Shown here: one piece after another, positions 1-64,000 of the stretch
How positions within the stretch are numbered: position 1 is the first letter of the stretch
How the letters are laid out: the number at the start of each line of letters is the position of its first letter
Position numbers and translations under genes: made by a program
From: an uncultured Acidobacteriota bacterium
GTDB taxonomy: Bacteria; Acidobacteriota; Thermoanaerobaculia; UBA5066; DATFVB01
Reading direction: 5' to 3'
Assembly: GCA_963813155.1 (NCBI GenBank)
Contig: CAWEYG010000002.1
Location: 480,001 to 544,000 of the forward strand
DNA: 64,000 nt
Notes under the pieces: generated by a model
What the model saw: only the letters and a program-made list of their open reading frames with translations
What the model was told of the DNA's origin: nothing
Databases searched by the model: none

Positions 1-288
1 GGGGACGAGGAGTCTGAGCTTCTCCAGACGGTCGAGGAGGGCCTCGTCCGCGGAGAAGAAAACGTCCACCGGCGCCGAGGCCTCGATCTGGCGCTCGAGA
101 ATGCTCGACGCGCCGAAGTTGAAATTCACGAGGTCCGGAGAACGCGTCTCGTAGATCTTTCCGATCTCGCCGAGCGCGTCGGTGAGGCTCGCGGCGGCGC
201 TGACGATCAGGGTCTCGGCGCGGGCGGCGAAAGCGCAAAGAATCGCGGTCAACGAGAACAGGAACGCCCCGAAAAATCGCACTCGCAC
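1..288 (-). CDS. modA: Molybdate ABC transporter periplasmic binding protein (5' part; runs off window start)
   Basis: My translation of the minus strand from GTG 288: signal peptide, then VSAAASLTDAL...NFGASSILERQIEASAPVDVFFSAD, the typical ModA N-terminus. Adjacent to modE. Confidence 0.9.
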   Translation of the reverse strand, partial: MRVRFFGAFLFSLTAILCAFAARAETLIVSAAASLTDALGEIGKIYETRSPDLVNFNFGASSILERQIEASAPVDVFFSADEALLDRLEKLRLLVP

Positions 289-311
289 GACGGTGCGAGC
301 AGAACACGATG

Positions 312-335
312 CGATATCTTTCGTCAAGTATAACG
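312..335. promoter_or_regulatory. Probable ModE operator
   Basis: CGATAT-N12-ATAACG directly upstream of modA matches the CGnTAT-N12-ATAnCG ModE box. Confidence 0.75.
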
Positions 336-337
336 GC

Positions 338-697
338 TCAGGGGCGCAGCAGGACCTGCAGCCGTTTCCAGGCGGGAGTGCACGCCCGCAGGCTTGCCTT
401 GTCCATCGATCGATAGAGCGCGAGCACGCGCTTTCCGAGCAGCGTCAGGCGGGCCCCGCCGCGCGTCTTCCCCCCTCGCGAGAGCTCCACGAGAGGCCCG
501 CGGAAGCTCTCGTTCATCATCCGGACGAGTTTCCATGCCCGCATGTACGACATGCCGACCTCGTCCGCCGCGCTCGTGAGCTTCGAGGTTCGCCCGATGG
601 CCTCCAGCAGATCGGCCTTTCCCGGCCCGAGGGCGATCTCGCCGCCGCGCAGGACCCGGAGGCGGGGATGCAGGCTCCCCTTCGTGCTGTCGGCCAT
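338..697 (-). CDS. modE: ModE-type winged-helix regulator (N-terminal domain only, no molybdate-binding mop domains)
   Basis: IALGPGKADLLEAI...SAADEVGMSYMRAWKLVRMMN...RGGKTRGGARLT. Confidence 0.85.
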   Translation of the reverse strand: MADSTKGSLHPRLRVLRGGEIALGPGKADLLEAIGRTSKLTSAADEVGMSYMRAWKLVRMMNESFRGPLVELSRGGKTRGGARLTLLGKRVLALYRSMDKASLRACTPAWKRLQVLLRP

Positions 698-728
698 GCG
701 CGAATGTTATAAGTTCTGCCCTCACGCC

Positions 729-1787
729 ATGAAATCGCGGCCGGTTCGGATCGTCAGGCGCAGGGTTCTTCTCGCGCGGCTCGGCGCGGCGGCGCCCGCG
801 GTCTTCGGCGCGGCCCTGCTGCTGTTCGCGCTGTGGCCCTGGATCGCTTCGCGGCGCCCGCGGGGTCGCACGATCGTCTTCTACGGGTTCAGCATTCTGG
901 GCGACGCGATGAACGACGGCATCTTCCCCGCTTTCCAGAAGTCGTGGCAGGAGAAAACCGGCGAGCGCGTGGACTTCATCGGCTCCTACGGGGGCTCGGG
1001 GACGGTGACGAACCAGATCGTGCTCGGAGCCCCCGCCGACGCGGCGGTCGTCGCGCTCGAGCCGGACGCGGAGAGACTCGCCGCCGCCGGCGCGACGCCC
1101 CCCGGGAGCTGGCGAGACCTTCCGTTCCAGGGCATCGTGAACCGGACCCCGTTCGTGATCCTCGTCCGCCCCGGGAATCCCCTGGGAATTCGCGATTTCG
1201 CGGATCTCGCCCGGCCCGGAATCCGCATCGTGCATCCCGATCCGCTGACATCCGGGGGAGCGAATTGGGCGATCCTCGCCGAATACGGCGCGGGCATGCG
1301 GAGGGAGCCCCGGCTTCCCTCGGCCGGCTTCGACCTCCTCCTGGGAATCTGGCGCAACGTCATCGCGCAGGCGTCTTCGGCACGCGCGGCGCGGACCCAG
1401 TTCGAGAACGGGTTCGGAGACGCGTTGATCACGTACGAGCAAGAGGCGATCTGGGACCGTTCCCGCGGAAAGCTCAAGTCGGAAGTCGTCTACCCGAGGT
1501 CGACCATTTTGAGCGAACATACGTTCGTCTTGATCCACCGCAACCTGACCGGCCAGCGCCGCGACCTCGCCGAGAGCTTCGCCCGTTTTCTGTGGTCCGA
1601 AAGCGCTCAAAGGATCTTCGTTCATTACGGGTTCCGGAGCGTCTTCGAACCGCTGAACGACAACCCCGGGTTCGGCAGGATCGAAGACCCGTTTCGGGTC
1701 GGAGATCTCGGCGGCTGGAGAAAGGCGAAAAAGGAAATCGTCGAGGGCGTCTGGCGGAACCGCGTGCTCAAGGAAATTCACCGATGA
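729..1787 (+). CDS. Sulfate/thiosulfate-type ABC transporter substrate-binding protein (Sbp/CysP family)
   Basis: SYGGSG, VRPGNPLGIRDFADL, PDPLTSGGANW and GFGDALITYEQEA motifs; start placed at ATG 729. Confidence 0.85.
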   Translation: MKSRPVRIVRRRVLLARLGAAAPAVFGAALLLFALWPWIASRRPRGRTIVFYGFSILGDAMNDGIFPAFQKSWQEKTGERVDFIGSYGGSGTVTNQIVLGAPADAAVVALEPDAERLAAAGATPPGSWRDLPFQGIVNRTPFVILVRPGNPLGIRDFADLARPGIRIVHPDPLTSGGANWAILAEYGAGMRREPRLPSAGFDLLLGIWRNVIAQASSARAARTQFENGFGDALITYEQEAIWDRSRGKLKSEVVYPRSTILSEHTFVLIHRNLTGQRRDLAESFARFLWSESAQRIFVHYGFRSVFEPLNDNPGFGRIEDPFRVGDLGGWRKAKKEIVEGVWRNRVLKEIHR

Positions 1788-2617
1788 GAAATTCCGGCTC
1801 GCCCCTGCACCCGACCCGCGCCGCGCCGGTTTCGCTTCTCGTTCTCGTCCTTTTTCCGCTTCTTCTGATGCCGCTCGGCGCCGTGTTCGTCTTCGCGTTC
1901 CGAGGTGGCCCGGCCGCATTTCTCGCGGCGATCCGGTCGCCCGACGCTCTCTTCGCGCTGCGTTTCAGCGTCCTCATCGCCTTTGGAACGGCAGCGGTCA
2001 ACGCCGTGCTCGGGACCTTCGCCGCGTACGTGCTCGGCAAGTTCAATTTTCCCGGGAGACGGCCGCTCGGCATCGTCGTCAACCTGCCGGTCGCGATTCC
2101 GACGGTCGTCGTGGGGACGTCGCTCCTGCTCCTGTGGGGGCCGATCGGCTGGCTCGGGAAGCTCCTGGGACCGTTCGGCGTGAGGCCGATGTTCGCGCCC
2201 GCCGGCATTCTTCTCGCCCACATCTTCGTGACGTTTCCGTACATGGTGGGAGCCGTCAAGCCCCTTCTGGACGAGCTGGAGGGCGGCTACGAGGAAGCCG
2301 CGTACACGATCGGCGCGAGCCCGTTCCAGACTTTCCGCCACGTCCTTCTGCCGGCGCTCAAAGGCGGACTGATGAGCGGAATTCTGCTGACCTTCGCGCA
2401 CTCCCTCGGCGAGTTCGGCGCGACGGTCCTCGTTTCCGGAAACCTCCGGCTCCGCACGCAGACGGCTCCCCTCTACATTTTCGCGCAGTTCGAAGCCGGC
2501 AAGATCGCCGAGGCGAACGCGGTCGCCGCCGTGCTCGCCGCGCTCTCGTTCGTGATCTTCTTTTTCCTCCTGAGCTTCGGAAATCTCGGCCTGACCGTCG
2601 GGGAAAAGAAGAACTGA
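1784..2617 (+). CDS. Sulfate ABC transporter permease (CysT/CysW family)
   Basis: ATGA overlap with the upstream gene; NLPVAIPTVVVG, EEAAYTIGAS EAA loop, SLGEFGA. Confidence 0.9.
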   Translation: MRNSGSPLHPTRAAPVSLLVLVLFPLLLMPLGAVFVFAFRGGPAAFLAAIRSPDALFALRFSVLIAFGTAAVNAVLGTFAAYVLGKFNFPGRRPLGIVVNLPVAIPTVVVGTSLLLLWGPIGWLGKLLGPFGVRPMFAPAGILLAHIFVTFPYMVGAVKPLLDELEGGYEEAAYTIGASPFQTFRHVLLPALKGGLMSGILLTFAHSLGEFGATVLVSGNLRLRTQTAPLYIFAQFEAGKIAEANAVAAVLAALSFVIFFFLLSFGNLGLTVGEKKN

Positions 2618-4476
2618 TGTCGATCTCCCTCGACCGCCTTTCCAAACGGTTCGGGAATCTGCCGATCGTCGACCAGGTGTCCCTCGACATCGACGAAGGA
2701 GAGCTTTTCGTCCTGCTCGGCTCGTCCGGAAGCGGAAAGAGCACGATCCTGCGCCTGATCGCCGGGCTCTCGCGCAGCGACGGGGGAAGGATCCTCATTC
2801 ACGGCCGCGATGTCGGCGGCCTTCCTCCCCAGAAGCGCGGAACGGGGTTCGTCTTCCAGAACTACGCGATCTTCCGCCACATGACCGTCGCCCGGAACGT
2901 GGAGTTCGGTCTCCGGATCCGCAGAGTCCCGGCCGCCGAGCGGGCGAAAAAGCGCGAAGAGCTGCTCGATCTCGTGGGGCTCGTCGGACTCGGCAACCGC
3001 TATCCCCACGAGCTCTCGGGCGGGCAGCTCCAGCGCGTCGCGCTCGCGCGGGCGCTCGCGTATTCGCCGGGAGTGCTGCTGCTCGACGAGCCTTTCGGCG
3101 CCCTCGACGCGAAGATCCGCGGCCAGCTGCGGCGTCATCTTCGCGAAATCCAGAAGCAGCTCTCGGTCACGACCCTTCTCGTCACGCACGACCAGGACGA
3201 GGCGTTCGAGCTCGGCGATCGGATCGGCGTTCTCGAGCGCGGCCATCTCCTCGAAGCGGGCCGTCCCGAGGACCTCTACGTCCGGCCGAAGAGCCTCTTC
3301 GTCGCGACGTTCCTCGGAGCAGGAACGGTGCTCGCCGGGCGCGCGGAAGGCAATCAGGCGAACCTCGGCGATTTCACGCTTCCGATCCCGCCCGACATCC
3401 CGCACGAAACCGGCTCGCGGGTGCGCGCGCTCTTCCGGCCGGAGAACGTGTCTCTCGCCTCCGACCCGGCGCGCGTCGAGGGAACTCTGATCGGGGAGGC
3501 CACGGTCTCGGAGGAGAGCTTCGCGGGGAGCTCCCGGAGAATTCGCCTCCGGCTCCCGCGCCGGCCCGCGGTGCGCCAGGTCGCGCCGCCGGTGCCGTTC
3601 GGCGAGGAAGGCCTGCTGCTCGACGCGCTCGTACCCGCGGATTTTCCCGAGCACGGCCCGTCCCTGTGGGTCGGGCTGCGCAGCTGGCAGATCCTCCAGC
3701 GGCCCTCGCCCCGGGTCCTGATCGTCGCGTCCGAATCAGACAGAGTCGAGTCTCTCGCCGCCGCGGCCGCGCTCTCCGCCTCCATCGGCGGAATCGCGAC
3801 GGTCCTCGGGGTCGCCGAGGAACCGGAGACCGTCGACGGCCTGCGTGAATCCCTGAAGACCCGGTCGGAAACCGCGGGGCTCGAACGCGCGGAGGTGAAG
3901 GTCCGCACCGGAAGGTTCGCGGAGCAGATCATCGCCGAACAGGTCGAATCGCTCTACGACCTGCTCGTGATCGACCCCTTTCCGGAAGGGCGCAAGCATT
4001 CCGTGCGATCCCGGGCCGCGACCTCGCGACTCCTCGAGGCCTCGGGGACTCCCGTGCTCGTCCTGCGCGGACCCTGGCGGCCGCCCGCGCGGGTTCTCGC
4101 GTGCACGGCCGTCGGCGAGCCGGGGAAAACCGTCGTCCGCGTCGCGGGCTGGCTCGCGCGGGGTCTCGGCGCGCGGGTCACCCTGCTGCACGTCTCCCGC
4201 GAAGCCGGCGAGCCCGGCGAGTTCGTCCGGGCGCACCTCGCGCGCGGGGTCGCGGCGGTCCGCTCTTTCGAAGTGGAGGCGGAGGCCCGCGTCCGTAGCG
4301 CGCGCGTTCCGGCCGAGGGAATCCTCGCCGAGGCAAAGGATTGCGGCGCGGGGCTGATCGCGATCGGGGGCCACGGTCCCCGCGTACGCTCGATCTTCGG
4401 CCGCGACGACGTCACGATGCAGATCCTCGCGACCGCCCCGACGCCGGTCCTGGTCGTGCCCGAAAGCGCGTGGTAA
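2617..4476 (+). CDS. CysA-like ABC ATPase fused to two C-terminal universal-stress-protein-like domains
   Basis: Walker A GSSGSGKS, LSGGQLQRVALARAL, LLLDEPFGALD. The C-terminal part has USP-type motifs ending TPVLVLR and LIAIGGHG...TPVLVVP. Confidence 0.85.
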   Translation: MSISLDRLSKRFGNLPIVDQVSLDIDEGELFVLLGSSGSGKSTILRLIAGLSRSDGGRILIHGRDVGGLPPQKRGTGFVFQNYAIFRHMTVARNVEFGLRIRRVPAAERAKKREELLDLVGLVGLGNRYPHELSGGQLQRVALARALAYSPGVLLLDEPFGALDAKIRGQLRRHLREIQKQLSVTTLLVTHDQDEAFELGDRIGVLERGHLLEAGRPEDLYVRPKSLFVATFLGAGTVLAGRAEGNQANLGDFTLPIPPDIPHETGSRVRALFRPENVSLASDPARVEGTLIGEATVSEESFAGSSRRIRLRLPRRPAVRQVAPPVPFGEEGLLLDALVPADFPEHGPSLWVGLRSWQILQRPSPRVLIVASESDRVESLAAAAALSASIGGIATVLGVAEEPETVDGLRESLKTRSETAGLERAEVKVRTGRFAEQIIAEQVESLYDLLVIDPFPEGRKHSVRSRAATSRLLEASGTPVLVLRGPWRPPARVLACTAVGEPGKTVVRVAGWLARGLGARVTLLHVSREAGEPGEFVRAHLARGVAAVRSFEVEAEARVRSARVPAEGILAEAKDCGAGLIAIGGHGPRVRSIFGRDDVTMQILATAPTPVLVVPESAW

Positions 4477-4486
4477 CGTTCGGGAA

Positions 4487-5626
4487 ATGAGCTTCCCGAT
4501 CAGCCGAAGAGATTTCCTGGGCGTCGCCGCCGGCGCCGCGGTCTTTCCGGCGGCCGCCGCGGCCGCGATCGCGGGGCGGCCTTCCCGGCGCCTCCTCCAG
4601 ATGAACGGCTACGCGACTGACGCGGAGTCTCCGCTCGATCTCCTCGCCGACTATCGGACGCCGAACGAGATTTTCTTCGTGCGGCACCACTGGATTCCGA
4701 AGATGCCCGACCTCGCCGCGTGGAAGCTTCGCATCGAAGGCGACGTCTCGGCGCCTCTCGATCTCTCGCTGCAGGAGATCCGCCGGCTCCCCGCCGCGAA
4801 CGCGACCTGCGTGCTCCAGTGCGCCGGCAACGGCCGCGCGCTCTACAAGCCGGTCGTCCCCGGCGTCCAGTGGAAGTACGGAGCGGTGGGAAACGCGCGC
4901 TGGACCGGCGCGAGGGTCCGGGACGTGCTGGAGAAAGCCGGATTGAAGGGCACCGCCCGATACCTCCACACCTTCGGGTCCGACGATCCCCCGGGGAAAG
5001 TTCCGCCCTTCCACCGAAGCGTCGAAATCGAGAAGGTCCTGCAGGACGGCATCCTTGCGTACGAAATGAACGGGGAGCCTCTTCCTCCGCTCCACGGCGC
5101 GCCGCTTCGCCTGATCGTGCCGGGATGGGCCGGCGACCACTGGATGAAGTGGCTCGTCCGCCTGAGCGCCGAGCCGCGGCCGCAGACCGGCTTCTACATG
5201 GACGTGGCCTACCGCTACCCGAAACAGCCCGGGGCGCCGGGTGTGGCGTTCAAACCGGACGAAATGGAGCCCGTGACCGAGCTCGCCGTCAAATCGAATT
5301 TCGTCGAAGCCCCGCGGCGCGCCCGAACCGGCCGGCCGGCCGTCCTTCGGGGGTTCGCGTTTTCCGGCGCTCCCGACGTCTCCCGGGTCGAGCTCTCCGA
5401 CGACGACGGAAGGACCTGGGCGGCGGCCGAACTGTCTCCCGAGCACGATCCTTTCGCCTGGCGGCTCTGGTCGTATCGATGGACGCCGCGCGCGCGCGGA
5501 AAAGCGACGGTCTGGGTCCGCGCAACCGACAGCCGGGGCTCCGTTCAGCCCCGGGAAGCGGTCTGGAACCAGAGCGGATACCTGTACAACGGATGGCACT
5601 CGGCCGAGATCGAGGTGACGCCGTGA
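4487..5626 (+). CDS. Tat-exported sulfite oxidase family molybdoenzyme (SorA/SoxC-like)
   Basis: SRRDFL Tat motif; FFVRHH, LQCAGNGR (Mo-ligand Cys), MNGEPLPPLHGAPLRLIVPGW, VRATDSRG. Confidence 0.92.
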   Translation: MSFPISRRDFLGVAAGAAVFPAAAAAAIAGRPSRRLLQMNGYATDAESPLDLLADYRTPNEIFFVRHHWIPKMPDLAAWKLRIEGDVSAPLDLSLQEIRRLPAANATCVLQCAGNGRALYKPVVPGVQWKYGAVGNARWTGARVRDVLEKAGLKGTARYLHTFGSDDPPGKVPPFHRSVEIEKVLQDGILAYEMNGEPLPPLHGAPLRLIVPGWAGDHWMKWLVRLSAEPRPQTGFYMDVAYRYPKQPGAPGVAFKPDEMEPVTELAVKSNFVEAPRRARTGRPAVLRGFAFSGAPDVSRVELSDDDGRTWAAAELSPEHDPFAWRLWSYRWTPRARGKATVWVRATDSRGSVQPREAVWNQSGYLYNGWHSAEIEVTP

Positions 5627-6006
5627 AGCGCGGGTCGGCCCTTTTCCTCGCGGCCGCGGCCGGACTGCTCCTCGTCGGAGCCTCCTCCGCGCCGAAGCCG
5701 CTCCGTTCCGGCGCTCCCTTGCCCGAATTCGGCGTACACCTCGCCGAGCTTCCGCCCGGCCAGGGAAAAGCGATCGCGGACCGCGCCTGCCTGCAGTGCC
5801 ATTCGGCCGACATGCTCCGCCAGCAGCGGCTGACGGAGAAACAGTGGACCGCCGAGGTCACGAAGATGGCCGGATGGGGCGCCGACGTCAAAGACGAGGA
5901 AAAAGCCGAGCTGATCGGTTACCTGCTGAAGAATTTCGGAGCGGACGCCGGAGCGTTCCAGCCGGTCGAGACGCGCCCGTTCTCGAAGAGCGCGCCCGCG
6001 CACTAA
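5623..6006 (+). CDS. Small c-type cytochrome (SorB-like partner of the sulfite oxidase)
   Basis: GTG start overlapping the upstream stop; signal peptide; CLQCH haem motif; WTAEVTKMAGWGA. Confidence 0.85.
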   Translation: MKRGSALFLAAAAGLLLVGASSAPKPLRSGAPLPEFGVHLAELPPGQGKAIADRACLQCHSADMLRQQRLTEKQWTAEVTKMAGWGADVKDEEKAELIGYLLKNFGADAGAFQPVETRPFSKSAPAH

Positions 6007-6020
6007 CCAAGGCACACGGG

Positions 6021-6154
6021 CGCGAGCACGCGGGTGGCCCGGGACGAGACCCCCTTTTGCCGCTCGCGGCGCGGAGTCGTAGCAAAGTCATCGAACCGCA
6101 GCGAGCGGAAAAGCGGGGCGAGTCCCGTGACAGGCCCCGCAGTGCTCACGCGCG
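6021..6154. repeat. Long imperfect intergenic palindrome between convergent genes
   Basis: Nested complementary arms gagcac/gtgctc, cgggac/gtcccg, cccc/gggg, ctttt/aaaag, ccgctcgc/gcgagcgg. Confidence 0.7.
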
Positions 6155-6163
6155 GTTACTCGC

Positions 6164-7795
6164 TCAGCGCCGCTTCTTCTTGATCGTCAGCGTCGCCGTC
6201 TTCGTCACACCCGCGTAGGTCGCCGAGATCGTCGCCGTCCCGGAATTCACGATTTTCGACGAGACCGTGAACGTCGCCGACGCCGAGCCCGCCGGAATCG
6301 TCACGCTCGCGGGTACCGTCGCGTCGAGCGTGTTCGAGCTCGCGAGCTTGACCACCGCGCCCGCGCCGGCGGCTCTCCCGTTCAGGGCGACCGTCCCGGT
6401 CGACGCCCCGCCTGGAGCGACAGACGCCGGGTTGAGCGAAAGGGACGCGAGCGCGGCCGGCGTGACCGAGACGCTTGCCTGGCGGGAATCTCCGTTGTAG
6501 CCCGCGAGGACCGTTCCCGGCGCCGGCGAGGCGACCCCGGAGGTCGCGACGGAAAAGCTCGCCGCCGTCGCTCCCGCCGGCACGGTGACGCTCGCGGGCA
6601 CGGAGACGGGGCCCGTCGAAGACAGCGTCACGAGAGCTCCTCCCGCGGGAGCCGCGGCATCGAGGCCGACCCTCCCCGTCGCCGTGTTGCCGCCGACGAC
6701 CGTCGTGGGCGAGATCGAAAGCGAGCTCAGGCGGGCGGGCGTCGACGACGACGGGTTCCATCCGAGCTGGACGACCTCGAAATCGCCCGCCGTCAGGCCG
6801 GAGAAAGCGGGGTTCAGGATGTCGTTGTTCCAATTCACGTCGTAGGTGCCGGTCACGTACATGTCGGAGCCGTTGTCGGCGACGATCAGGCCGTAGCGCT
6901 TCATCGCTCGAAAGATCTTCTGCATTTCGGGCGTGAATCCGGAAATGTCCTTGCCCGCCTTCAAGCGGAGCCGGGCGCCCATCGGAAGCGCGCCGGACGT
7001 CGAGCCCGCGCGGTGAGACGCGGGATACACATAGCCATTCGTCGACCGCACGGTCACCCGGAAAGCATGCCCGATGTCCGCGAGGTTCGTTCCGTAGGCG
7101 TTGTAAACCTCGTCGTAACGGACGAGGCCCGGGACGATCGCGAGGCCCGCGGCGTCCGCCGAAGTCCATCCGTCGGGGCGGCGGCCGTTGGCGGTCATGT
7201 CGAAGAACGCCCCCGACCCGGCCTGCCACCCGCTCCCGTCGAACCACACGTTGTACAGCTCGTAGAGATACCGGTTGTCGCGGTCGAGAATCAGGAGATG
7301 ACGATCCTCGCTGTCCCTCTGATCCACATTGCCCGGTGCGCCGCCCTCGACCCAGTGCGGCTGCGTGATCGCCTCCACCGGAATCGGATAGAACGGAAAG
7401 CTCGTGTTCGTCGAGTGGTCGACGCCGTCGCTCTCGTCGGAGTACTGGAACTCCACGGAAACTTTCGGCTGCGTCCCGTCGACGACGACATACGGCATGC
7501 CATAGACGTCGGTGCTGCCCGGGGAGACGTCCCCCCCGAAGTCGGGATGGAGGTGGCGGGTGCCTCCGTTGTTGATGAAGGCGATGAACGCCGCGGAGGC
7601 CGGATCCACCGGAGCGCCGCTGACGTCGAGATTCCACCAGTTCGTCGGCGGAAAGAGCGGCAACGGCTGAGGAACGGGACCGCCCTCGACCGGCCCGATC
7701 CCGGCGGCCCGCGCCTCGCGGGAAGAGAGGCTCGCGAAGCCGAGCACGATCAGGAAAGAGAGAACGAAGATTCCCGCGCGACGGGCTCTGTCCAT
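6164..7795 (-). CDS. Secreted/surface protein: N-terminal globular domain plus two beta-rich repeats
   Basis: AGGAGG RBS before ATG 7795; signal peptide; two repeats of the form LSISPTTVVGG..ATGRVGL....VPASVTVPAG. Confidence 0.75.
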   Translation of the reverse strand: MDRARRAGIFVLSFLIVLGFASLSSREARAAGIGPVEGGPVPQPLPLFPPTNWWNLDVSGAPVDPASAAFIAFINNGGTRHLHPDFGGDVSPGSTDVYGMPYVVVDGTQPKVSVEFQYSDESDGVDHSTNTSFPFYPIPVEAITQPHWVEGGAPGNVDQRDSEDRHLLILDRDNRYLYELYNVWFDGSGWQAGSGAFFDMTANGRRPDGWTSADAAGLAIVPGLVRYDEVYNAYGTNLADIGHAFRVTVRSTNGYVYPASHRAGSTSGALPMGARLRLKAGKDISGFTPEMQKIFRAMKRYGLIVADNGSDMYVTGTYDVNWNNDILNPAFSGLTAGDFEVVQLGWNPSSSTPARLSSLSISPTTVVGGNTATGRVGLDAAAPAGGALVTLSSTGPVSVPASVTVPAGATAASFSVATSGVASPAPGTVLAGYNGDSRQASVSVTPAALASLSLNPASVAPGGASTGTVALNGRAAGAGAVVKLASSNTLDATVPASVTIPAGSASATFTVSSKIVNSGTATISATYAGVTKTATLTIKKKRR

Positions 7796-7933
7796 GGGCG
7801 CCTCCTCATGAGGGCGGCGCCTTTCGAAGTTCCGCTGCGTTGCTGCTGCGCGGCAACCCAACCGCTCTTCGACGTCTCGCGCCGCCGGTCAGGAGGATCA
7901 TACTCCTCCCGCCGGGTGTCGCGGAAAAGAACG

Positions 7934-8953
7934 CTAGCCGTTGACCTCCACGCGATCGCCCCCGAGCCGCCCGGCGTTTTCCGCCGCGGCCTCCGCGAGG
8001 GCGATCAGCGCCTCCGCGCTGTCGTCGCCCGGTCCGCCGCTCAGGGCGACCCCGAGACTCATCGTCGCCGGGATCGCCCCGGAGGCGAGATCGACGGGCC
8101 GCTCTCCGACGGCCGTCCGAATCCTCGCGGAGGTGAAGACCGCTCCTTCGCGCCCCGTCGAGGGGAGGACCGCGACGAACTGCTCTTCGCCCCCCCGGCC
8201 GATCGCGTCGGAATGACGCACGCAGGAGCGCACGCGCTGCGCGATCTCCGCGAGAAAGGCCTCGCGTTCTCCGGGTTCCTTCGGCTGCCGCTCGGAAAAG
8301 CGGTCGATCTTCGCGAAGAGAACGGCCACGAAGTTCTGCTCGCGGCGAGCCTGGGAGAGCTCCCGATCGAGGATCTCGACGATTCCCCGCCGCGTCCAGA
8401 GGCCCGTCAGCGGGTCCACGAGATGGCGAGCGCCGGCCGTCAGGATCTCCAGCTGCGCGCGTGTGAGACGCGAGACCTGGAGCTCGTCCTGCACGAAGCT
8501 CGCAAGATCGCGCAGCGCCTGAAGGTCGCCGGGCGCCATTTCCCGCGGAGAAACGTCGGCGATCGCGAGCGCCCCCAGCCGGTGCCCGTCGGGAGACTTC
8601 AGCGGATGGGCGGCGTAGAAACGGATGTACGGCGGACCGCCGACCCAGGGATGATCGAAAAATCTCTCGTCCTCGCGGGCGTCGGTGACCACGAGCGTCT
8701 CGTCGGAAAGAATGGCGTGTGCGCAAAAGGAGAGATCCCGCGGCGTTTCCGCGGCCGTGATTCCCTGCCGCGACTTGAACCACTGCCGCTCCTGATCGAC
8801 GAGAGAGACCATCGAGATCGGTACGCCGAACACCCGCTTCGCGACCCGCGTGACGCGATCGAACCGTTCTTCGGCCGGCGTGTCGAGGATTCGGAGAGAC
8901 CGCACGGCGACGAGCCTCGCCTCCTCGTCCTGGGGAAGTGGAGCTTTCTTCAC
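7934..8953 (-). CDS. GAF + degenerate GGDEF domain protein
   Basis: GAF motifs LDTPAEERFDRVT and SFCAHAI; VDPLTGLWTRR; the catalytic motif reads RGGEEQF and AKIDRF replaces DxDxF. Confidence 0.85.
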   Translation of the reverse strand: MKKAPLPQDEEARLVAVRSLRILDTPAEERFDRVTRVAKRVFGVPISMVSLVDQERQWFKSRQGITAAETPRDLSFCAHAILSDETLVVTDAREDERFFDHPWVGGPPYIRFYAAHPLKSPDGHRLGALAIADVSPREMAPGDLQALRDLASFVQDELQVSRLTRAQLEILTAGARHLVDPLTGLWTRRGIVEILDRELSQARREQNFVAVLFAKIDRFSERQPKEPGEREAFLAEIAQRVRSCVRHSDAIGRGGEEQFVAVLPSTGREGAVFTSARIRTAVGERPVDLASGAIPATMSLGVALSGGPGDDSAEALIALAEAAAENAGRLGGDRVEVNG

Positions 8954-8984
8954 GACTTTCCGTCATTCTAGCAGATCGTCGCCG

Positions 8985-10250
8985 ATGAGCTACGATTCGA
9001 CCATGGTCGCCGAGCGCCCGCATGCCGGCGCGAATCCCGACTCTCCGTTGCGCGGGGCGCGCGCGGCCCTGCTGCTCCTGACGGCCGTCAATCTTCTGAA
9101 CTATCTCGACCGCTACGTCGTGTCGGCGCTCGTCGAGAGCCTTCGACACTCCGAGCTTCATCTGTCCGACCCGCAGCTCGGCCTCCTCATGAGCTCCTTC
9201 CTCGTCTTCTACCTCGCCGCGTCGCCGATCTTCGGCGTCTGGGGGGACCGCGGATCCCGTCCGAGGCTCATCGCCGCCGGCGTCGCGCTCTGGAGCGGCG
9301 CCACCTCCCTGGCGGGGTTCGCGCAAAGCTTCCGCCACCTCCTTTTCGCGCGGTCGGCCGTGGGCATTGGAGAAGCTTCGTACGGAACGATCGCGCCGGC
9401 GCTTCTCTCCGACGCCTTCCCGGAGAACCGCCGGGGCCTCGTGATGTCGGTCTTCTACTCGGCGCTCCCGGTCGGGGCGGCGGCCGGCTACATCGCGGGC
9501 GGCCTGATCGACCGCCGGTTCGGCTGGAGGGCGGCGTTTCTGCTGGTGGGTTGTCCGGGGTTGATCCTTTCGTACCTCGTCTCGCGTCTCCCCGACTTCC
9601 CGCGCGCGGCCGCGACGGGAACGCCGGGCGCCCTTTCTTCGTTCGCGGGCCTGATCCGCAATCGCCCGTACCGGCTCACCGTGCTGGGATACGCCGCGTA
9701 CACGTTCGCGCTCGGAGCTCTCGCGTTCTGGACTCCGGCCTTTCTCGAGCGGGCGCGGGGGATGACGCGGGCGCAGGCGACGGTGCAGTTCGGGGTGATC
9801 GTCGTCGCGACGGGGTTCGCGGGCACCTTCGCGGGAGGCTGGCTCGCCGACTCGCTCCGCCGGAGAACCGCCCGGTCCGACCTGTGGGTCGCCGGCATCG
9901 CGACCCTCTCGGCGGTGCCGGTCGTCTGGGTCGCGTTCTCGACACAGAACCGGACCGTCTCCCTCGCCGCGATCACTCTTGCGGAGGTCCTCCTGTTTCT
10001 TCCCACCGGGCCCGCGAACGCCGCGATTCTCGGCGCGGCTCCGCCCGATCGGCGGGCGACGGCGATGGCCCTTTCGATTTTCGCGATCCATCTCCTCGGC
10101 GACGTTCCATCCCCCGTGCTGCTCGGCCTCCTGTCCCAGGCGACCTCCCTGCAGACCGCGTTTCGCTGGCTGCCGGCGCCGATCCTCCTGGCCGGCGTCA
10201 CGTGGTGCTACGCGGCCTCCCGCGGGGGCGGTTCCGCCCCGACTCACTAG
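8985..10250 (+). CDS. MFS transporter (spinster-like)
   Basis: NLLNYLDR, RSAVGIGEASYGTIAPALLSD, IHLLGDVPSP; start could also be ATG 9003. Confidence 0.88.
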   Translation: MSYDSTMVAERPHAGANPDSPLRGARAALLLLTAVNLLNYLDRYVVSALVESLRHSELHLSDPQLGLLMSSFLVFYLAASPIFGVWGDRGSRPRLIAAGVALWSGATSLAGFAQSFRHLLFARSAVGIGEASYGTIAPALLSDAFPENRRGLVMSVFYSALPVGAAAGYIAGGLIDRRFGWRAAFLLVGCPGLILSYLVSRLPDFPRAAATGTPGALSSFAGLIRNRPYRLTVLGYAAYTFALGALAFWTPAFLERARGMTRAQATVQFGVIVVATGFAGTFAGGWLADSLRRRTARSDLWVAGIATLSAVPVVWVAFSTQNRTVSLAAITLAEVLLFLPTGPANAAILGAAPPDRRATAMALSIFAIHLLGDVPSPVLLGLLSQATSLQTAFRWLPAPILLAGVTWCYAASRGGGSAPTH

Positions 10251-10297
10251 AAAAACGCCGGTATCCCGATTAAGATGGGCCCATCAAAGGAATCCCG

Positions 10298-10924
10298 ATG
10301 AACCCTGGGAAATTTGCCCGCCTCTCCGCCCTCGCGGCGGTCCTGGCGTTGCCCGCGATCGCGCATGCGGGGCGGGAAGCGCGGCTGACCATCGCCCTCG
10401 TCGGCGAAAACGGCGCTCCCGTCGGGGACGCCTCCGTGCTCGTCACGACGCCGAACCTCGGGAGCTATCGAAAGTCCCTGAAGACCGACGCGAGCGGGCA
10501 CGTCAACCTGGTTCTCATCGACGCGGACTGGCGCTATGTCGTGCGCGGCGACAAGTCGGGGTTCGTGCCGAGCCAGACGGAAGTCCAGGTGCCGCCGGGC
10601 GGCGCTCGAACCGTTTCGCTCACGCTTCACCCGCCGGTGGACGCTTCGGCCGAGAGCGCGAGCCCCGATGACCCGGAAGCGCTGTTCAATTCCGGGATGA
10701 AGCTCTACAACGCGGGCGATTTCCGGGCCGCCGGCGCGGCGTTCGCCCGAGCGACCCAGGTCAAACGCGACGCGGCGAAGAACTATTACTGGCTCGCGAT
10801 GTGCGAGATGAAAATGAAACGCTATGCCGAGAGCAAAGCGACGCTCCAGCGCTACCTCCAGATGGCCCCCGACGGCGACCTCGCGAAGTCGGCCCGCGAA
10901 ATGCTCGCCTCCCTCCCGAAGTAG
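10298..10924 (+). CDS. Secreted protein with carboxypeptidase-regulatory-like beta domain and TPR repeats
   Basis: Signal peptide, KTDASGH beta domain, C-terminal TPR helices (EALFNSG...YLQMAPDG). Confidence 0.8.
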   Translation: MNPGKFARLSALAAVLALPAIAHAGREARLTIALVGENGAPVGDASVLVTTPNLGSYRKSLKTDASGHVNLVLIDADWRYVVRGDKSGFVPSQTEVQVPPGGARTVSLTLHPPVDASAESASPDDPEALFNSGMKLYNAGDFRAAGAAFARATQVKRDAAKNYYWLAMCEMKMKRYAESKATLQRYLQMAPDGDLAKSAREMLASLPK

Positions 10925-10949
10925 AGAAACGCTAAGATAGGCGGTTCCA

Positions 10950-13690
10950 ATGGAGGGACTCCGAATGCGGTATGCCCCGGTGCGCGAACAATTCGACCCG
11001 ATTCTCCCCCACGTCGAAAAGCCGGGGCGGTATCTGGGTCTCGAGCGCAACGTGATTCGCAAGGATCTCGCGGCCGCGTCTGTCGACGCTCGCGCTCGCG
11101 TTTCCCGACACCTACGAGATCGGCATGTCGCACACGGGCTTGAAAATCCTGTACGAGATCGTCAACCGCCGTCCGGAGTGGGCCTGCGAGCGGGCCTACG
11201 CGCCGTGGGTGGATTTCGAGGCGCGGATGCGCGAGAAGGGAATTCCCCTCTTCACCGTCGAGTCGTTTTCGCCGGTCACCGACTTCGACGCGGTGGGATT
11301 TTCGCTGCAGGCGGAGGTCAATTACTCCAACGTTCTGAACATGCTCGACCTGGCGGGCATCCCGGTGCTCCAGAGCGAGCGCCGCGAAACCGATCCGATC
11401 GTCCTCGGCGGCGGCCCGTGCACCGCGAACCCCGAGCCGCTCGCGATGTTCTTCGACGCGTTCCTGATCGGCGACGCGGAAGAGGCGTTGCCGATTTTCC
11501 TGGAAGAGCTGACCCGGTGGAAACTCGGGCCGCGCTCCACGCAGGCAGGTCTTCGAGATCCCGAGGGAAAGCGAACTGCGGCCGAGGGTCGAGAAGACTC
11601 TGCCGAGCGGAGCGCGGCAGCCGGGCTCTCCCGATCAGACTTTCTCTGGAAACTCTCGCAGATCCCCGGCTTCTACGTCCCCTCCCTGTACGACGTCGAC
11701 TACAACGACGACGGCACGATCGCGCGAATCGCCCCGAACCGCCCGGGCGTCCCGGAAAAGGCGAAGCGGGTCTGGGTCGAGAAGCTCTCGGCCGAGGCGT
11801 ACCCCGAAAAGCCGATCGTGCCTTCCGTCGACATCGTCCAGGACCGCCTCGGGCTCGAGATCATGCGCGGCTGCACGCAGGGGTGCCGGTTCTGCCAGGC
11901 GGGCTACTGGTACCGTCCCGTTCGCGAGCTCGATCCCGACGCCGTCGCATCGATGACGAAGAGGTTCATCGACGAGACGGGCTGGTCGGAAGTCGGGCTT
12001 CTTTCGCTTTCGACCGCGGATTATTCGCAGATCGAGCCGCTCGTCTCCTGCCTCGCTCCGCAGCTCTCGGAGCAGCGCGTGTCGATCTCGCTCCCGTCCC
12101 TTCGCGCGGAGGCGTTCTCCGTCGGCCTCGCCGAAGCGGTGTCGGAGGTCCGCAAGTCGGGCTTCACGTTCGCGCCGGAAACCGGCTCCGACCGCCTCCG
12201 CCGGGTCATCAACAAGACGTTCACGAACGCCGACATGGTGCAGGCGGCCGACGCCGCGTTTTCCCGCGGGTGGGACCTGATCAAGGTCTACACGATGATC
12301 GGCCTCCCGACCGAAACGGAATCCGACCTCGACGAGCTCGTGACGCTCGTGCGCGAACATTCTCGCGCAGGGCCGGAAGCACGGCCGCAAGGGAGTGAAC
12401 GTGTCGGTCGGATCGTTCGTCCCGAAGTCGTGGACGCCCTTCCAGTGGTCCGAGTTCGACGGCGTCGAAAAGCTGCGCGAGAAGATCCGCTATCTCCAGG
12501 CGAAGTTCCGGAACGTCCGCGGCGCGAAGATGAAGAACCACTCCGCCGAGGAAGCGGAAATCGAGTGCGCGCTCTCGCGCGGCGACCGCCGGATGGGAAC
12601 GGTCCTGCTCGAGGCCTGGAAACGCGGCGCCAAGTTCGACGGATGGAGCGAGCATTTCCGGTACGCCACGTGGCACGAGGCGTTTTCCGCGTGCGGAATC
12701 TCGCCGCGCCAGTACCTGCGCGCCTACTCGCAGGACGAGATCCTTCCCTGGGACGTGCTCGATGCCGCGCTCACGAAGAAATTCCTGAAGATCGAATGGA
12801 TCAAGGCCGTGCACGAGCGCGAGACCGACGACTGCAAGTGGGGGCATTGCTACGCGTGCGGAGTTCCGGGCAACGGCGAGGACACGGTGCTCGCCTCGCC
12901 GATGCTGAGCACGCTGCCGGTCTCCGGCGCCGCGCCGGGCCTCCTGCCTTCGCTTCCCGCGGCGCCGTTGCCGGCCGCCCCGTCGCCCGCGGCCTACGTC
13001 GAGAAAGCGAAGGGCGCGGCTTACCGCCAGAAGGCGATGCCGGACGTTCCCCGGGCCGCGAAAGTCCGTCCCGGTTTCCCGACCGGTTCGCCGGCGCCCC
13101 GGCGCAAACAGCGAATCACGTTCACGAAGCTCGGCGACGCGCGCTTCCTGTCCCACCGGAACACGATGGACGCGTTCGAGCGCGGCATCCGCGCGTCGGG
13201 ACTGCCCGCGAGCTACTCGGAGGGATTCAATCCCCGCATGCGCCTTTCGATGGGTCCGGCGCTCGCGCTCGGCCTCGAGTCGCGCCAGGAAGTGTTCGAC
13301 CTCGAGTCCGCCTCCGAGCTTCCGCAGGACGCCGCGGGCCGGATCAACGCCCGGCTCCCGGACGGTCTTCGCGTGACCCGCGTCGAGGAGCTCTCTCCGG
13401 GCGCCCCGCCGCTCTCGAAGGCGATCCGCTCCGCCGAGTACTCGGTCCGCCTCGACTCCGGTCTCGCCGACCGGGCGCGCCGGCTCGTCGAAGGTCCGCG
13501 GCCCGCGATCCCGGCGCTGACCGCGCTCCGGCTCGACGAAACCGGAGAACACCTGCGCTTCGCGGTCAACCTCGACCCGGCGGCGGGCGAGACCGCCTCG
13601 GCCAAGCAGATCGTCGGATCGCTCTTCGATTTTCCGCCCGAGGAGATCGTCTCGCTGTCGATCACGCGCGAGGCGATGGTTCTCGGCTGA
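10950..13690 (+). CDS. TIGR03960-type radical SAM protein fused to a TIGR03936/DUF2344-like domain; two frameshifts (~11085, ~12350)
   Basis: VEKPGRYLG / FPDTYEIGMSH, RGCTQGCRFCQAG (CxxxCxxC), FVPKSWTPFQW, RFLSHR...YSEGFNPRMRLS. Three ORF-track pieces join into one protein. Confidence 0.85.
11529..11618 (+). repeat. Hairpin repeat copy 1, in frame inside the radical SAM CDS
   Basis: Core GAGATCCCGAGGGAAAGCGAACTGCGGCCGAGGGTCGA at 11555-11592 is identical to 18921-18958 and to the reverse complement of 24041-24078. Confidence 0.9.
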
Positions 13691-13700
13691 CGGCGGCCGA

Positions 13701-14072
13701 ATGCCCTACCGAGTCACCGTCGAGGCCCGGTTCGAGGCAGCGCACGCGCTCCTCCACTACCGGGGCCAGCCGGAGCCGCTGCACGGCCACTCCTACCGCG
13801 TGGAAGTCGTGATCGAGGCTTCGCGCCTCGACGCGGACGACCTCGCCGCCGACTTCGTCGCCGCGAAACAGCTCGTCCGCGAAATCGCGGCGGAGCTCGA
13901 CTACCGCAATCTCAACGATCACCCGGAGTTCGCGGGAAAGAACACGTCGGCCGAGAACCTCGCCCGGCACTTCGCCGACCGGGTGGAGCGCTCGGCGAAG
14001 CTCTCGCCTGCACGCGTCGCCGAGGTCACCGTTTGGGAAGGCCCGGAGAACCGGGCGACCTACCGGCCCTGA
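13701..14072 (+). CDS. queD: 6-carboxy-5,6,7,8-tetrahydropterin synthase
   Basis: FEAAHAL...LHGHSYRVEV, LDYRNLND, TSAENLA, VWEGP. Confidence 0.85.
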   Translation: MPYRVTVEARFEAAHALLHYRGQPEPLHGHSYRVEVVIEASRLDADDLAADFVAAKQLVREIAAELDYRNLNDHPEFAGKNTSAENLARHFADRVERSAKLSPARVAEVTVWEGPENRATYRP

Positions 14073-14547
14073 TTTCGAGCGCCATGTACCGGACCCCGGG
14101 GACGGGATTGAACGCGTAGGGCGGAGTGTCCCGGAATCCGAGGCGTCCGTAGAGCGCCTGCGCCTCGCCCATGCTCGGGAGCGTGTCGAGGACGATCCGG
14201 CTGTAACCGGCCGAAGCGGCCTCGGAAAGGATGAGCCGGACGAGGCGGCCTCCGAACCCGCGGCCCCGGAATTCGGGCCGCACGAAGAGGCGCTTCATCT
14301 CGCCGGTGCGCTCGTCGACCGGGCGCAGGCCGACGGTGCCCGCGAACCCGCCGTCGGCCAGCGCGAGGAACAGGCGTCCGCGGGGCGGAGCGTAATCGCC
14401 GGGAAGCGACGCGAGCTCCTTTTCGAACGACTGGAAACAGAGATCGACGCCGATCGAACGCTGATACTCGAGAAAGAGCTCCCGGGTCCGGTCGAGCAGG
14501 GCCGGGGTATCGGGGTAAATCGTCTCGAGTGCCGACTCTTCGCTCAT
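14026..14547 (-). CDS. GNAT family N-acetyltransferase
   Basis: LCFQSFEKELASLPGDYAPP, EMKRLFVRPEFRGRGFG, LDTLPSM..AQALY. Confidence 0.9.
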   Translation of the reverse strand: MSEESALETIYPDTPALLDRTRELFLEYQRSIGVDLCFQSFEKELASLPGDYAPPRGRLFLALADGGFAGTVGLRPVDERTGEMKRLFVRPEFRGRGFGGRLVRLILSEAASAGYSRIVLDTLPSMGEAQALYGRLGFRDTPPYAFNPVPGVRYMALEIRAGRSPGSPGLPKR

Positions 14548-14587
14548 GGTGAAAGCACCATTCTAGCGAAGGAAAAATCAGTCCACT

Positions 14588-15643
14588 TCAGTCCGCGAGC
14601 GCACCCCGGCGACCATACGGCCGAACCTTGAAGCCCCACCGGGGGACCGAGCGCCGGTAGGCGGCGTACTCGGGGGAAAAGCGCGAAGCGAGCGCGCGCT
14701 CTTCGTAGAGCACGACGAAGAGGTGGAACGCGACGAACACGCCGACCGCGTATTCGAGAAGGACGGCGCTCCGAAAGAGCCAGGCCTCCCCGAGAATCGC
14801 CGCGAGGACGCCGTTGTACATCGGGTTGCGCGTGTGGCGATAGAGCCCGGCGACGACGAGCCGCTTCGGGGGATCGACGGGAGCGAGCGTGCCCTGTCCC
14901 GTCGAGAAAAAATCCCACACGCAGCGAAGCACCACGGCGACTCCCGCGAGGAGCAGGAGAGCGCCGCCCGCCGACGAGGCGGAGAGTCGGGGCCGGATGA
15001 GGCCGTTGGAAGTGCGAAGGATGAGGAACGCAAAGTAGCCGCCGACGGTGCCCGGCAGGAGAAGGACGAAGGCGGCCGCGCGAAGGGCCAGCGCGAACGG
15101 GAACGCCGCGGAGGAATCTCGCATCGGGCGCCGATTCATCGCGGCGGGCGACCCGGGCCCTTCGGATTCCAGCGCGGAGGAGACCCACTGGCGGACCGCC
15201 GGCTGCAGCTCCGCGTAGGCCTCCCAGGCGGCGCGGGCCCATTCCTCGACCGCGCGATGGTGCTCCTCGGCCGACGACGCTCGGGCGACGTCGCCGATCG
15301 TCATCGCGCCGCGGGCGGCGGGAAAAGGCGGCCGGACGAGCTGCGGGTGGCTCTCCACCCAGCGCCGGATCGGCTCGCTCGGAGCCGCAAGGCTTCCCCC
15401 GTATTCGAGCGACCAGCAGAGGTGCCCGAGGTGCGCCGCGAGCGACTTGAACGACGCGCAGTACTGCTCGGGGTGCTGCACGCAGTAGACGTCGACGAAC
15501 AGGCGGTGGACCCCGAAGTAGGCGGCGTCGCTGAAGTGCCGCGCCAGCAGCTCGTCCCGGATCGCCTGGCAGCCCGCAGTCGCGCCCGAGACCTCGAGGC
15601 CGCAGCCGCCGCAGCGATCCGCGGGCCGTTGCAATGAGCTCAC
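14588..15643 (-). CDS. In-frame fusion: DUF5946-like N-terminal half + isoprenylcysteine/phospholipid methyltransferase-like membrane domain
   Basis: CGGCG...HRLFVDVYCVQHP...SLAAHL, then GQGTLAPVDPPKRLVVAGLYRHTRNPMY...EERAL..RF..EY..Y. Confidence 0.75.
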   Translation of the reverse strand: MSSLQRPADRCGGCGLEVSGATAGCQAIRDELLARHFSDAAYFGVHRLFVDVYCVQHPEQYCASFKSLAAHLGHLCWSLEYGGSLAAPSEPIRRWVESHPQLVRPPFPAARGAMTIGDVARASSAEEHHRAVEEWARAAWEAYAELQPAVRQWVSSALESEGPGSPAAMNRRPMRDSSAAFPFALALRAAAFVLLLPGTVGGYFAFLILRTSNGLIRPRLSASSAGGALLLLAGVAVVLRCVWDFFSTGQGTLAPVDPPKRLVVAGLYRHTRNPMYNGVLAAILGEAWLFRSAVLLEYAVGVFVAFHLFVVLYEERALASRFSPEYAAYRRSVPRWGFKVRPYGRRGALAD

Positions 15644-15652
15644 GAGCGCAGT

Positions 15653-16333
15653 TTATCTCGCGGCAGCCGATCGAGCGGCGCGCGTGTCCCGCGCGAAAGA
15701 AATCCCGGCCGCGATCATCCACACGGGAAGCGCGTAAGCCGCGACTCTCTCCATCCCTCCAACGCCGACTCCCAAGTAGTGTCCGGAGACGAAGAGCCCC
15801 ATCGCGAGCAGACCCGCGACGCCGAGGAGAACGGCAGAGTTCGCGAGCCCCGGGCGCCGGCCGTCACGGGCCAGCGCGCGGCCTAGCGGAATCATCCCGA
15901 GGTTGCCGAGAATGAGGATCGCCGCCGCGCCGAGCGCGTGGTATTTGAAATACACGTTTTCCGGGAACGCGCCGACGGCGATGTTGCCGAGGCCCCCGAC
16001 GACGAGACACCCGGCCCCTGCGGACCGGGCGAATCCCGGAGGAAACGCGCGGAAGAGGAGCAGCACGCCGACGGCAATGAGGAGCCCCTGCACCGCGAAG
16101 GACGCGTTCATCGCGGCGTGCCAGGGCGAGCACACGTATTTGGACGACCCGGCCGGGTAGGGCCCGCACGCCGTGTTCCCGAGGTCGCTGATGTAATTCC
16201 GGATCAGGCTGAATGGGCGCGTCCACGCCGATTGAGCGACCGCCTGCATCACGAAGAATTGAACGGCGCAGATCCACACGACGGCCCCGAGCCGGACCGC
16301 TCGTCCCGCTTTCGCTTCCGGATCTCGAGTCAC
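15653..16333 (-). CDS. DUF998-like membrane protein
   Basis: GTGA overlap with the upstream gene; NYISDLG..C...CSPWHAAMN, VGAFPEN, GVGGMERVA. Confidence 0.8.
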   Translation of the reverse strand: MTRDPEAKAGRAVRLGAVVWICAVQFFVMQAVAQSAWTRPFSLIRNYISDLGNTACGPYPAGSSKYVCSPWHAAMNASFAVQGLLIAVGVLLLFRAFPPGFARSAGAGCLVVGGLGNIAVGAFPENVYFKYHALGAAAILILGNLGMIPLGRALARDGRRPGLANSAVLLGVAGLLAMGLFVSGHYLGVGVGGMERVAAYALPVWMIAAGISFARDTRAARSAAAR

Positions 16334-16995
16334 GCCGGAGCCGACCAGGAAAAGACCTCCTCTGTCGGCGGCCCCAGCGGCTGCGTGTCGGGGTCGATGC
16401 CCGTGAACTGAAGGACCTGGTCCTTGAACCAGCGATGGAATGTCTCCTGGGCAGCCGCGTACTGGGGGGCTCGCTGCGCGGGCGCGTCCACGTCCGTCAC
16501 CCCGATCACCCACGTGCCGTGCTCGTGCTTCTGCACGTGCCACGACTCGTGCCGCACGCCGAGTCCGGCGTAGAACACGGTGGCCTCGGCTGCGCGCTCT
16601 TTCGCGAGCGCGGCGGCAAACGCCCGCAGCCCCGCTTCCTTTCCGGGAAGCACCGGGAAAGCTCGAACGACGAGTGCCATGGATCCTCCCTTTTCTCCTG
16701 CGCTCCCGCGAGCGGCGTTCAACGCGTCTTTTGCGCCCTGAACCGCCAGAACGTACGAACGGCCGAGGACAACCCCGAGAACCCCGCTGATCACGGCGCT
16801 GACTTTACGCGGCGGATTGCCGAAGTATCCAAGGAACGCCGACGCGACGAAATTACCGGCCAGGAAAAACTGGAACGCCCAGGAAAGCGTTGGATGACGA
16901 CGGAAATACGGGTCGACGCCAGCGAGAAGGAAGGCGACCGCGATGCAGACCGCGGGCACGCCGAGAACGAGCAGCCCGAACGTCAGGTCAGACAT
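16330..16995 (-). CDS. Hypothetical: small three-TM protein running in frame into a small soluble domain with its own RBS and ATG at 16680
   Basis: ATG 16995 gives a hydrophobic segment; internal GGAGG-atcc-ATG gives MALVVRAFPVLPGK...GVRHESWH...WFKDQVLQFTGIDP. Confidence 0.6.
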   Translation of the reverse strand: MSDLTFGLLVLGVPAVCIAVAFLLAGVDPYFRRHPTLSWAFQFFLAGNFVASAFLGYFGNPPRKVSAVISGVLGVVLGRSYVLAVQGAKDALNAARGSAGEKGGSMALVVRAFPVLPGKEAGLRAFAAALAKERAAEATVFYAGLGVRHESWHVQKHEHGTWVIGVTDVDAPAQRAPQYAAAQETFHRWFKDQVLQFTGIDPDTQPLGPPTEEVFSWSAPA

Positions 16996-17030
16996 GGAGT
17001 TTCTCGGGGCGGGTTCGCTGCAGCGAGACG

Positions 17031-17300
17031 CTACGGGCGCGAGACCAGAGGGAACCGCGCGGGGTCCTCGATGGATTCGAGCGAGAGATCGATGTCGAGC
17101 GAAGGCCAATACAGGTGGGCGAGGCTGGGGCGCTGAACATCCAGAATCTGCGCAACCGGAGCCTCCCGGAACCAGGGAAACTCCGAGAAAGGAACAAAGA
17201 CCTTCCGGTCTCCCAGGAAAATCCAGAAACCGTTCTCGGAGATGTTCTCAACGGTCGCCCGGAAAGTGTCGGTGCCAAGCTTGTCGGATTTCGTGCTCAT
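17031..17300 (-). CDS. DUF2442-like protein (putative antitoxin-type)
   Basis: VENISENGFWIFL...FVPFSEFPWFREAPVAQILDV...HLYWPSLDIDLSLESIEDPARFPL. Confidence 0.8.
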   Translation of the reverse strand: MSTKSDKLGTDTFRATVENISENGFWIFLGDRKVFVPFSEFPWFREAPVAQILDVQRPSLAHLYWPSLDIDLSLESIEDPARFPLVSRP

Positions 17301-17349
17301 GGCGTTTGATCAGCTCCTGAATTCTACCAAGCTCTCGCTCGGGCACGCC

Positions 17350-17496
17350 GAAGCATTGGCTCGGCGAGCGAGGAAAGACAGCCGCGAGGCGGCCCCTCCC
17401 GGAAGATTGTGGGACTCACGTCGTCCGGGCCCCGAACGAGCCGGCATCAGCGGCAAAGCCAGCACGCCGACGCCCGATGCAAGCCGACTTTTGGCC
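17350..17496 (-). mobile_element. Degenerate second attC-like site
   Basis: Minus strand GGCCAAAAGTCGGCTTGCATCGG resembles the start of attC1 (GGCTAACATCGGCTTGCAGCGG). It shares CAGCGGCAAAGCC (17448-17460) with attC1 (18107-18119). The distal end is not recognisable, so that boundary is approximate. Confidence 0.5.
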
Positions 17497-17499
17497 GGG

Positions 17500-18032
17500 G
17501 TCACATTTCGAGCGAGTCCTCGTCAATCGGTACGTGACGTCAAAGATGACATTTCTCGCCGTCTGGGCACATCGCCTCGAGTACCTCCCAATTCAAGCAG
17601 CAGGTAGACCGACGCGGCCCGTCGCTGAGACAGGGTCACGGCCAGCACAGTCTCGCCCTCGTGAGAACGTACTCGAGCAACACGTGCGGCGTCTGAAAGA
17701 CCAGCCGCCCGGGCAGTAATCTTCCAATCGGCCGAACAAAGCCGAACCTAAAATGTCTTGCGCTTGGTGAACCCGGAACGGTCATCGTTGTATTGCAAGA
17801 GCGTCATGTTGCCGTCGGAACGGAGATCAAGCTTCAGTCGAACCGCCCCCTTGGCCTTGTGATGACCGTTTACGGTACACGCGCCAGCCTGCCGCGCACT
17901 CAGTGTTCCGACCCATTCGCCCGAAAGGCTTTCAAGACCTTGGCCTTTCAGGTCTGGTGGTGGAGAGAGCGGCGGCGCAGTTGTACAACCCACGAACAAG
18001 CCCACGCTCACCAGCAGGGTTCGTGCACACCC
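17500..18032 (-). pseudogene. Degraded cassette ORF, putative lipoprotein
   Basis: LLVSVGLFVGC lipobox-like segment with no in-frame start after attC1; stop at 17748, then coding-like text continuing in shifted frames up to the second attC. Confidence 0.45.
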
Positions 18033-18192
18033 CTGTATCGGGAACCTGGTTGAGCGGCCCGACGACCCGAGTTGCCGCCCTCGCACGAAGCTTCGGCGCG
18101 GGGAACCAGCGGCAAAGCCGTGGGGCGCGCGCTTGCCACGCGACAGCTCGCCGCGCGAGCGAAGGCCGATCCGCTGCAAGCCGATGTTAGCC
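18033..18192 (-). mobile_element. Integron attC recombination site
   Basis: R'' GGCTAAC lies 7 nt after the cassette stop. L'' TTG[C]AGCGG pairs with CCGCTCAA leaving the typical extrahelical base. R' appears degenerate (GATACAG). Confidence 0.75.
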
Positions 18193-18199
18193 CGCGACC

Positions 18200-18616
18200 C
18201 TAGCACGCGATATACCTCGTGCCGTTTCCGAGCTTTCCACTCCCGACGATAGTGACAAGGTCTTTCATGCTTAACTTCACGTCGCGGATTGGGGGTCTCT
18301 CATCGCTCACATAATACGAATGGAAGATGACGCCGTCGCGAGCCTTCTCAGCCAAGAACTTGAGCGTGGCAGTTATCTTTGGAAGTGCTTCGGGTTCAAT
18401 AGAAAGCGATGGCCCCGAGTTCTCGGAGTCTTTCGCCAGGAAGCGGCAAGAGCATTCGTCAGGCCCGGCGGTAATTCGGAAGCGACAGGCCTCGGTCTTC
18501 TTGGGAACGCGCTCTGCCCACAACGTTAGCAACGAGCGCCGAGCCGCCTCCTTCGTCATGTCGCCCGCCTTCTTCGGGTTCACACCGGGAAGTTCGACTT
18601 CGATCATCAAACACAT
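18200..18616 (-). CDS. Hypothetical gene-cassette protein
   Basis: Visibly lower GC than the host genes; ATG 14 nt after GTTAGTC; flanked by GTTAGTCCGCGA ... TCGCGGGCTAAC. Confidence 0.7.
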   Translation of the reverse strand: MCLMIEVELPGVNPKKAGDMTKEAARRSLLTLWAERVPKKTEACRFRITAGPDECSCRFLAKDSENSGPSLSIEPEALPKITATLKFLAEKARDGVIFHSYYVSDERPPIRDVKLSMKDLVTIVGSGKLGNGTRYIAC

Positions 18617-18630
18617 GGCTGACCCTCGCG

Positions 18631-18715
18631 GACTAACATGTATTCGGCATCCCAACGAGCTTCGTCAAACGCGACCAAAAACGCCATCCCGGCACCTCCG
18701 CGCACGCTCATTCTA
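18631..18715 (-). mobile_element. attI-like site with candidate cassette promoter
   Basis: GCCGAATACAT-GTTAGTC core (GTTRRRY-like, one deviation) with no attC-type palindrome upstream; TAGAAT -10 candidate at 18710-18715. Confidence 0.55.
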
Positions 18716-18843
18716 CGGCTAACCCCTTCTCCTGCTTGGGATCGCGGACCTCGCCGCGGTCCATTCGCTCTTCCTATCGCGGAGGATGGGGAAAAGGGGA
18801 CATCAGGAAGATTGCTCGATTGCGGGATTGCGCGAATGCTCGA

Positions 18844-18981
18844 CTCTGGGAGCTCGCAACCGCCCGAGCGAGGGACCGGGAGCGGCGCGGGGCTGATGCG
18901 CTCCGCGCAGGCTGGTCGCAGAGATCCCGAGGGAAAGCGAACTGCGGCCGAGGGTCGAATGAGGACTCGCCGAGCGGGGCG
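18844..18981 (+). repeat. Hairpin repeat copy 2 (intergenic)
   Basis: Identical 38-nt core at 18921-18958; its upstream flank (ctctgggag...ccgagcga...ggagcggcgcggggct) also resembles copy 3. Confidence 0.88.
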
Positions 18982-19023
18982 CTGGGCGATCCCGCTCACG
19001 CGGGACTGAACCGGCGTTCGCGG

Positions 19024-20903
19024 CTACTTCACCAGCGCGGTGAGGACCGGAAGCATGGCCTTCGCGGCCATCGAGGGCGCGTGGGCGGGAGGCGTCATCG
19101 CGACGAGCGGCACCGGGGACGCCGGCTCGAGCGTCGGCAGCGGAACGTTCTTTCCGCGCGCGTACACCTTGTGGCGGCCCTTCGTCTTGTACCACTCCGC
19201 GGTCGTCGCGGATCGGAAGATCTCTTCGACGATCTTTCGCCAGCCCGACTCCCGTGTTGTAGGCGCAGAACGAGATCTCCCCCATCTGCGTCGCGTACGG
19301 GATGATGCACATCTCCGTGCGGCGGAAGTCGTAGTTGAAGAGGTCCTGGAACCACATGCCGCCGATGAAGAGCACGCGCCACGAGTAGCGCTTCTTCTTC
19401 GCGATGCCGAGCTTGCCGCCCGTGTGGCCGTCCATGATCTTGATGAGCGAGAGCGCGCCGAGCCCCTTCGGGAGGTTCTGCGGGCCGGAGATTGCGGAGC
19501 ACGGAGAGCGCGACGTGGATCGCCGTGACCGCCTTCGAGCGCGCGCTGTCGGTGATCGTCTGGAAATCCTTCAGCAGCTGGTCGACGTTGATGAGCGAAG
19601 GCACCGGAACGGCCTTCTTCGTCCCCTCGTCGACGAGCAGCATCGTCCCGATGCCGCAGTTCGGGTGGCAGCCGCACTTCATGGAGCCCCACTCCGACTC
19701 CAGGCCGGAGAGCTGGTCCTTCAGGTCCGAGAACGGACCCGATGCCGACAGCGGGAACCAGTCGCGCATCACTTCGCCGATCCCGGCCTGGTCTTTCACG
19801 TCGTGGGCGAGGTGCGAAAGCGTGTAGCGCTGCTTCTTCAGCGTCTCCGCGTCGATGTCCTCGTCGCGTCCCGTGAACGACACCGGCTGGAACGACAGGG
19901 CGTTGATCTTGTCGATGTTCTCGATCGCGAAGTTCAGGATCGCGCCGACCTGGTCGTTGTTGACCGAATTGATGATCGTCGTCACGAGCGTGACGTCGAC
20001 GCCGAATTTCTTGAGGTTCTCGATCGCCGCCAGCTTCACGTCGAACAGGTTGCCGACCTGGCGGTGCTCGTTGTGATCGTTGCCGACGCCGTCGAACTGC
20101 AGGTACGCGAAGCGCAGGCCGGCTTCGGAGGCCTCGCGCGCGAATTCTTCGTCCTGCGCGAAGCGGATTCCGTTCGTCGCGCACTGGACCGAGAAGTACC
20201 CGATCTGGCGCGCGTACTTGATCGCCGGAAGGAAGTGCGGCGACAGCGTCGGCTCGCCCCCGGAGAACTGCACGGAAAGCTGGCGCTTCGGCTTGATCGC
20301 GGCCGCGTTGTCGAGCAGCTCCTTGACGTCTTCCCATTCGAGCTCGTGGACGAAGCCGACCTGGTTCGCGTCCATGAAGCACGGGTTGCACATCATGTTG
20401 CAGCGGTTCGTGAGGTCGATCGTGAGAACGGCGCCGCGCCCGTACTTGATCGACGAGGAGCCGTGCTCGTGGAGGCCGTCTTTCGGAATACGGTAGTCGC
20501 GTCCGGGGTAGAGCGATTCCAGCCTCGCGAAGAACGCCGGGTCCGTCGACATCACGTCCTCGAAATGGCCGTGCGTCGGGCAGTCCTTCTCCATGACGAT
20601 CGAGCCGTCCTTCTCGACGATGCTCGCCTTGATCTCGCCCGCCTTGCTGTTCACGAGGACCGACCAGTCCGCTTCGCCCGAGAGGATCTGTTCCCGGACC
20701 TCCTTGACGCAACCGGGGCAGAGCGAATCGGTCTCGCGCGGGAATCCGAGCGTCGGCTTGCTCCGTTCGCGCGACTTGATGAGGGGAGCCGGGGCCCACT
20801 TCGGCTGGAACGAGCCTTCGGCGTATCGGCGATCGATCGCACGGCCGACGGTCCACATGCCTTCCGCGGCGGCTCGGACGGCCGAATAAAAAAGCTTTCT
20901 CAT
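19024..20903 (-). CDS. Radical SAM protein of the tetraether lipid synthase (Tes/GDGT-MAS, MJ0619) family; frameshifts at ~19460 and ~19245
   Basis: TDSLCPGC...KDCPTHG, IDLTNRCNMMCNPCF, QFSGGEPTL, YLQFDG, SFQPVSFTGR, CGCHPNCG, GMWFQDLFNYDFRRTEMCIIPY...ISFCAYN. Confidence 0.8.
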
Positions 20904-20954
20904 TTCGCGATTACCCCTCGAAGACTCTTTTTTGCCTCAACTTGGCGCATCTTA

Positions 20955-22085
20955 TCAAGACTCTTTTGGGAGTGCAAAGTCGAACCTCCCGGGCCGAAAC
21001 GGCTCGATCGAAACCGGCGACTCGCGCCCGCGAACGAGCGCCGAAAGGATACGGGCAGTCACCGGTGCAAGCAGGATGCCGTTGCGAAAGTGGCCCTCCG
21101 CCACGAAGAGCCCGCCGACGGAAGTCCGGCCCAGAACGGGCAGGCCGTCCGGGGTCGCGGGGCGAAGGCCCGCCCAGACGCCGGAAATCTCCGCGGAAGA
21201 GAGACCCGGCAGAAGCCGGAGGCCCCGATCGAGCAGCAGCGCCACGCCCCGCGCCGTGACGCGCTTCTCGAAGCCCGCCTCTTCCTGCGTCGAGCCGAGC
21301 AGCAACCCGCCCGCCCGCGGGACCGCGTAGAAGTCGTTCCAGGAAACGGGAAACGGAAACGCCGGGTCCGGCGGGACGAGCTCGACGATCTGCCCGCGGA
21401 CCGGGCGCACCGGAGCGGGGCCGGCCAGCCCGGGTACGAGGGCCGCCCAGGAGCCCGCCGCGTTGATGACGGCCGGCGCGCCGATCGTTCCCGCCGCCGT
21501 TACGACGCCGGTGCACCGGTTGCCGGAGATCGCGGCGGACACGACGCTCTCGCCGAGCCGGAAGCGGGCGCCGCGCAACTGCGCGGATTTGTAGAGGGCG
21601 CGGACGAGGAGGCGGCAGTCGACGGAGCCTTCGTCGGGAAATTCGACTCCCGCGCGAAACGCGGGACCGAGAGATCCGTTCGTCATTTTCGAGAGCTGTG
21701 CGGTGTCGAGTTTTTGGACCCGCCACCCCTCGGCGTTCTGCCAGGCGTAGAGGTCGGAGATTTCCTTCTCTTCGATCTCGCCGGCGGCGACCCGGATCGC
21801 GCCGCCGAGGCGCAGGCCGACGTCGATCGAGGTCTCCTCGGCCAGCTCGCGCGCGAGGTCGGGATACAGCGCGAGGCTCGAACGCGCGAGCTCGACGAAC
21901 GGGCCCGGGGCCGATGCGTGCGACTGCGGCGTCAGGAGCCCCGCCGCCGCTCCCGAGGCCTCCGCCCCGGGCCGGCCGCGCTCGACGACGACGACCGAGG
22001 CGCCAGAGGCGGCGACCTCGCGCGCGATGGCGCACCCGATCACGCCCGCGCCGACGATGACGACGTCCGCGTTGTCCGCTCTCAC
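20955..22085 (-). CDS. thiO: Glycine oxidase (FAD-dependent, DAO family)
   Basis: IVGAGVIG, EASGAAAGLL, PVRGQ, WAGLRPATPDGLPVLG, GHFRNGILLAP; GTG start at 22085 assumed. Confidence 0.85.
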   Translation of the reverse strand: MRADNADVVIVGAGVIGCAIAREVAASGASVVVVERGRPGAEASGAAAGLLTPQSHASAPGPFVELARSSLALYPDLARELAEETSIDVGLRLGGAIRVAAGEIEEKEISDLYAWQNAEGWRVQKLDTAQLSKMTNGSLGPAFRAGVEFPDEGSVDCRLLVRALYKSAQLRGARFRLGESVVSAAISGNRCTGVVTAAGTIGAPAVINAAGSWAALVPGLAGPAPVRPVRGQIVELVPPDPAFPFPVSWNDFYAVPRAGGLLLGSTQEEAGFEKRVTARGVALLLDRGLRLLPGLSSAEISGVWAGLRPATPDGLPVLGRTSVGGLFVAEGHFRNGILLAPVTARILSALVRGRESPVSIEPFRPGRFDFALPKES

Positions 22086-22135
22086 GAAGGCCGATCGTAC
22101 CGCGTGATATTCTGCGAATTCCAAAGGAGGTGCCC

Positions 22136-22807
22136 GTGAACCTCAAGATCCTTGCCGTCTCCTCGTTCGCCCTCGCCTGCGTCCTCGCGGCCGAAGCGGC
22201 GCCGAAGGGAAAGAAAGTGAGCAAGACGATGGACCCCGCGCACACGCAGGCGACGCTGCAGACCGACCTCGGCGACATCACGATCCGCTTCTTTCCGGAC
22301 AAGGCCCCCCACCACGTGCAGAACTTCCTGGAGCTCGCGTCCCAGGGCGTCTACAACGGCGTCCTGTTTCACCGCGTGATTCCCGGATTCATGATCCAGA
22401 CGGGCGACCCCCTGACGAAGGACCCGAAGACCGACCGAAACCTGATGGGCACGGGGAGCTACACCGCCCCGCCCGGCGCGAAGAAGGAGGACGGGTTCGT
22501 CTACAACTCGCTGATGGCGGGAGAGCACAAGGGAACCGTCCGCAACGTGAAGGCGGAATTCAACGACGTCTCGCACAAGCGCGGCATCGTCTCGATGGCC
22601 CGCGCGACCGATCCGAACTCGGCTTCGTCGCAGTTTTTCATCGTCGTGAAGGATTCCACCTTCCTCGACAAGCAGTACACGGCGTTCGGCGAGGTGACGG
22701 CCGGCATGGACGTCGCCGACAAGATCGTCTCCGTCCCCCGCGACCCGCGGGACAACCCGAACTCTCCCGTGCGGATCAAGAAGGTCGTCCTCTCGCACAC
22801 CTCCTGA
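22136..22807 (+). CDS. Exported cyclophilin-type peptidyl-prolyl isomerase
   Basis: AAGGAGG RBS; FHRVIPGFMIQTGDP, SMARATDPNSASSQFFI, YTAFGEV. Confidence 0.93.
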   Translation: MNLKILAVSSFALACVLAAEAAPKGKKVSKTMDPAHTQATLQTDLGDITIRFFPDKAPHHVQNFLELASQGVYNGVLFHRVIPGFMIQTGDPLTKDPKTDRNLMGTGSYTAPPGAKKEDGFVYNSLMAGEHKGTVRNVKAEFNDVSHKRGIVSMARATDPNSASSQFFIVVKDSTFLDKQYTAFGEVTAGMDVADKIVSVPRDPRDNPNSPVRIKKVVLSHTS

Positions 22808-22815
22808 GCGCCGGA

Positions 22816-23802
22816 ATGGATTCCCCCGAGGCGGCCCGGCTCCGAACACTCGCTTCGGAGGCGGGCCTTTCCGTCTCGCGGATGGAATCCCTCGCGGGCG
22901 ACGTCGGATCGCGCCGATACTCCCGGATCTTCTCCGAAAACGGCGCGACCGCGATCGGCGTCGTCTACCCGGAGGACACTCGCGAATCGCTGGCCCGCTG
23001 GAACCGCGTTGCCCGGGCGTTGTCGGGCCGGGTCCGCGTCCCCCGGGTCCTCGCGGAACGGGAGGACGGAATCCAGATCCTCGAGGACTTCGGCGTCTGG
23101 CCCCTCTCGAGGATCTGGAACGAGACCCCGCAGAAACGAGGCGACTGGCTGAGGCTCGCCGCGGAATGCGCCGCTGCCGTCGCGACGACCGACGACCCCC
23201 TCGCGAACCCGCCTTTCACGGCGGAGTTCTTTCGGGGGGAAATGGAAAAGTCGCGGCTCGCGTTCTTCACCGAGCTCGCGGGAGATCCGCTTTCCCCGGA
23301 CGAGGAAGCGGTGCACGAGGAGTTCGCGACTTCACTCGCGGAGGAGATCGCCGGGCATCCGCGCGCGTTCGTTCATCGGGACTTCCACCTCGACAACCTC
23401 TTCGACGCGGGGGGCCAGGTCGGCGTGCTCGACTTCCAGGACGCCCGGCTCGGCCCCGATTCCTACGACGTGGCCTCGCTCGCCTTCGAGCGGGCGACTC
23501 TCGTCGATCCCGACCCGGGAGTGTCCGAGACCGTCTGCCGCCGGTTCGAGGAGAGTTGCCCGCGCCCGGCGGGGTTCCTCGAGCGACTCCGTCGCGTCTC
23601 GCTCCAGAGAAGCTGGAAGGCGGCCGGAACCTTCGCCCGCGTCTGCGCGGCCGGGCGCGGCGCGGCTTATCGCCCGTTTCTGGCCTCGCAGACCGCGCGG
23701 GTCCTGCGGCTGCTCGGCCCGGGCGCGGCCGAGCAGGAATTTTCCAAGCTTCTTCGGAAGCGCTCTGTTAAGCTCTTCGGACAGGAGGACGTCGCATGTT
23801 AG
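22816..23802 (+). CDS. Aminoglycoside-phosphotransferase-fold kinase (AmgK-like)
   Basis: [55 protein letters not shown]. Confidence 0.82.
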
Positions 23803-23990
23803 GCAGCCTTGGTCTCCCGGAATTGCTCGTGATCTTCCTGATCGTCCTGGTGATCTTCGGCGCCGGCAAGCTTCCCCAGCTCGGGAAGGGCATCGGCGAG
23901 GGAATCAAGAATTTCCGGAACTCCGTCAAGGCCGGCACGGAAGGCGACGATCCCGCCGCGAAACCGACAAAAGAAAACGAGACGAAGTAG
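23796..23990 (+). CDS. tatA: Twin-arginine translocase subunit
   Basis: [36 protein letters not shown]. Confidence 0.95.
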
Positions 23991-24019
23991 CCGCTCGCCG
24001 CCGTCGCGGCCAGCCCCAA

Positions 24020-24163
24020 GTGCCCGCTCGGCAAGTCTCTTCGACCCTCGGCCGCAGTTCGCTTTCCCTCGGGATCTCAGAGACCAGCCTGCGCGGGCGC
24101 TTTAGCCCCGGGCCGCTCCGTCGGCTTCGCTCGGCTCGGGTGGGCGCAGGTGCCTCCCGAGAG
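24020..24163 (-). repeat. Hairpin repeat copy 3 (intergenic, inverted)
   Basis: Reverse complement of the 38-nt core at 24041-24078. Confidence 0.88.
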
Positions 24164-24368
24164 GAGCGTATGTTTTTTCGCCGGAACGCTCTCGAAATCC
24201 GGAACAACGAAGTCGCGAAAAAATTTGCCCGAGGAGCGCGCACGGACAGGATGCCACCGCCGGGCGCGCTGCGTCTCCTCGAGGGAGGCACCGAGGCCCG
24301 CCCGAGCCGAGCCTTGGTGAGGCTGCTCGCGAGATGCGTCGCAGCGAGGCCATCGCCTCGTCGGCTGT

Positions 24369-24611
24369 TTAGTGGGGTCGTTCCGCTCGCGCGCGATCCT
24401 TCGGCAAGCGGATCTTCAGGAGAGAAACCTTGTGGCGAAGCGTGTTGCGGTGGATTCCGAGCGACCGGGCCGCGCGGATGAGGTTGCCCGACGACAGTTT
24501 GACGGCTCCGGAGATGTACTTCTTTTCGAATTCTTTCCGAGCGAGGTCGAGGCTGATTCCGTGCGTCAATAACTCGTCGATGACCTGCTGAAGCTTCGAA
24601 TCGAGATCCAC
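24369..24611 (-). CDS. Small Fis-family helix-turn-helix protein
   Basis: EFEKKYI...SSGNLIRAARSLGIHRNTLRHK; GTG 24611 after GGAGG. Confidence 0.82.
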   Translation of the reverse strand: MDLDSKLQQVIDELLTHGISLDLARKEFEKKYISGAVKLSSGNLIRAARSLGIHRNTLRHKVSLLKIRLPKDRARAERPH

Positions 24612-24748
24612 GCCCCCGCCTCCCTGACTCGCGACCTTGCGGCGCCACTCTCTCGCGCTCGAAGCCACCGAACGGAAAAAAAAGAATTATCCAGGAGCCC
24701 GATCTGAACGCGAGGGGGAGATCCTACCACAACCTTTGCGGATCTTCC

Positions 24749-25627
24749 TCACTTGATCTCGACTAAGTCTCCCAGCTGCATCGTGTGCGATCCGAAAATG
24801 ATTTGAACGGTCGCGGTATGATCGCCGACCGTCATCACCGCCGCCTCGCCGAGAACCGTCCGCGGCGGCTCGAGGTTCGCGCGATACGGGCGCAGCTCGC
24901 CGTTGGCCGCGATATCGAACTCGCGCGGAACGGCGAAGCGAAAGACCGTCAGAAAATCTCCGGGGTTCAATCCCGCGTCCGTCCCCATGTTGATGATGAC
25001 GTCGGCTCCGGTGAAGAGCCCCTCGACGCTGTCGCGGGAATAGATGATGGAGCCCACCCGCTTTCCGCTGGGGTCGTCGCAATTGTTGAGCAGCTTCGTG
25101 CGGCGCGCCAGGGGCACCGGAATCGGATCGAACGGTTTCACGAACGAGCCGATCGGGATGTCCGTGCACGCGAACACGATCTCGAGGATCGCGGTCTTGT
25201 CTTTGACGCAAAGGGCTTTCGCCCGACCGAGGTACTGGTAGAACCGCCCGAGGGACTGCCCGTTCGTGTCGTACACGGCGTCCATCGGGCTGACCAGCCA
25301 GTACTCGTCGCCGGCGCGGAGGGTTCCGTCGTTCTCGGAGTAGACGACGTCCTGGAACATGAAACTGCTCTGTTCGTAAACGGCGTCGCCGCTGATGATC
25401 ATGCCGTTGAACCGTTCGACAGGCTCTCCCACGTAGCCGAAGCAGTTGACGTCGTTCTCCGAGCCCATCGGCTGCGGCGCGTCGATGACGACCGGCCCCA
25501 CCGCCTCGGGAATCGCGGGCGGGTTCTGTTCCAGGGGATTCGGGGGAGCGGTCTGCGCCGAGAGCGCGGCCGCCGAGACCAGGATCAGAGAAAAGGCCGC
25601 CGTTTTCAGGAAATGTTGCCGACGCAT
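24749..25627 (-). CDS. Secreted beta-rich hypothetical protein
   Basis: Signal peptide; MGSENDVNCFGY, DVIINMGTDAGLNPGDFLTVFR, LGDLVEIK. Confidence 0.7.
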   Translation of the reverse strand: MRRQHFLKTAAFSLILVSAAALSAQTAPPNPLEQNPPAIPEAVGPVVIDAPQPMGSENDVNCFGYVGEPVERFNGMIISGDAVYEQSSFMFQDVVYSENDGTLRAGDEYWLVSPMDAVYDTNGQSLGRFYQYLGRAKALCVKDKTAILEIVFACTDIPIGSFVKPFDPIPVPLARRTKLLNNCDDPSGKRVGSIIYSRDSVEGLFTGADVIINMGTDAGLNPGDFLTVFRFAVPREFDIAANGELRPYRANLEPPRTVLGEAAVMTVGDHTATVQIIFGSHTMQLGDLVEIK

Positions 25628-25664
25628 TTTTTCTCTCCTCAGGAAGTGACTCTGGGGAAAGAGT

Positions 25665-26447
25665 TTAACCGTTTTTCGCCTGCTTGTCAACGGGCACGAG
25701 CCGTTCTTTCGTCATTCGCACGGCCCACGGGCTCGTCGGATAGCCGTCCCGGAGCTTTCCGAAATAGGTCGCGGCCTCCGGACCGCGGCCGAGCTTTCGA
25801 AGGGCGAGGCCCGTGTGAAAGTAGAGCTTGTCCCGGTGGGAGTAGCCCGGGTAGTTCGCCTCGGTGTACTGAAAGCGCCCGAACGCCGCCGAGGGATCGC
25901 CCTTCCGAAGGTAGAAGAGTCCGACGTCGAACTCGTGCTCCGCGAGAAGGTCGGTCAGCGCATCGGTTCGGCCGCGGGCCTCGGCGGCATAGGGAGAATC
26001 CGGCGCCTCCTTCAGCAGGTTGCGATACTGGGCGAGCGCCTCGCGCGTGTTCGTCGGATCGCGGTCGATCAGTTCGTGCTCCTTGTCGTAGCAGAGCGCG
26101 TAGCGGTAGAGAACGAACGGCCGATTGTCGGCCGACGGGTAGCGGCTCAGGAAGTCGCGGTACCGGTATCGCGCTTCGACGTACTGCCCGCGGCCCCTTC
26201 GGAAATACGAATCGGCGACGAGCAGGAGCGCCTTCTGCCCGACCGCGTCGTTGGGATAGCTCTCGAAGACGAAGTTCAGGTACTTTCGCGCGTCGTCGAA
26301 CTTGCCTTTTTCGAGAAGCGCCTTTCCTTTGTCGAAGAGCGTTTCCTTCGGAAGCGAGAGGAGATCTTTCGTGATGCGGTCCGGCTTCTTCGTGGCCGAA
26401 CAGGCCAGGGAGATGGCGACGAACAAGAGCAGGCCGAGTTTTTTCAT
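25665..26447 (-). CDS. bamD: Outer membrane protein assembly lipoprotein BamD
   Basis: Lipobox SLAC, TPR helices, DRDPTNTREA, LAEHEFDVGLFY. Confidence 0.88.
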   Translation of the reverse strand: MKKLGLLLFVAISLACSATKKPDRITKDLLSLPKETLFDKGKALLEKGKFDDARKYLNFVFESYPNDAVGQKALLLVADSYFRRGRGQYVEARYRYRDFLSRYPSADNRPFVLYRYALCYDKEHELIDRDPTNTREALAQYRNLLKEAPDSPYAAEARGRTDALTDLLAEHEFDVGLFYLRKGDPSAAFGRFQYTEANYPGYSHRDKLYFHTGLALRKLGRGPEAATYFGKLRDGYPTSPWAVRMTKERLVPVDKQAKNG

Positions 26448-27106
26448 ACGGTCACGGTCTCCGCCCGCGCGCGCAAGGTCCGGATGGCCGACGCGGGATC
26501 CGGCTGTCCGTAGACGGAAGTCCCGGCGACGAGGATGTCGGCTCCCGCTTCCCGGCAGCGCCCGATGTTTTCGAGAGCGACTCCGCCGTCGAGCTCGATC
26601 GGAAGGCGATGTCGGCCGAGAAGGGTCCTCACGGCACGGATTTTGTCATAACTCGACTCGATGAACTTCTGGCCTCCCGCGCCCGGGTTGACGGACATGA
26701 CCAGGACGTGGTCCATCTGCCCCGCGACGGCGTCCAGCCACGCGGCCGGTGTTCCGGGGTTCAACGCCGCTCCGGCCGAGGCGCCGCCGGCCCGGATTCG
26801 GTCCAGGCAGCGGTGAAGGTGGGCGGTGGCTTCCACGTGCACCGACACGAACTGAACGCCGCAGAGATAGCGGTCGAGCGTTTCTTCCGGCCTTTCGATC
26901 ATGAGGTGGATGTCGAGCGGCAGGTCCGTCGCCCGGCGCAGGGCCTCGACCATCGGCGGCCCGAACGTGAGGGTGGGAACGAACCGCCCGTCCATCACGT
27001 CGACGTGGACGAGGTCCGCTCCTCCCTCGCGCGCGGCCGCGAGCGCGTCGGCGAGCCGCGCGAAGTCCGCCGCGAGCAGCGAAGGGGCGATGCGGACGGG
27101 GTTCAC
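26444..27106 (-). CDS. rpe: Ribulose-phosphate 3-epimerase
   Basis: IAPSLLAADF, HVDVMDGRFVP, DIHLMI, MSVNPG, LDGGV. Confidence 0.95.
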   Translation of the reverse strand: MNPVRIAPSLLAADFARLADALAAAREGGADLVHVDVMDGRFVPTLTFGPPMVEALRRATDLPLDIHLMIERPEETLDRYLCGVQFVSVHVEATAHLHRCLDRIRAGGASAGAALNPGTPAAWLDAVAGQMDHVLVMSVNPGAGGQKFIESSYDKIRAVRTLLGRHRLPIELDGGVALENIGRCREAGADILVAGTSVYGQPDPASAIRTLRARAETVTV

Positions 27107-27834
27107 ATGGCCTCCGTTCCGGCGGCGGTGAACGTGATGGGATCCTGCGGCGAGCACGGATATCCGGCGGGCGGGTATTGCTTCAGAATCGTGTTCGCGG
27201 GCAGGCCGTCGTACACCTCGTACCGCGTCGCGCCGACCTTGAACCCGAATCGCGTCAGGCGCTCCTTCTCGTGCTCGGCGTCGCGGCCGATGAGATCGGG
27301 CATGACGAAGAGCCGTTCGACGACGCTGCGGTTGACGAGCACCGAAACGGGCGCGGCCTCCGACGCCGCGGTCTCCGCCGGCGGATACTGGGCCGAGATC
27401 CCGGGCGGCTGGGGCTCGCGGTCGATCGACACGAGGCCGAGCCGCAGGGACACGCGCGTGAGCGAGAGCGCGGCCGCGCGGGACGAAAGCCCGACCAGGT
27501 CGGGCACGAGAATCGATCGAGGTCCGAGGGAAAGCGCGACGCGAACCGTCTGTCCGGGCTTGACGAACGACCCCACGCCGGGACGCTGGAGCAGAATCGC
27601 GTGCGCGGGCACGCGGTCGTCGAAACGCTCCCGTCCTTTCTCGACCAGGAGCGAAAGGCCCGAGTCCCGCACGACTTTTTGGGCCTCTTCGACGCCCTTT
27701 CCGGTGAGGTTCGGGACGAGGATCGAGCGTCCGAGCACCGACCGCTGGAAGGACGCCCACCCGGACAGCGCGAACACGACGGCCAGGACGGCCCCGAAGA
27801 GAACTCGAAACACGACGCGCCGCACGCGCTTCAA
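27103..27834 (-). CDS. PASTA-domain membrane protein
   Basis: One TM segment then three repeats starting VPNLTG / VPDLVG / MPDLIG; TTG start assumed. Confidence 0.85.
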   Translation of the reverse strand: MKRVRRVVFRVLFGAVLAVVFALSGWASFQRSVLGRSILVPNLTGKGVEEAQKVVRDSGLSLLVEKGRERFDDRVPAHAILLQRPGVGSFVKPGQTVRVALSLGPRSILVPDLVGLSSRAAALSLTRVSLRLGLVSIDREPQPPGISAQYPPAETAASEAAPVSVLVNRSVVERLFVMPDLIGRDAEHEKERLTRFGFKVGATRYEVYDGLPANTILKQYPPAGYPCSPQDPITFTAAGTEAM

Positions 27835-27883
27835 GTTAACACGACTTGACACGAAATCGGGTACGGGCCAAACTGCCGATCCC

Positions 27884-28864
27884 ATGGAATCCCGCGCTCC
27901 GGAGGCGACCGCCGACTGGATGTCGGATCCTCGATTCAAGAAAGTCGATCTGCACTGTCATTCGATCTATTCGACTTTCAAATACTTTCGCATCGCGAAC
28001 ACGCGGGACTGCTACACCCAGCCCGAGGACGTTTACCGCACCGCGAAAGAGCGCGGCATGGACTACGTCACGTTCACCGATCACGACTCCATCGACGGCT
28101 GCAAGGCGTATCTGAACGATCACCCCGACTCCACCGACTTTTTCATGTCCGAGGAAGCCGAGACCTGGTTTCCGGACACCCGGCAGCGGATCCACGTCAA
28201 CATCTTCAACCTGACGGAGGCCCAGCACCGGGAAGTCTCGCGCCTGCGCGAAAACATCTACGACCTCGTGGCGTACCTCAAGAACGAAGAGCTCATTTTC
28301 TCGGCCAACCACATGTTCCAGAACTACCGGATGCGCAACTCGCCCCGGCGGTATTTCGAAGAGATGCTCTCGATGTTCGACATCTTCGAAGTCAAGAACG
28401 GCGCGATGACGACGCACCACAACCGCCTCGTCGACGACCTGATGAGCCTCGTGCGCGCCAAGGACGGCCGCGTCTCGCTGATTGCCGGCTCCGACGCGCA
28501 CACGCTCACTCCGCTCGCGCGCGTCTTCACGGTCGCGGAGTGCGATTCGCTTCCGGCGTTTCTCGACTCCGTCCGATCGGGGCAGTGCTACGTCTGGGGA
28601 GACGAAATCGGGTTTTCGAAGCTCATCACCGAGGTCTACTCCCAGGTCCTGCGGTACTACGGCAGCGTCTTCAACTTCTCGAACCCGGAATTCACGGCCG
28701 GCGCGAAGGCGAGGCATTTCGCCCTTGCGGCGATGGGCGCGCCGTTCTCCGCGGTCGGAGTTCCTTTCGCGATCACCTCGCTGAACTACCTCAAACAGAT
28801 CTTCGTCTCGCGGCGGATCGGAGAGGAGATCCGCCGGGACCTCGACAAATCGGAACCTTCCTGA
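27884..28864 (+). CDS. PHP-domain metallo-phosphoesterase
   Basis: VDLHCHS, GMDYVTFTDHDSIDG, ANH, FEVKNG, AGSDAH. Confidence 0.85.
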   Translation: MESRAPEATADWMSDPRFKKVDLHCHSIYSTFKYFRIANTRDCYTQPEDVYRTAKERGMDYVTFTDHDSIDGCKAYLNDHPDSTDFFMSEEAETWFPDTRQRIHVNIFNLTEAQHREVSRLRENIYDLVAYLKNEELIFSANHMFQNYRMRNSPRRYFEEMLSMFDIFEVKNGAMTTHHNRLVDDLMSLVRAKDGRVSLIAGSDAHTLTPLARVFTVAECDSLPAFLDSVRSGQCYVWGDEIGFSKLITEVYSQVLRYYGSVFNFSNPEFTAGAKARHFALAAMGAPFSAVGVPFAITSLNYLKQIFVSRRIGEEIRRDLDKSEPS

Positions 28865-28959
28865 GCGCCGTCCGGCGGCGAACTCGCCGCAGAGGCCCAC
28901 GACGGCCGGCACCCCACGTTCGTAGAATAGACGCAACCGGACGTTCGAAAGGAGCGATC

Positions 28960-31209
28960 TTGCGCCCCGATTCCCGGCCCGCCGCAGTCTGCGGCAGTCT
29001 TTTCGGCCTCGGAGTTGCGATCGTGCTCGCCCGCGGGATTCGGGGAGCGGCGACGGCGGAGCAGACCCCGGGATTCGCGCGAGCTCACGGCTTCTCCGCG
29101 CACGCGGACCTGGAGCGGTTTCTCCTTTTCGTCCTCCTCTCGATCGTGGGCGCGTGGCTTTCCCGAACCGCCTACGACAGGTTTGCTCGCGACTCGACCG
29201 CCCTCGCGCAGCGACTCGCGGACCCCGTGCCGTGGTTTGGCCTCCTGGCCGCCCCGATCATCGCTCTCCTCGGGATCGGTCTGATCTGGGTTCTCGCGAG
29301 TTCGGCGCTCGCGTCCGCTTCGCTCGCGATCCTGGCTCCCGTAGTGCGCTCCGAGGAACCCGATCGCGCCGTCGTCGTTCCCGCGATTTTCGCCCAGACT
29401 CTCGTGGCGTGGGCGTTTCTCGCGCGCCCCCTCCACCGTTACCCGATACCGTTCATGCCGATGGTGATCGGCCTCTTCGCTCTGTTCACCGTGTTCGTGA
29501 TCGTCGTCCTCAAGCGACAGATCGAGCTCCTGGCCGGATCGGTTCTTCTCCTCCCGGTCGCGCTCTGGAGAAACCGATCCGAAAGAGTCGAGGTCGTGGC
29601 CGCCCTATTCCTGCTCGTCGCGCCTTTTGCGTTGTCGGCTCTGCGGCGATTTCCGCTCGTCGCGGAAAACCTCGCGCGCGCCCTTCCCGTGATGCTCGCG
29701 ACATCCTTCGTCATTCTGGGGGCCGCGGCCTGCCTGCGATCCGCGCCGGTCGCAAACCTTTTCGAAGACGGGCACGAGTTGCTGCCCGCGTCGGAGTACC
29801 TCGCCGGCCGGGTTCCCTATCGCGACATCATTCCCGGGCACGGGTTGATTTCTGACGGCCTTCTCCAGGCCGCGGCGTTCCGCCTGTTCGGCGCTGACTA
29901 CCGGGGCATTTCCCGGGGAGGCCGTCTCGTCGGGGCATTCTTCTGGCCGCTCATCTTCGCGATGGGAACGGCAGCTACGGGAAAAATGGAGGTCGGCTTC
30001 TGGATCGAGGCGCTCTCTTTCCTTCTCTTCCCGCAATATCTGTTCTTGCGGGTCATGGCGTCCTTCGGAGTGCTCGCGGCCGCGTCGTTCGCCCGCCGGC
30101 GCCCGGCGGTGCGGGCATGGTTCGTCACGGGCGCCCTCGTTCCGCTCGCGCTTCTCTGGGCGGTCGACTTCGCGTTCTACTCGGGCGTGGCGGTCCTCGC
30201 CGCCGTCGCCGTTTCCGAAGGGCGGCGTTGGAAGAACCTCGCCTCCGTCGCCGCCGGATCGGGAATCGCAGCGACCGCAATCGGCCTGACGTTCGCCGCG
30301 TTCGGAATCGCGAAGGCGTTCTTCCAGACGACGTTCCTGTATCTTCCGAAGCTCGCTCCCGCGTACACGCTCGGGTTCCCGCCGCTCCCCGAGTCGATTT
30401 CTCAAATCTCGGTCCCCGATTCCCTGGCGGGTCTCGGAGACCCGCGCGCGTTCTACTTCTGGTGCCTGCTTCTCGCTGTCGTCGCCGTGGGGGTGATCGC
30501 TGCCCGGCCCGCCGCTCTCTCCGAGCGGGGCCGCGCGTTCGTTCCGTTTCTGGCGTGGTTTCTCGCGGCGACGCTCTCGGTGATCGAGCGCACCCATTTC
30601 GGCTACCCGATGTTCGTCGCGCCCGCTGCGATCGTCCTCGGCGCTCGCGCCCTCGCCGGCGATCGCGGGCAAACTCTCTTTCGCCGATTCCTCGCCGCGT
30701 CTCTGCTCGCCTGGGCCGTGCTCGTCTGCCGTCCGGAGGGCGAGCTCGCGGCCATCGAGTCGGGGCTCCAGGGCGCGGGGCTCTCACCCGAATACGTCTT
30801 TCCCGCCCTGCCCGAGCGCGTGAACGGCGCGGCGTTCCGAAAGGAAGATGCAAATGCCGTCGCCGCCGTTGGAGAGTTCATCCGCTCGCGCCTGCGGCCG
30901 GGCGAAACGTGGCTCGATTTCACGAGCACCTCCGCCTTCTATTCCTACTTCGACCGCCGGTGCCCGGTCCGGTATACCGAAGTGGCCTTCTTCGAGACTC
31001 CCGAGGCCGAGCGCGAAGTCATCCGCGCCGTCGAAGAGAACCCGAGGGTTCGCGCGGTCCTCGTGCATCTCGGACCCGGCGTGAATACCGGCGAGGCGAT
31101 CGACGGCATCCCGAACCGGGAACGCGCGCCTCTCGTCTGGAGCTACATCGAAGGGCATTTCCATCCGTCTTTCTCTTCCCCGGCGGCCGTTTTCTGGGAG
31201 CGGAATTGA
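28960..31209 (+). CDS. Large multi-TM membrane protein, GT-C glycosyltransferase-like
   Basis: AAAGGAG RBS then TTG; many TM segments; NLFEDGH...GRVPYRDIIPGHG loop; soluble C-terminal domain. Confidence 0.65.
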   Translation: MRPDSRPAAVCGSLFGLGVAIVLARGIRGAATAEQTPGFARAHGFSAHADLERFLLFVLLSIVGAWLSRTAYDRFARDSTALAQRLADPVPWFGLLAAPIIALLGIGLIWVLASSALASASLAILAPVVRSEEPDRAVVVPAIFAQTLVAWAFLARPLHRYPIPFMPMVIGLFALFTVFVIVVLKRQIELLAGSVLLLPVALWRNRSERVEVVAALFLLVAPFALSALRRFPLVAENLARALPVMLATSFVILGAAACLRSAPVANLFEDGHELLPASEYLAGRVPYRDIIPGHGLISDGLLQAAAFRLFGADYRGISRGGRLVGAFFWPLIFAMGTAATGKMEVGFWIEALSFLLFPQYLFLRVMASFGVLAAASFARRRPAVRAWFVTGALVPLALLWAVDFAFYSGVAVLAAVAVSEGRRWKNLASVAAGSGIAATAIGLTFAAFGIAKAFFQTTFLYLPKLAPAYTLGFPPLPESISQISVPDSLAGLGDPRAFYFWCLLLAVVAVGVIAARPAALSERGRAFVPFLAWFLAATLSVIERTHFGYPMFVAPAAIVLGARALAGDRGQTLFRRFLAASLLAWAVLVCRPEGELAAIESGLQGAGLSPEYVFPALPERVNGAAFRKEDANAVAAVGEFIRSRLRPGETWLDFTSTSAFYSYFDRRCPVRYTEVAFFETPEAEREVIRAVEENPRVRAVLVHLGPGVNTGEAIDGIPNRERAPLVWSYIEGHFHPSFSSPAAVFWERN

Positions 31210-31644
31210 GACGGCGCGAGTCCGCCGCGAACCTCGCCCTGTGGCTCGCGTTCGCGGCCTGCTTCGCCGCGATGCTCGTTCAGACCTTCCGATTCGCCCC
31301 CGCGACTTTCCAGCGGCCGAGGACCGTCGTTTCCAACGGCGACGCGAAATTCTTCGAGCCGCTCCTCGTTTTCCTCTCGGAAGCCTCCGAGGGGGTTCCC
31401 GAAGGCGCGACGCTTTTCCCTCGTTCCGCCGGACGGAGAGGACCGCGCCAACTGGTCGGCCTACTTTGTCGCGACGGGCCAGATGCCCAACCGCCGCGTG
31501 ATCCTGGCAAGTCGGTTCCTTCCGCCCGGATCGGGGGACGAAACGCCTCGATTCGTCGCGTGCCAGGGCGGGACGTTTTCCGATTCGCGATTCCGGCGGG
31601 TGCGGCGATTCCGCGACGGCGATCTGTACGAGGCCGTTCCTTGA
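31206..31644 (+). CDS. Small membrane-anchored hypothetical protein (frameshift ~31420)
   Basis: TTG overlapping the upstream stop; one TM segment; continues in a shifted frame (NWSAYFVATGQMPNRRV...LYEAVP stop). Confidence 0.5.
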
Positions 31645-33016
31645 GCGGCGCCGTCTTTCTCCTCTCGTGGCTGGCCGTGCCTCTCTTCGCGGCGCCGCTT
31701 GCGCGACTCTGGCCGGGATCGGACGATTCGAGAGCCGGGCGATTCGCGTTTGCCTGCGGCGCGGGAGCCGTGCTTCTGACGCTCGTGATGCTGCTCCTGA
31801 CGTCGATCGGGGTGCGCTGGTCCGTCGCGGGAATTTCGATCACTCTGGGGATTCTCTCTTTGACCGTGTGGCTTGCGCGCCGAGCCCGGGAACCCAAACA
31901 GCACCGTGCCGCCGTTCGAACCGGGGCACCGAACCGCCGGATGATTGCCGCCCTGCTTGCCGCCGCCGCGGGGGTCATCCTGTTTTCCTACGCCGCAGCG
32001 ACGGCGCGCGCCACCTCGACCGATCTTCTGTTTTTCTGGGGCACGAAAGGACAGCAATTCGCGCTCGCCCGGGGGATCGACGTTGCGTTCCTCGCGGAGC
32101 CGGATCACTTCGTGCTCCATCCCGACTACCCCCCGCTGCTTCCCTGCCTCTATGCGTGGGGCGCGATGGCGGCGGGACGATTTCCCTGGGGCGCGGGCCT
32201 TCTCTCGGCGCCGATCTTTTTCGCCCTGATGGTGGCGGCGTTCTGGGGAACCGCCCGCCGAAGGATGGACGATTCCTCCGCCGCGCTCCGTTGCGCGTTC
32301 TTCGCCGCGCTGCTCGGATTCGCCGCCCTCGCTTCCGACGTCGGCGGGAACGCGGAGCCGCCGCTGCTCTTCTTCGAGGCGCTCGCGCTCGGAATCCTCG
32401 TCTTCGGCGAACGGTCGCCGAGGGCCGACTTCGCGGCCTCGATCGCGCTCGCCGGGTGCGCTCTCACGAAATTCGAGGGCGCGTTTTTCGCCGTCGCGGT
32501 CGCCGGAGTATTCGGCGCACTCGGCCCCGGGCGCGGCAGGCTCCCGTCCCGAATCGCCGCGGCTCTCCGCCTGGTTTCGCTGCCCGCGCTCGCGCTCGCA
32601 GGCTGGATCGCGTTCTGCGCACGGCACGGGATTCTCTACAACTACAAACCCGGAACAGCCGGCCCCATGACGTTCGTGAATTTTTCGAAAGTTGCCGCCG
32701 GCCTCGTTCGGAACACGTCGTACGGGGTCGGGTACCTTCCGTGGATCGCGGTCCTCGTCGCGGGCATGGCCATCGGCGTCCGGCGGGAAGGACTCGCGCC
32801 CGCTCTCGTCGCCGCGGCGATCGCGCTCGTCAACGTCGGCTACTACCTCCACGGGCGGCCGACCCGAGTTTGTGGATCGGCTGGTCGGCCCGCCGGATCT
32901 TTCTGACCCCGCTCCTCTGCCTCGCGTTCGCCGTGCTCGCGCGCGAGGATTCTTTCGAGCCGGCTCGAGGCCGAATTCCGTCTGGTATCCTCGAAAGATC
33001 TGAACCGGAACCTTGA
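31641..33016 (+). CDS. GT-C-like multi-TM protein (frameshift ~32855)
   Basis: DLLFFWGTKG...HPDYPPLLP, GNAEPPL, LTKFEG motifs. Confidence 0.65.
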
Positions 33017-34605
33017 GCCGGTCGCCCGGAATCGACGCAACGGAGGTCCAGGCTGCGGTCATCCCGAGACTGGTCGAAATTCTCGAAAGCCGGCGCGGCC
33101 GCCGCGGTCATGGCGGTCGCCGCGACGATCACTCGCCTCCCGCAGATTCTCGGTCAGCGCTTTTACCCCGACGGCGACGAATGTGTCGTCGGGCTCATGG
33201 CGGAGCACATCCTCCAGGGAAAGCGATTTCCGATCTTCTTCTACGGCCAGAAGTACGGGCTCTCGTTGCTCGAAGTCGCGACCGCGGCTCTCTGCTTCAA
33301 ACTTTTCGGAATCTCGGCGATCGTTTTGAAGCTGGCGATGCTCCTGCTCTGGACGGCCGGTTGCAGCCTGCTCGCCGGCGCGGCGAATCGCATTCGCGGT
33401 CCGCGGGCGGCGGGGCTTGCGGGACTCCCTGCTGGTCTTTGCGCCGGCCTGGGCTCAGTTTTCGATGAAGGCATGGGGAGGTTACGTTTCGGCGTTCGTC
33501 TTTTCGAGTCTCGCGCTCTTCCTCGCGGCCGGCCTTCAGGAATCCAGCGACCGGGATTGGCCCTCGTTCTCACTGCTCGGCGCATCGGCGGCCATCGTCG
33601 CTTTTGCTCAACCGATCTGGCTTGCGGGCCTCATTCCCTTCCTCCTTGTCACTCTGAGACGAAGGACTCCGCGGCAAATCGCCTCGTTCGCGGCTGGCGG
33701 AATCGGGGTCTTCTTGATCGTTTGCGCAGCGGCCGCCCGGGAGCAACCGGCCGATTGGTCGCCTCCCGTCTTCCAGCGCCCAAAGCCTCTTCTCGCTCTC
33801 GCGCTTCTGCCGCACCGGCTCTGGGTGAACCTGTCGGGCGCGTACTACCTTCGGGAGCCTCTTCCCAGCGCCGCTTCGCTCAAGGCAATGGCGCTCGTCT
33901 GGGCGGCGGCCGTCGCTTTCGTGGTGGCGGTGTTCTGCATCCACGCTCTCGCAGGCGAGATCTTCACCATTCGTCAGGCGGCGGCCGCCGCGGTATGCGC
34001 GACGCTCGCCCTTTCACTCTTTATGAACAATGACATTTTCGGATTCCGATACCTCCTTCCTTTGACCGGATTTCTGGCCCTTTCGATGTCGATCGAGCTC
34101 GCGAGTTTTCCAGGCGGCTCCTTCGGGAGAGCGGCCGCGGCGCTCGGGATTGCCGTTCTGTTGGGTTCGGGCGCCATTGCGCTCTGGCGTTTCCAATACA
34201 TCACGAGTTCCGGGCCTGAAATCACGCCGGGCGTTTCGGAGGGCCGGGCGACGAAGGACCTGGTCGCGTACCTCGTCGCCAACGGCATTCACAACGTGTT
34301 CAGCATGCTACTCGCGCTGCAATGGACGCTGATGTTCGAAGGCAAAGGAGAAATTCAGGGCGCGATGGGGCGTCGTCGGTGATCGGTATCCGCCGGCCGG
34401 TCTCGCCGTCGACCGGGCTGTTCGCGATGGTAAGCCCGTTGCGATCGTCGGAACGAAAATCGCCGACCCGCCGATCGGGGAGCTCGTAAAGTGGGAGGGG
34501 TACCCCGAGGTGCGGATTGATTGGATCGACGGCTGGTACTGGGTGATCCCGAACGCTCCTCGCGGTCTGGTCGAGAAATTCTTCGTCCTTTCGCCCGCCG
34601 CATGA
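33013..34605 (+). CDS. GT-C/ArnT-like membrane glycosyltransferase (frameshifts ~33430, ~34360)
   Basis: DGDECVVGLMAEHILQGKRFPIFFYGQKY, multiple TM segments, RYLLP; start uncertain. Confidence 0.6.
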
Positions 34606-36958
34606 CGAGCGCGCTTCTTCTCGTCCTTTTCGCCGCGTCGATCGCGGCCATCCGGCGGCGGCGGCGTGGGTCCGACGGCCCCTGTCGAAGTCGGCTCTCG
34701 CCGCGTCGTTCGGCCTTCCCCTGCTGTTTCTCCTGCCGGGCTTCTTCACCGCGACGACGCCGCTGCCCGCCGATCACACGCTCTCTCTCTGGCCGTGGCA
34801 CGTACTGGCCGAAGCGCCGACGTACAACGCGAACCTCAACGACCTCTCGACCGAAATGGCGCCGTGGGCGAAGGCGGTCCGGATGGCGTACAAGGAGGGA
34901 TCCCTGCCGCTGCGCGACCGGTGGAACGGATGCGGCACTCCGCTCGCCGCCAACGTCCAATCGGCCGCGTTTTCCCCGTTCACGTTTCTCGGGCTCGTCC
35001 TTCCGCTCGCCCGGGCGGCGACTCTCACGGGCGCGCTGAAGCTCGCGCTCTCGCTGGCCGGAATGTGGCTCTGGCTCCGGGAGCTCCGGCTGTCCAACGG
35101 CGCGGCGCTGTTCGGCGCCGTGTCCTTCTCTTTCTCGATGATCATGATCCCGTGGCTCTTCTTTCCCCACACGGCGGTCATCTGCTTCTGGCCGTGGGCT
35201 CTGTTCGCGGTCGAGCTCCTGCGCGACCGCAACGCCTCGGCGCGAGCGCTCCTGCTGCTCTTCCTCGTCTTCGCCGTCTGGCCTCTGTGCGGGCACATCG
35301 AGAGCGTCGCGCTCGGCTCGGCGTTCATCGGGCTGTGGCTCGCGAGCCGCGCGGCGCTCCGAAGCCTGCCCGACATTCCGAGGCTCGCCGCCCGGATCCT
35401 CGCGGCGGGGCTGCTGGCGCTCGGGCTCGATGCTTTCGCGCTGGTTCCGCAGGCGCTCGCGATCCGCGCCTCGAATCGGTTCGCTCTCGCCTCCCACCCG
35501 TTCTGGTCCGGAAAGTTCTCCTTCCTGCCGCGGGCAGATTTCTGGCAGGAGGGCTGCTGACTCCCGCTCTTCCCGAGGCTTTTCGGAGACGAAATCACCT
35601 CGCCGATGATCGCGGGCGGCGCGGGCTCGTTCCCGGAGATGGCGCTCGGGGCGTTCGGACTCGTCGGATGGGTCGTCGCGCTCTCGATTTTCCGTCCTGG
35701 AAGCCGACGGGATCGCGCTCAATGGGCACTTCTCGTTCCGATGACCATCGGACTCGGCGCCGCGATCGGCCTGTGGCCCTTCGCCGAGATCTCGGGCGCG
35801 ATCCCGCTTCTTCGCCTCATGTTTCCGCTGCGCTTCTTTTCGCTCCTGTCGATCGGCGGCGCGGCCCTCGCCGCCTTCGAAGCGGACCGTCTCGCGCGGG
35901 ATCTCCGGTAGGGCGGAAGGTCGTGGCTCTTTCCAGCTCCGCTCGCGATCGGTCTGGCCGGCCTCGCGAGCGCAGCCTTCCCGAGCGTCGCAAACCTGCA
36001 CGGCGCGACCGGAGGATGGCCTTCCGAGCGGCACGCGTGGATCTTCTCGGTTGCCGTGCTTCTGTCGCCGCCGCGGCGTTCGCGCTTTTCGGTCTCCGCC
36101 GGGCGCGAGCGGAGCTTCTTCCCGCCGCCCTCGCCGTCCTCGCCGCGGCAGCGCTGTTCGGAGAGGGGTTGCGAATCTACCGGTTTCAACCGATCGCAGA
36201 TGCTCTTCCCGGAAACGCCGCTCGTTCGCTTTCTGAAGAGCCGGCCGGGGCCTTTTCGCGTCGCCGGCGAGGGAGCGACGATGTTCCGAACTCGAACGTG
36301 TTCGCGGGCGTCGAGGACGTTCGGACGCACGATCCCGTGGAACGCCGCGAGTACGTCGACTTCCTCGACGCGGCCTGCGGCTACGACCCGGCCGGGTATT
36401 TCAAGACGCTCCGGGACGTGAATGCGCCGGCGCTCGACTTCCTGAATGTGCGCTACCTCGTCAGCTCGCCCGGCCGGAGCTCGCCGGGCCCGAAGTGGAA
36501 GAGCGCTTATTCGGGCGCCGACGGAACGGTCTTCGAAAACTCCCAGGCGTTTCCCCGCGTTTTCCCGGCCGATCCTTCGGCGACGCTCGCGATCTCCCGT
36601 TATCGGGAGAGCACGAACCGCGTCGCGTTCCATAGCCGCGCGCCCGGGAACCGTTTCGTGCTCGCGGAAGCGAGCCTCGTGCAGGACGGGGGGTGGTCCG
36701 CGCGGGACGAGGCGGGAAGGAAACTCTCGGTGACGAGGGTTCGCGGGCCTTCGCCGGGTGCTCGCGGCTTCGGCCTCGCCGGCGGGCCGTTTCTCGGAGT
36801 CGCGATTCCGCCAGGCGACCACGATCTCTTTCTCGACTACTCGCCGCCGGGTTTTCGGGCGGGTGCGGATTTCCCTCTCGGCCCTCCTGTTCGCGGCGGG
36901 CGCGGCCGCGTTCACCCGACGAGGAAGAGCTTCGCTCCCGCGCGGAAGAAAACCGTGA
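34602..36958 (+). CDS. YfhO-like membrane glycosyltransferase (several frameshifts)
   Basis: MAPWAKAVR...LPLRDRWNGCGTPLAANVQSAAFSPF, GHIES, LDFLNVRYL, FENSQAFPRVF, QDGGWSA, YSPPGF. Confidence 0.75.
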
Positions 36959-37347
36959 GCGCGGCTTTTCGGAGATTTCTTCTCGCGGCCGCGATCGCGG
37001 GAATCGCGCTCGTCGTCGGCTTCCGGACGGCGGAACAGCTCAAGAGCCCGGGGGCCCTGACCGCCCGCAGCGAAAGGCTCTGGTACGGGTGGGCATACCG
37101 GGACCCGGCGTTGCTCGCCCGGCTCGAGAGCTCGGAGAACCGCTTTCGGCCCGGCGAGGGATTCTGCCTCGAGTTCGATTCCCGGCGCATCGACCCGACG
37201 TGGCTGCAGGCGATGACGAACTACGCGTACTGGCGGGAGCTTCCCGCCGGAGCGTGCCCGAGCGCTCCGGTAGGAACCGCAGGCCCCGTCCGGATCGCCG
37301 TATCCGAATCGGGAGACGTGGCCGTCGTCCGCGGGGCTCCGCGGTGA
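36955..37347 (+). CDS. Small membrane-anchored hypothetical protein
   Basis: GTGA overlaps at both ends; N-terminal TM segment; WLQAMTNYAYW. Confidence 0.55.
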   Translation: MSAAFRRFLLAAAIAGIALVVGFRTAEQLKSPGALTARSERLWYGWAYRDPALLARLESSENRFRPGEGFCLEFDSRRIDPTWLQAMTNYAYWRELPAGACPSAPVGTAGPVRIAVSESGDVAVVRGAPR

Positions 37348-38698
37348 TCAGCTGGCTCTTTCGAAGCGCGGCCGGAGCGGCTCTCGTCTGTCTTCCGGGC
37401 TATCCCGCCCTTCGAATGGCCCCATGGGCGGCCTCGGCGAGCCGGGCGGGAAGGGGGCGCTCGCGTTCGCTCTGGGCCTGGCTCTGCGTTCCGGCCTGTT
37501 TCGCGGCTGCGCTGCTCGGAGCCCCGCTTCGCGGCCGGGTGATCGCCGCGATCTGTATTCTGCTCTCATTCGCGCTTCGCTTGGGGGCCGCTCGATCCAC
37601 CGGCCGTGCCGCCCGCGCTGCGCTTCCCCTTTCCCGGACCGCGCTCGTGACCCGCGTTCTCCTCGCGGCATCGGCCGTCCTTTTTCTCGCGAAAGTGGCG
37701 CTCGTTCCCGTCTGGAGCTGGGACTTCTACGCCGTGCACGGAACGAAAGCGAGACGAATCCTCGCCGGCCACAGCCTCGATCTCGGGGGGTTGAAGCCCG
37801 CCGCGCTCGGAATGTCGCATCCGGACTATCCCGTCGGCGGGCCTCTCGCGTGGCGAGTGATCGCTCTCGGGGCGGTGCCCGACGAACGCTCGGCCAGGAT
37901 CGCTCACGCCCTGTTCGCCCTCACTCTTCTCGCGCTCGTCCGCGCGGGAATCCTCGCGGGGGGACGTTCGGAAACGCTCGCGAACACGGGAGCGGCGTTC
38001 GTCGCGATTTCTCCTCTCTGCTGGGACACCGAATCGCTCGGGCTGATGGAGGTTCCTTTCGCGCTCTTCCTCGCCGCGAGTTTTCTCCTTCTTCTCGTGG
38101 CCGGCACGGCGACTCGTCGCGCGGAGGATGGATCTGGGGCGCGATCACCGGGTTCCTTCCGTGGATCAAGCTCCGCGAAGGCCTGTCTCTCGTGCTGCTT
38201 CTCGCAGCCGCCGAGCTGCTGTCCCGAAAACGGAGAACGGATCCGTCTCTCGCCGGCTTGCCCCGGTGGGATTCGCGCTCGTCTGGACCGCGGCGACCGT
38301 TTTCGTCTCGAGCTTTCTTCTTCCGCCGGGTGAGAGATTTCTCGCCGGCGACTGGCTTTCACGCGGTCTGGCTCGCGCCGCGCACCCCGCCGCGATCGTT
38401 GCTCTCCTCGCAAAGGAGCTGCTCGCGCCGGAATGGTTCGGATTCTGGATCGTTTTCTACGGCGGGTTGGGTCTTTTCCATCGTCCGCCAGCGGCGGACG
38501 GCCGCGATTCTGACCTCCGTGATCGCCGCGCAGCTCGCCGTGTACGCATCCGTCTATTTCTTCACGTATCTCGACCCCGCCGACCACATCCGCTCGTCGT
38601 TTTTTCGGATTTCCGCGGCGCTCCTGCCGGCGGCGCTGATCGCGCTCGCGGCGGCGGAAGCGGCCCCGCCTCAGAACACCTTGAGGATGTCGTTGTAG
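37344..38698 (+). CDS. GT-C-like multi-TM protein, likely paralogue of 31641-33016 (frameshifted)
   Basis: WSWDFYAVHGTKARR...HPDYPVGG, WIKLREG, HIRSSFFR. Confidence 0.6.
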
Positions 38699-39984
38699 AT
38701 CACGACCCCCATCAGGAGCACGAGCAGGACGAACCCGAACTGGAGGATCCGCTCCTTGACGCGCAGCGAGAAGTCGCGCCGGATCGCGCCCTCCACGAGC
38801 AGGACGGCGAGCTGCCCGCCGTCGAGCATCGGCACGGGAAGAAGGTTCAGGATGCCGAGCTGGAGGGAGAGCATCCCCATCAGCGAGACGAGCGGAATGA
38901 ATCCCTCGCGCGCCGCTTCTCCGGCGAACTGGCCGATCGCGATGGGCCCGGACATCTGCTTGACCGACGCGCGCCCCGCAAAGAGCTTCACGATGACGCC
39001 GAGCGTCGCCTGCGTGTCGGTGCGGAGAGCTCCGCCACCCCTGGCGAACGGCTTCGACGGGCGGAAACTTCTCGAGCACTTCCGGAACATCGACGTCGAG
39101 CGAGACGCCGATCTTCCATCCGTCGGTCTCCTTGCGCGGCGAAACCGTCAGCGGGAGCGTCTGACCCTTGCGGGTGACGACGAACGTCTCCGGCCGGCGA
39201 ATGGCGGCCAACGGCTTCGAGAACCTCGGGGACGCTCTCGACCGTCTCTCCGGAGACGGAAAGAATCACGTCGCCGCTCTGGAATGCCCGCCGCCTCGGC
39301 CGGGCTGCGCGAAAGGACGCGGCCGACCCGCGGGCGCAGCGCGGGGCCGATCCCCGTGTACCCGATGTCGAACTTCGAGACGCCGCGGGGGACGAGCGGG
39401 ATCGTGAGCGAGCTTCCCGCCCGGTCGATGGCGACCGAGAGCTTCTGCCGGGGGCTGATCGCGAATGCGAACTCGGCGTCCTGCCAGTTTTCCACCGGCT
39501 TGCCGTCGATCGCGACGATGCGGTCGCCTTTTCGAAAACCCGCCGCCTGGCCCGCGGAGTTCGGCGCGATCGACTGGACGACGGCCGGCTGCAGCCGATA
39601 CGCCGGGACCTTTCGTCCGACCATGAAGACGCCGGCCCCGAGCGCGATCGCGAGGACGAAGTTCATCGCGGGCCCGGCGAGCAGAATCGCGGCGCGCTTC
39701 CAGCGCGGCCCCGCGACCGCCGCGGACGCCTCGGCCGCTCCGACGGCCGTCGACTCGTCCGGGCCGAGCCCGAGGACGCGCACGTAGCCCCCGAGAGGGA
39801 GCGCCGAGACGCGGTAGTCGGTTCCCCGCCACTTCACGCCGAACAGCCTCTTGCCGAAGCCGAACGAGAACACCTCGACCGGAAACTTCGCGAGTTTCGC
39901 GGTCGCGAAATGGCCGAACTCGTGGATGAAGACGACGATCGAAAGCACGACCGCCATGGCCAGCACGTCCTCGAGAAAACTCAC
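38671..39984 (-). CDS. rseP: RIP metalloprotease RseP (frameshifted in the PDZ region)
   Basis: HEFGH, LPLGGYV, AGPAMN, SGPIAI, NLLPVPMLDGG; synteny with dxr-cdsA-uppS. Confidence 0.9.
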
Positions 39985-41149
39985 GCGCGAACTCCTGAAA
40001 GCCGGGTCGCGAGCTCCCGGGCCGTCTCGCGAGCCTGGCGGTCGATTTCTTCCGCCTCCGCGACGCTGTCAGGCGCTCCGCGGCGTCCGAAAGCGGTCCG
40101 GGTGTCGGCGACAATCCGAACAATCGACGGGAAGCGAATCTTCCCGGAAGAAACGCCTCGACGGCGATCTCGTTGGCGGCGTTCAGAACGGCCGGGGCCG
40201 CGCCCCCTTCGGCCAGCGCGTCGCGCGCGAGGCCGATCGCCGGATAGCGCTCCGGCTCGACCTCGGAGAACTCGAAGCGGGCGCCGGCGAGCGAGAGCTC
40301 GCCGAAGGGATTGGAGAGCCGCTCCGGATACGCGAGCGCGTAGAGAATGGGAAAACGCATGTCGTTGCGCGCCATCTGCGCGACGACGGAGCCGTCGCAA
40401 TACTCCACCATCGAATGGACGAGCGACTGCGGGTGGAGGAGAACCTCGATCGCGGAGGGATCGACGCCGAAGAGAAAATGCGCTTCGAGGATCTCCAGGC
40501 CCTTGTTCATCATCGTCGCGGAATCGATCGTGATCTTCGGGCCCATCTTCCACGTCGGGTGGCGCAGCGCGTCTTCGATCGCGATCTCGTCGAAAGTGTC
40601 CAGCGGCCGCGTTCGGAACGGGCCTCCGGAACCGGTGAGGATCAGCCGGCGCACTTCCGAGGACCGGCCGGCCCGAAGGGCCTGGTGGATCGCGCTGTGC
40701 TCCGAGTCGATCGGGACGATCTCCGCGCCGCTCTCGCGGGCGGTGCGCGCCATCAGCTCTCCCGCGACGACCATCGTCTCCTTGTTCGCCAGCGCGAGCC
40801 GTTTTCCCGCGCGAAGGGCCGCATGCGCGGAGGCGAGCCCGACCGCCCCGACGAGCCCGGCGACCACGGTGTCGGCCTCCGGAAGCGTCGCGCACGCGAC
40901 GAGGCCCTCCCGCCCGAACACGATCTCGCCGCGGTACGACGGGGCCTGCTTTCGCAGCAGGGGAACGTCTTCTTCGAGCTCGACCGACGCGAGCAGCGGC
41001 TGAAATTTCTCGATTTGCTCGGAAAACAAGCCGATCCGGCGCCCGGCCGCCATCGCGGCGATTCGGAATTGTCCGGGCAGCGCCGAGACGACGTCGAGGG
41101 TCGAAACGCCGATCGATCCGGTCGAGCCGAGCAGGGAAAGCGTTCTCAC
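39981..41149 (-). CDS. dxr: 1-deoxy-D-xylulose 5-phosphate reductoisomerase (frameshift ~40148)
   Basis: LLGSTGSIG, LALANKE, PIDSEHSAI, HPTWKMGPKITIDSATMMNKGLE, NAANEIAV. Confidence 0.95.
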
Positions 41150-41982
41150 GTCGCCATCTTCAGGAGAACGGCGCCGCAGAGAACGGGAACCGCGAAAAGC
41201 AGCGAGTCGACCCGGTCGTAGAAGCCGCCGTGTCCGGGCAGAAAAACGCCCGAATCCTTGACGCCCGCCGCGCGCTTGAACATCGACTCCACGAGGTCCC
41301 CCAGCTGGCCCGCCGACGAGGCGAGGCCGCCGACGATGGCCGCTTCGATCGGCCGGAACTCCCGGAGGAAGAGCGACGCGGCGATCGCCGCGACGAGCAG
41401 CGAGCCGGCGAAGCCCCCGATCGCGCCTTCGACGGTTTTTTTCGGCGACACCTCGGGAGCGAGCTTGTGCCGGCCGAGACTCTTTCCGACGTAGTAGGCG
41501 AAGGAGTCGCACGCCCAGATCGTCGCGAACAGGAAGAAGACGAGCCGCGCGCCGAACTTCGCCGTGGCGCCGGGAAGGTACGCGCGGTCGAGCCACATCA
41601 GGCCGCAAAAGGGCAAGACGACGAGGGCGATGCCGAGCAGCGCGGCGCCCGCTCCCGCGAGGGAGAGGGCAAGCGGAACGTCCGAAACGAGCTCCGCCGC
41701 GGCGAACAGCGCCGCGAGGAGGAAAATGCCGCCGGCCACGACGACTCCGGATGGCGAAGCCGCGGGAGCCGCGGCCGCGGCGAGAATTCCGGCCGCGAAC
41801 AGGAGCGCGAGCGTCTTGGGAACCGGCAGGCCCGCCCCCTCGGCGAGACGATAGAACTCCAGGAGGGTCGCGAGACCGAGCACTCCGGCCAGCGACCCGA
41901 ACGCCCACGGGGGCGCGAACCACAGCACCGCCGCCACGATCGGGATCGCGACACCGGCGGAAATCTCGCGCTGGAGCTTCAT
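41146..41982 (-). CDS. cdsA: Phosphatidate cytidylyltransferase
   Basis: SPKKTVEG, GDLVESMFKRAAGVKDSG..LPGHGGFYDRVDS. Confidence 0.95.
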   Translation of the reverse strand: MKLQREISAGVAIPIVAAVLWFAPPWAFGSLAGVLGLATLLEFYRLAEGAGLPVPKTLALLFAAGILAAAAAPAASPSGVVVAGGIFLLAALFAAAELVSDVPLALSLAGAGAALLGIALVVLPFCGLMWLDRAYLPGATAKFGARLVFFLFATIWACDSFAYYVGKSLGRHKLAPEVSPKKTVEGAIGGFAGSLLVAAIAASLFLREFRPIEAAIVGGLASSAGQLGDLVESMFKRAAGVKDSGVFLPGHGGFYDRVDSLLFAVPVLCGAVLLKMAT

Positions 41983-42776
41983 CCGCCGGCGGCCGCGCCG
42001 TGGCTCTCGAGCACGCCTCCGTATCGGCGCTCCCGCTTCTGGAACTCCAGGATCGCTTCGTAAAGGTCTTTCTTCCGAAAATCGGGCCAAAGGGTCGGCG
42101 TCACCCAGATCTCCGAATAGGCGATCTGCCACAGGAGGAAATTCGAGACCCGCATCTCGCCGGACGTGCGGATCAGGAGATCGGGGTCCGGAATTCCGGC
42201 GGTGCCGAGCCGCGAGCCGAGCATTTCCTCGTCGATCTGCTCGGGAGTGAGGCGGCCGGAAGCAACGTCCTGCGCGAGCGAGCGGCACGCGTCGACGATC
42301 TCGGTGCGGCCGCCGTAGTTCAGGGCGATGTTGAACGTCATTCCGCGACACGTCGACGTCGCGGCAAGCCCGCGCACGAGCTCCTTCTGAACCGACGGAT
42401 CGAGCTCGTTCATACGGCCCATGACGCGAAACCGGATGTCGTTGTCGATGAGGTTCTGCAGCTCCTTGCGCAGGTACTCCTTCAGCAGCGTCATGAGCGT
42501 CACGACTTCGAATCGGGGACGCTTCCAGTTTTCGACCGAGAACGCGTACAGGGTCAGCGCGTCGATTTCCAGCCGCGCGCACGTCTCCACGATCTCCCGA
42601 ACGGAGGCGATCCCGGCCCGGTGTCCCTCGACGCGGGGCTTCCCCTGGCGCTTGGCCCACCGGCCGTTGCCGTCCATGATGACCGCGACGTGGCGCGGAA
42701 GCCGCTTCGAGTCGATCGAAGCGAGCAGCTCTTCTTCGACGGATCCCGGAGAGGCCAGCAGCTGGCGATCTTTCAT
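41979..42776 (-). CDS. uppS: Undecaprenyl diphosphate synthase
   Basis: HVAVIMDGNGRWA, YAFSVENWKRP, DLLIRTSGEMRVSNFLLWQ. Confidence 0.96.
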   Translation of the reverse strand: MKDRQLLASPGSVEEELLASIDSKRLPRHVAVIMDGNGRWAKRQGKPRVEGHRAGIASVREIVETCARLEIDALTLYAFSVENWKRPRFEVVTLMTLLKEYLRKELQNLIDNDIRFRVMGRMNELDPSVQKELVRGLAATSTCRGMTFNIALNYGGRTEIVDACRSLAQDVASGRLTPEQIDEEMLGSRLGTAGIPDPDLLIRTSGEMRVSNFLLWQIAYSEIWVTPTLWPDFRKKDLYEAILEFQKRERRYGGVLESHGAAAGG

Positions 42777-43531
42777 TCGGCGCCTATGTTATCGAAAAAG
42801 GGATAGAAGACCCTTTCCAGGGTCAGCCCCCGGGGTTTCGCCTTCGGGGCGACGAGCGCCCGGGAGCGCCGGGCGAAGATCTCCTCCACGAACCCGGGGT
42901 CGAGCCGGCCCCGGCCCACATCGGCGAGGGTGCCGGCGATCGCCCGGGCCATTCCGCGCAGGAATCCGTCCGCTTCGATTTCGATCGTCAGCCGGGGCCC
43001 GTCTTCCCGCACGCGGCAGGCCGAGACCGTTCGAACCGTCGTTTCCGTCTCCGTGCCGGAGGTCGAGAACGGAAAGAAGTCGCGCGTCCCGACGACCGAC
43101 GCCGCCGCCCGGGCCATCCGCGACGCGTCGGCGCGGGGAGAAATCGGGGCCACGAAGAGCGCATCTCTCGGCGCGACGACGGCTTCCCTCGAAAAGCGGT
43201 AGACGTAGCGCTTTCCGGCGGCGCACGACCGGGCGTGAAATGCCGGCGGCGCTTCTTCCATCGAGAGGATTCGAACGTCCCAGGGCAGCTTGCGATTCGC
43301 CGCGCTTCGCACGGCCGGCGCGGGCATCGCGGCCGCGTCGAAGTGCACGACCTGTCCGTCCGCGTGGACGCCCGCGTCCGTGCGGCCCGACGCGTGAACG
43401 CGAAGGGGCTCTTCGAAAAATTCCGACAGGACCGATTCGATCGTCCCCTGAACCGTCCGCGGCGCGTTCTCCTGGATCTGCCATCCGTGAAAGAACGTTC
43501 CCACGTACGCGACCGTCGCGCGGTATCTCAC
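42773..43531 (-). CDS. truA: tRNA pseudouridine(38-40) synthase
   Basis: YVGTFFHGWQIQ, SGRTDAGVHA, FHAR, GFLRGMAR. Confidence 0.95.
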   Translation of the reverse strand: MRYRATVAYVGTFFHGWQIQENAPRTVQGTIESVLSEFFEEPLRVHASGRTDAGVHADGQVVHFDAAAMPAPAVRSAANRKLPWDVRILSMEEAPPAFHARSCAAGKRYVYRFSREAVVAPRDALFVAPISPRADASRMARAAASVVGTRDFFPFSTSGTETETTVRTVSACRVREDGPRLTIEIEADGFLRGMARAIAGTLADVGRGRLDPGFVEEIFARRSRALVAPKAKPRGLTLERVFYPFFDNIGAE

Positions 43532-44844
43532 GGGCGCGCGACCCCCGCGGGCCGCTCCGCCCGCCAGACCTCGCGAAGCAGGAGGGCCGAGAAGGGAACG
43601 TACTCCAGCAGCAGGATGACGGGAGAAGAGAGAAACGCCGTCCGGTACAGAAGCCCGTACGCGAGCGGCACGGCGGCCGAGAGATAGAGGAAGGGCGCCG
43701 AGCGCGAGAGGGCCGCGAAAGGCAGCGCCCAGAGCAAATACCAGGGATGGAGAACGGGGGAAACGAGGAGGAGCAGGCCGATGCTCGCGCCCGTCGCGCG
43801 GACGGGGTCCGGGATCCGGATCGCGATCGTCACGAGGCCGGCCGCGAGAACCAGCGCGAGCGCCGAGCGCGCGAAGAACTCGGCATAAAAGTAAGGCCAC
43901 ACGCGCTCCATCCACGGCCGCTGCGGCCGCCGGGACTTCCACTCCGCGTAGCGCGCTTTCGCTCTCTCCGGGAGGCGAAGCTCGGAAACGACCCGGCGCA
44001 CCGCGGGATAGAGCACGGAATTGCCTTCCCACCGCGTCGCGAAGTTCGCCAGCCCGGTTGCGGGCGAGGGCCCGGAGCCCTTCCCCGCGCGCCAGAGCAG
44101 TCCCCCGGCCAGAAGAAACCCGGCGAAAAATGCGAGCTTCCCCCGGCGGAGCCACGGCAGGAGCGCCGCCCCCGAAACGTATTTGACGAGCACCGACAGC
44201 GCCGCCGCGAGCCCGGAGAGCGCCCGCGAGCCCCGCCTCAGAAGGAGCAGCGAGGCGAGAAGAAGGGCGATCCCGACGGAATCCACGTGTCCCATTCCGG
44301 CGCTCTCGATGACCGGGAGCGGGAACGCGGCATACAGGGCGGAAGCGAATTCTCCGCCGGGAAAGCCGCCCAGGAGCCAGACCACGGAAAGGTCGGCGGC
44401 GGCAAAGACCGTCTTCAAGAAAAGCTCCGGCGACCCGGAGACGGCACCCACCTTGAACAAGAATTCGGCGGCTGGCGGATAGATCGTGAGAGCGTCGGGA
44501 TAAGACATTGCCCGCCACCGGGAATCCCGGAGAGACGAAAGCCCCGGGTCCGCCGGCGGGAGCTCGTAGGGAGAACGGCCCGCGGCCGCCACTCGTCCGT
44601 CCCAGACGTACCGAAGGAGGTCGTCCGAGAGGTCGGGAGAGCGAACGAGGAGAGTCGCGCGGAAGACGAGCCCGCACACGAGCGCGGCTTTCTTCGGCGC
44701 GCGGGAAGCGAAGAGAAGAGCCGCGGGAGCGGCGGTCAGAACGAGCGGAAGGTAGACGAGAAGGCGGGTGCGAAAATCGGGGGCGCCCGCGACGAAAGCG
44801 AAAATCGCCTCCAGTAGAATGGCCGGGAGAAGAAAATGCTTCAT
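43528..44844 (-). CDS. GT87-like membrane glycosyltransferase
   Basis: LSDDLLRYVWDG, TIYPPAAE, GMGHVD, SPVLHPWY; start uncertain. Confidence 0.75.
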   Translation of the reverse strand: MKHFLLPAILLEAIFAFVAGAPDFRTRLLVYLPLVLTAAPAALLFASRAPKKAALVCGLVFRATLLVRSPDLSDDLLRYVWDGRVAAAGRSPYELPPADPGLSSLRDSRWRAMSYPDALTIYPPAAEFLFKVGAVSGSPELFLKTVFAAADLSVVWLLGGFPGGEFASALYAAFPLPVIESAGMGHVDSVGIALLLASLLLLRRGSRALSGLAAALSVLVKYVSGAALLPWLRRGKLAFFAGFLLAGGLLWRAGKGSGPSPATGLANFATRWEGNSVLYPAVRRVVSELRLPERAKARYAEWKSRRPQRPWMERVWPYFYAEFFARSALALVLAAGLVTIAIRIPDPVRATGASIGLLLLVSPVLHPWYLLWALPFAALSRSAPFLYLSAAVPLAYGLLYRTAFLSSPVILLLEYVPFSALLLREVWRAERPAGVARP

Positions 44845-46332
44845 GTTTCCGACATCGCGATCTTAATCTGTTACTACAGCGTCCTCCTCGGCCTCGCGGT
44901 TTACGGATCGCACCGGATGTTGCTCGTTTTCCTTTACTACCGGACGCGTCACCGCATTCCGACGCCGGCCGGCAGGCTCTCGCCGCTGCCGAGAGTCACC
45001 GTTCAGCTTCCGATGTACAACGAACGGTACGTCGCCGAGCGTTTGATCGACGCGGCCGCGCGCATCGACTACCCGCGAGAGCTCCTGGAGATCCAGGTGC
45101 TCGATGACTCGACCGACGACACGAGGGAGCTCGCGCGGGCGGCCGTCGAGCGACACCGGCGGCTCGGGGTCGACATTCGCTATCTTCCCCGCGACGATCG
45201 AGCCGGGTTCAAGGCCGGAGCCCTCCAGGAGGGGCTGCGGACCGCGACGGGCGAGTTTCTCCTCGTGCTGGACGCCGATTTCGTTCCCGACGCGGGCATC
45301 GTCCGCGATTCGATCGACTACTTCTCCGATCCGCGCGTCGGCATGGTCCAGTCGAGGTGGGACCACCTGAACCGCGATTTCTCGCTCCTGACGAAGATCC
45401 AGTCGATCTACCTCGACGGCCACTTCATCCTCGAACACACCGCGCGCCACCGAAGCGGCCGATTTTTCAATTTCAACGGAACGGCGGGAATCTGGCGCCG
45501 GCGGACGATCGAAGAATCGGGAGGCTGGAACGCCGACACGCTCACCGAAGACCTCGATCTCTCGTACCGCGCGCAGCTTTCGGACTGGAAATTCGTCTAT
45601 CTGAAAGACCTCGTCTCGCCCGCCGAAGTCCCGGTCGACATCAACGGCTTCAAGGCGCAGCAGCACCGCTGGGCGAAGGGCTCGATTCAGACGGGCCGGA
45701 AGCTCCTTCGGACGATCTTCCAGAGTCGGTTTCCCGTGAAGGTCAAGATCGAATCGTTTTTCCACCTGACGAACAACGTCTCCTACCCGCTCGTCGTCGC
45801 GCTCTCGCTGCTCGTTTTTCCCGCGATGGTGATCCGCCACCGCCTGGGATGGACGCGGCTCATCCTGTTCGACGCGCCCCTCTTCCTGATCTCGACGGTC
45901 TCGGTGATCGCCTTCTACGCCGTCTCCCAGAAAGAGATCGGCCCCCGCTGGCGGCGGCAACTGCGCTACATGCCGATGGTCATGGGGCTGGGAATCGGCC
46001 TCGCCGTCAACAACGCCCACGCGGTGCTGGAAGCGTTGATCGGAGCGAAGAGCGAATTCCGCCGGACGCCGAAATATTCGGTCGTCGAAGCCTCGGAGAA
46101 GTGGAAAGACAAGTCGTACCGGCCGGCCGGCGACATCTTCTTTCCGATCGAGGTCGCGTTCGCCGTCTACTTCGCGCTCGCGATCGGTCTCGCCGTTCAG
46201 CAGCGGATCTATCTCGCGCTGCCCTTTCTGACGATGTTTTTCTCGGGTTACTTCTACATCGTCCTGCTGTCGCTGATTCAACGCTTCGACGGGCTCGGAG
46301 CCGTGAAGGACCCCGCCGTCACAACAGGTTGA
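44836..46332 (+). CDS. GT2 processive glycosyltransferase (CslA/cellulose synthase-like)
   Basis: VQLPMYNE, QVLDDSTD, GFKAGAL, DADF, TEDLD, QQHRW. Confidence 0.92.
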   Translation: MLHVSDIAILICYYSVLLGLAVYGSHRMLLVFLYYRTRHRIPTPAGRLSPLPRVTVQLPMYNERYVAERLIDAAARIDYPRELLEIQVLDDSTDDTRELARAAVERHRRLGVDIRYLPRDDRAGFKAGALQEGLRTATGEFLLVLDADFVPDAGIVRDSIDYFSDPRVGMVQSRWDHLNRDFSLLTKIQSIYLDGHFILEHTARHRSGRFFNFNGTAGIWRRRTIEESGGWNADTLTEDLDLSYRAQLSDWKFVYLKDLVSPAEVPVDINGFKAQQHRWAKGSIQTGRKLLRTIFQSRFPVKVKIESFFHLTNNVSYPLVVALSLLVFPAMVIRHRLGWTRLILFDAPLFLISTVSVIAFYAVSQKEIGPRWRRQLRYMPMVMGLGIGLAVNNAHAVLEALIGAKSEFRRTPKYSVVEASEKWKDKSYRPAGDIFFPIEVAFAVYFALAIGLAVQQRIYLALPFLTMFFSGYFYIVLLSLIQRFDGLGAVKDPAVTTG

Positions 46333-47353
46333 ACAGCAGCCGCAGAAAAAAGCCGACAAGCGCGGCCATCGGGATCGTGAGAACCCACGCCCAGACGATC
46401 CGCCCCGCCACTCCCCATTTGACTGCCGAGAGTCTTCGGGAGGATCCGACGCCGATGAGAGCGCCCGTGATCGTGTGCGTCGTCGAAACGGGAATTCCGA
46501 GCGCGGAAGCTCCGAAGAGCGTGATCGCACCGGCCGTCTCCGCGCAGAAGCCGCCGACCGGATGGAGCTTCGTGATGCGCTGCCCCATCGTCCTCACGAT
46601 CCGCCATCCGCCCGACAACGTCCCGAGCGCGATCGCCGCATGAGCCGTGAGGATGACCCACACCGGGATTTCCTGCGTCGAGCTCAGGTACATGAAGTGA
46701 AAACGAGAGGTCGTGGAGGCGAAGAGAACTCGACTCGAGACGAGCAGGCCGACGATGATTCCCATCGTCTTCTGCGCGTCGTTGGTCCCGTGCGCGAGGG
46801 AGTAGGCGCCGGCGGAAACGAGCTGGAGCCTCCGGGCCCAGGTCGTCACGGGGCCGGGCGGCGAATAGCGAAGCAGGCTCGTCGCAAACTTCATGAAGAG
46901 CCATCCGAGCGCGAAGCCGAGCAGGGGCGAGATGAAAATGAAGGCGACGACCTTGATCCAGCCGGACCACAGGATCGCGCCGAGGCCGGCCCTCGCGACG
47001 GCCGCGCCCGCGTACCCGCCGACGATGGCGTGGGAAGAGGACGACGGCAGGCCGAAACGCCACGTCACGACGTTCCACGCGATCGCTCCGAGGAGACCCG
47101 CGAGGATCACGAACGGGTCAACCACGCGGATGTCGATCAGGCCGCCGCCGACGGTCTTCGCGACGGCCGTTCCGAAAGTGAACGCGGCGACGAAATTGAA
47201 GAACGCCGCCCACGCGACCGCCTGCATCGGCGAGAGGACTCTCGTCGACACGACGGTCGCGATCGAGTTCGCGGCGTCGTGCCAGCCGTTGGAGAAATCG
47301 AACGCGAAGGCCGCCGCGATGATGAAGAAGATGAAGAGAACGCCGCCGGTCAT
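46319..47353 (-). CDS. PiT-family inorganic phosphate transporter
   Basis: NGWHDAANSIAT, GLPSSSSHA, HGTNDAQK, GIPVSTTH. Confidence 0.93.
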   Translation of the reverse strand: MTGGVLFIFFIIAAAFAFDFSNGWHDAANSIATVVSTRVLSPMQAVAWAAFFNFVAAFTFGTAVAKTVGGGLIDIRVVDPFVILAGLLGAIAWNVVTWRFGLPSSSSHAIVGGYAGAAVARAGLGAILWSGWIKVVAFIFISPLLGFALGWLFMKFATSLLRYSPPGPVTTWARRLQLVSAGAYSLAHGTNDAQKTMGIIVGLLVSSRVLFASTTSRFHFMYLSSTQEIPVWVILTAHAAIALGTLSGGWRIVRTMGQRITKLHPVGGFCAETAGAITLFGASALGIPVSTTHTITGALIGVGSSRRLSAVKWGVAGRIVWAWVLTIPMAALVGFFLRLLFNLL

Positions 47354-47374
47354 CGCGAACGTCCCGCGGGTCCG

Positions 47375-47989
47375 TCAGGCATTCTTGATGACGATCGTCT
47401 CGAGCACATTCGCGACGTCCTCGCACCGGTCGGTCGCCGCTTCGAGCGTTTCCACGAGCTCCTTCTGCTTGATCAGGAGAATCGGGTCCCGGACCTCGTC
47501 GAAGATCTTCTCGAGCGAGTCGTGGAGAGCCTTGTCCCCCTCGTTTTCGAGCGCGTGGATGCGGATGCACGACTCGAGGATGTGGTCCTTCTCCAAAACG
47601 TGGGGCACGGTGGTCTCGAGGATCTCCGTCTGGCTGATCAGGATCCGGGAGAGCTCCGCGGCCCCCGGGACGGGGGAGTTGATCTTGTAGAGCGTGAGCC
47701 TCGCGGCGGCCGCGTCGATGTTGTCCAGAATGTCGTCGAGCGAGGACGCGAGCGCGTGGATGTCCTCGCGGTCGAGCGGAGTCACGAAGATCCTCGACGA
47801 TTCGGAGAAAATCACATGGGCGAGCTCGTCGCCCTGATGTTCGAGAGACTTGATCTTCTGGACCCGGGCCGGAAGGTCTTCGAGCGTCGAAAACGCCTCG
47901 TACAGCAGCTTTGCGGCCTCCCGGCAGACGCGAGCCTGCGAGCCGAAGAGATCGAAGAAGAGGCGATCGCGGCGCCGGAGGCCGATCAT
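47375..47989 (-). CDS. DUF47/PhoU-like phosphate transport accessory protein
   Basis: LEHQGD, FVTPLDREDIH, LENEGD, TDRCEDVANVLETIVIKN; directly upstream of the PiT gene. Confidence 0.9.
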   Translation of the reverse strand: MIGLRRRDRLFFDLFGSQARVCREAAKLLYEAFSTLEDLPARVQKIKSLEHQGDELAHVIFSESSRIFVTPLDREDIHALASSLDDILDNIDAAAARLTLYKINSPVPGAAELSRILISQTEILETTVPHVLEKDHILESCIRIHALENEGDKALHDSLEKIFDEVRDPILLIKQKELVETLEAATDRCEDVANVLETIVIKNA

Positions 47990-48086
47990 GCGGGCGGAGC
48001 GTACGCGAAAGCGCGCCGAACTTCAAACCGATTTTCCGGGATGCTTCACAGGTTTTCCGGCCGTTTCTTCGGTACGATGCCGCGGA

Positions 48087-49373
48087 ATGGCCGCCCCTCC
48101 TTCGCACGCCGATCCCCGAAAGCGCAGGTCATTCACAAGGCGATTCCTGGCGGCCCTGGGACCCGGCCTCGTCACCGGCGCGGCGGACGACGATCCTTCC
48201 GGAGTCGCGACCTATTCGGTCGCCGGCGCGCAGCTCGGAACGAGTCTTCTCTGGACCGCCGTCCTGACCTGGCCGCTCATGGCCGCGGTTCAAATGATGT
48301 GCGCGCGAATCGGAATGGTCACCGGCGAGGGCCTCGCCAGCGCGCTGCGGCGGAAGTTCCCGAAGTCCCTGCTCGTCTTCGCCGCCTTCGCCCTTCTTCT
48401 CGCGAACACGATCAACATCGGAGCGGACCTCTCCGGGATGGCCGACGCGGCGCAGATGCTGAGCGGAATCAATTCCCACTTCGCGGTCATCCTGTTCGGC
48501 GTGGCCATCGCGATCGCGACGATTCGACTTCGGTACCATCAGATCGCCTCGACCCTCAAATGGCTGGCCCTCGTGCTGCTGGCCTACGTGGTCACGGCGT
48601 TTCTCGTTCACCCGAACTGGCTCGCGGTGCTCCACGACGCGCTCGTTCCATCGCTTCCCCGTGGCAAGAACGCCTGGGCGACGCTCGTCGCGATCCTGGG
48701 CACGACGATCAGCCCTTACCTGTTCTTCTGGCAGGCCTCTCAGGAAGTCGAGGAGGAAAAAGCGATGGGCCGCCGGATGCTCGTGAGCCGGATCGGCGCC
48801 TCTTCGCGGGAGATCGGCGACCGAAAGATGGACGTCGGCTTCGGGACGTTCGCCTCGAACACCGTCATGTTCTTCATCATCCTGACGACGGCGCTGACGC
48901 TCCATGCTCACGGCGTCACGAAAATCGAAACCTCCCGCCAGGCAGCCGATGCCCTTCGCCCCCTCGCCGGCAAGCTCGCCTCGACGATCTTCACGGTGGG
49001 AATCCTCGGCGTCGGAGCGCTCGCGATCCCGACGCTCGCCGGGTCCGCGGCCTACGCGTTCGCCGAGACGTTCCACTTTCGGCAGGGCCTGGATCAGAAG
49101 CTCAAGAGGGCACGGGCGTTCTACGGCGTGGTCCTGCTCTCCACGGCGGCCGGAATCGCGATGGACTTCGCCGACGTGAATCCCGTCAAGGCCCTTTTCT
49201 GGTCGGCGGTCGCCAACGGCCTGCTGGCCCCCTTTCTCCTGGTGGGCATTCTGATCGTCGCTTCGGACCGCAAGCTCATGCACGGGCAGCCGAGCTCGGT
49301 TCTCGGAAGGATCGCCGTCGGAGTCACGACGCTCCTCATGTTCGGCGCGGCGATCGGGATGTTCGTTTTCTAG
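48087..49373 (+). CDS. NRAMP-like divalent metal cation transporter
   Basis: LGPGLVTGAADDDPSG, GTTISPYLFFWQ. Confidence 0.88.
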   Translation: MAAPPSHADPRKRRSFTRRFLAALGPGLVTGAADDDPSGVATYSVAGAQLGTSLLWTAVLTWPLMAAVQMMCARIGMVTGEGLASALRRKFPKSLLVFAAFALLLANTINIGADLSGMADAAQMLSGINSHFAVILFGVAIAIATIRLRYHQIASTLKWLALVLLAYVVTAFLVHPNWLAVLHDALVPSLPRGKNAWATLVAILGTTISPYLFFWQASQEVEEEKAMGRRMLVSRIGASSREIGDRKMDVGFGTFASNTVMFFIILTTALTLHAHGVTKIETSRQAADALRPLAGKLASTIFTVGILGVGALAIPTLAGSAAYAFAETFHFRQGLDQKLKRARAFYGVVLLSTAAGIAMDFADVNPVKALFWSAVANGLLAPFLLVGILIVASDRKLMHGQPSSVLGRIAVGVTTLLMFGAAIGMFVF

Positions 49374-49384
49374 CGTTGGACGCG

Positions 49385-50218
49385 TCAGGGCGTCCGGAAG
49401 TTTCCGTGCAGTCTTTCGAGCTCGAGCCGGAACTCGCCTTCGATCCGGTCGAGCTTCTCGTGCAGCTCCGCGATCTCCACCTCAGCCTTCACGTTGACCT
49501 GGTAGTCCGCCTCGCTGCGGATCCGGTCCCTTGCGTCCTGCCGGTTCTGGCTCATCATGATGACCGGGGCCTGGAGCGCCGCGAGCATCGAGAGCAGAAG
49601 ATTCAGCAGAATGAACGGAAACGGATCGAACGTGCGCCGCGTGGCCACGTTGAAGATGATCCAGACCGACATGAAGGACAGGAAAAGAAGGATGAACCGC
49701 CAGCTCCCGCCGAACGAAGCGACCCGGTCCGCGATGCGCTCGCCGAGCGTGAGCTGGATCGCGATCAACTCGTTCGGATTTTGAACCCGATTTTTCAGGA
49801 GCGCGTCGGCCCGGCGGATTCGCTTCGCGAGCGCGGAGAGCACGTCGAGAGCCGCGTCGGGCTGGTGCCGGAGGAATTCGAGAAACTCGTCCCGCTCCAG
49901 AACGAGCACCTCGACATCGGTCAGAGCGTCCGCCGTCGCCGACCGGTTTCCTCCGTCGAAGAGCCCGAGCTCGCCGAACAACTCTCCCGGCTCCAGGACG
50001 TCGACGACGAGCTTTTCTCCCATCTCGTCGACGACGGAAAGCTCGACGCGGCCGCTGCGCAGCACGTAGCACATCCCGCCATGATCCCGTTCGTGAAAGA
50101 TCCGGCCTCCGGCGTCGAAATGCACTTCGTCGGTGAGAGCGGCGACGGCCGAGCGCTCCTCGTCGTCCATCGTCTGGAACAGGGGGATGTCGCGGAGCAT
50201 CTCCGAACTGGTCGGCAT
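49385..50218 (-). CDS. cNMP-binding domain + DUF1003 membrane protein
   Basis: GELFGELGLFDGGNRSATA; FGGSWRF, FDPFPFILLNLLLS, QAPVIMMSQNRQ. Confidence 0.88.
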   Translation of the reverse strand: MPTSSEMLRDIPLFQTMDDEERSAVAALTDEVHFDAGGRIFHERDHGGMCYVLRSGRVELSVVDEMGEKLVVDVLEPGELFGELGLFDGGNRSATADALTDVEVLVLERDEFLEFLRHQPDAALDVLSALAKRIRRADALLKNRVQNPNELIAIQLTLGERIADRVASFGGSWRFILLFLSFMSVWIIFNVATRRTFDPFPFILLNLLLSMLAALQAPVIMMSQNRQDARDRIRSEADYQVNVKAEVEIAELHEKLDRIEGEFRLELERLHGNFRTP

Positions 50219-50294
50219 GTCAGCCGATTCTAGCCGAGTCGACCCCGGCGGGAGGGTGGAATCGTTCAGCCTCCGCCGCAATAGAATCGCAGAA

Positions 50295-50936
50295 GTGGGC
50301 GCTCTGCAGGTCACCGAGATCTTCAAGTCCCTCCAGGGAGAATCGACCCGGGCCGGGTTTCCGTGCTCGTTCGTCCGGCTGACCGGGTGCTCACTCCGGT
50401 GCGTCTGGTGCGACACCGCCTACGCGTTCCACGGCGGCGCGCCCATGCAGGAAGACGACATCGTGCGGGAAGTCGAATCGCACGGCACCCGCCTCGTCGA
50501 ACTGACGGGAGGCGAGCCGCTCGAACAGGAGGGCGTCTACTCCCTCGCGGCCCGGTTCCTGGACGCGGGAAAAGAAGTGCTCGTCGAAACGGGGGGCCAC
50601 GTGCCGCTCGACCGCCTCGACCCCCGCACGATCGCGATCGTGGACGTCAAGGCGCCGGGGAGCGGTATGGCGTCGTTCAACCGCGAGGAGACGTTCGCCG
50701 GCCTCCGGCCGCACGACGAGCTCAAGTTCGTTCTCGCGGACCGGCTCGACTTCGACTGGGCGATCGCCTTTGTGTGCGAGAGAGACCTCGACGCCGAAAG
50801 GACCGTCACGTTCTCGCCGGTCTGGGATTCCCTCTCCCCGGCGGAACTCGCGGCCTGGATTCTCGAGAGCGGCCGGCGCGTGCGGCTCGGCCTTCAGCTC
50901 CACAAGCTCCTGTGGGGAGACGCTCCGGGAAGATGA
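50295..50936 (+). CDS. queE: 7-carboxy-7-deazaguanine synthase (radical SAM)
   Basis: EIFKSLQGE, RLTGCSLRCVWCDT, TGGEPL, LQLHK. Confidence 0.92.
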   Translation: MGALQVTEIFKSLQGESTRAGFPCSFVRLTGCSLRCVWCDTAYAFHGGAPMQEDDIVREVESHGTRLVELTGGEPLEQEGVYSLAARFLDAGKEVLVETGGHVPLDRLDPRTIAIVDVKAPGSGMASFNREETFAGLRPHDELKFVLADRLDFDWAIAFVCERDLDAERTVTFSPVWDSLSPAELAAWILESGRRVRLGLQLHKLLWGDAPGR

Positions 50937-51595
50937 AAGCCGTCGTTCTTCTTTCCGGGGGCGCCGATTCGGCGACGTGCCTCGCGCTCGCGCGGGCGAA
51001 GGGGCGCGAGGTGTTCGCGCTCTCGTTTCGGTACGGCCAGAGGCACCGCGTGGAGCTGCGCTTCGCGCGCCGTCTCGCGCGCCGCTACGAATGCGCGGCT
51101 CACCGCATCGTGAACGTGGACCTGCCGGCGGCCGGAACCTCCGCGCTCACGTCGCGGAAAATTCCGGTCCCGCGGCGCGCCGGGGCGCGCGGAACGATTC
51201 CCGTCACGTACGTCCCGGGACGCAACACGATTTTTCTCGCGCACGCGCTTTCCTGGGCCGAGGCGGTCGGCGCCTTCGAAATCTGGATCGGCGCGAACGT
51301 CCTCGACTACTCCGGCTATCCGGACTGTCGCCCCGAATTTCTCCGAGCATTCGAAAGGACGGCCAACCTCGCGACGAAGGCCGGCGCGGAAAAGAGCGGA
51401 CGATTCAAGGTCGTCGCGCCCCTCTTGAAGTTGACGAAGGTGGAGATCCTGCGACTGGGCACCTCCCTCGGCCTGGATTACGCCTGGACTTTTTCCTGCT
51501 ACGACCCTTCAGCCGAGGGATCACCGTGCGGGAATTGCGACTCTTGCCGGATTCGAAATCGCGCGCTTCGGCGCCTCCAAAAGCACTCAAGATAA
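50933..51595 (+). CDS. queC: 7-cyano-7-deazaguanine synthase
   Basis: LSGGADS, YGQRH, TYVPGRN, GYPDCR, SCY...CGNCDSC. Confidence 0.95.
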   Translation: MKAVVLLSGGADSATCLALARAKGREVFALSFRYGQRHRVELRFARRLARRYECAAHRIVNVDLPAAGTSALTSRKIPVPRRAGARGTIPVTYVPGRNTIFLAHALSWAEAVGAFEIWIGANVLDYSGYPDCRPEFLRAFERTANLATKAGAEKSGRFKVVAPLLKLTKVEILRLGTSLGLDYAWTFSCYDPSAEGSPCGNCDSCRIRNRALRRLQKHSR

Positions 51596-51672
51596 AAGCT
51601 GCTGGAGCTAAGTGTTTCGGATGAAGTATATTACAATCTTAGCAGTTGCCAGAAGATTTACCATCAAATGAT

Positions 51673-51701
51673 TTGACATTAAACCACTAAGATTATATCG
51701 T
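51673..51701 (+). promoter_or_regulatory. Sigma70-type promoter of clpB
   Basis: TTGACA-N17-TATCGT, ending 9 nt before the ATG, within an AT-rich patch. Confidence 0.7.
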
Positions 51702-51710
51702 TGCAGTGTT

Positions 51711-54383
51711 ATGAGAGCAGATCAACTGACCGTCAAAGCCCAGGAGGCGCTCGCGGAGGCGCAGCGCGGAGCCCGCGAATCCGGGCACGCGGAGACGACG
51801 CCGGACCACCTCCTGAAGGCGCTCATCGAGCAGGAAGAGGGGATCGTCGCCCCGATCCTCGCGAAAGTCGGAGTCGCGCGGGAAGCCGTTTCCCGCGAGC
51901 TCGAGGCGTCGCTCTCCCGGAGGTCGAAGGTCTCCGGATCGTCGGCCGAGCCGCAGATCGCGCCCGCTCTCGCGAAGGTCCTCGACCGGGCGCTGGAAAT
52001 CGCCCACAAGTTCCAGGACGAGTATGTCTCGACCGAGCACCTGCTTCTCGCAATTGCGGACGCGCGCGGAACGCAGGCCGAGAAAATCCTGTCGGCCGCC
52101 GGAGCCAAAGAGTCCGCCCTGCTCGCCGCGCTCAAGGAAGTCCGCGGCTCCGCGCGAGTGACCGATCCGAATCCCGAAGACAAATACCAGGCGCTCAAGA
52201 AATACGCTCGAGACCTGACCGAGGCGGCGCGCAAGGGCAAACTCGACCCGGTCATCGGCCGGGATGACGAGATTCGGCGCGTGATCCAGGTGCTTTCGCG
52301 GCGCACGAAAAACAACCCCGTCCTGATCGGCGAACCCGGCGTCGGAAAGACGGCGATCGTCGAGGGCCTCGCGCAGCGAATTCATTCCGGGGACGTGCCG
52401 GAGGGTCTCAAAAGAAAGTCCGTCGTCGCGATGGATCTCGGCTCCCTCATCGCGGGCGCGAAGTACCGCGGCGAATTCGAAGACCGGCTCAAGGCCGTTT
52501 TGAAGGAAGTCGAAGAGGCCGAGGGGCGCGTCATCCTGTTCATCGACGAGCTCCATACGCTCGTCGGCGCGGGCGCGTCCGAAGGATCGATGGACGCCTC
52601 GAACATGCTCAAGCCGGCCCTCGCCCGCGGCGAGCTTCGCGCGATCGGCGCGACGACCCTGAACGAATACCAGAAGTACATCGAGAAAGACGCGGCCCTC
52701 GAGCGGCGTTTCCAGCCCGTCTACGTGGAAGAGCCGACCCTCGAGGACACGATTGCGATCCTTCGCGGCCTCAAGGAGAAATACGAGGTTCACCACGGCG
52801 TGAGGATCACCGACGCGGCGATCGTCGCAGCCGCAACTCTCTCTTACCGCTACATCACGGACCGGTTCCTGCCGGACAAGGCGATCGACCTGGTCGACGA
52901 AGCGGCGTCCGGACTGCGGATCGAGATCGACTCCCTCCCGACCGAGATCGACGAGATCGAGCGGCGGATCGTGAGTCTCGAGATCGAAAAGCGAGCCCTG
53001 TCCCGCGAGGAAACGCCGGCCGCGAAGGAGCGGCTCTCGGCGATCGAGAGGATCCTGTCCGACGAAAAGGAAAAGTCCTCGCAACTCAAGCTCCAGTGGA
53101 ACAACGAGAAAGAAGCGATCGGAAAGCTCCGGTCGCTGAAGGAAGAGATCGAGGGGGTCAAGGCGCAGGCGCTGGAGGCGGAACGCGCCGGAGACCTGGA
53201 GAAGACCTCGATCCTGCGCTACGGAACGCTGCGGCAGCTCGAAGAGTCTCTCTCCGAAGCGAACGCGAAGCTCGCGTCGGTTCAGAAGACGGCGGCCCCG
53301 ATGCTCAAGGAAGAGGTCGACGAAGAGGACATCGCGAAAGTCGTCGCGAAGTGGACCGGCATTCCGGTGTCGCGCATGATGGAAGCCGAGAGCCAGAAGC
53401 TCCTGCGGATGGAGTCGCGGCTGCGCCTCCGCGTCGTCGGGCAGGAGGAGGCCGTGCAGGCGGTCTCGGACGCCGTGCGGCGGTCGCGCGCGGGCCTTTC
53501 CGACCCGAATCGGCCGGTCGGCTCCTTCATCTTCCTCGGGCCGACGGGCGTCGGGAAGACCGAGCTGTCGCGAGCCCTGGCGGAATTCCTCTTCGACGAC
53601 GAGAACGCGATGGTGCGGCTCGACATGTCGGAGTACATGGAGAAGCACAGCGTCTCGCGGATGATCGGCGCTCCCCCGGGGTACGTCGGCTACGAAGAGG
53701 GCGGCCAGCTCACGGAGGCCGTCCGGCGCCGGCCCTACAGCGTGATCCTTTTCGACGAGATCGAGAAGGCGCATCCCGAAGTCTTCAACGTGCTGCTGCA
53801 GCTGCTCGACGACGGTCGCCTGACCGACGGCAAGGGACGCAAGGTCGACTTCCGCAACGCCGTCGTCATCCTGACGTCGAACATCGGGTCCGAATGGATC
53901 ATCGAGCTCGCGGAACGGGACGAGGAAGAGATGAAGGCGAAGGTCACCGAGGCGCTCGCGCGCCACTTCCGCCCGGAGTTCCTGAACCGCATCGACGACG
54001 TCGTCGTCTTTCACCGGCTTCAGGAAGCCCAGATTGAAAAGATCGTCGACATCCAGCTCGATCGGCTCGCCGCGACGCTCTCGGGCCGCGGCATCCGGCT
54101 CGCCTGGACGCCCGAGGTTCGCGAATGGCTCGCGAAACGGGGCTACGACCCGGCTTTCGGGGCCCGGCCCCTGAAGCGCACGATCCAGAAGACCGTGCAG
54201 GACGCCCTCGCGCGCCGAGTCCTGGAGGGCAGGCTCACGGGAAAGAAGGCCCTCGCGATCGGCGTCGACCCGGCCGCCGACGCCCTGACGTTCCGGGAGA
54301 TCGACGACCGCGAGTTCGAACAGCTCGCGAAAGCGCGGGAGAAGGAAACGCCCGCCGACCCGGCCTCCGCGGCGATTCACTGA
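51711..54383 (+). CDS. clpB: ATP-dependent chaperone ClpB
   Basis: GEPGVGKT and GPTGVGKT Walker A motifs, long coiled-coil middle domain, FGARPLKR. Confidence 0.97.
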
Positions 54384-54450
54384 AACTTCCCGGCCGACAT
54401 CCGGGCCGACCGGAAGGAATGCCGGAAAGCCGGCCCGCGTTGGAAAGCGC

Positions 54451-55782
54451 ATGACGAGTGTTTTCCGGAAGCCCCTCGAAATCCGGGCGGCGGCCTGCGG
54501 AGCCGTCTCCCTTCTTCTCGCCTCCTGGTCCGGCGCCGCGACTCCCCCGACCCGGCGCAACGAAGTCGTCGCCGTCGTCGAGAAAGTCTCTCCCGCGGTC
54601 GTCAACATTTCGGCCGAGCAGACGGTTCGCCGCCAGCCCACGATCTTCGACCAGTTCTTCGGCGAACCCGGCGGCTCGCCGCGGCGCTATAAGACGAAGT
54701 CGCTCGGGTCCGGCGTCGTCATCAACGGCAACGGAGTGATCCTCACCAACGACCACGTCGTGTCGGGCGCGTCGAAAATCATCGCCACGACGAAGAGCGG
54801 CCAGGAGTACGAGTGCGAAGTCGTCGGCTCGGACCGCGACAACGACGTCGCCGTGCTTCGCGTCAAGGGCTCCCGGGGCAACCTTCCGATGCTCCCGATG
54901 GGCAATTCCTCCGACATCCTGATCGGCGAAACGGTCATCGCGATCGGCAACCCGTTCGGCCTGTCCAACACGGTCACGGCCGGCGTCGTGTCCGCTCTCG
55001 GCCGAACCGTTCCGGAAGAAAACACCCAGCGCGTCTTCACGGATTTCATCCAGACCGACGCGTCGATCAACCCCGGAAACTCGGGCGGCCCGCTCGTCAA
55101 CGTCGACGGCCAGCTGATCGGCATCAACACGGCGATCGTCGGGGGCGCATCCGGAATCGGCTTCGCGATCCCGATCGACCGCGCGAAACGGATCGTCGAA
55201 GACATTCTCCACTTCGGCTCGGTGCGGCCGGCCTGGATCGGAGTGCGGGGCCGCACGGCGACGTCCCGGCTCGGGAGCGAGGGAAAGCCCCTTGGATTCC
55301 GCGTGACCTCCATCGAGGCCGGATCCCCCGCGGCGCGCGCCGGGATCGAGAAGAACGACGTGATCACCGAGGCCGGCGGGCGCGCCGTCGCTTCGAAGAA
55401 CGACTTCGACACGGCGCTCTCGAGCGTCGTCCCGGGACAACTCATCCCGCTGTCGATCAAGACCGGAAACTCCTCGAAAAAGATTTCGCTGCGCACGGCG
55501 GAACCTCCCCCGTCGCTCTGGTCGCAGGTCCTGCGGAAGGACGTCGGAATCGAGGTGGCGCCGGAGCGGGGAACTCTCCGAATCGCGCAGGTCGCGCGGG
55601 GATCGGCCGCCTCGCGCGCCGGCCTCGAGCCGGGCGACTCCCTCGTGGGCCTCAACGGCGAGCCGGTTCGGTCGGAGAAGGACGCGGCGGCGGTCCTGAA
55701 TCGCGACTTCAACCGCACGACGCTCCTGATGACCGTCGCCCGCGGCGGCTGGGAGTACACGCTCACGTTTCCGCTGGATTAG
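54451..55782 (+). CDS. DegP/HtrA family serine protease with two PDZ domains
   Basis: LGSGV, TNDHV, QTDASINPGNSGGPL. Confidence 0.92.
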   Translation: MTSVFRKPLEIRAAACGAVSLLLASWSGAATPPTRRNEVVAVVEKVSPAVVNISAEQTVRRQPTIFDQFFGEPGGSPRRYKTKSLGSGVVINGNGVILTNDHVVSGASKIIATTKSGQEYECEVVGSDRDNDVAVLRVKGSRGNLPMLPMGNSSDILIGETVIAIGNPFGLSNTVTAGVVSALGRTVPEENTQRVFTDFIQTDASINPGNSGGPLVNVDGQLIGINTAIVGGASGIGFAIPIDRAKRIVEDILHFGSVRPAWIGVRGRTATSRLGSEGKPLGFRVTSIEAGSPAARAGIEKNDVITEAGGRAVASKNDFDTALSSVVPGQLIPLSIKTGNSSKKISLRTAEPPPSLWSQVLRKDVGIEVAPERGTLRIAQVARGSAASRAGLEPGDSLVGLNGEPVRSEKDAAAVLNRDFNRTTLLMTVARGGWEYTLTFPLD

Positions 55783-56698
55783 TTCGCGGCCGCGCGCCTG
55801 CCCGGCTTCATTTCCGACACGACGATCCCGGCGATGACGAACCCGCCGCCGGCGAGACCCCGGGCTCCGAGCCGCTCCCCCAGGATGATCGCCGCGAAGA
55901 TGGCCGTCCAGAACGGCTCGAGCGCGTAGATCACGGCCGCGTGGGTCGCGGACATCTTCGTCTGCGCCCACGTCGTCACGATGAACGTGATCAGGGTCGC
56001 GAACACGATCATGTAGGAGATGGCGGCGACGAACGGCTGCGATCGAACACCATCGGCCTCGCCTCGTACCCGACGAGGGCGAGCGGGGGATGCCCGACCC
56101 GGAGCCAGAAGGACAGGATCCACAGCGTCGCCGCAGCTACCGTCAGTTGAAACGCGGTGAACCGCAGCGTCGGGTGCCGCGGCGCGCGCTCGGCGTTCTC
56201 CACGATATAGATCGCGAACATTACCGCGCAGACGAACACCATCAGGTCGCCCCGGTTGACGTGGCCACCGCCGGCCGGCCAGGAGAGCAGAAAAAAACCG
56301 GCCGTCGCCAGCAGAATGCCGAGGAGATTCGCGATTCCCGGCCCGCGGCGCGTGCGGAAGATCGCGAAAAACGGCGTCAACACGACCGAGAGCCCCGTGA
56401 TGAACGCCGTCTTCGAAGCGCTCGTCTCGGTCTGGCCGGCGATCTGAAACGCCATCCCGAACGTCAGGACGACTCCGAGAAAGACGCTGTCTCGAACGAT
56501 CGACGGCGTGCGGACCTGGCGGGCCGAAGCCAGGAGCAGCAGCACCGCTGCGACGCTGAACCGGAGGGCGAGGTAGGCGATCGGCGGCTCTCGCCCGATC
56601 ACTTTCGCGTTGACGATGAACGTCGACCCCCAGATGAGCGTGATCCCGACGAGCGCGATGTCTGCCTTCCACGAGGAGTTTTCCGACGCGGCGCTCAT
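55779..56698 (-). CDS. EamA/DMT family transporter (frameshift ~56035)
   Basis: ITLIWGSTF, ASKTAFITGL, then AAVIYALEPFW in the shifted frame. Confidence 0.85.
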
Positions 56699-56728
56699 CG
56701 CGCGCGATCGTATAAGATCGCGGATCTC

Positions 56729-58147
56729 ATGTCCGTCCGCGTGCGTTTCGCGCCTTCTCCCACCGGCAGCCTCCACGTCGGCGGGGCGAGAACGGCTCTC
56801 GACAATTTTCTGTTCGCGCGGCACTCCGGCGGCGTCCACATCCTCCGAATCGAGGACACCGACGTCGAGCGATCCCGCGCCGAGCTGACGGACCAGATCC
56901 TGCGCTCGATGGAATGGCTCGGGCTGGAATGGGACGAAGGGCCGATCCACCAGTCGGATCGCATGGACCTCTACCGGGCGAAGGCCGACGAGCTGCTCGC
57001 CGCGGGGAAGGCGTACCGGTGCTTCTGTTCTCAGGAGGATCTGGACGCCGAGCGAAAGCGCGCCGAGGCGGAAAAACGCGCCTACCAGTATTCCAAGAAG
57101 TGCCGAAATCTCGATCCGGCGGACTCGGACCGCCGGGCCTCCGCCGGCGAAAGGTTCGTCCTGCGCCTGCGCGTTCCGCCCGACCCCATCGCCGTCGACG
57201 ACCTCATCCGCGGACGAATCGAGTTTCCCGCCGGCGCGACGGACGACTTCGTGCTCGTCCGGTCGGGGGGACATCCGCTCTACCACTTCACCGTCTGCGT
57301 CGACGACGTGGACATGCGCATCACGCACGTCATCCGCGGCGACGACCACCTCGCGAACACGCCCAAGCACGTCGCTCTGTTCGGGGCGCTCGGAGCGGAG
57401 CTTCCGAAGTTCGCCCACCTCGGCATGATCTACGGCACGGATCGAAAGAAGCTCTCGAAGCGGCACGGCGCGGCCTCTGTCGAGGAATGGCGGGACGCCG
57501 GCATCTTTCCGGAGACCCTCGTGAACTTCCTCGCGCTGCTCGGATGGTCGCCCGGCGACGACCGCGAGATCATGACGCTGCCGGAAATGATCCGGGACTT
57601 CTCGCTCGACCGCGTGGGATCGTCGCCCTCCGTGTTCGATCCGGACAAGCTCCTCTGGATGAACTCGAAGTACCTGGCGGCGATGTCTCCCGAAGAGATC
57701 CTCCGCCGCGCCGAAGCCGGCGGCGCGACGATCCGCAATCCCAGGATCGCCCTCGCCGCGATTCCCCTTCACCGCGAGCGGTCGCGGACGCTTCCGGAGC
57801 TTCTCTCGGCCCTCGCCGACTACGAAGAAGATCCGAGCAACTACGACCCGGCCGGCCTGAAGAAAAACGTGGGACCGGAGACTCCCGCGCTCCTGTCCGA
57901 TCTCGCCGGACGATTCGCCGCCCTCGGCTCGTTCGAAAAGGCCGGCCTCGAGGAGGCGCTCCGCCAGGTCGCGAACGAAAAGGGCGTCGCCGCGGGAAAG
58001 CTCATCCATCCCCTTCGCCTCGCGGCGACCGGAAAGACCGTCGGCGCGCCGCTCTTCGACGTTCTGGAGCTGCTCGGGAAGGAGACCGTCGAACGGAGGA
58101 TTCGAAACTTCGTCGCGGCGATCAGCGCGGGACCTCAGTCTCCTTAG
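56729..58147 (+). CDS. gltX: Glutamate--tRNA ligase
   Basis: RFAPSPTGSLHVGG, RIEDTD, IRGDDH, KLSKRHGA, anticodon-binding C-terminus. Confidence 0.96.
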   Translation: MSVRVRFAPSPTGSLHVGGARTALDNFLFARHSGGVHILRIEDTDVERSRAELTDQILRSMEWLGLEWDEGPIHQSDRMDLYRAKADELLAAGKAYRCFCSQEDLDAERKRAEAEKRAYQYSKKCRNLDPADSDRRASAGERFVLRLRVPPDPIAVDDLIRGRIEFPAGATDDFVLVRSGGHPLYHFTVCVDDVDMRITHVIRGDDHLANTPKHVALFGALGAELPKFAHLGMIYGTDRKKLSKRHGAASVEEWRDAGIFPETLVNFLALLGWSPGDDREIMTLPEMIRDFSLDRVGSSPSVFDPDKLLWMNSKYLAAMSPEEILRRAEAGGATIRNPRIALAAIPLHRERSRTLPELLSALADYEEDPSNYDPAGLKKNVGPETPALLSDLAGRFAALGSFEKAGLEEALRQVANEKGVAAGKLIHPLRLAATGKTVGAPLFDVLELLGKETVERRIRNFVAAISAGPQSP

Positions 58148-58163
58148 GCACCCCGCCTTCCCG

Positions 58164-59210
58164 ATGCGCGCCGTCCGACTGAATCGAACCGGAGAAGGCC
58201 TGCGGGACGAAAACGTTCCCGACGCCGCACCCGGCGAGGGCGAGATCGTGGTCCAGGTCCGGGCCGCCGGGATCTGCCACTCGGACGCGCACTATCGAAA
58301 GGACCCGGGCCGGACGAAGCTGCCCGTCACGCCGGGCCACGAAATCGCGGGCGTCGTCGCCGCCGTCGGAAAGGGCGTTGCCGATTTCTCCGCAGGCGAT
58401 CGGGTCGCGCTCCACTACCTTGTCTCTTGCGGGCTCGTCTCGTGCAGCCAATGTTCCGATCGCCTTCGCGGCGGCGAAAGGTTCTGCGCCGAGGCCTCGA
58501 TGTTCGGAAAGGATCGCGACGGAGGGTACGCCGAGCTCGTGGCCGCCCCGGCCGCCAACGCCGTGCGGATACCCGATTCCGTGCCGTTCGAGCAGGCCGC
58601 GGTGATGATGTGCTCCTCGGCCACGGCGCTCCACGCGCTCCGGCTCGCGGGTCTGCGCCCGGGCGAATCCGTTCTCGTCGTCGGTTTCGGAGGCCTCGGC
58701 TTCTCTGCGGTCGAGCTCGCGAAGGCGTTCGGGGCAGGCCGGATCTTTGCGGCCGACGTCGTCCCGGCCAAGCTCGAGGCTGCCCGGGCGCTCGGCGCGG
58801 AAACGGTCGACGCCTCGGACGGGACGATCGAGGACCGCGTCGCCGCCCTCACGAACGGACGCGGTGCCGACGTCGCGCTCGATTTCGCCGGCTCGCCCGC
58901 GGCGCGGACCTCGGCTCTCCGCTCGCTCGCCCCGGAAGGCCGGCTCGTGATCGTCGCGCTCGACGACCGGCCGTTCCCCTTCGACCCGTACCGCGACGTT
59001 CTCGGGAAGGAGAGACGGATCATCGGGTGCTCCGACCATCTCTTCAGCGACCTGACGGAACTGATGGATCTCGCGGCAGCGAAGCGCATCGACCTTTCGG
59101 GAGCCGTCACCCGAACCGTGCCGCTCGAAGCGGCGGAGATCAACGGGGTCCTGGACGAGCTCGATACCGGGACGTCGCACCTGCGCGCGGTGATCCTCCC
59201 GCGCGGCTGA
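58164..59210 (+). CDS. Zinc-binding alcohol dehydrogenase (MDR family)
   Basis: GICHSD, GHEIAG, structural Zn cysteines, GFGGLG. Confidence 0.93.
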   Translation: MRAVRLNRTGEGLRDENVPDAAPGEGEIVVQVRAAGICHSDAHYRKDPGRTKLPVTPGHEIAGVVAAVGKGVADFSAGDRVALHYLVSCGLVSCSQCSDRLRGGERFCAEASMFGKDRDGGYAELVAAPAANAVRIPDSVPFEQAAVMMCSSATALHALRLAGLRPGESVLVVGFGGLGFSAVELAKAFGAGRIFAADVVPAKLEAARALGAETVDASDGTIEDRVAALTNGRGADVALDFAGSPAARTSALRSLAPEGRLVIVALDDRPFPFDPYRDVLGKERRIIGCSDHLFSDLTELMDLAAAKRIDLSGAVTRTVPLEAAEINGVLDELDTGTSHLRAVILPRG

Positions 59211-59225
59211 TTTCGGGGACGGCGG

Positions 59226-59579
59226 TCAGCGCTCCCGGGCCTTCGTCGGGGCGGGCCTGTACGATTCGCTCATCGCACGCAGCTTCCGGATCGTCTCGCG
59301 CAGGACGCCGACCGCTCCCGGGATCTCGCGTCCGTAGAGCTTCATCTCGGCCTCGCAGTCGGTCATGCCGTAGACGGCGGCATCGCTTTCCAGACGGTTC
59401 TTCTCGAACTCGAGTCGCTCGACGAGCTCGTCGATCTCCGACCGGAGGATGTAGGAGAGGTCCCGATCGCCCAGATAGCGCCCGCACTGGGGGCAGTGGA
59501 TCGTCTGATAGCCGTCGAGCGGCTCGTCGATCACGAACTGCCTCTCGCAGCGGGGGCATTCGAAGACCTCGGGCAACAT
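59226..59579 (-). CDS. Small zinc-ribbon + coiled-coil hypothetical protein
   Basis: ATG 59579; CPRC...CPQC followed by a helical acidic region. Confidence 0.65.
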   Translation of the reverse strand: MLPEVFECPRCERQFVIDEPLDGYQTIHCPQCGRYLGDRDLSYILRSEIDELVERLEFEKNRLESDAAVYGMTDCEAEMKLYGREIPGAVGVLRETIRKLRAMSESYRPAPTKARER

Positions 59580-59629
59580 GGCAGAAGAATTGTCCGCCTC
59601 GCCGCGGGAGAATGCAACGGGTGGAACGC

Positions 59630-59989
59630 TCACCCGCCGGATTTCTTCGGGCGGAATCCCTCGCTTGACAAAAGTGACAAAACGGTCTCCACGTGGTCGC
59701 CCTGGATCTCGATGACGCCGTTCTTGACGGTGCCTCCGGCGCCACAGCGCGCCTTCAATTTCTTCGCGAGAGCCGCGAGCGGGTCCTCGGATTCTTCGAG
59801 GCCCGTCACGACGGTCACCGTCTTGCCGGCGCGACCCGACGAGCTTCGCGAGACGCGGACACGCTGATCCTTTTTCGGAGCGGCGGAAGTCTTCGAGCAG
59901 GCGCACTGGTCGGCCGGCCACCCGCACTTCGCGCAGCGAGAAACGCCGCCGGAACCTCCGGGGCCCGAGGAATAAACGAGGGGCCTTAT
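59630..59989 (-). CDS. yciH: SUI1/eIF1-like translation factor (YciH); apparent ATA start
   Basis: RPLVYSS, CAKC..C.C, GRAGKTVTVVTGL, LAKKLKARCGAGGTVKNGVIEIQGDH. Confidence 0.85.
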   Translation of the reverse strand: MRPLVYSSGPGGSGGVSRCAKCGWPADQCACSKTSAAPKKDQRVRVSRSSSGRAGKTVTVVTGLEESEDPLAALAKKLKARCGAGGTVKNGVIEIQGDHVETVLSLLSSEGFRPKKSGG

Positions 59990-61359
59990 GCCCGGATTTC
60001 TCCCACTCTTCGAAAGTATTCCGCGAAAGCCATCATTCCGCCGCGGGCCTGCTGCCAGTCGAAGTTCTCGTTCGGAGCATGGTAGCCGTGCTCCGGCAGC
60101 GAGAGGCCGAGGAAGTAAACGGGCGCCTTCAGCACTTTTTCCATCGAAAGGACGGCCCCGATCGAACCACCCTCGCGGACGAAGACGGGCTCTTTGCCGA
60201 ACGCGAACTTCATCGACGCCCTGATCGCATCGGCGTGCGGCCCCGTCGTCTTCGCGAGATAGCCCGGCAGCTCGTGCTCGTGCCAGACTTCCACGTCGGG
60301 GTTCTTCTTCTTCACGAAAGCTTTCACGAGCTTGACGATCTTCTTCGGATTCTGATTCGGAACGAGCCGGCACGAAACGATCGCTGTCGCCGACGGAGGA
60401 ATGATCGTCTTGACGCCCGGTCCGACGTAGCCCCCGGCGATTCCGTGGACTTCGAAGGTCGGCATCATCCAGATCCGCTTCATGACCTCGAGAGGATCGT
60501 CGACGCGAAGCGATTTCAACAGATGGTCTTTCTTGAATTCGCGCGTCGTGAATCCGCACTTGCGCAGATCGTCGAGCTCTTTCTTCGTCGGCTTGACGAC
60601 GTCGTCGTAGAAGCCGGGAATCTTCACCCGCCCCGTTTTCGCGTCGAGGCACTCGGCGATGAGCGCGCAGATCTCGGCCTGCGGATTTCGCGCAGCGCCC
60701 CCGGTCGTCCCGGAGTGCTGATCGGTTTCGCCCGTCCGCAGCGTGAAGCGGAAACCCTGAAGGCCCCGCAGGCCCGCCGGGCAGGCCGGATGCTTTCGCG
60801 AAACCCAGACCGTGTCGGAGACAACGACCGACTGCGTGCGAAAATCGTCGCGGTGGGCCTTGATCGTCGCCTCGAAATGCGGCGAGCCGATTTCCTCCTC
60901 GAGCTCCCACAGGAAGTCGATGTTGACCCGCGCGCCGTTGTCGGCGGCGTACTTCGCCCCGAAGAGTGCGGAAATCGCGGGCCCCTTGTCGTCGGTCGTT
61001 CCTCGCCCGAGATAGCGATCGCCGTCGCGAACGAACCGGAACGGCTCGGTCTTCCAGTCCGGCCCCTCGGCGGGCTGAACGTCGAGATGGTTGTAGATCG
61101 TGGCGGTCGGAAATGCCGGGTCGAGCTCGAACCGTCCGTGGACGAGCGGGTGGCCCCCGGTCTCGTAGACCCGGGCGCGCGCGCCCATCGATTCGAGCAG
61201 CTGCGCGGCGTATCGCGCGCCGCGGGCCATGTCGTCCCGGTGCTCCGGCTCGACGGAGACCGTGGGGATATCCACGATGTCCCGCAGCACCGACTCGAAC
61301 CTGTCCCGCGACGCGTCGGCGTACTGCGAGACCGAATTCTTCGAGAATTGATCCGGCAT
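59986..61359 (-). CDS. M20 family metallo-dipeptidase
   Basis: YNHLDVQP, GRGTTDDKG, EEEIGS, HSG, GGSIG, HAPNENF. Confidence 0.93.
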   Translation of the reverse strand: MPDQFSKNSVSQYADASRDRFESVLRDIVDIPTVSVEPEHRDDMARGARYAAQLLESMGARARVYETGGHPLVHGRFELDPAFPTATIYNHLDVQPAEGPDWKTEPFRFVRDGDRYLGRGTTDDKGPAISALFGAKYAADNGARVNIDFLWELEEEIGSPHFEATIKAHRDDFRTQSVVVSDTVWVSRKHPACPAGLRGLQGFRFTLRTGETDQHSGTTGGAARNPQAEICALIAECLDAKTGRVKIPGFYDDVVKPTKKELDDLRKCGFTTREFKKDHLLKSLRVDDPLEVMKRIWMMPTFEVHGIAGGYVGPGVKTIIPPSATAIVSCRLVPNQNPKKIVKLVKAFVKKKNPDVEVWHEHELPGYLAKTTGPHADAIRASMKFAFGKEPVFVREGGSIGAVLSMEKVLKAPVYFLGLSLPEHGYHAPNENFDWQQARGGMMAFAEYFRRVGEIRA

Positions 61360-61372
61360 CCTCACTCCTTGT

Positions 61373-62113
61373 TCACTTCTTCTTTTGAGACTTCGACGCG
61401 TTCCGAACCCGGGCCGAACCCGGCCGGGCTTTCTTTGCGGAAACCTTCCGGGCCGGGGCCTTCCGTGCGCGGGGTTTTGGACGGGCCGACTTCTTTTTCC
61501 GGGAAGGCTTCGGCAAACTCTTCTTCGCTTTCGGGGGGGCTTTCGCAGGGCTCTTCTTCTTGCCTTTCGCGACGATCTTCTCCAGCTTTCGCGGCTCCGA
61601 GCGGGGCGCCTGGGCGGGAGCTTCGGGCGCGGTCGCCGCCTTGAGGGCCATACGCTTCTCGCGGGCCACGCTTCGCGACGCCGCGGCGGCCGCCTTGCGC
61701 TCTTCGGCCCGGTGCTGGCGCTCTTCCCGGGCGGCCTCTTCGGCTGCGGCTCGCTGCGCCTCCCATTTCGGCAGCCGCTCCGCGATGACGGCCGAAAGCT
61801 CGCGCTCGGAGTAGACCTGGATTTTCGGCACCCGCTCTTTCAGCAGATCCTTCCGATCGTCGAACACGTGCATCGCGAACAATTCGAGCTCGCGCGTGTC
61901 CTTCGCCTTGGAGAGGTAGTCCGCCGTCTCGAGAGCGTGGGACGGAGCCTTCGAAAAGTCGATGACGATCGCCGCCGGCTTCTCCCGCCGGGCCACTTCC
62001 GAGAATCGGGGCCAGCGGGGCTCCTCGACGATCAACTGGGCGCCCGACTTGGCGAGCCGCGAGGCCTTCGCGTCGCGAGTCTCGCTCGCGAAATGCAGAA
62101 ACAGCACCTTCAT
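61373..62113 (-). CDS. Hypothetical protein: receiver-like N-terminal domain + Lys/Ala/Pro-rich tail
   Basis: ATG 62113; EKPAAIVIDFSKAPSH; C-terminal KKKSPAKAPPKAKK...KAPARKVSAKKA. Confidence 0.7.
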   Translation of the reverse strand: MKVLFLHFASETRDAKASRLAKSGAQLIVEEPRWPRFSEVARREKPAAIVIDFSKAPSHALETADYLSKAKDTRELELFAMHVFDDRKDLLKERVPKIQVYSERELSAVIAERLPKWEAQRAAAEEAAREERQHRAEERKAAAAASRSVAREKRMALKAATAPEAPAQAPRSEPRKLEKIVAKGKKKSPAKAPPKAKKSLPKPSRKKKSARPKPRARKAPARKVSAKKARPGSARVRNASKSQKKK

Positions 62114-62172
62114 CGCAGACCTCATTTCGGCTGAATTTATTCGCTTTCCGGTGTTTCCGGAAGCCCTTTTTA

Positions 62173-63744
62173 TCACGCCGCGGGAGAAGTCGGCGAATCT
62201 TCGCGGAAATGCGTGCCGCGGGAGACACGGTCGTCCGCCGCGCCGCGCGTGACTTCGAGGGCCGTGCGAACGCCGTTGCGCAGCCCGATCAGGGCGTCGG
62301 ACATCGTTCCCTGGCGGTAGAAATCCTCGATTTCGTCCCTCAGCTCCTGCAGGATGCGGCGAGCGCGGTCGAGGCGGCGGCCCGAGCGCACGAGGCCGAC
62401 ATAGTTCCACATCGTGTGCTTGATCACGAGCCAGTCCTGCGAAACGAGAGCGGCATCGACCGGTTCCGATTCGGGCTGCCAGGCCCAGGCCGAATACGAT
62501 TTCGCGGAAGCGTCCGAGCGGGCTTCCGCCGCCGCGAGCTTGCCCGCCCGCCACCCCCAGAGCAGACCTTCGAGAAGCGAGGTCGACGCGAGCCGGTTGG
62601 CCCCGTGGACTCCCGTGCAGGAGACCTCTCCGGCCGCGTACAGGCCCGAAAGCGTCGTGCGCCCATCCAGGTCGACGGCAACGCCGCCGCAGGAATAATG
62701 CGCGGCCGGAACGATCGGCACCGGCCCCCTCGTCACGTCGTAACCCGCCTCCTGGCAGCGCTGGGCGACCCCGGGAAACCGCTCGCGGATCCATTCCGGA
62801 GGCTTGTGGGAAATGTCGAGAAGAGCGTGCGACTGGTCCTCGTCGAGCATGCGTCGATGGATCGCGCGGGCAACGACGTCGCGCGGCGCCAGCTCCTCGC
62901 GCGCATCGAACTCCTTCAGGAACGGCCGGCCGGCCGCGTCCGTGATCTTCGCGCCCGCGCCGCGCAGCGCCTCCGAGAGGAGCAGCCGCCCCTTCGGATG
63001 GACCAGGGCCGTCGGATGGAACTGCACGAACTGAAGATTGAGCAGGCGGGCGCCCGCGCGCGCCGCCATCGCGATTCCGTCGCCGCGGGACCCGGCCGGA
63101 TTGGTCGTGTGCAGGAAGACCTGCCCGAGGCCGCCGGTGGCGAGGATCGTCGTGTGCGCGTAGACGGGCCGGACGGCTTCGGTCGAGCGGTCGAGCAGGT
63201 ACGCTCCGAAGACGCGCTGCCTCGCGTAGCGATCCAGCGGGTTGGAGGAATCGTGCGCCGGAGTCAGAAAATCCACCGCCGTGTGCGCGGTCTTCCATTC
63301 GACCGTCTTTTCCGACATCACGGCCCCGAGCAGGGCGCGCTCGACCGGAATCCCCGTTTCGTCCTTGACATGGAGGACGCGCGGCAGGGAGTGAGCGCCC
63401 TCCAGGGCCCATTGAAAAGTCCCGTCCTCGCGGTCGAACGGAACGCCGAGCTCTCCGATCAGCAGCTTTTCCACCAGGTCGGGCCCCTCGCGGGAGAGCA
63501 GCTCGACCGCGGAAGGATTGCACAGCCCGCCCCCGGCCTTTTCGATGTCCGCGGCGAGACTGCCGGGCGTGTCGCCGGCCGGACGGCCGACGATGCCTCC
63601 CTGCGCCCAGAAGGTGTTCGACGACTCCACCTGTTCGGATCTCGTGACCACGAGAACTCTCGCGCCCGCGCGCGCCGCCGAGAGCGCAGCGGAACAGCCC
63701 GCGATGCCGGTGCCGATCACGAGGACGTCGTAGATCTCGCTCAT
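62173..63744 (-). CDS. nadB: L-aspartate oxidase
   Basis: WAQGGI, EGAHSLPRVLH, QFHPT, SEALRG, HGANRLASTSLLE. Confidence 0.95.
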   Translation of the reverse strand: MSEIYDVLVIGTGIAGCSAALSAARAGARVLVVTRSEQVESSNTFWAQGGIVGRPAGDTPGSLAADIEKAGGGLCNPSAVELLSREGPDLVEKLLIGELGVPFDREDGTFQWALEGAHSLPRVLHVKDETGIPVERALLGAVMSEKTVEWKTAHTAVDFLTPAHDSSNPLDRYARQRVFGAYLLDRSTEAVRPVYAHTTILATGGLGQVFLHTTNPAGSRGDGIAMAARAGARLLNLQFVQFHPTALVHPKGRLLLSEALRGAGAKITDAAGRPFLKEFDAREELAPRDVVARAIHRRMLDEDQSHALLDISHKPPEWIRERFPGVAQRCQEAGYDVTRGPVPIVPAAHYSCGGVAVDLDGRTTLSGLYAAGEVSCTGVHGANRLASTSLLEGLLWGWRAGKLAAAEARSDASAKSYSAWAWQPESEPVDAALVSQDWLVIKHTMWNYVGLVRSGRRLDRARRILQELRDEIEDFYRQGTMSDALIGLRNGVRTALEVTRGAADDRVSRGTHFREDSPTSPAA

Positions 63745-64000
63745 CCGATCGCGAGCTCCAGAGAAATGTCGCTGGCCCGCACGGAATGCGTCAGAGCGCC
63801 GATCGAAATGAAATCGACGCCCGCGTCGGCGTACGCGCGGACGTTCGCGAGCGAGACGTTCCCCGAAGCTTCGATCCGGACCCCGGGCGCGAGCCCCCGC
63901 GCGAGCGCGACGAGCCGCGACGCCTCGGCCGGCGTCCGGTTGTCCAGAAGCAGTTGATCGGCGCCCGACTCGAGGGCCTCGCGAAGCTGATCCTCGCTCT
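63741..64000 (-). CDS. nadC: Nicotinate-nucleotide pyrophosphorylase (3' part; runs off window end)
   Basis: My translation: GADQLLLDN...IEASGNVSL...GVDFISIGALTHSV..DISLE; TGA overlaps the nadB ATG. Confidence 0.93.
   Translation of the reverse strand, partial: SEDQLREALESGADQLLLDNRTPAEASRLVALARGLAPGVRIEASGNVSLANVRAYADAGVDFISIGALTHSVRASDISLELAIG

What the first reader, a model, noticed from the sequence alone, without database searches (positions are those of the whole stretch)
11526..11626. Dispersed hairpin element inserted in frame into a radical SAM enzyme
Seen: the ~95-nt hairpin element also found at 18.9 and 24.0 kb lies inside the TIGR03960-type CDS without breaking the frame. It adds about 32 residues (roughly PRSTQAGLRDPEGKRTAAEGREDSAERSAAAG) between ELTRWK and LSRSDFL. 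CGGGC occurs at 11526-11530 and 11622-11626, exactly 96 nt apart. This could be a target duplication but is weak evidence in GC-rich DNA. Known precedent: Rickettsia palindromic elements insert in frame into proteins. Inference: an RPE-like mobile palindrome that adds peptide loops to proteins, in a lineage where I know of no such family.
Basis: partly seen in the sequence, partly recalled or inferred. Interest (0 to 1): 0.8.

Follow-up and report, generated by a model that had tools for sequence, protein, structure and literature searches.

The report
In-frame hairpin repeat in rSAM gene
A small hairpin-forming DNA repeat scattered about 40 times through this soil Acidobacteriota genome also sits in frame inside a radical SAM enzyme gene and at least three other genes, adding a floppy 20-40-residue loop to each protein, much as the palindromic elements of Rickettsia do.

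Summary
Window 11536-11634 is a 99-nt (33-codon) insert in the linker of a TIGR03960 radical SAM gene. Its 84-nt hairpin (11532-11615) belongs to a repeat family with about 41-43 copies in this genome, 33 and 5 in two congeners, and none in 4 genomes of the sister genus or 149 other genomes of the class. Of 39 relatives with the orthologue, 38 lack the insert. One congener (G002, unpublished) shares it in an intact gene. Short-read contigs from other runs bridge both junctions, show an empty allele, and show that the two frameshifts elsewhere in this gene are assembly errors. Three more genes here, and one on a metagenome contig, carry in-frame copies, in three different reading frames. In three of these loops other lineages carry different inserts, at least two of them a different palindromic repeat. 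An AlphaFold model puts the insert in a low-confidence loop between two confident helices. The CGGGC pair is not a target duplication, and I found no fixed duplication, no RAYT and no Rfam match. Verdict: a new, genus-restricted family of a known kind (RPE-like in-frame palindromic repeat). This scan has noted the hairpin families of this genome and RPE-like cases on other DNA before.

The parts
10950..13690 (+). TIGR03960 B12-binding radical SAM protein fused to a TIGR03936 domain. The start codon is at 10950 or 10965. In this assembly it is read in three frames because of two single-base errors.
   Evidence: NCBIfam TIGR03960 scores 484.3 bits (cut-off 462.3) in two stretches split by the insert, and TIGR03936 128 bits. 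Pfam finds Radical_SAM_N2, Radical_SAM and DUF2344. Intact single ORFs occur in G001, G002, G003 and G004.
11536..11634 (+). 99-nt (33-codon) in-frame insert; residues 138-170 of the translation of 11125-12372.
   Evidence: Alignment with the empty alleles of G001 and three sister-genus genomes. Protein alignment A4. pLDDT is 51-68 across the insert against 95-97 in the flanks.
11532..11615 (+). Hairpin of the repeat family (family A): GCGCTCC...GGAGCGC.
   Evidence: Folds. Covariance-model match of 105.6 bits at window 11522-11634.
11548..11599 (+). Head of the hairpin: a 52-nt run identical in G000 and G002. Its central part is invariant or nearly so in all aligned copies.
   Evidence: longest identical run in the gene; 17 of 17 third codon positions identical against 68-72% in the flanks. 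Invariant columns.
11081..11085 (+). One extra base in the assembly (frameshift artefact).
   Evidence: absent in G001. table 4: one letter left out in the covering contigs of X1, X2, X6 and X7.
12354..12356 (+). One extra base in the assembly (frameshift artefact).
   Evidence: table 4: one letter left out in the covering contigs of X1 (14.4 of 14.4), X2 and X6.
18863..18986 (+). Second copy of family A in the window. The intergenic region differs from G001's.
23973..24135 (-). Third copy: full-length family A with the outer scaffold, starting right after the stop codon (TAG at 23997-23999) of a + strand gene.

Best explanation
Family A is a genus-restricted, non-autonomous hairpin repeat. 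It has an 85-95-nt core hairpin with an invariant head of about 40-50 nt, and is often embedded in a roughly 150-nt outer scaffold. Copies lie mostly just after or between genes. Occasionally one lands in DNA that codes for a permissive linker or loop. If it keeps the frame and has no stop codon, it persists and is read through as a hydrophilic, disordered loop. In the radical SAM gene, one such event added 33 codons between the last helix of the N-terminal B12-binding-like domain and the next helix. Shown here: the family, the insertion relative to orthologues, the preserved frame, the loop position, natural presence/absence alleles, and that this is not a misassembly. Inferred: that the insert is translated and tolerated, and that the element spreads by copying. 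The mechanism is unknown. The junctions show no fixed target duplication, so it is probably not a cut-and-paste or staggered-cut transposase.
For: Family: there are 41 covariance-model matches in G000, 33 in G002, 5 in G001, and 0 in 4 sister-genus genomes. In a class sample, 2 of 151 genomes and 1 of 67 genera match. The exact 27-nt core occurs in only 28 loci of genome contigs and 22 metagenome contigs.

Structure: 96.6% of 912 pair cells are paired, and 9 of 20 pairs change on both sides. No shuffle out of 500 reaches this, and slid controls give 33-49% paired (the alignment was fitted to the model). Divergent copies still fold as single long hairpins.

Insertion in the rSAM gene: 38 of 39 relatives with an orthologue lack it, their two matched stretches overlapping or lying at most 21 nt apart. 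See also alignments. The linker is 18-28 aa in 138 of 142 homologues. TIGR03960 matches in two stretches here and one in G001.

Not an artefact: X1 contigs cover 10950-11580 and 11570-12278. X6 contigs, from another study, cover both junctions. An X2 contig carries an empty allele.

Maintained in frame: G002 has the same 99-nt insert at the same site in an intact ORF, with shared derived flanking residues SDFLWK.

Other in-frame copies: the cytochrome/TPR ORF C17:13731-16718 has Pfam domains on both sides, and the insert is absent from G001, G002, G003 and G005. CtaA matches COX15-CtaA as one stretch across the insert, which genus g2 lacks. Methyltransf_28 carries a copy on the opposite strand. 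A Pyr_redox_3 gene on contig L125 carries one in a third frame.

Loop position: in the model (mean pLDDT 88.8), the blocks covering residues 141-170 score 51-68, between helices 118-134 and 170-178, whose blocks score 96-97.
Against: No mobility machinery or mechanism was found. There is no Y1_Tnp/RAYT in G000 (genome 90.8% complete). No autonomous element with the same ends was noticed. Junction repeats are 6, 4 and 0 nt in three clean filled/empty comparisons, whose direction (gain or loss) is not polarised.

The closest relative G001 lacks the rSAM insert while the more distant G002 has it. A single origin therefore needs a later loss, an old polymorphism or recombination.

The head is conserved beyond protein needs (17 of 17 third positions). 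This hints at a nucleotide-level function or gene conversion that a purely selfish reading does not explain.

There is no evidence of translation. Only 5 of 43 copies in G000 are inside genes, and two of those are the same gene assembled twice. The other copies were screened only with a crude GC3/ORF test.
Confidence: 0.8

Rival explanations
1. The repeat is above all a functional structured RNA or DNA module of the host, such as a 3'-UTR stabiliser or terminator, an RNase or protein binding site, or a small RNA. Selection keeps its head invariant, and the coding copies are by-products or even regulatory hairpins inside mRNAs.
For: The head is invariant across copies while the stems co-vary. 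Many copies lie 15-55 nt from the stop codon of a neighbouring ORF (flanks). The head is identical between G000 and G002 in the coding copy, including 17 of 17 third positions.
Against: No Rfam family matches. There is no T-run after the hairpin in the flanks shown. Copy number differs strongly between congeners (41/33/5), and orthologous intergenic sites hold different elements. That pattern fits turnover rather than conserved regulators. There are no expression data.
Confidence: 0.2
2. It is a classical MITE: a deletion derivative of an insertion sequence, moved in trans by that IS's transposase, with terminal inverted repeats and a fixed target-site duplication.
For: It is small, hairpin-forming and dispersed, with presence/absence alleles. 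One copy sits in a MAG labelled Alphaproteobacteria, with flanks unrelated to G000.
Against: Junction repeats are 6 nt (L142), 4 nt (L143) and none (L127), and there is none at the rSAM site. The outer stems differ between copies. No longer element with the same ends was seen among the HMM hits, though this search was not exhaustive.
Confidence: 0.1
3. It is a REPIN/REP-type element mobilised by a RAYT (IS200/IS605-like Y1 transposase).
For: It is a long hairpin, mostly extragenic and just after genes. Earlier notes of this scan on the same genome named REPINs as the closest known kind.
Against: PF01797 has 0 matches in G000, while the control rings in 6 of 14 known genomes. The consensus shows no GTAG or CGTC tag. 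The most conserved part is the apical head, not two inverted REP units.
Confidence: 0.05
4. The segment is an ancestral part of the protein that was lost elsewhere, or it is an assembly artefact.
For: The assembly does contain single-base errors in this very gene.
Against: 38 of 39 orthologues and 138 of 142 wider homologues have the short linker. The insert is 88-97% identical at DNA level to intergenic copies. Contigs of other runs bridge both junctions.
Confidence: 0.01

Closest known systems
Rickettsia palindromic elements (RPE). Ogata et al. 2000 and 2002, known to me only as summarised in passages of the review PMC10969869.
   Same: It is a dispersed palindromic repeat of about 100-150 nt, found both between genes and in frame inside unrelated housekeeping genes. 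There it adds a peptide without breaking the protein. No transposase is known.
   Different: The lineage differs (soil Thermoanaerobaculia/Acidobacteriota, 66% G+C). I tested no sequence relation to RPEs. Only a minority of copies are intragenic (5 of 43 in G000), against nearly half for some RPE families. Copies are read in at least three frames rather than as one conserved peptide.
Intragenic MITEs and ERIC/BOX-type repeats that carry open frames (Delihas 2007; Anabaena MITEs; listed in PMC10969869, passages seen).
   Same: Small repeats make in-frame fusions with host ORFs. Some copies here also supply the last codons and the stop codon of a gene.
   Different: There is no fixed target duplication and no recognisable parent IS.
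REPINs/REPs with RAYT transposases (recalled: Bertels and Rainey 2011; GTAG/CGTC REPs in PMC3733652, of which I saw only the search listing and the start of the abstract).
   Same: Long hairpins lie just after genes at dozens of copies per genome, with turnover between close relatives.
   Different: No RAYT was found, there is no GTAG/CGTC tag, and conservation peaks in the loop-proximal head instead of the REP arms.

Membership tests
TIGR03960 B12-binding radical SAM protein (host gene) | Score above the curated NCBIfam cut-off | tested here: met
   484.3 bits against a cut-off of 462.3, in two stretches split at the insert. The G001 orthologue scores 494.8 bits in one stretch.
RPE-like in-frame palindromic repeat (functional class) | A dispersed palindromic repeat that also occurs between genes | tested here: met
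   41-43 copies in G000, most of them outside ORFs.
RPE-like in-frame palindromic repeat (functional class) | Copies inside several unrelated genes that keep the reading frame and are absent from orthologues | tested here: met
   The rSAM, cytochrome/TPR, CtaA and Methyltransf_28 genes, plus Pyr_redox_3 on contig L125.
RPE-like in-frame palindromic repeat (functional class) | The insert is translated and the host protein stays functional | not testable with these tools
   Only indirect evidence: an intact ORF in G002 despite 12-13% DNA divergence of the gene, and a loop position in the model.
Rickettsia RPE families proper | Sequence homology to RPE-1 to RPE-10 | not tested
   No RPE sequences were at hand. 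The element was found in only one genus of 67 sampled in its class.
MITE | Target-site duplication of fixed length | tested here: not met
   Junction repeats are 6, 4 and 0 nt at L142, L143 and L127, and there is none at the rSAM site.
MITE | A parent IS with the same terminal inverted repeats | tested here: inconclusive
   HMM searches with the left and right outer parts found only other small repeats. This was not a systematic IS search.
REP/REPIN-RAYT | A RAYT (Y1_Tnp, PF01797) gene in the genome | tested here: not met
   0 matches in G000 (90.8% complete). The control rings in 6 of 14 genomes.
REP/REPIN-RAYT | A conserved GTAG or CGTC tag at the base of the palindrome | tested here: not met
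   Neither tetranucleotide occurs in the consensus of alignments A2 or A3.
Any Rfam RNA family | A match at or near the gathering score | tested here: not met
   Only chance-level hits appear (E 0.3-1, 20-22 bits against cut-offs of 40-74) over window 10-26 kb. There are none in seven element loci.

The most novel reading that the evidence does not exclude
Families A and B may be interchangeable 'cargo' heads carried in one shared hairpin scaffold (GAGCGAA-variable stem-...GGGGCCAACGCGCCGG / CCGGCGCTGGGGCT...-stem'-GAGCGAA). The scaffold would spread without a transposase-type target duplication, for example by template switching or recombination at microhomologies. The invariant head would be a functional nucleic-acid module, such as a protein-binding or processing site. 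In that case the copies inside genes place a conserved structured RNA element within mRNAs rather than being only tolerated junk. That would be a modular kind of bacterial repeat not described so far.
Probability: 0.15. Interest if true: 0.65.

Novelty: new member of a known kind. Interest (0 to 1): 0.45.

Why it matters
It extends the 'selfish palindromes inside proteins' phenomenon, best known from Rickettsia, to free-living soil Acidobacteriota. It also offers a tidy natural experiment. The same permissive loops (CtaA, Methyltransf_28, a Pyr_redox_3 protein) hold different inserts in different lineages, at least two of them other palindromic repeats. One insert has been kept in frame in two diverged congeners, and filled and empty alleles co-exist in soils. 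That makes it possible to ask how proteins gain loops, and whether the invariant head is kept for the element's sake or the host's. Practically, it warns annotators that such inserts, and the single-base errors of this assembly, can split or mis-size gene calls.

Tried and rejected
- Rfam scans of window 10-26 kb and of seven element loci found nothing meaningful.
- No RNA holder is listed among the public runs, so I make no statement on expression.
- The first AlphaFold job, with 19 close orthologues, gave a poor model (mean pLDDT 48.8). I replaced it with a 142-sequence alignment.
- A PDB sequence search found only one distant radical SAM core (9ccb_A, E = 3e-6), which does not cover the linker.
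- I looked for clean empty sites in G001 for the 18.9 kb, 24.0 kb, C2:414k, C2:436k and cytochrome copies. The intergenic or linker DNA there is replaced or too diverged to define ends.
- The CGGGC pair is rejected as a target duplication.
- The flanking coding sequence pairs in the RNA fold of the rSAM copy. I first read this as an inverted duplication of the target. I rejected that because the downstream flank aligns with the ancestral R..FL...L motif of all orthologues.
- The RAYT search found no match.
- A look-up of the element by sequence in earlier findings found nothing.
- The crude GC3/ORF screens miss genes broken by assembly errors. They flagged three 'spanning' frames (C5:135.6k, C6:145.6k, C3:40.3k) where the element lies at the 5' edge of a stop-to-stop frame. 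I took these to be upstream of the real start and did not examine them further.
- C2:286.6k is a diverged partial copy. It is not in the prepilin-peptidase gene nearby.
- Supplementary files of papers were not consulted.
Full report
1. WHAT IS THERE

In the frame that starts at 11125, the protein runs ...FLEELTRWK LGPRSTQAGLRDPEGKRTAAEGREDSAERSAAAGLSRSDFLWK LSQIPGFYVPS.... The stretch folds into a single hairpin (-70.2 kcal/mol, z = -4.15, 0 of 200 shuffles as good).

The host gene is a TIGR03960 B12-binding radical SAM protein fused to TIGR03936. It scores 484.3 bits against a cut-off of 462.3, and the match is split in two at the insert. Pfam finds Radical_SAM_N2, Radical_SAM and DUF2344.

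2. THE GENE IS BROKEN IN THE ASSEMBLY, BUT NOT IN NATURE

Compared with the closest relative G001, there is one extra base near 11081 and one near 12356. I laid Logan contigs of four public soil runs on 10950-12450. Every contig that covers these places leaves one letter out there. At 11083/11085 this holds for X1 (7.01 of 7.01), X2 (5.3 + 2.5 of 7.8), X6 and X7. At 12354-12356 it holds for X1 (7.6 + 6.8 of 14.4), X2 and X6. So both frameshifts are errors of this assembly.

The same call settles the misassembly question. X1 contigs cover 10950-11580 and 11570-12278, at 1 and 10 differing letters. X6 contigs, from another study, cover 10952-11553 and 11584-11739. An X2 contig joins the flanks with ...TCGCGCTCCGAATTCCTCTTCCGC... 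between them, which is an empty allele like G001's. X1 may be the source sample, so it is not independent. X2 and X6 come from other studies.

3. IT IS AN INSERTION

I searched 40 relatives with the 416-aa translation. 39 have an orthologue-level match; G006, only 51% complete, has just a paralogue-level one.
- In 38 of the 39, the match breaks at query residues about 127-138 and resumes at 161-169. The two genomic stretches overlap or lie at most 21 nt apart (G008 among them is unpublished).
- Only G002 (same genus, unpublished) matches continuously.

DNA and protein alignments give the same picture. G001 reads WK-SESR-AEFLFR-LSQ. The sister genus reads AK-SAGEPR-AAFLES-LAR. G000 has 33 extra codons after the codon for that conserved Arg (window 11536-11634).

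Among 142 homologues down to 42% identity, the stretch aligned to residues 125-177 is 18-28 aa long in 138. It is 37, 47 and 62 aa in three others, and 53 aa here.

G002 carries the same 99 nt at the same place in an intact ORF, plus 21 further nt upstream. G000 and G002 also share the derived flank SDFLWK, where the empty alleles have (A/S)EFLFR. I therefore read this as one old insertion. Its absence from the otherwise closer G001 (92.7% against 83.1% DNA identity) reflects loss, an old polymorphism or recombination. All statements about G002 rest on an unpublished genome and may not be published without its depositors' permission.

4. THE FAMILY

Copy counts:
- In G000: 42 blastn hits, 46 nhmmer hits, 43 core-HMM hits at E<1e-4 and 41 covariance-model hits.
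- In other genomes, the model finds 33 in G002, 5 in G001 (78% complete), 0 in the 4 genomes of the sister genus, and 0 in 149 other genomes of a 151-genome sample of the class (1 of 67 genera).
- The exact 27-nt head occurs in 28 loci of the species-representative genomes: 24 in one MAG labelled Thermoanaerobaculia, 3 in one labelled Acidobacteriota and 1 in one labelled Alphaproteobacteria. It also occurs in 22 metagenome contigs.
- No Rfam family matches.

Anatomy: the head (...GAGATCCCGAGGGAAAGCGAACTGCGGCCGAGGGTCGA...) is invariant or nearly so, while the stem varies but stays paired. On 46 distinct copies, 96.6% of 912 pair cells are standard pairs and 9 of 20 pairs change on both sides (for example C-G/U-A at 26/17 and 20/20). 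No shuffle out of 500 reaches this, and slid controls give 33-49% paired. Two caveats apply: the alignment was fitted to the model, and the copies are related. Very divergent copies, such as the one in the cytochrome gene, have different stem letters yet fold as one long hairpin.

About 28 copies are longer, about 150 nt. In these the core sits in an outer scaffold whose stems differ from copy to copy, bounded by direct GAGCGA(A/G) motifs. A second family, B, has a core of about 110 nt and 66 blastn hits including partial ones. It uses the same scaffold and is often adjacent to A.

5. OTHER GENES ARE HIT TOO

Five of the 43 copies in G000 lie inside genes.
- The rSAM gene.
- A multihaem cytochrome/TPR protein (C17:13731-16718, 996 codons open). 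Cytochrome_C554 lies before and TPR repeats after the insert TGVGLRDPEGKRTAAEGREGSTRGAESPPR. The insert is absent from G001, G002, G003 and G005. G004 has an unrelated tandem repeat there.
- The same gene on C2:438-440k, full of frame errors, so probably a second assembly of the locus.
- CtaA/COX15 (C1:630k). One Pfam stretch spans the insert ...SRPEGKRTAAERS.... The three sister-genus genomes have a short loop. G002 has a different palindromic repeat in the same loop, and G001 has yet another sequence.
- A Methyltransf_28 gene (C3:767.8k). Here the element lies on the opposite strand and is read as ...LLDPRPQFAFPRDLEDQPARSA.... G004 and G005 have a short loop; G002 and G003 carry other long inserts.

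A metagenome contig (L125) has a copy in a Pyr_redox_3 gene in a third frame (...EIPRESELRPRVEE...). At that very spot G000 carries a different palindromic repeat.

The frame used in the rSAM gene contains a TGA in 21 of 36 copies (the CTCTGAG subfamily). Only the TTCGAG subfamily can be read that way.

Two further copies supply the last codons and the stop codon of a pepP-like gene and of a periplasmic-binding-protein gene.

The remaining copies were screened only crudely. Many lie 15-55 nt beyond a neighbouring ORF's stop.

6. WHERE IT SITS IN THE PROTEIN

With a 142-sequence alignment that excludes G002, AlphaFold2 gives a confident model (mean pLDDT 88.8, pTM 0.84). The ten-residue blocks score:
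- 121-130: 96
- 131-140: 76
- 141-150: 53
- 151-160: 51
- 161-170: 68
- 171-180: 97

The insert (residues 138-170) is mostly coil, between helix 118-134 and helix 170-178. It is thus an excursion from the linker that follows the N-terminal B12-binding-like domain, where Pfam's Radical_SAM_N2 match ends at residue 138. That the enzyme still works is an inference.

7. HOW IT MOVES IS OPEN

- The CGGGC pair is not a target duplication.
- Three clean filled/empty comparisons between metagenome contigs and G000 show junction repeats of 6 nt (L142, CGGACC), 4 nt (L143, CGCT) and none. The last is L127, where a 343-nt composite sits in an ATGA stop/start overlap and supplies a new start codon. Without outgroups I cannot say which state is older.
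- No Y1/RAYT transposase is present in G000.
- One short copy lies right after a stop codon in a 412-kb contig of a MAG labelled Alphaproteobacteria, with flanks unrelated to G000. This hints at transfer, or at a binning or assembly problem.
- Between G000 and G002, the coding copy's head is a 52-nt identical run, the longest in the gene. It has 17 of 17 identical third positions against 68-72% in the flanks. So the head is held constant at the nucleotide level, either by selection or by conversion from other copies.

8. COMPARISON AND VERDICT

In behaviour this matches Rickettsia palindromic elements and other intragenic small repeats, as summarised in PMC10969869 (passages read). I have not read Ogata et al. 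2000 or 2002 themselves.

I found no paper on such repeats in Thermoanaerobaculia or Acidobacteria. Full-text searches on 'Thermoanaerobaculia' with 'repeat' (44 papers, 10 listed) and 'Acidobacteria' with 'miniature inverted-repeat' (7 listed) turned up nothing relevant among the titles and abstract starts. Supplements were not seen.

Earlier notes of this scan already described hairpin repeat families in other windows of this genome (e1-758408, e1-1536552), and RPE-like in-frame repeats in several other lineages.

This is therefore a new, genus-restricted member of a known kind. It is well documented here, with two less ordinary aspects: the repeated colonisation of the same protein loops by different inserts, including other repeat families, and the scaffold shared by two families.

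Noticed in passing
window 6030-6140; G000 C2:109985-110165 and about 60 other places: A second structured repeat family (B) has a core of about 110 nt and 66 blastn hits including partial ones. Some copies sit in the same outer scaffold (GAGCGAA-stem-...GGGGCCAACGCGCCGG / CCGGCGCTGGGGCT...-GAGCGAA) as family A, and many lie directly next to an A copy. No Rfam match.
   Followed up: partly
window about 11081-11085 and 12354-12356; also G000 C2:438-440k, C3:767.9k, L103, L104: The assembly carries single-base indel errors that split genes into several frames. Two are proven by contigs of other runs. The others are inferred from Pfam domains that continue in another frame. G001's CtaA also changes frame.
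   Followed up: partly
G000 C4: about 80.93-81.09k; G002 L110 (CtaA loop); G003 L116 (Methyltransf_28 loop): A different palindromic repeat, translated roughly as ...PLDLPSPTGEGWPSGRGEV... or ...GEGRGEG..., sits in frame in loops that carry family A in other lineages. The same loops are hit independently by different repeat families.
   Followed up: partly
L024:581-690 (contig of a MAG labelled Alphaproteobacteria): A single short family-A copy lies directly after a stop codon. The rest of the 8-kb locus has no similarity to G000. This could be horizontal transfer or a chimeric or mis-binned contig.
   Followed up: partly
G000 C2:135374-135483 (L103) and C1:651408-651533 (L104): A subfamily with TTA in its 3' arm provides the last 8-10 codons and the TAA stop of a converging pepP-like gene and of a Peripla_BP_6 gene.
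   Followed up: partly
L127:1311-1653 against G000 C3:783756/783757: A 343-nt composite (family A plus another repeat also present at G000 C6:221.5-221.85k) is inserted exactly in an ATGA stop/start overlap of two genes. The insert supplies the new start codon of the downstream gene.
   Followed up: partly
window 24129-24312: An inverted repeat with 38-nt arms (84% complementary, 108 nt apart) lies next to the 24.0 kb copy. Similar sequence occurs at G000 C2:165.4-165.7k, so it is probably yet another repeat family.
   Followed up: no
L107 (G004 C1:3400689-3402182): In G004 the variable linker of the cytochrome/TPR protein holds a tandem 8-residue repeat (...ASRANVAA/ASRADVAA... about five times) where G000 has the hairpin insert.
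   Followed up: no
P0048, P0049, P0002 (homologues of the rSAM protein): Three of 142 TIGR03960 homologues from other lineages have their own long inserts (37-62 aa) in the same linker, so this linker accepts insertions repeatedly.
   Followed up: no
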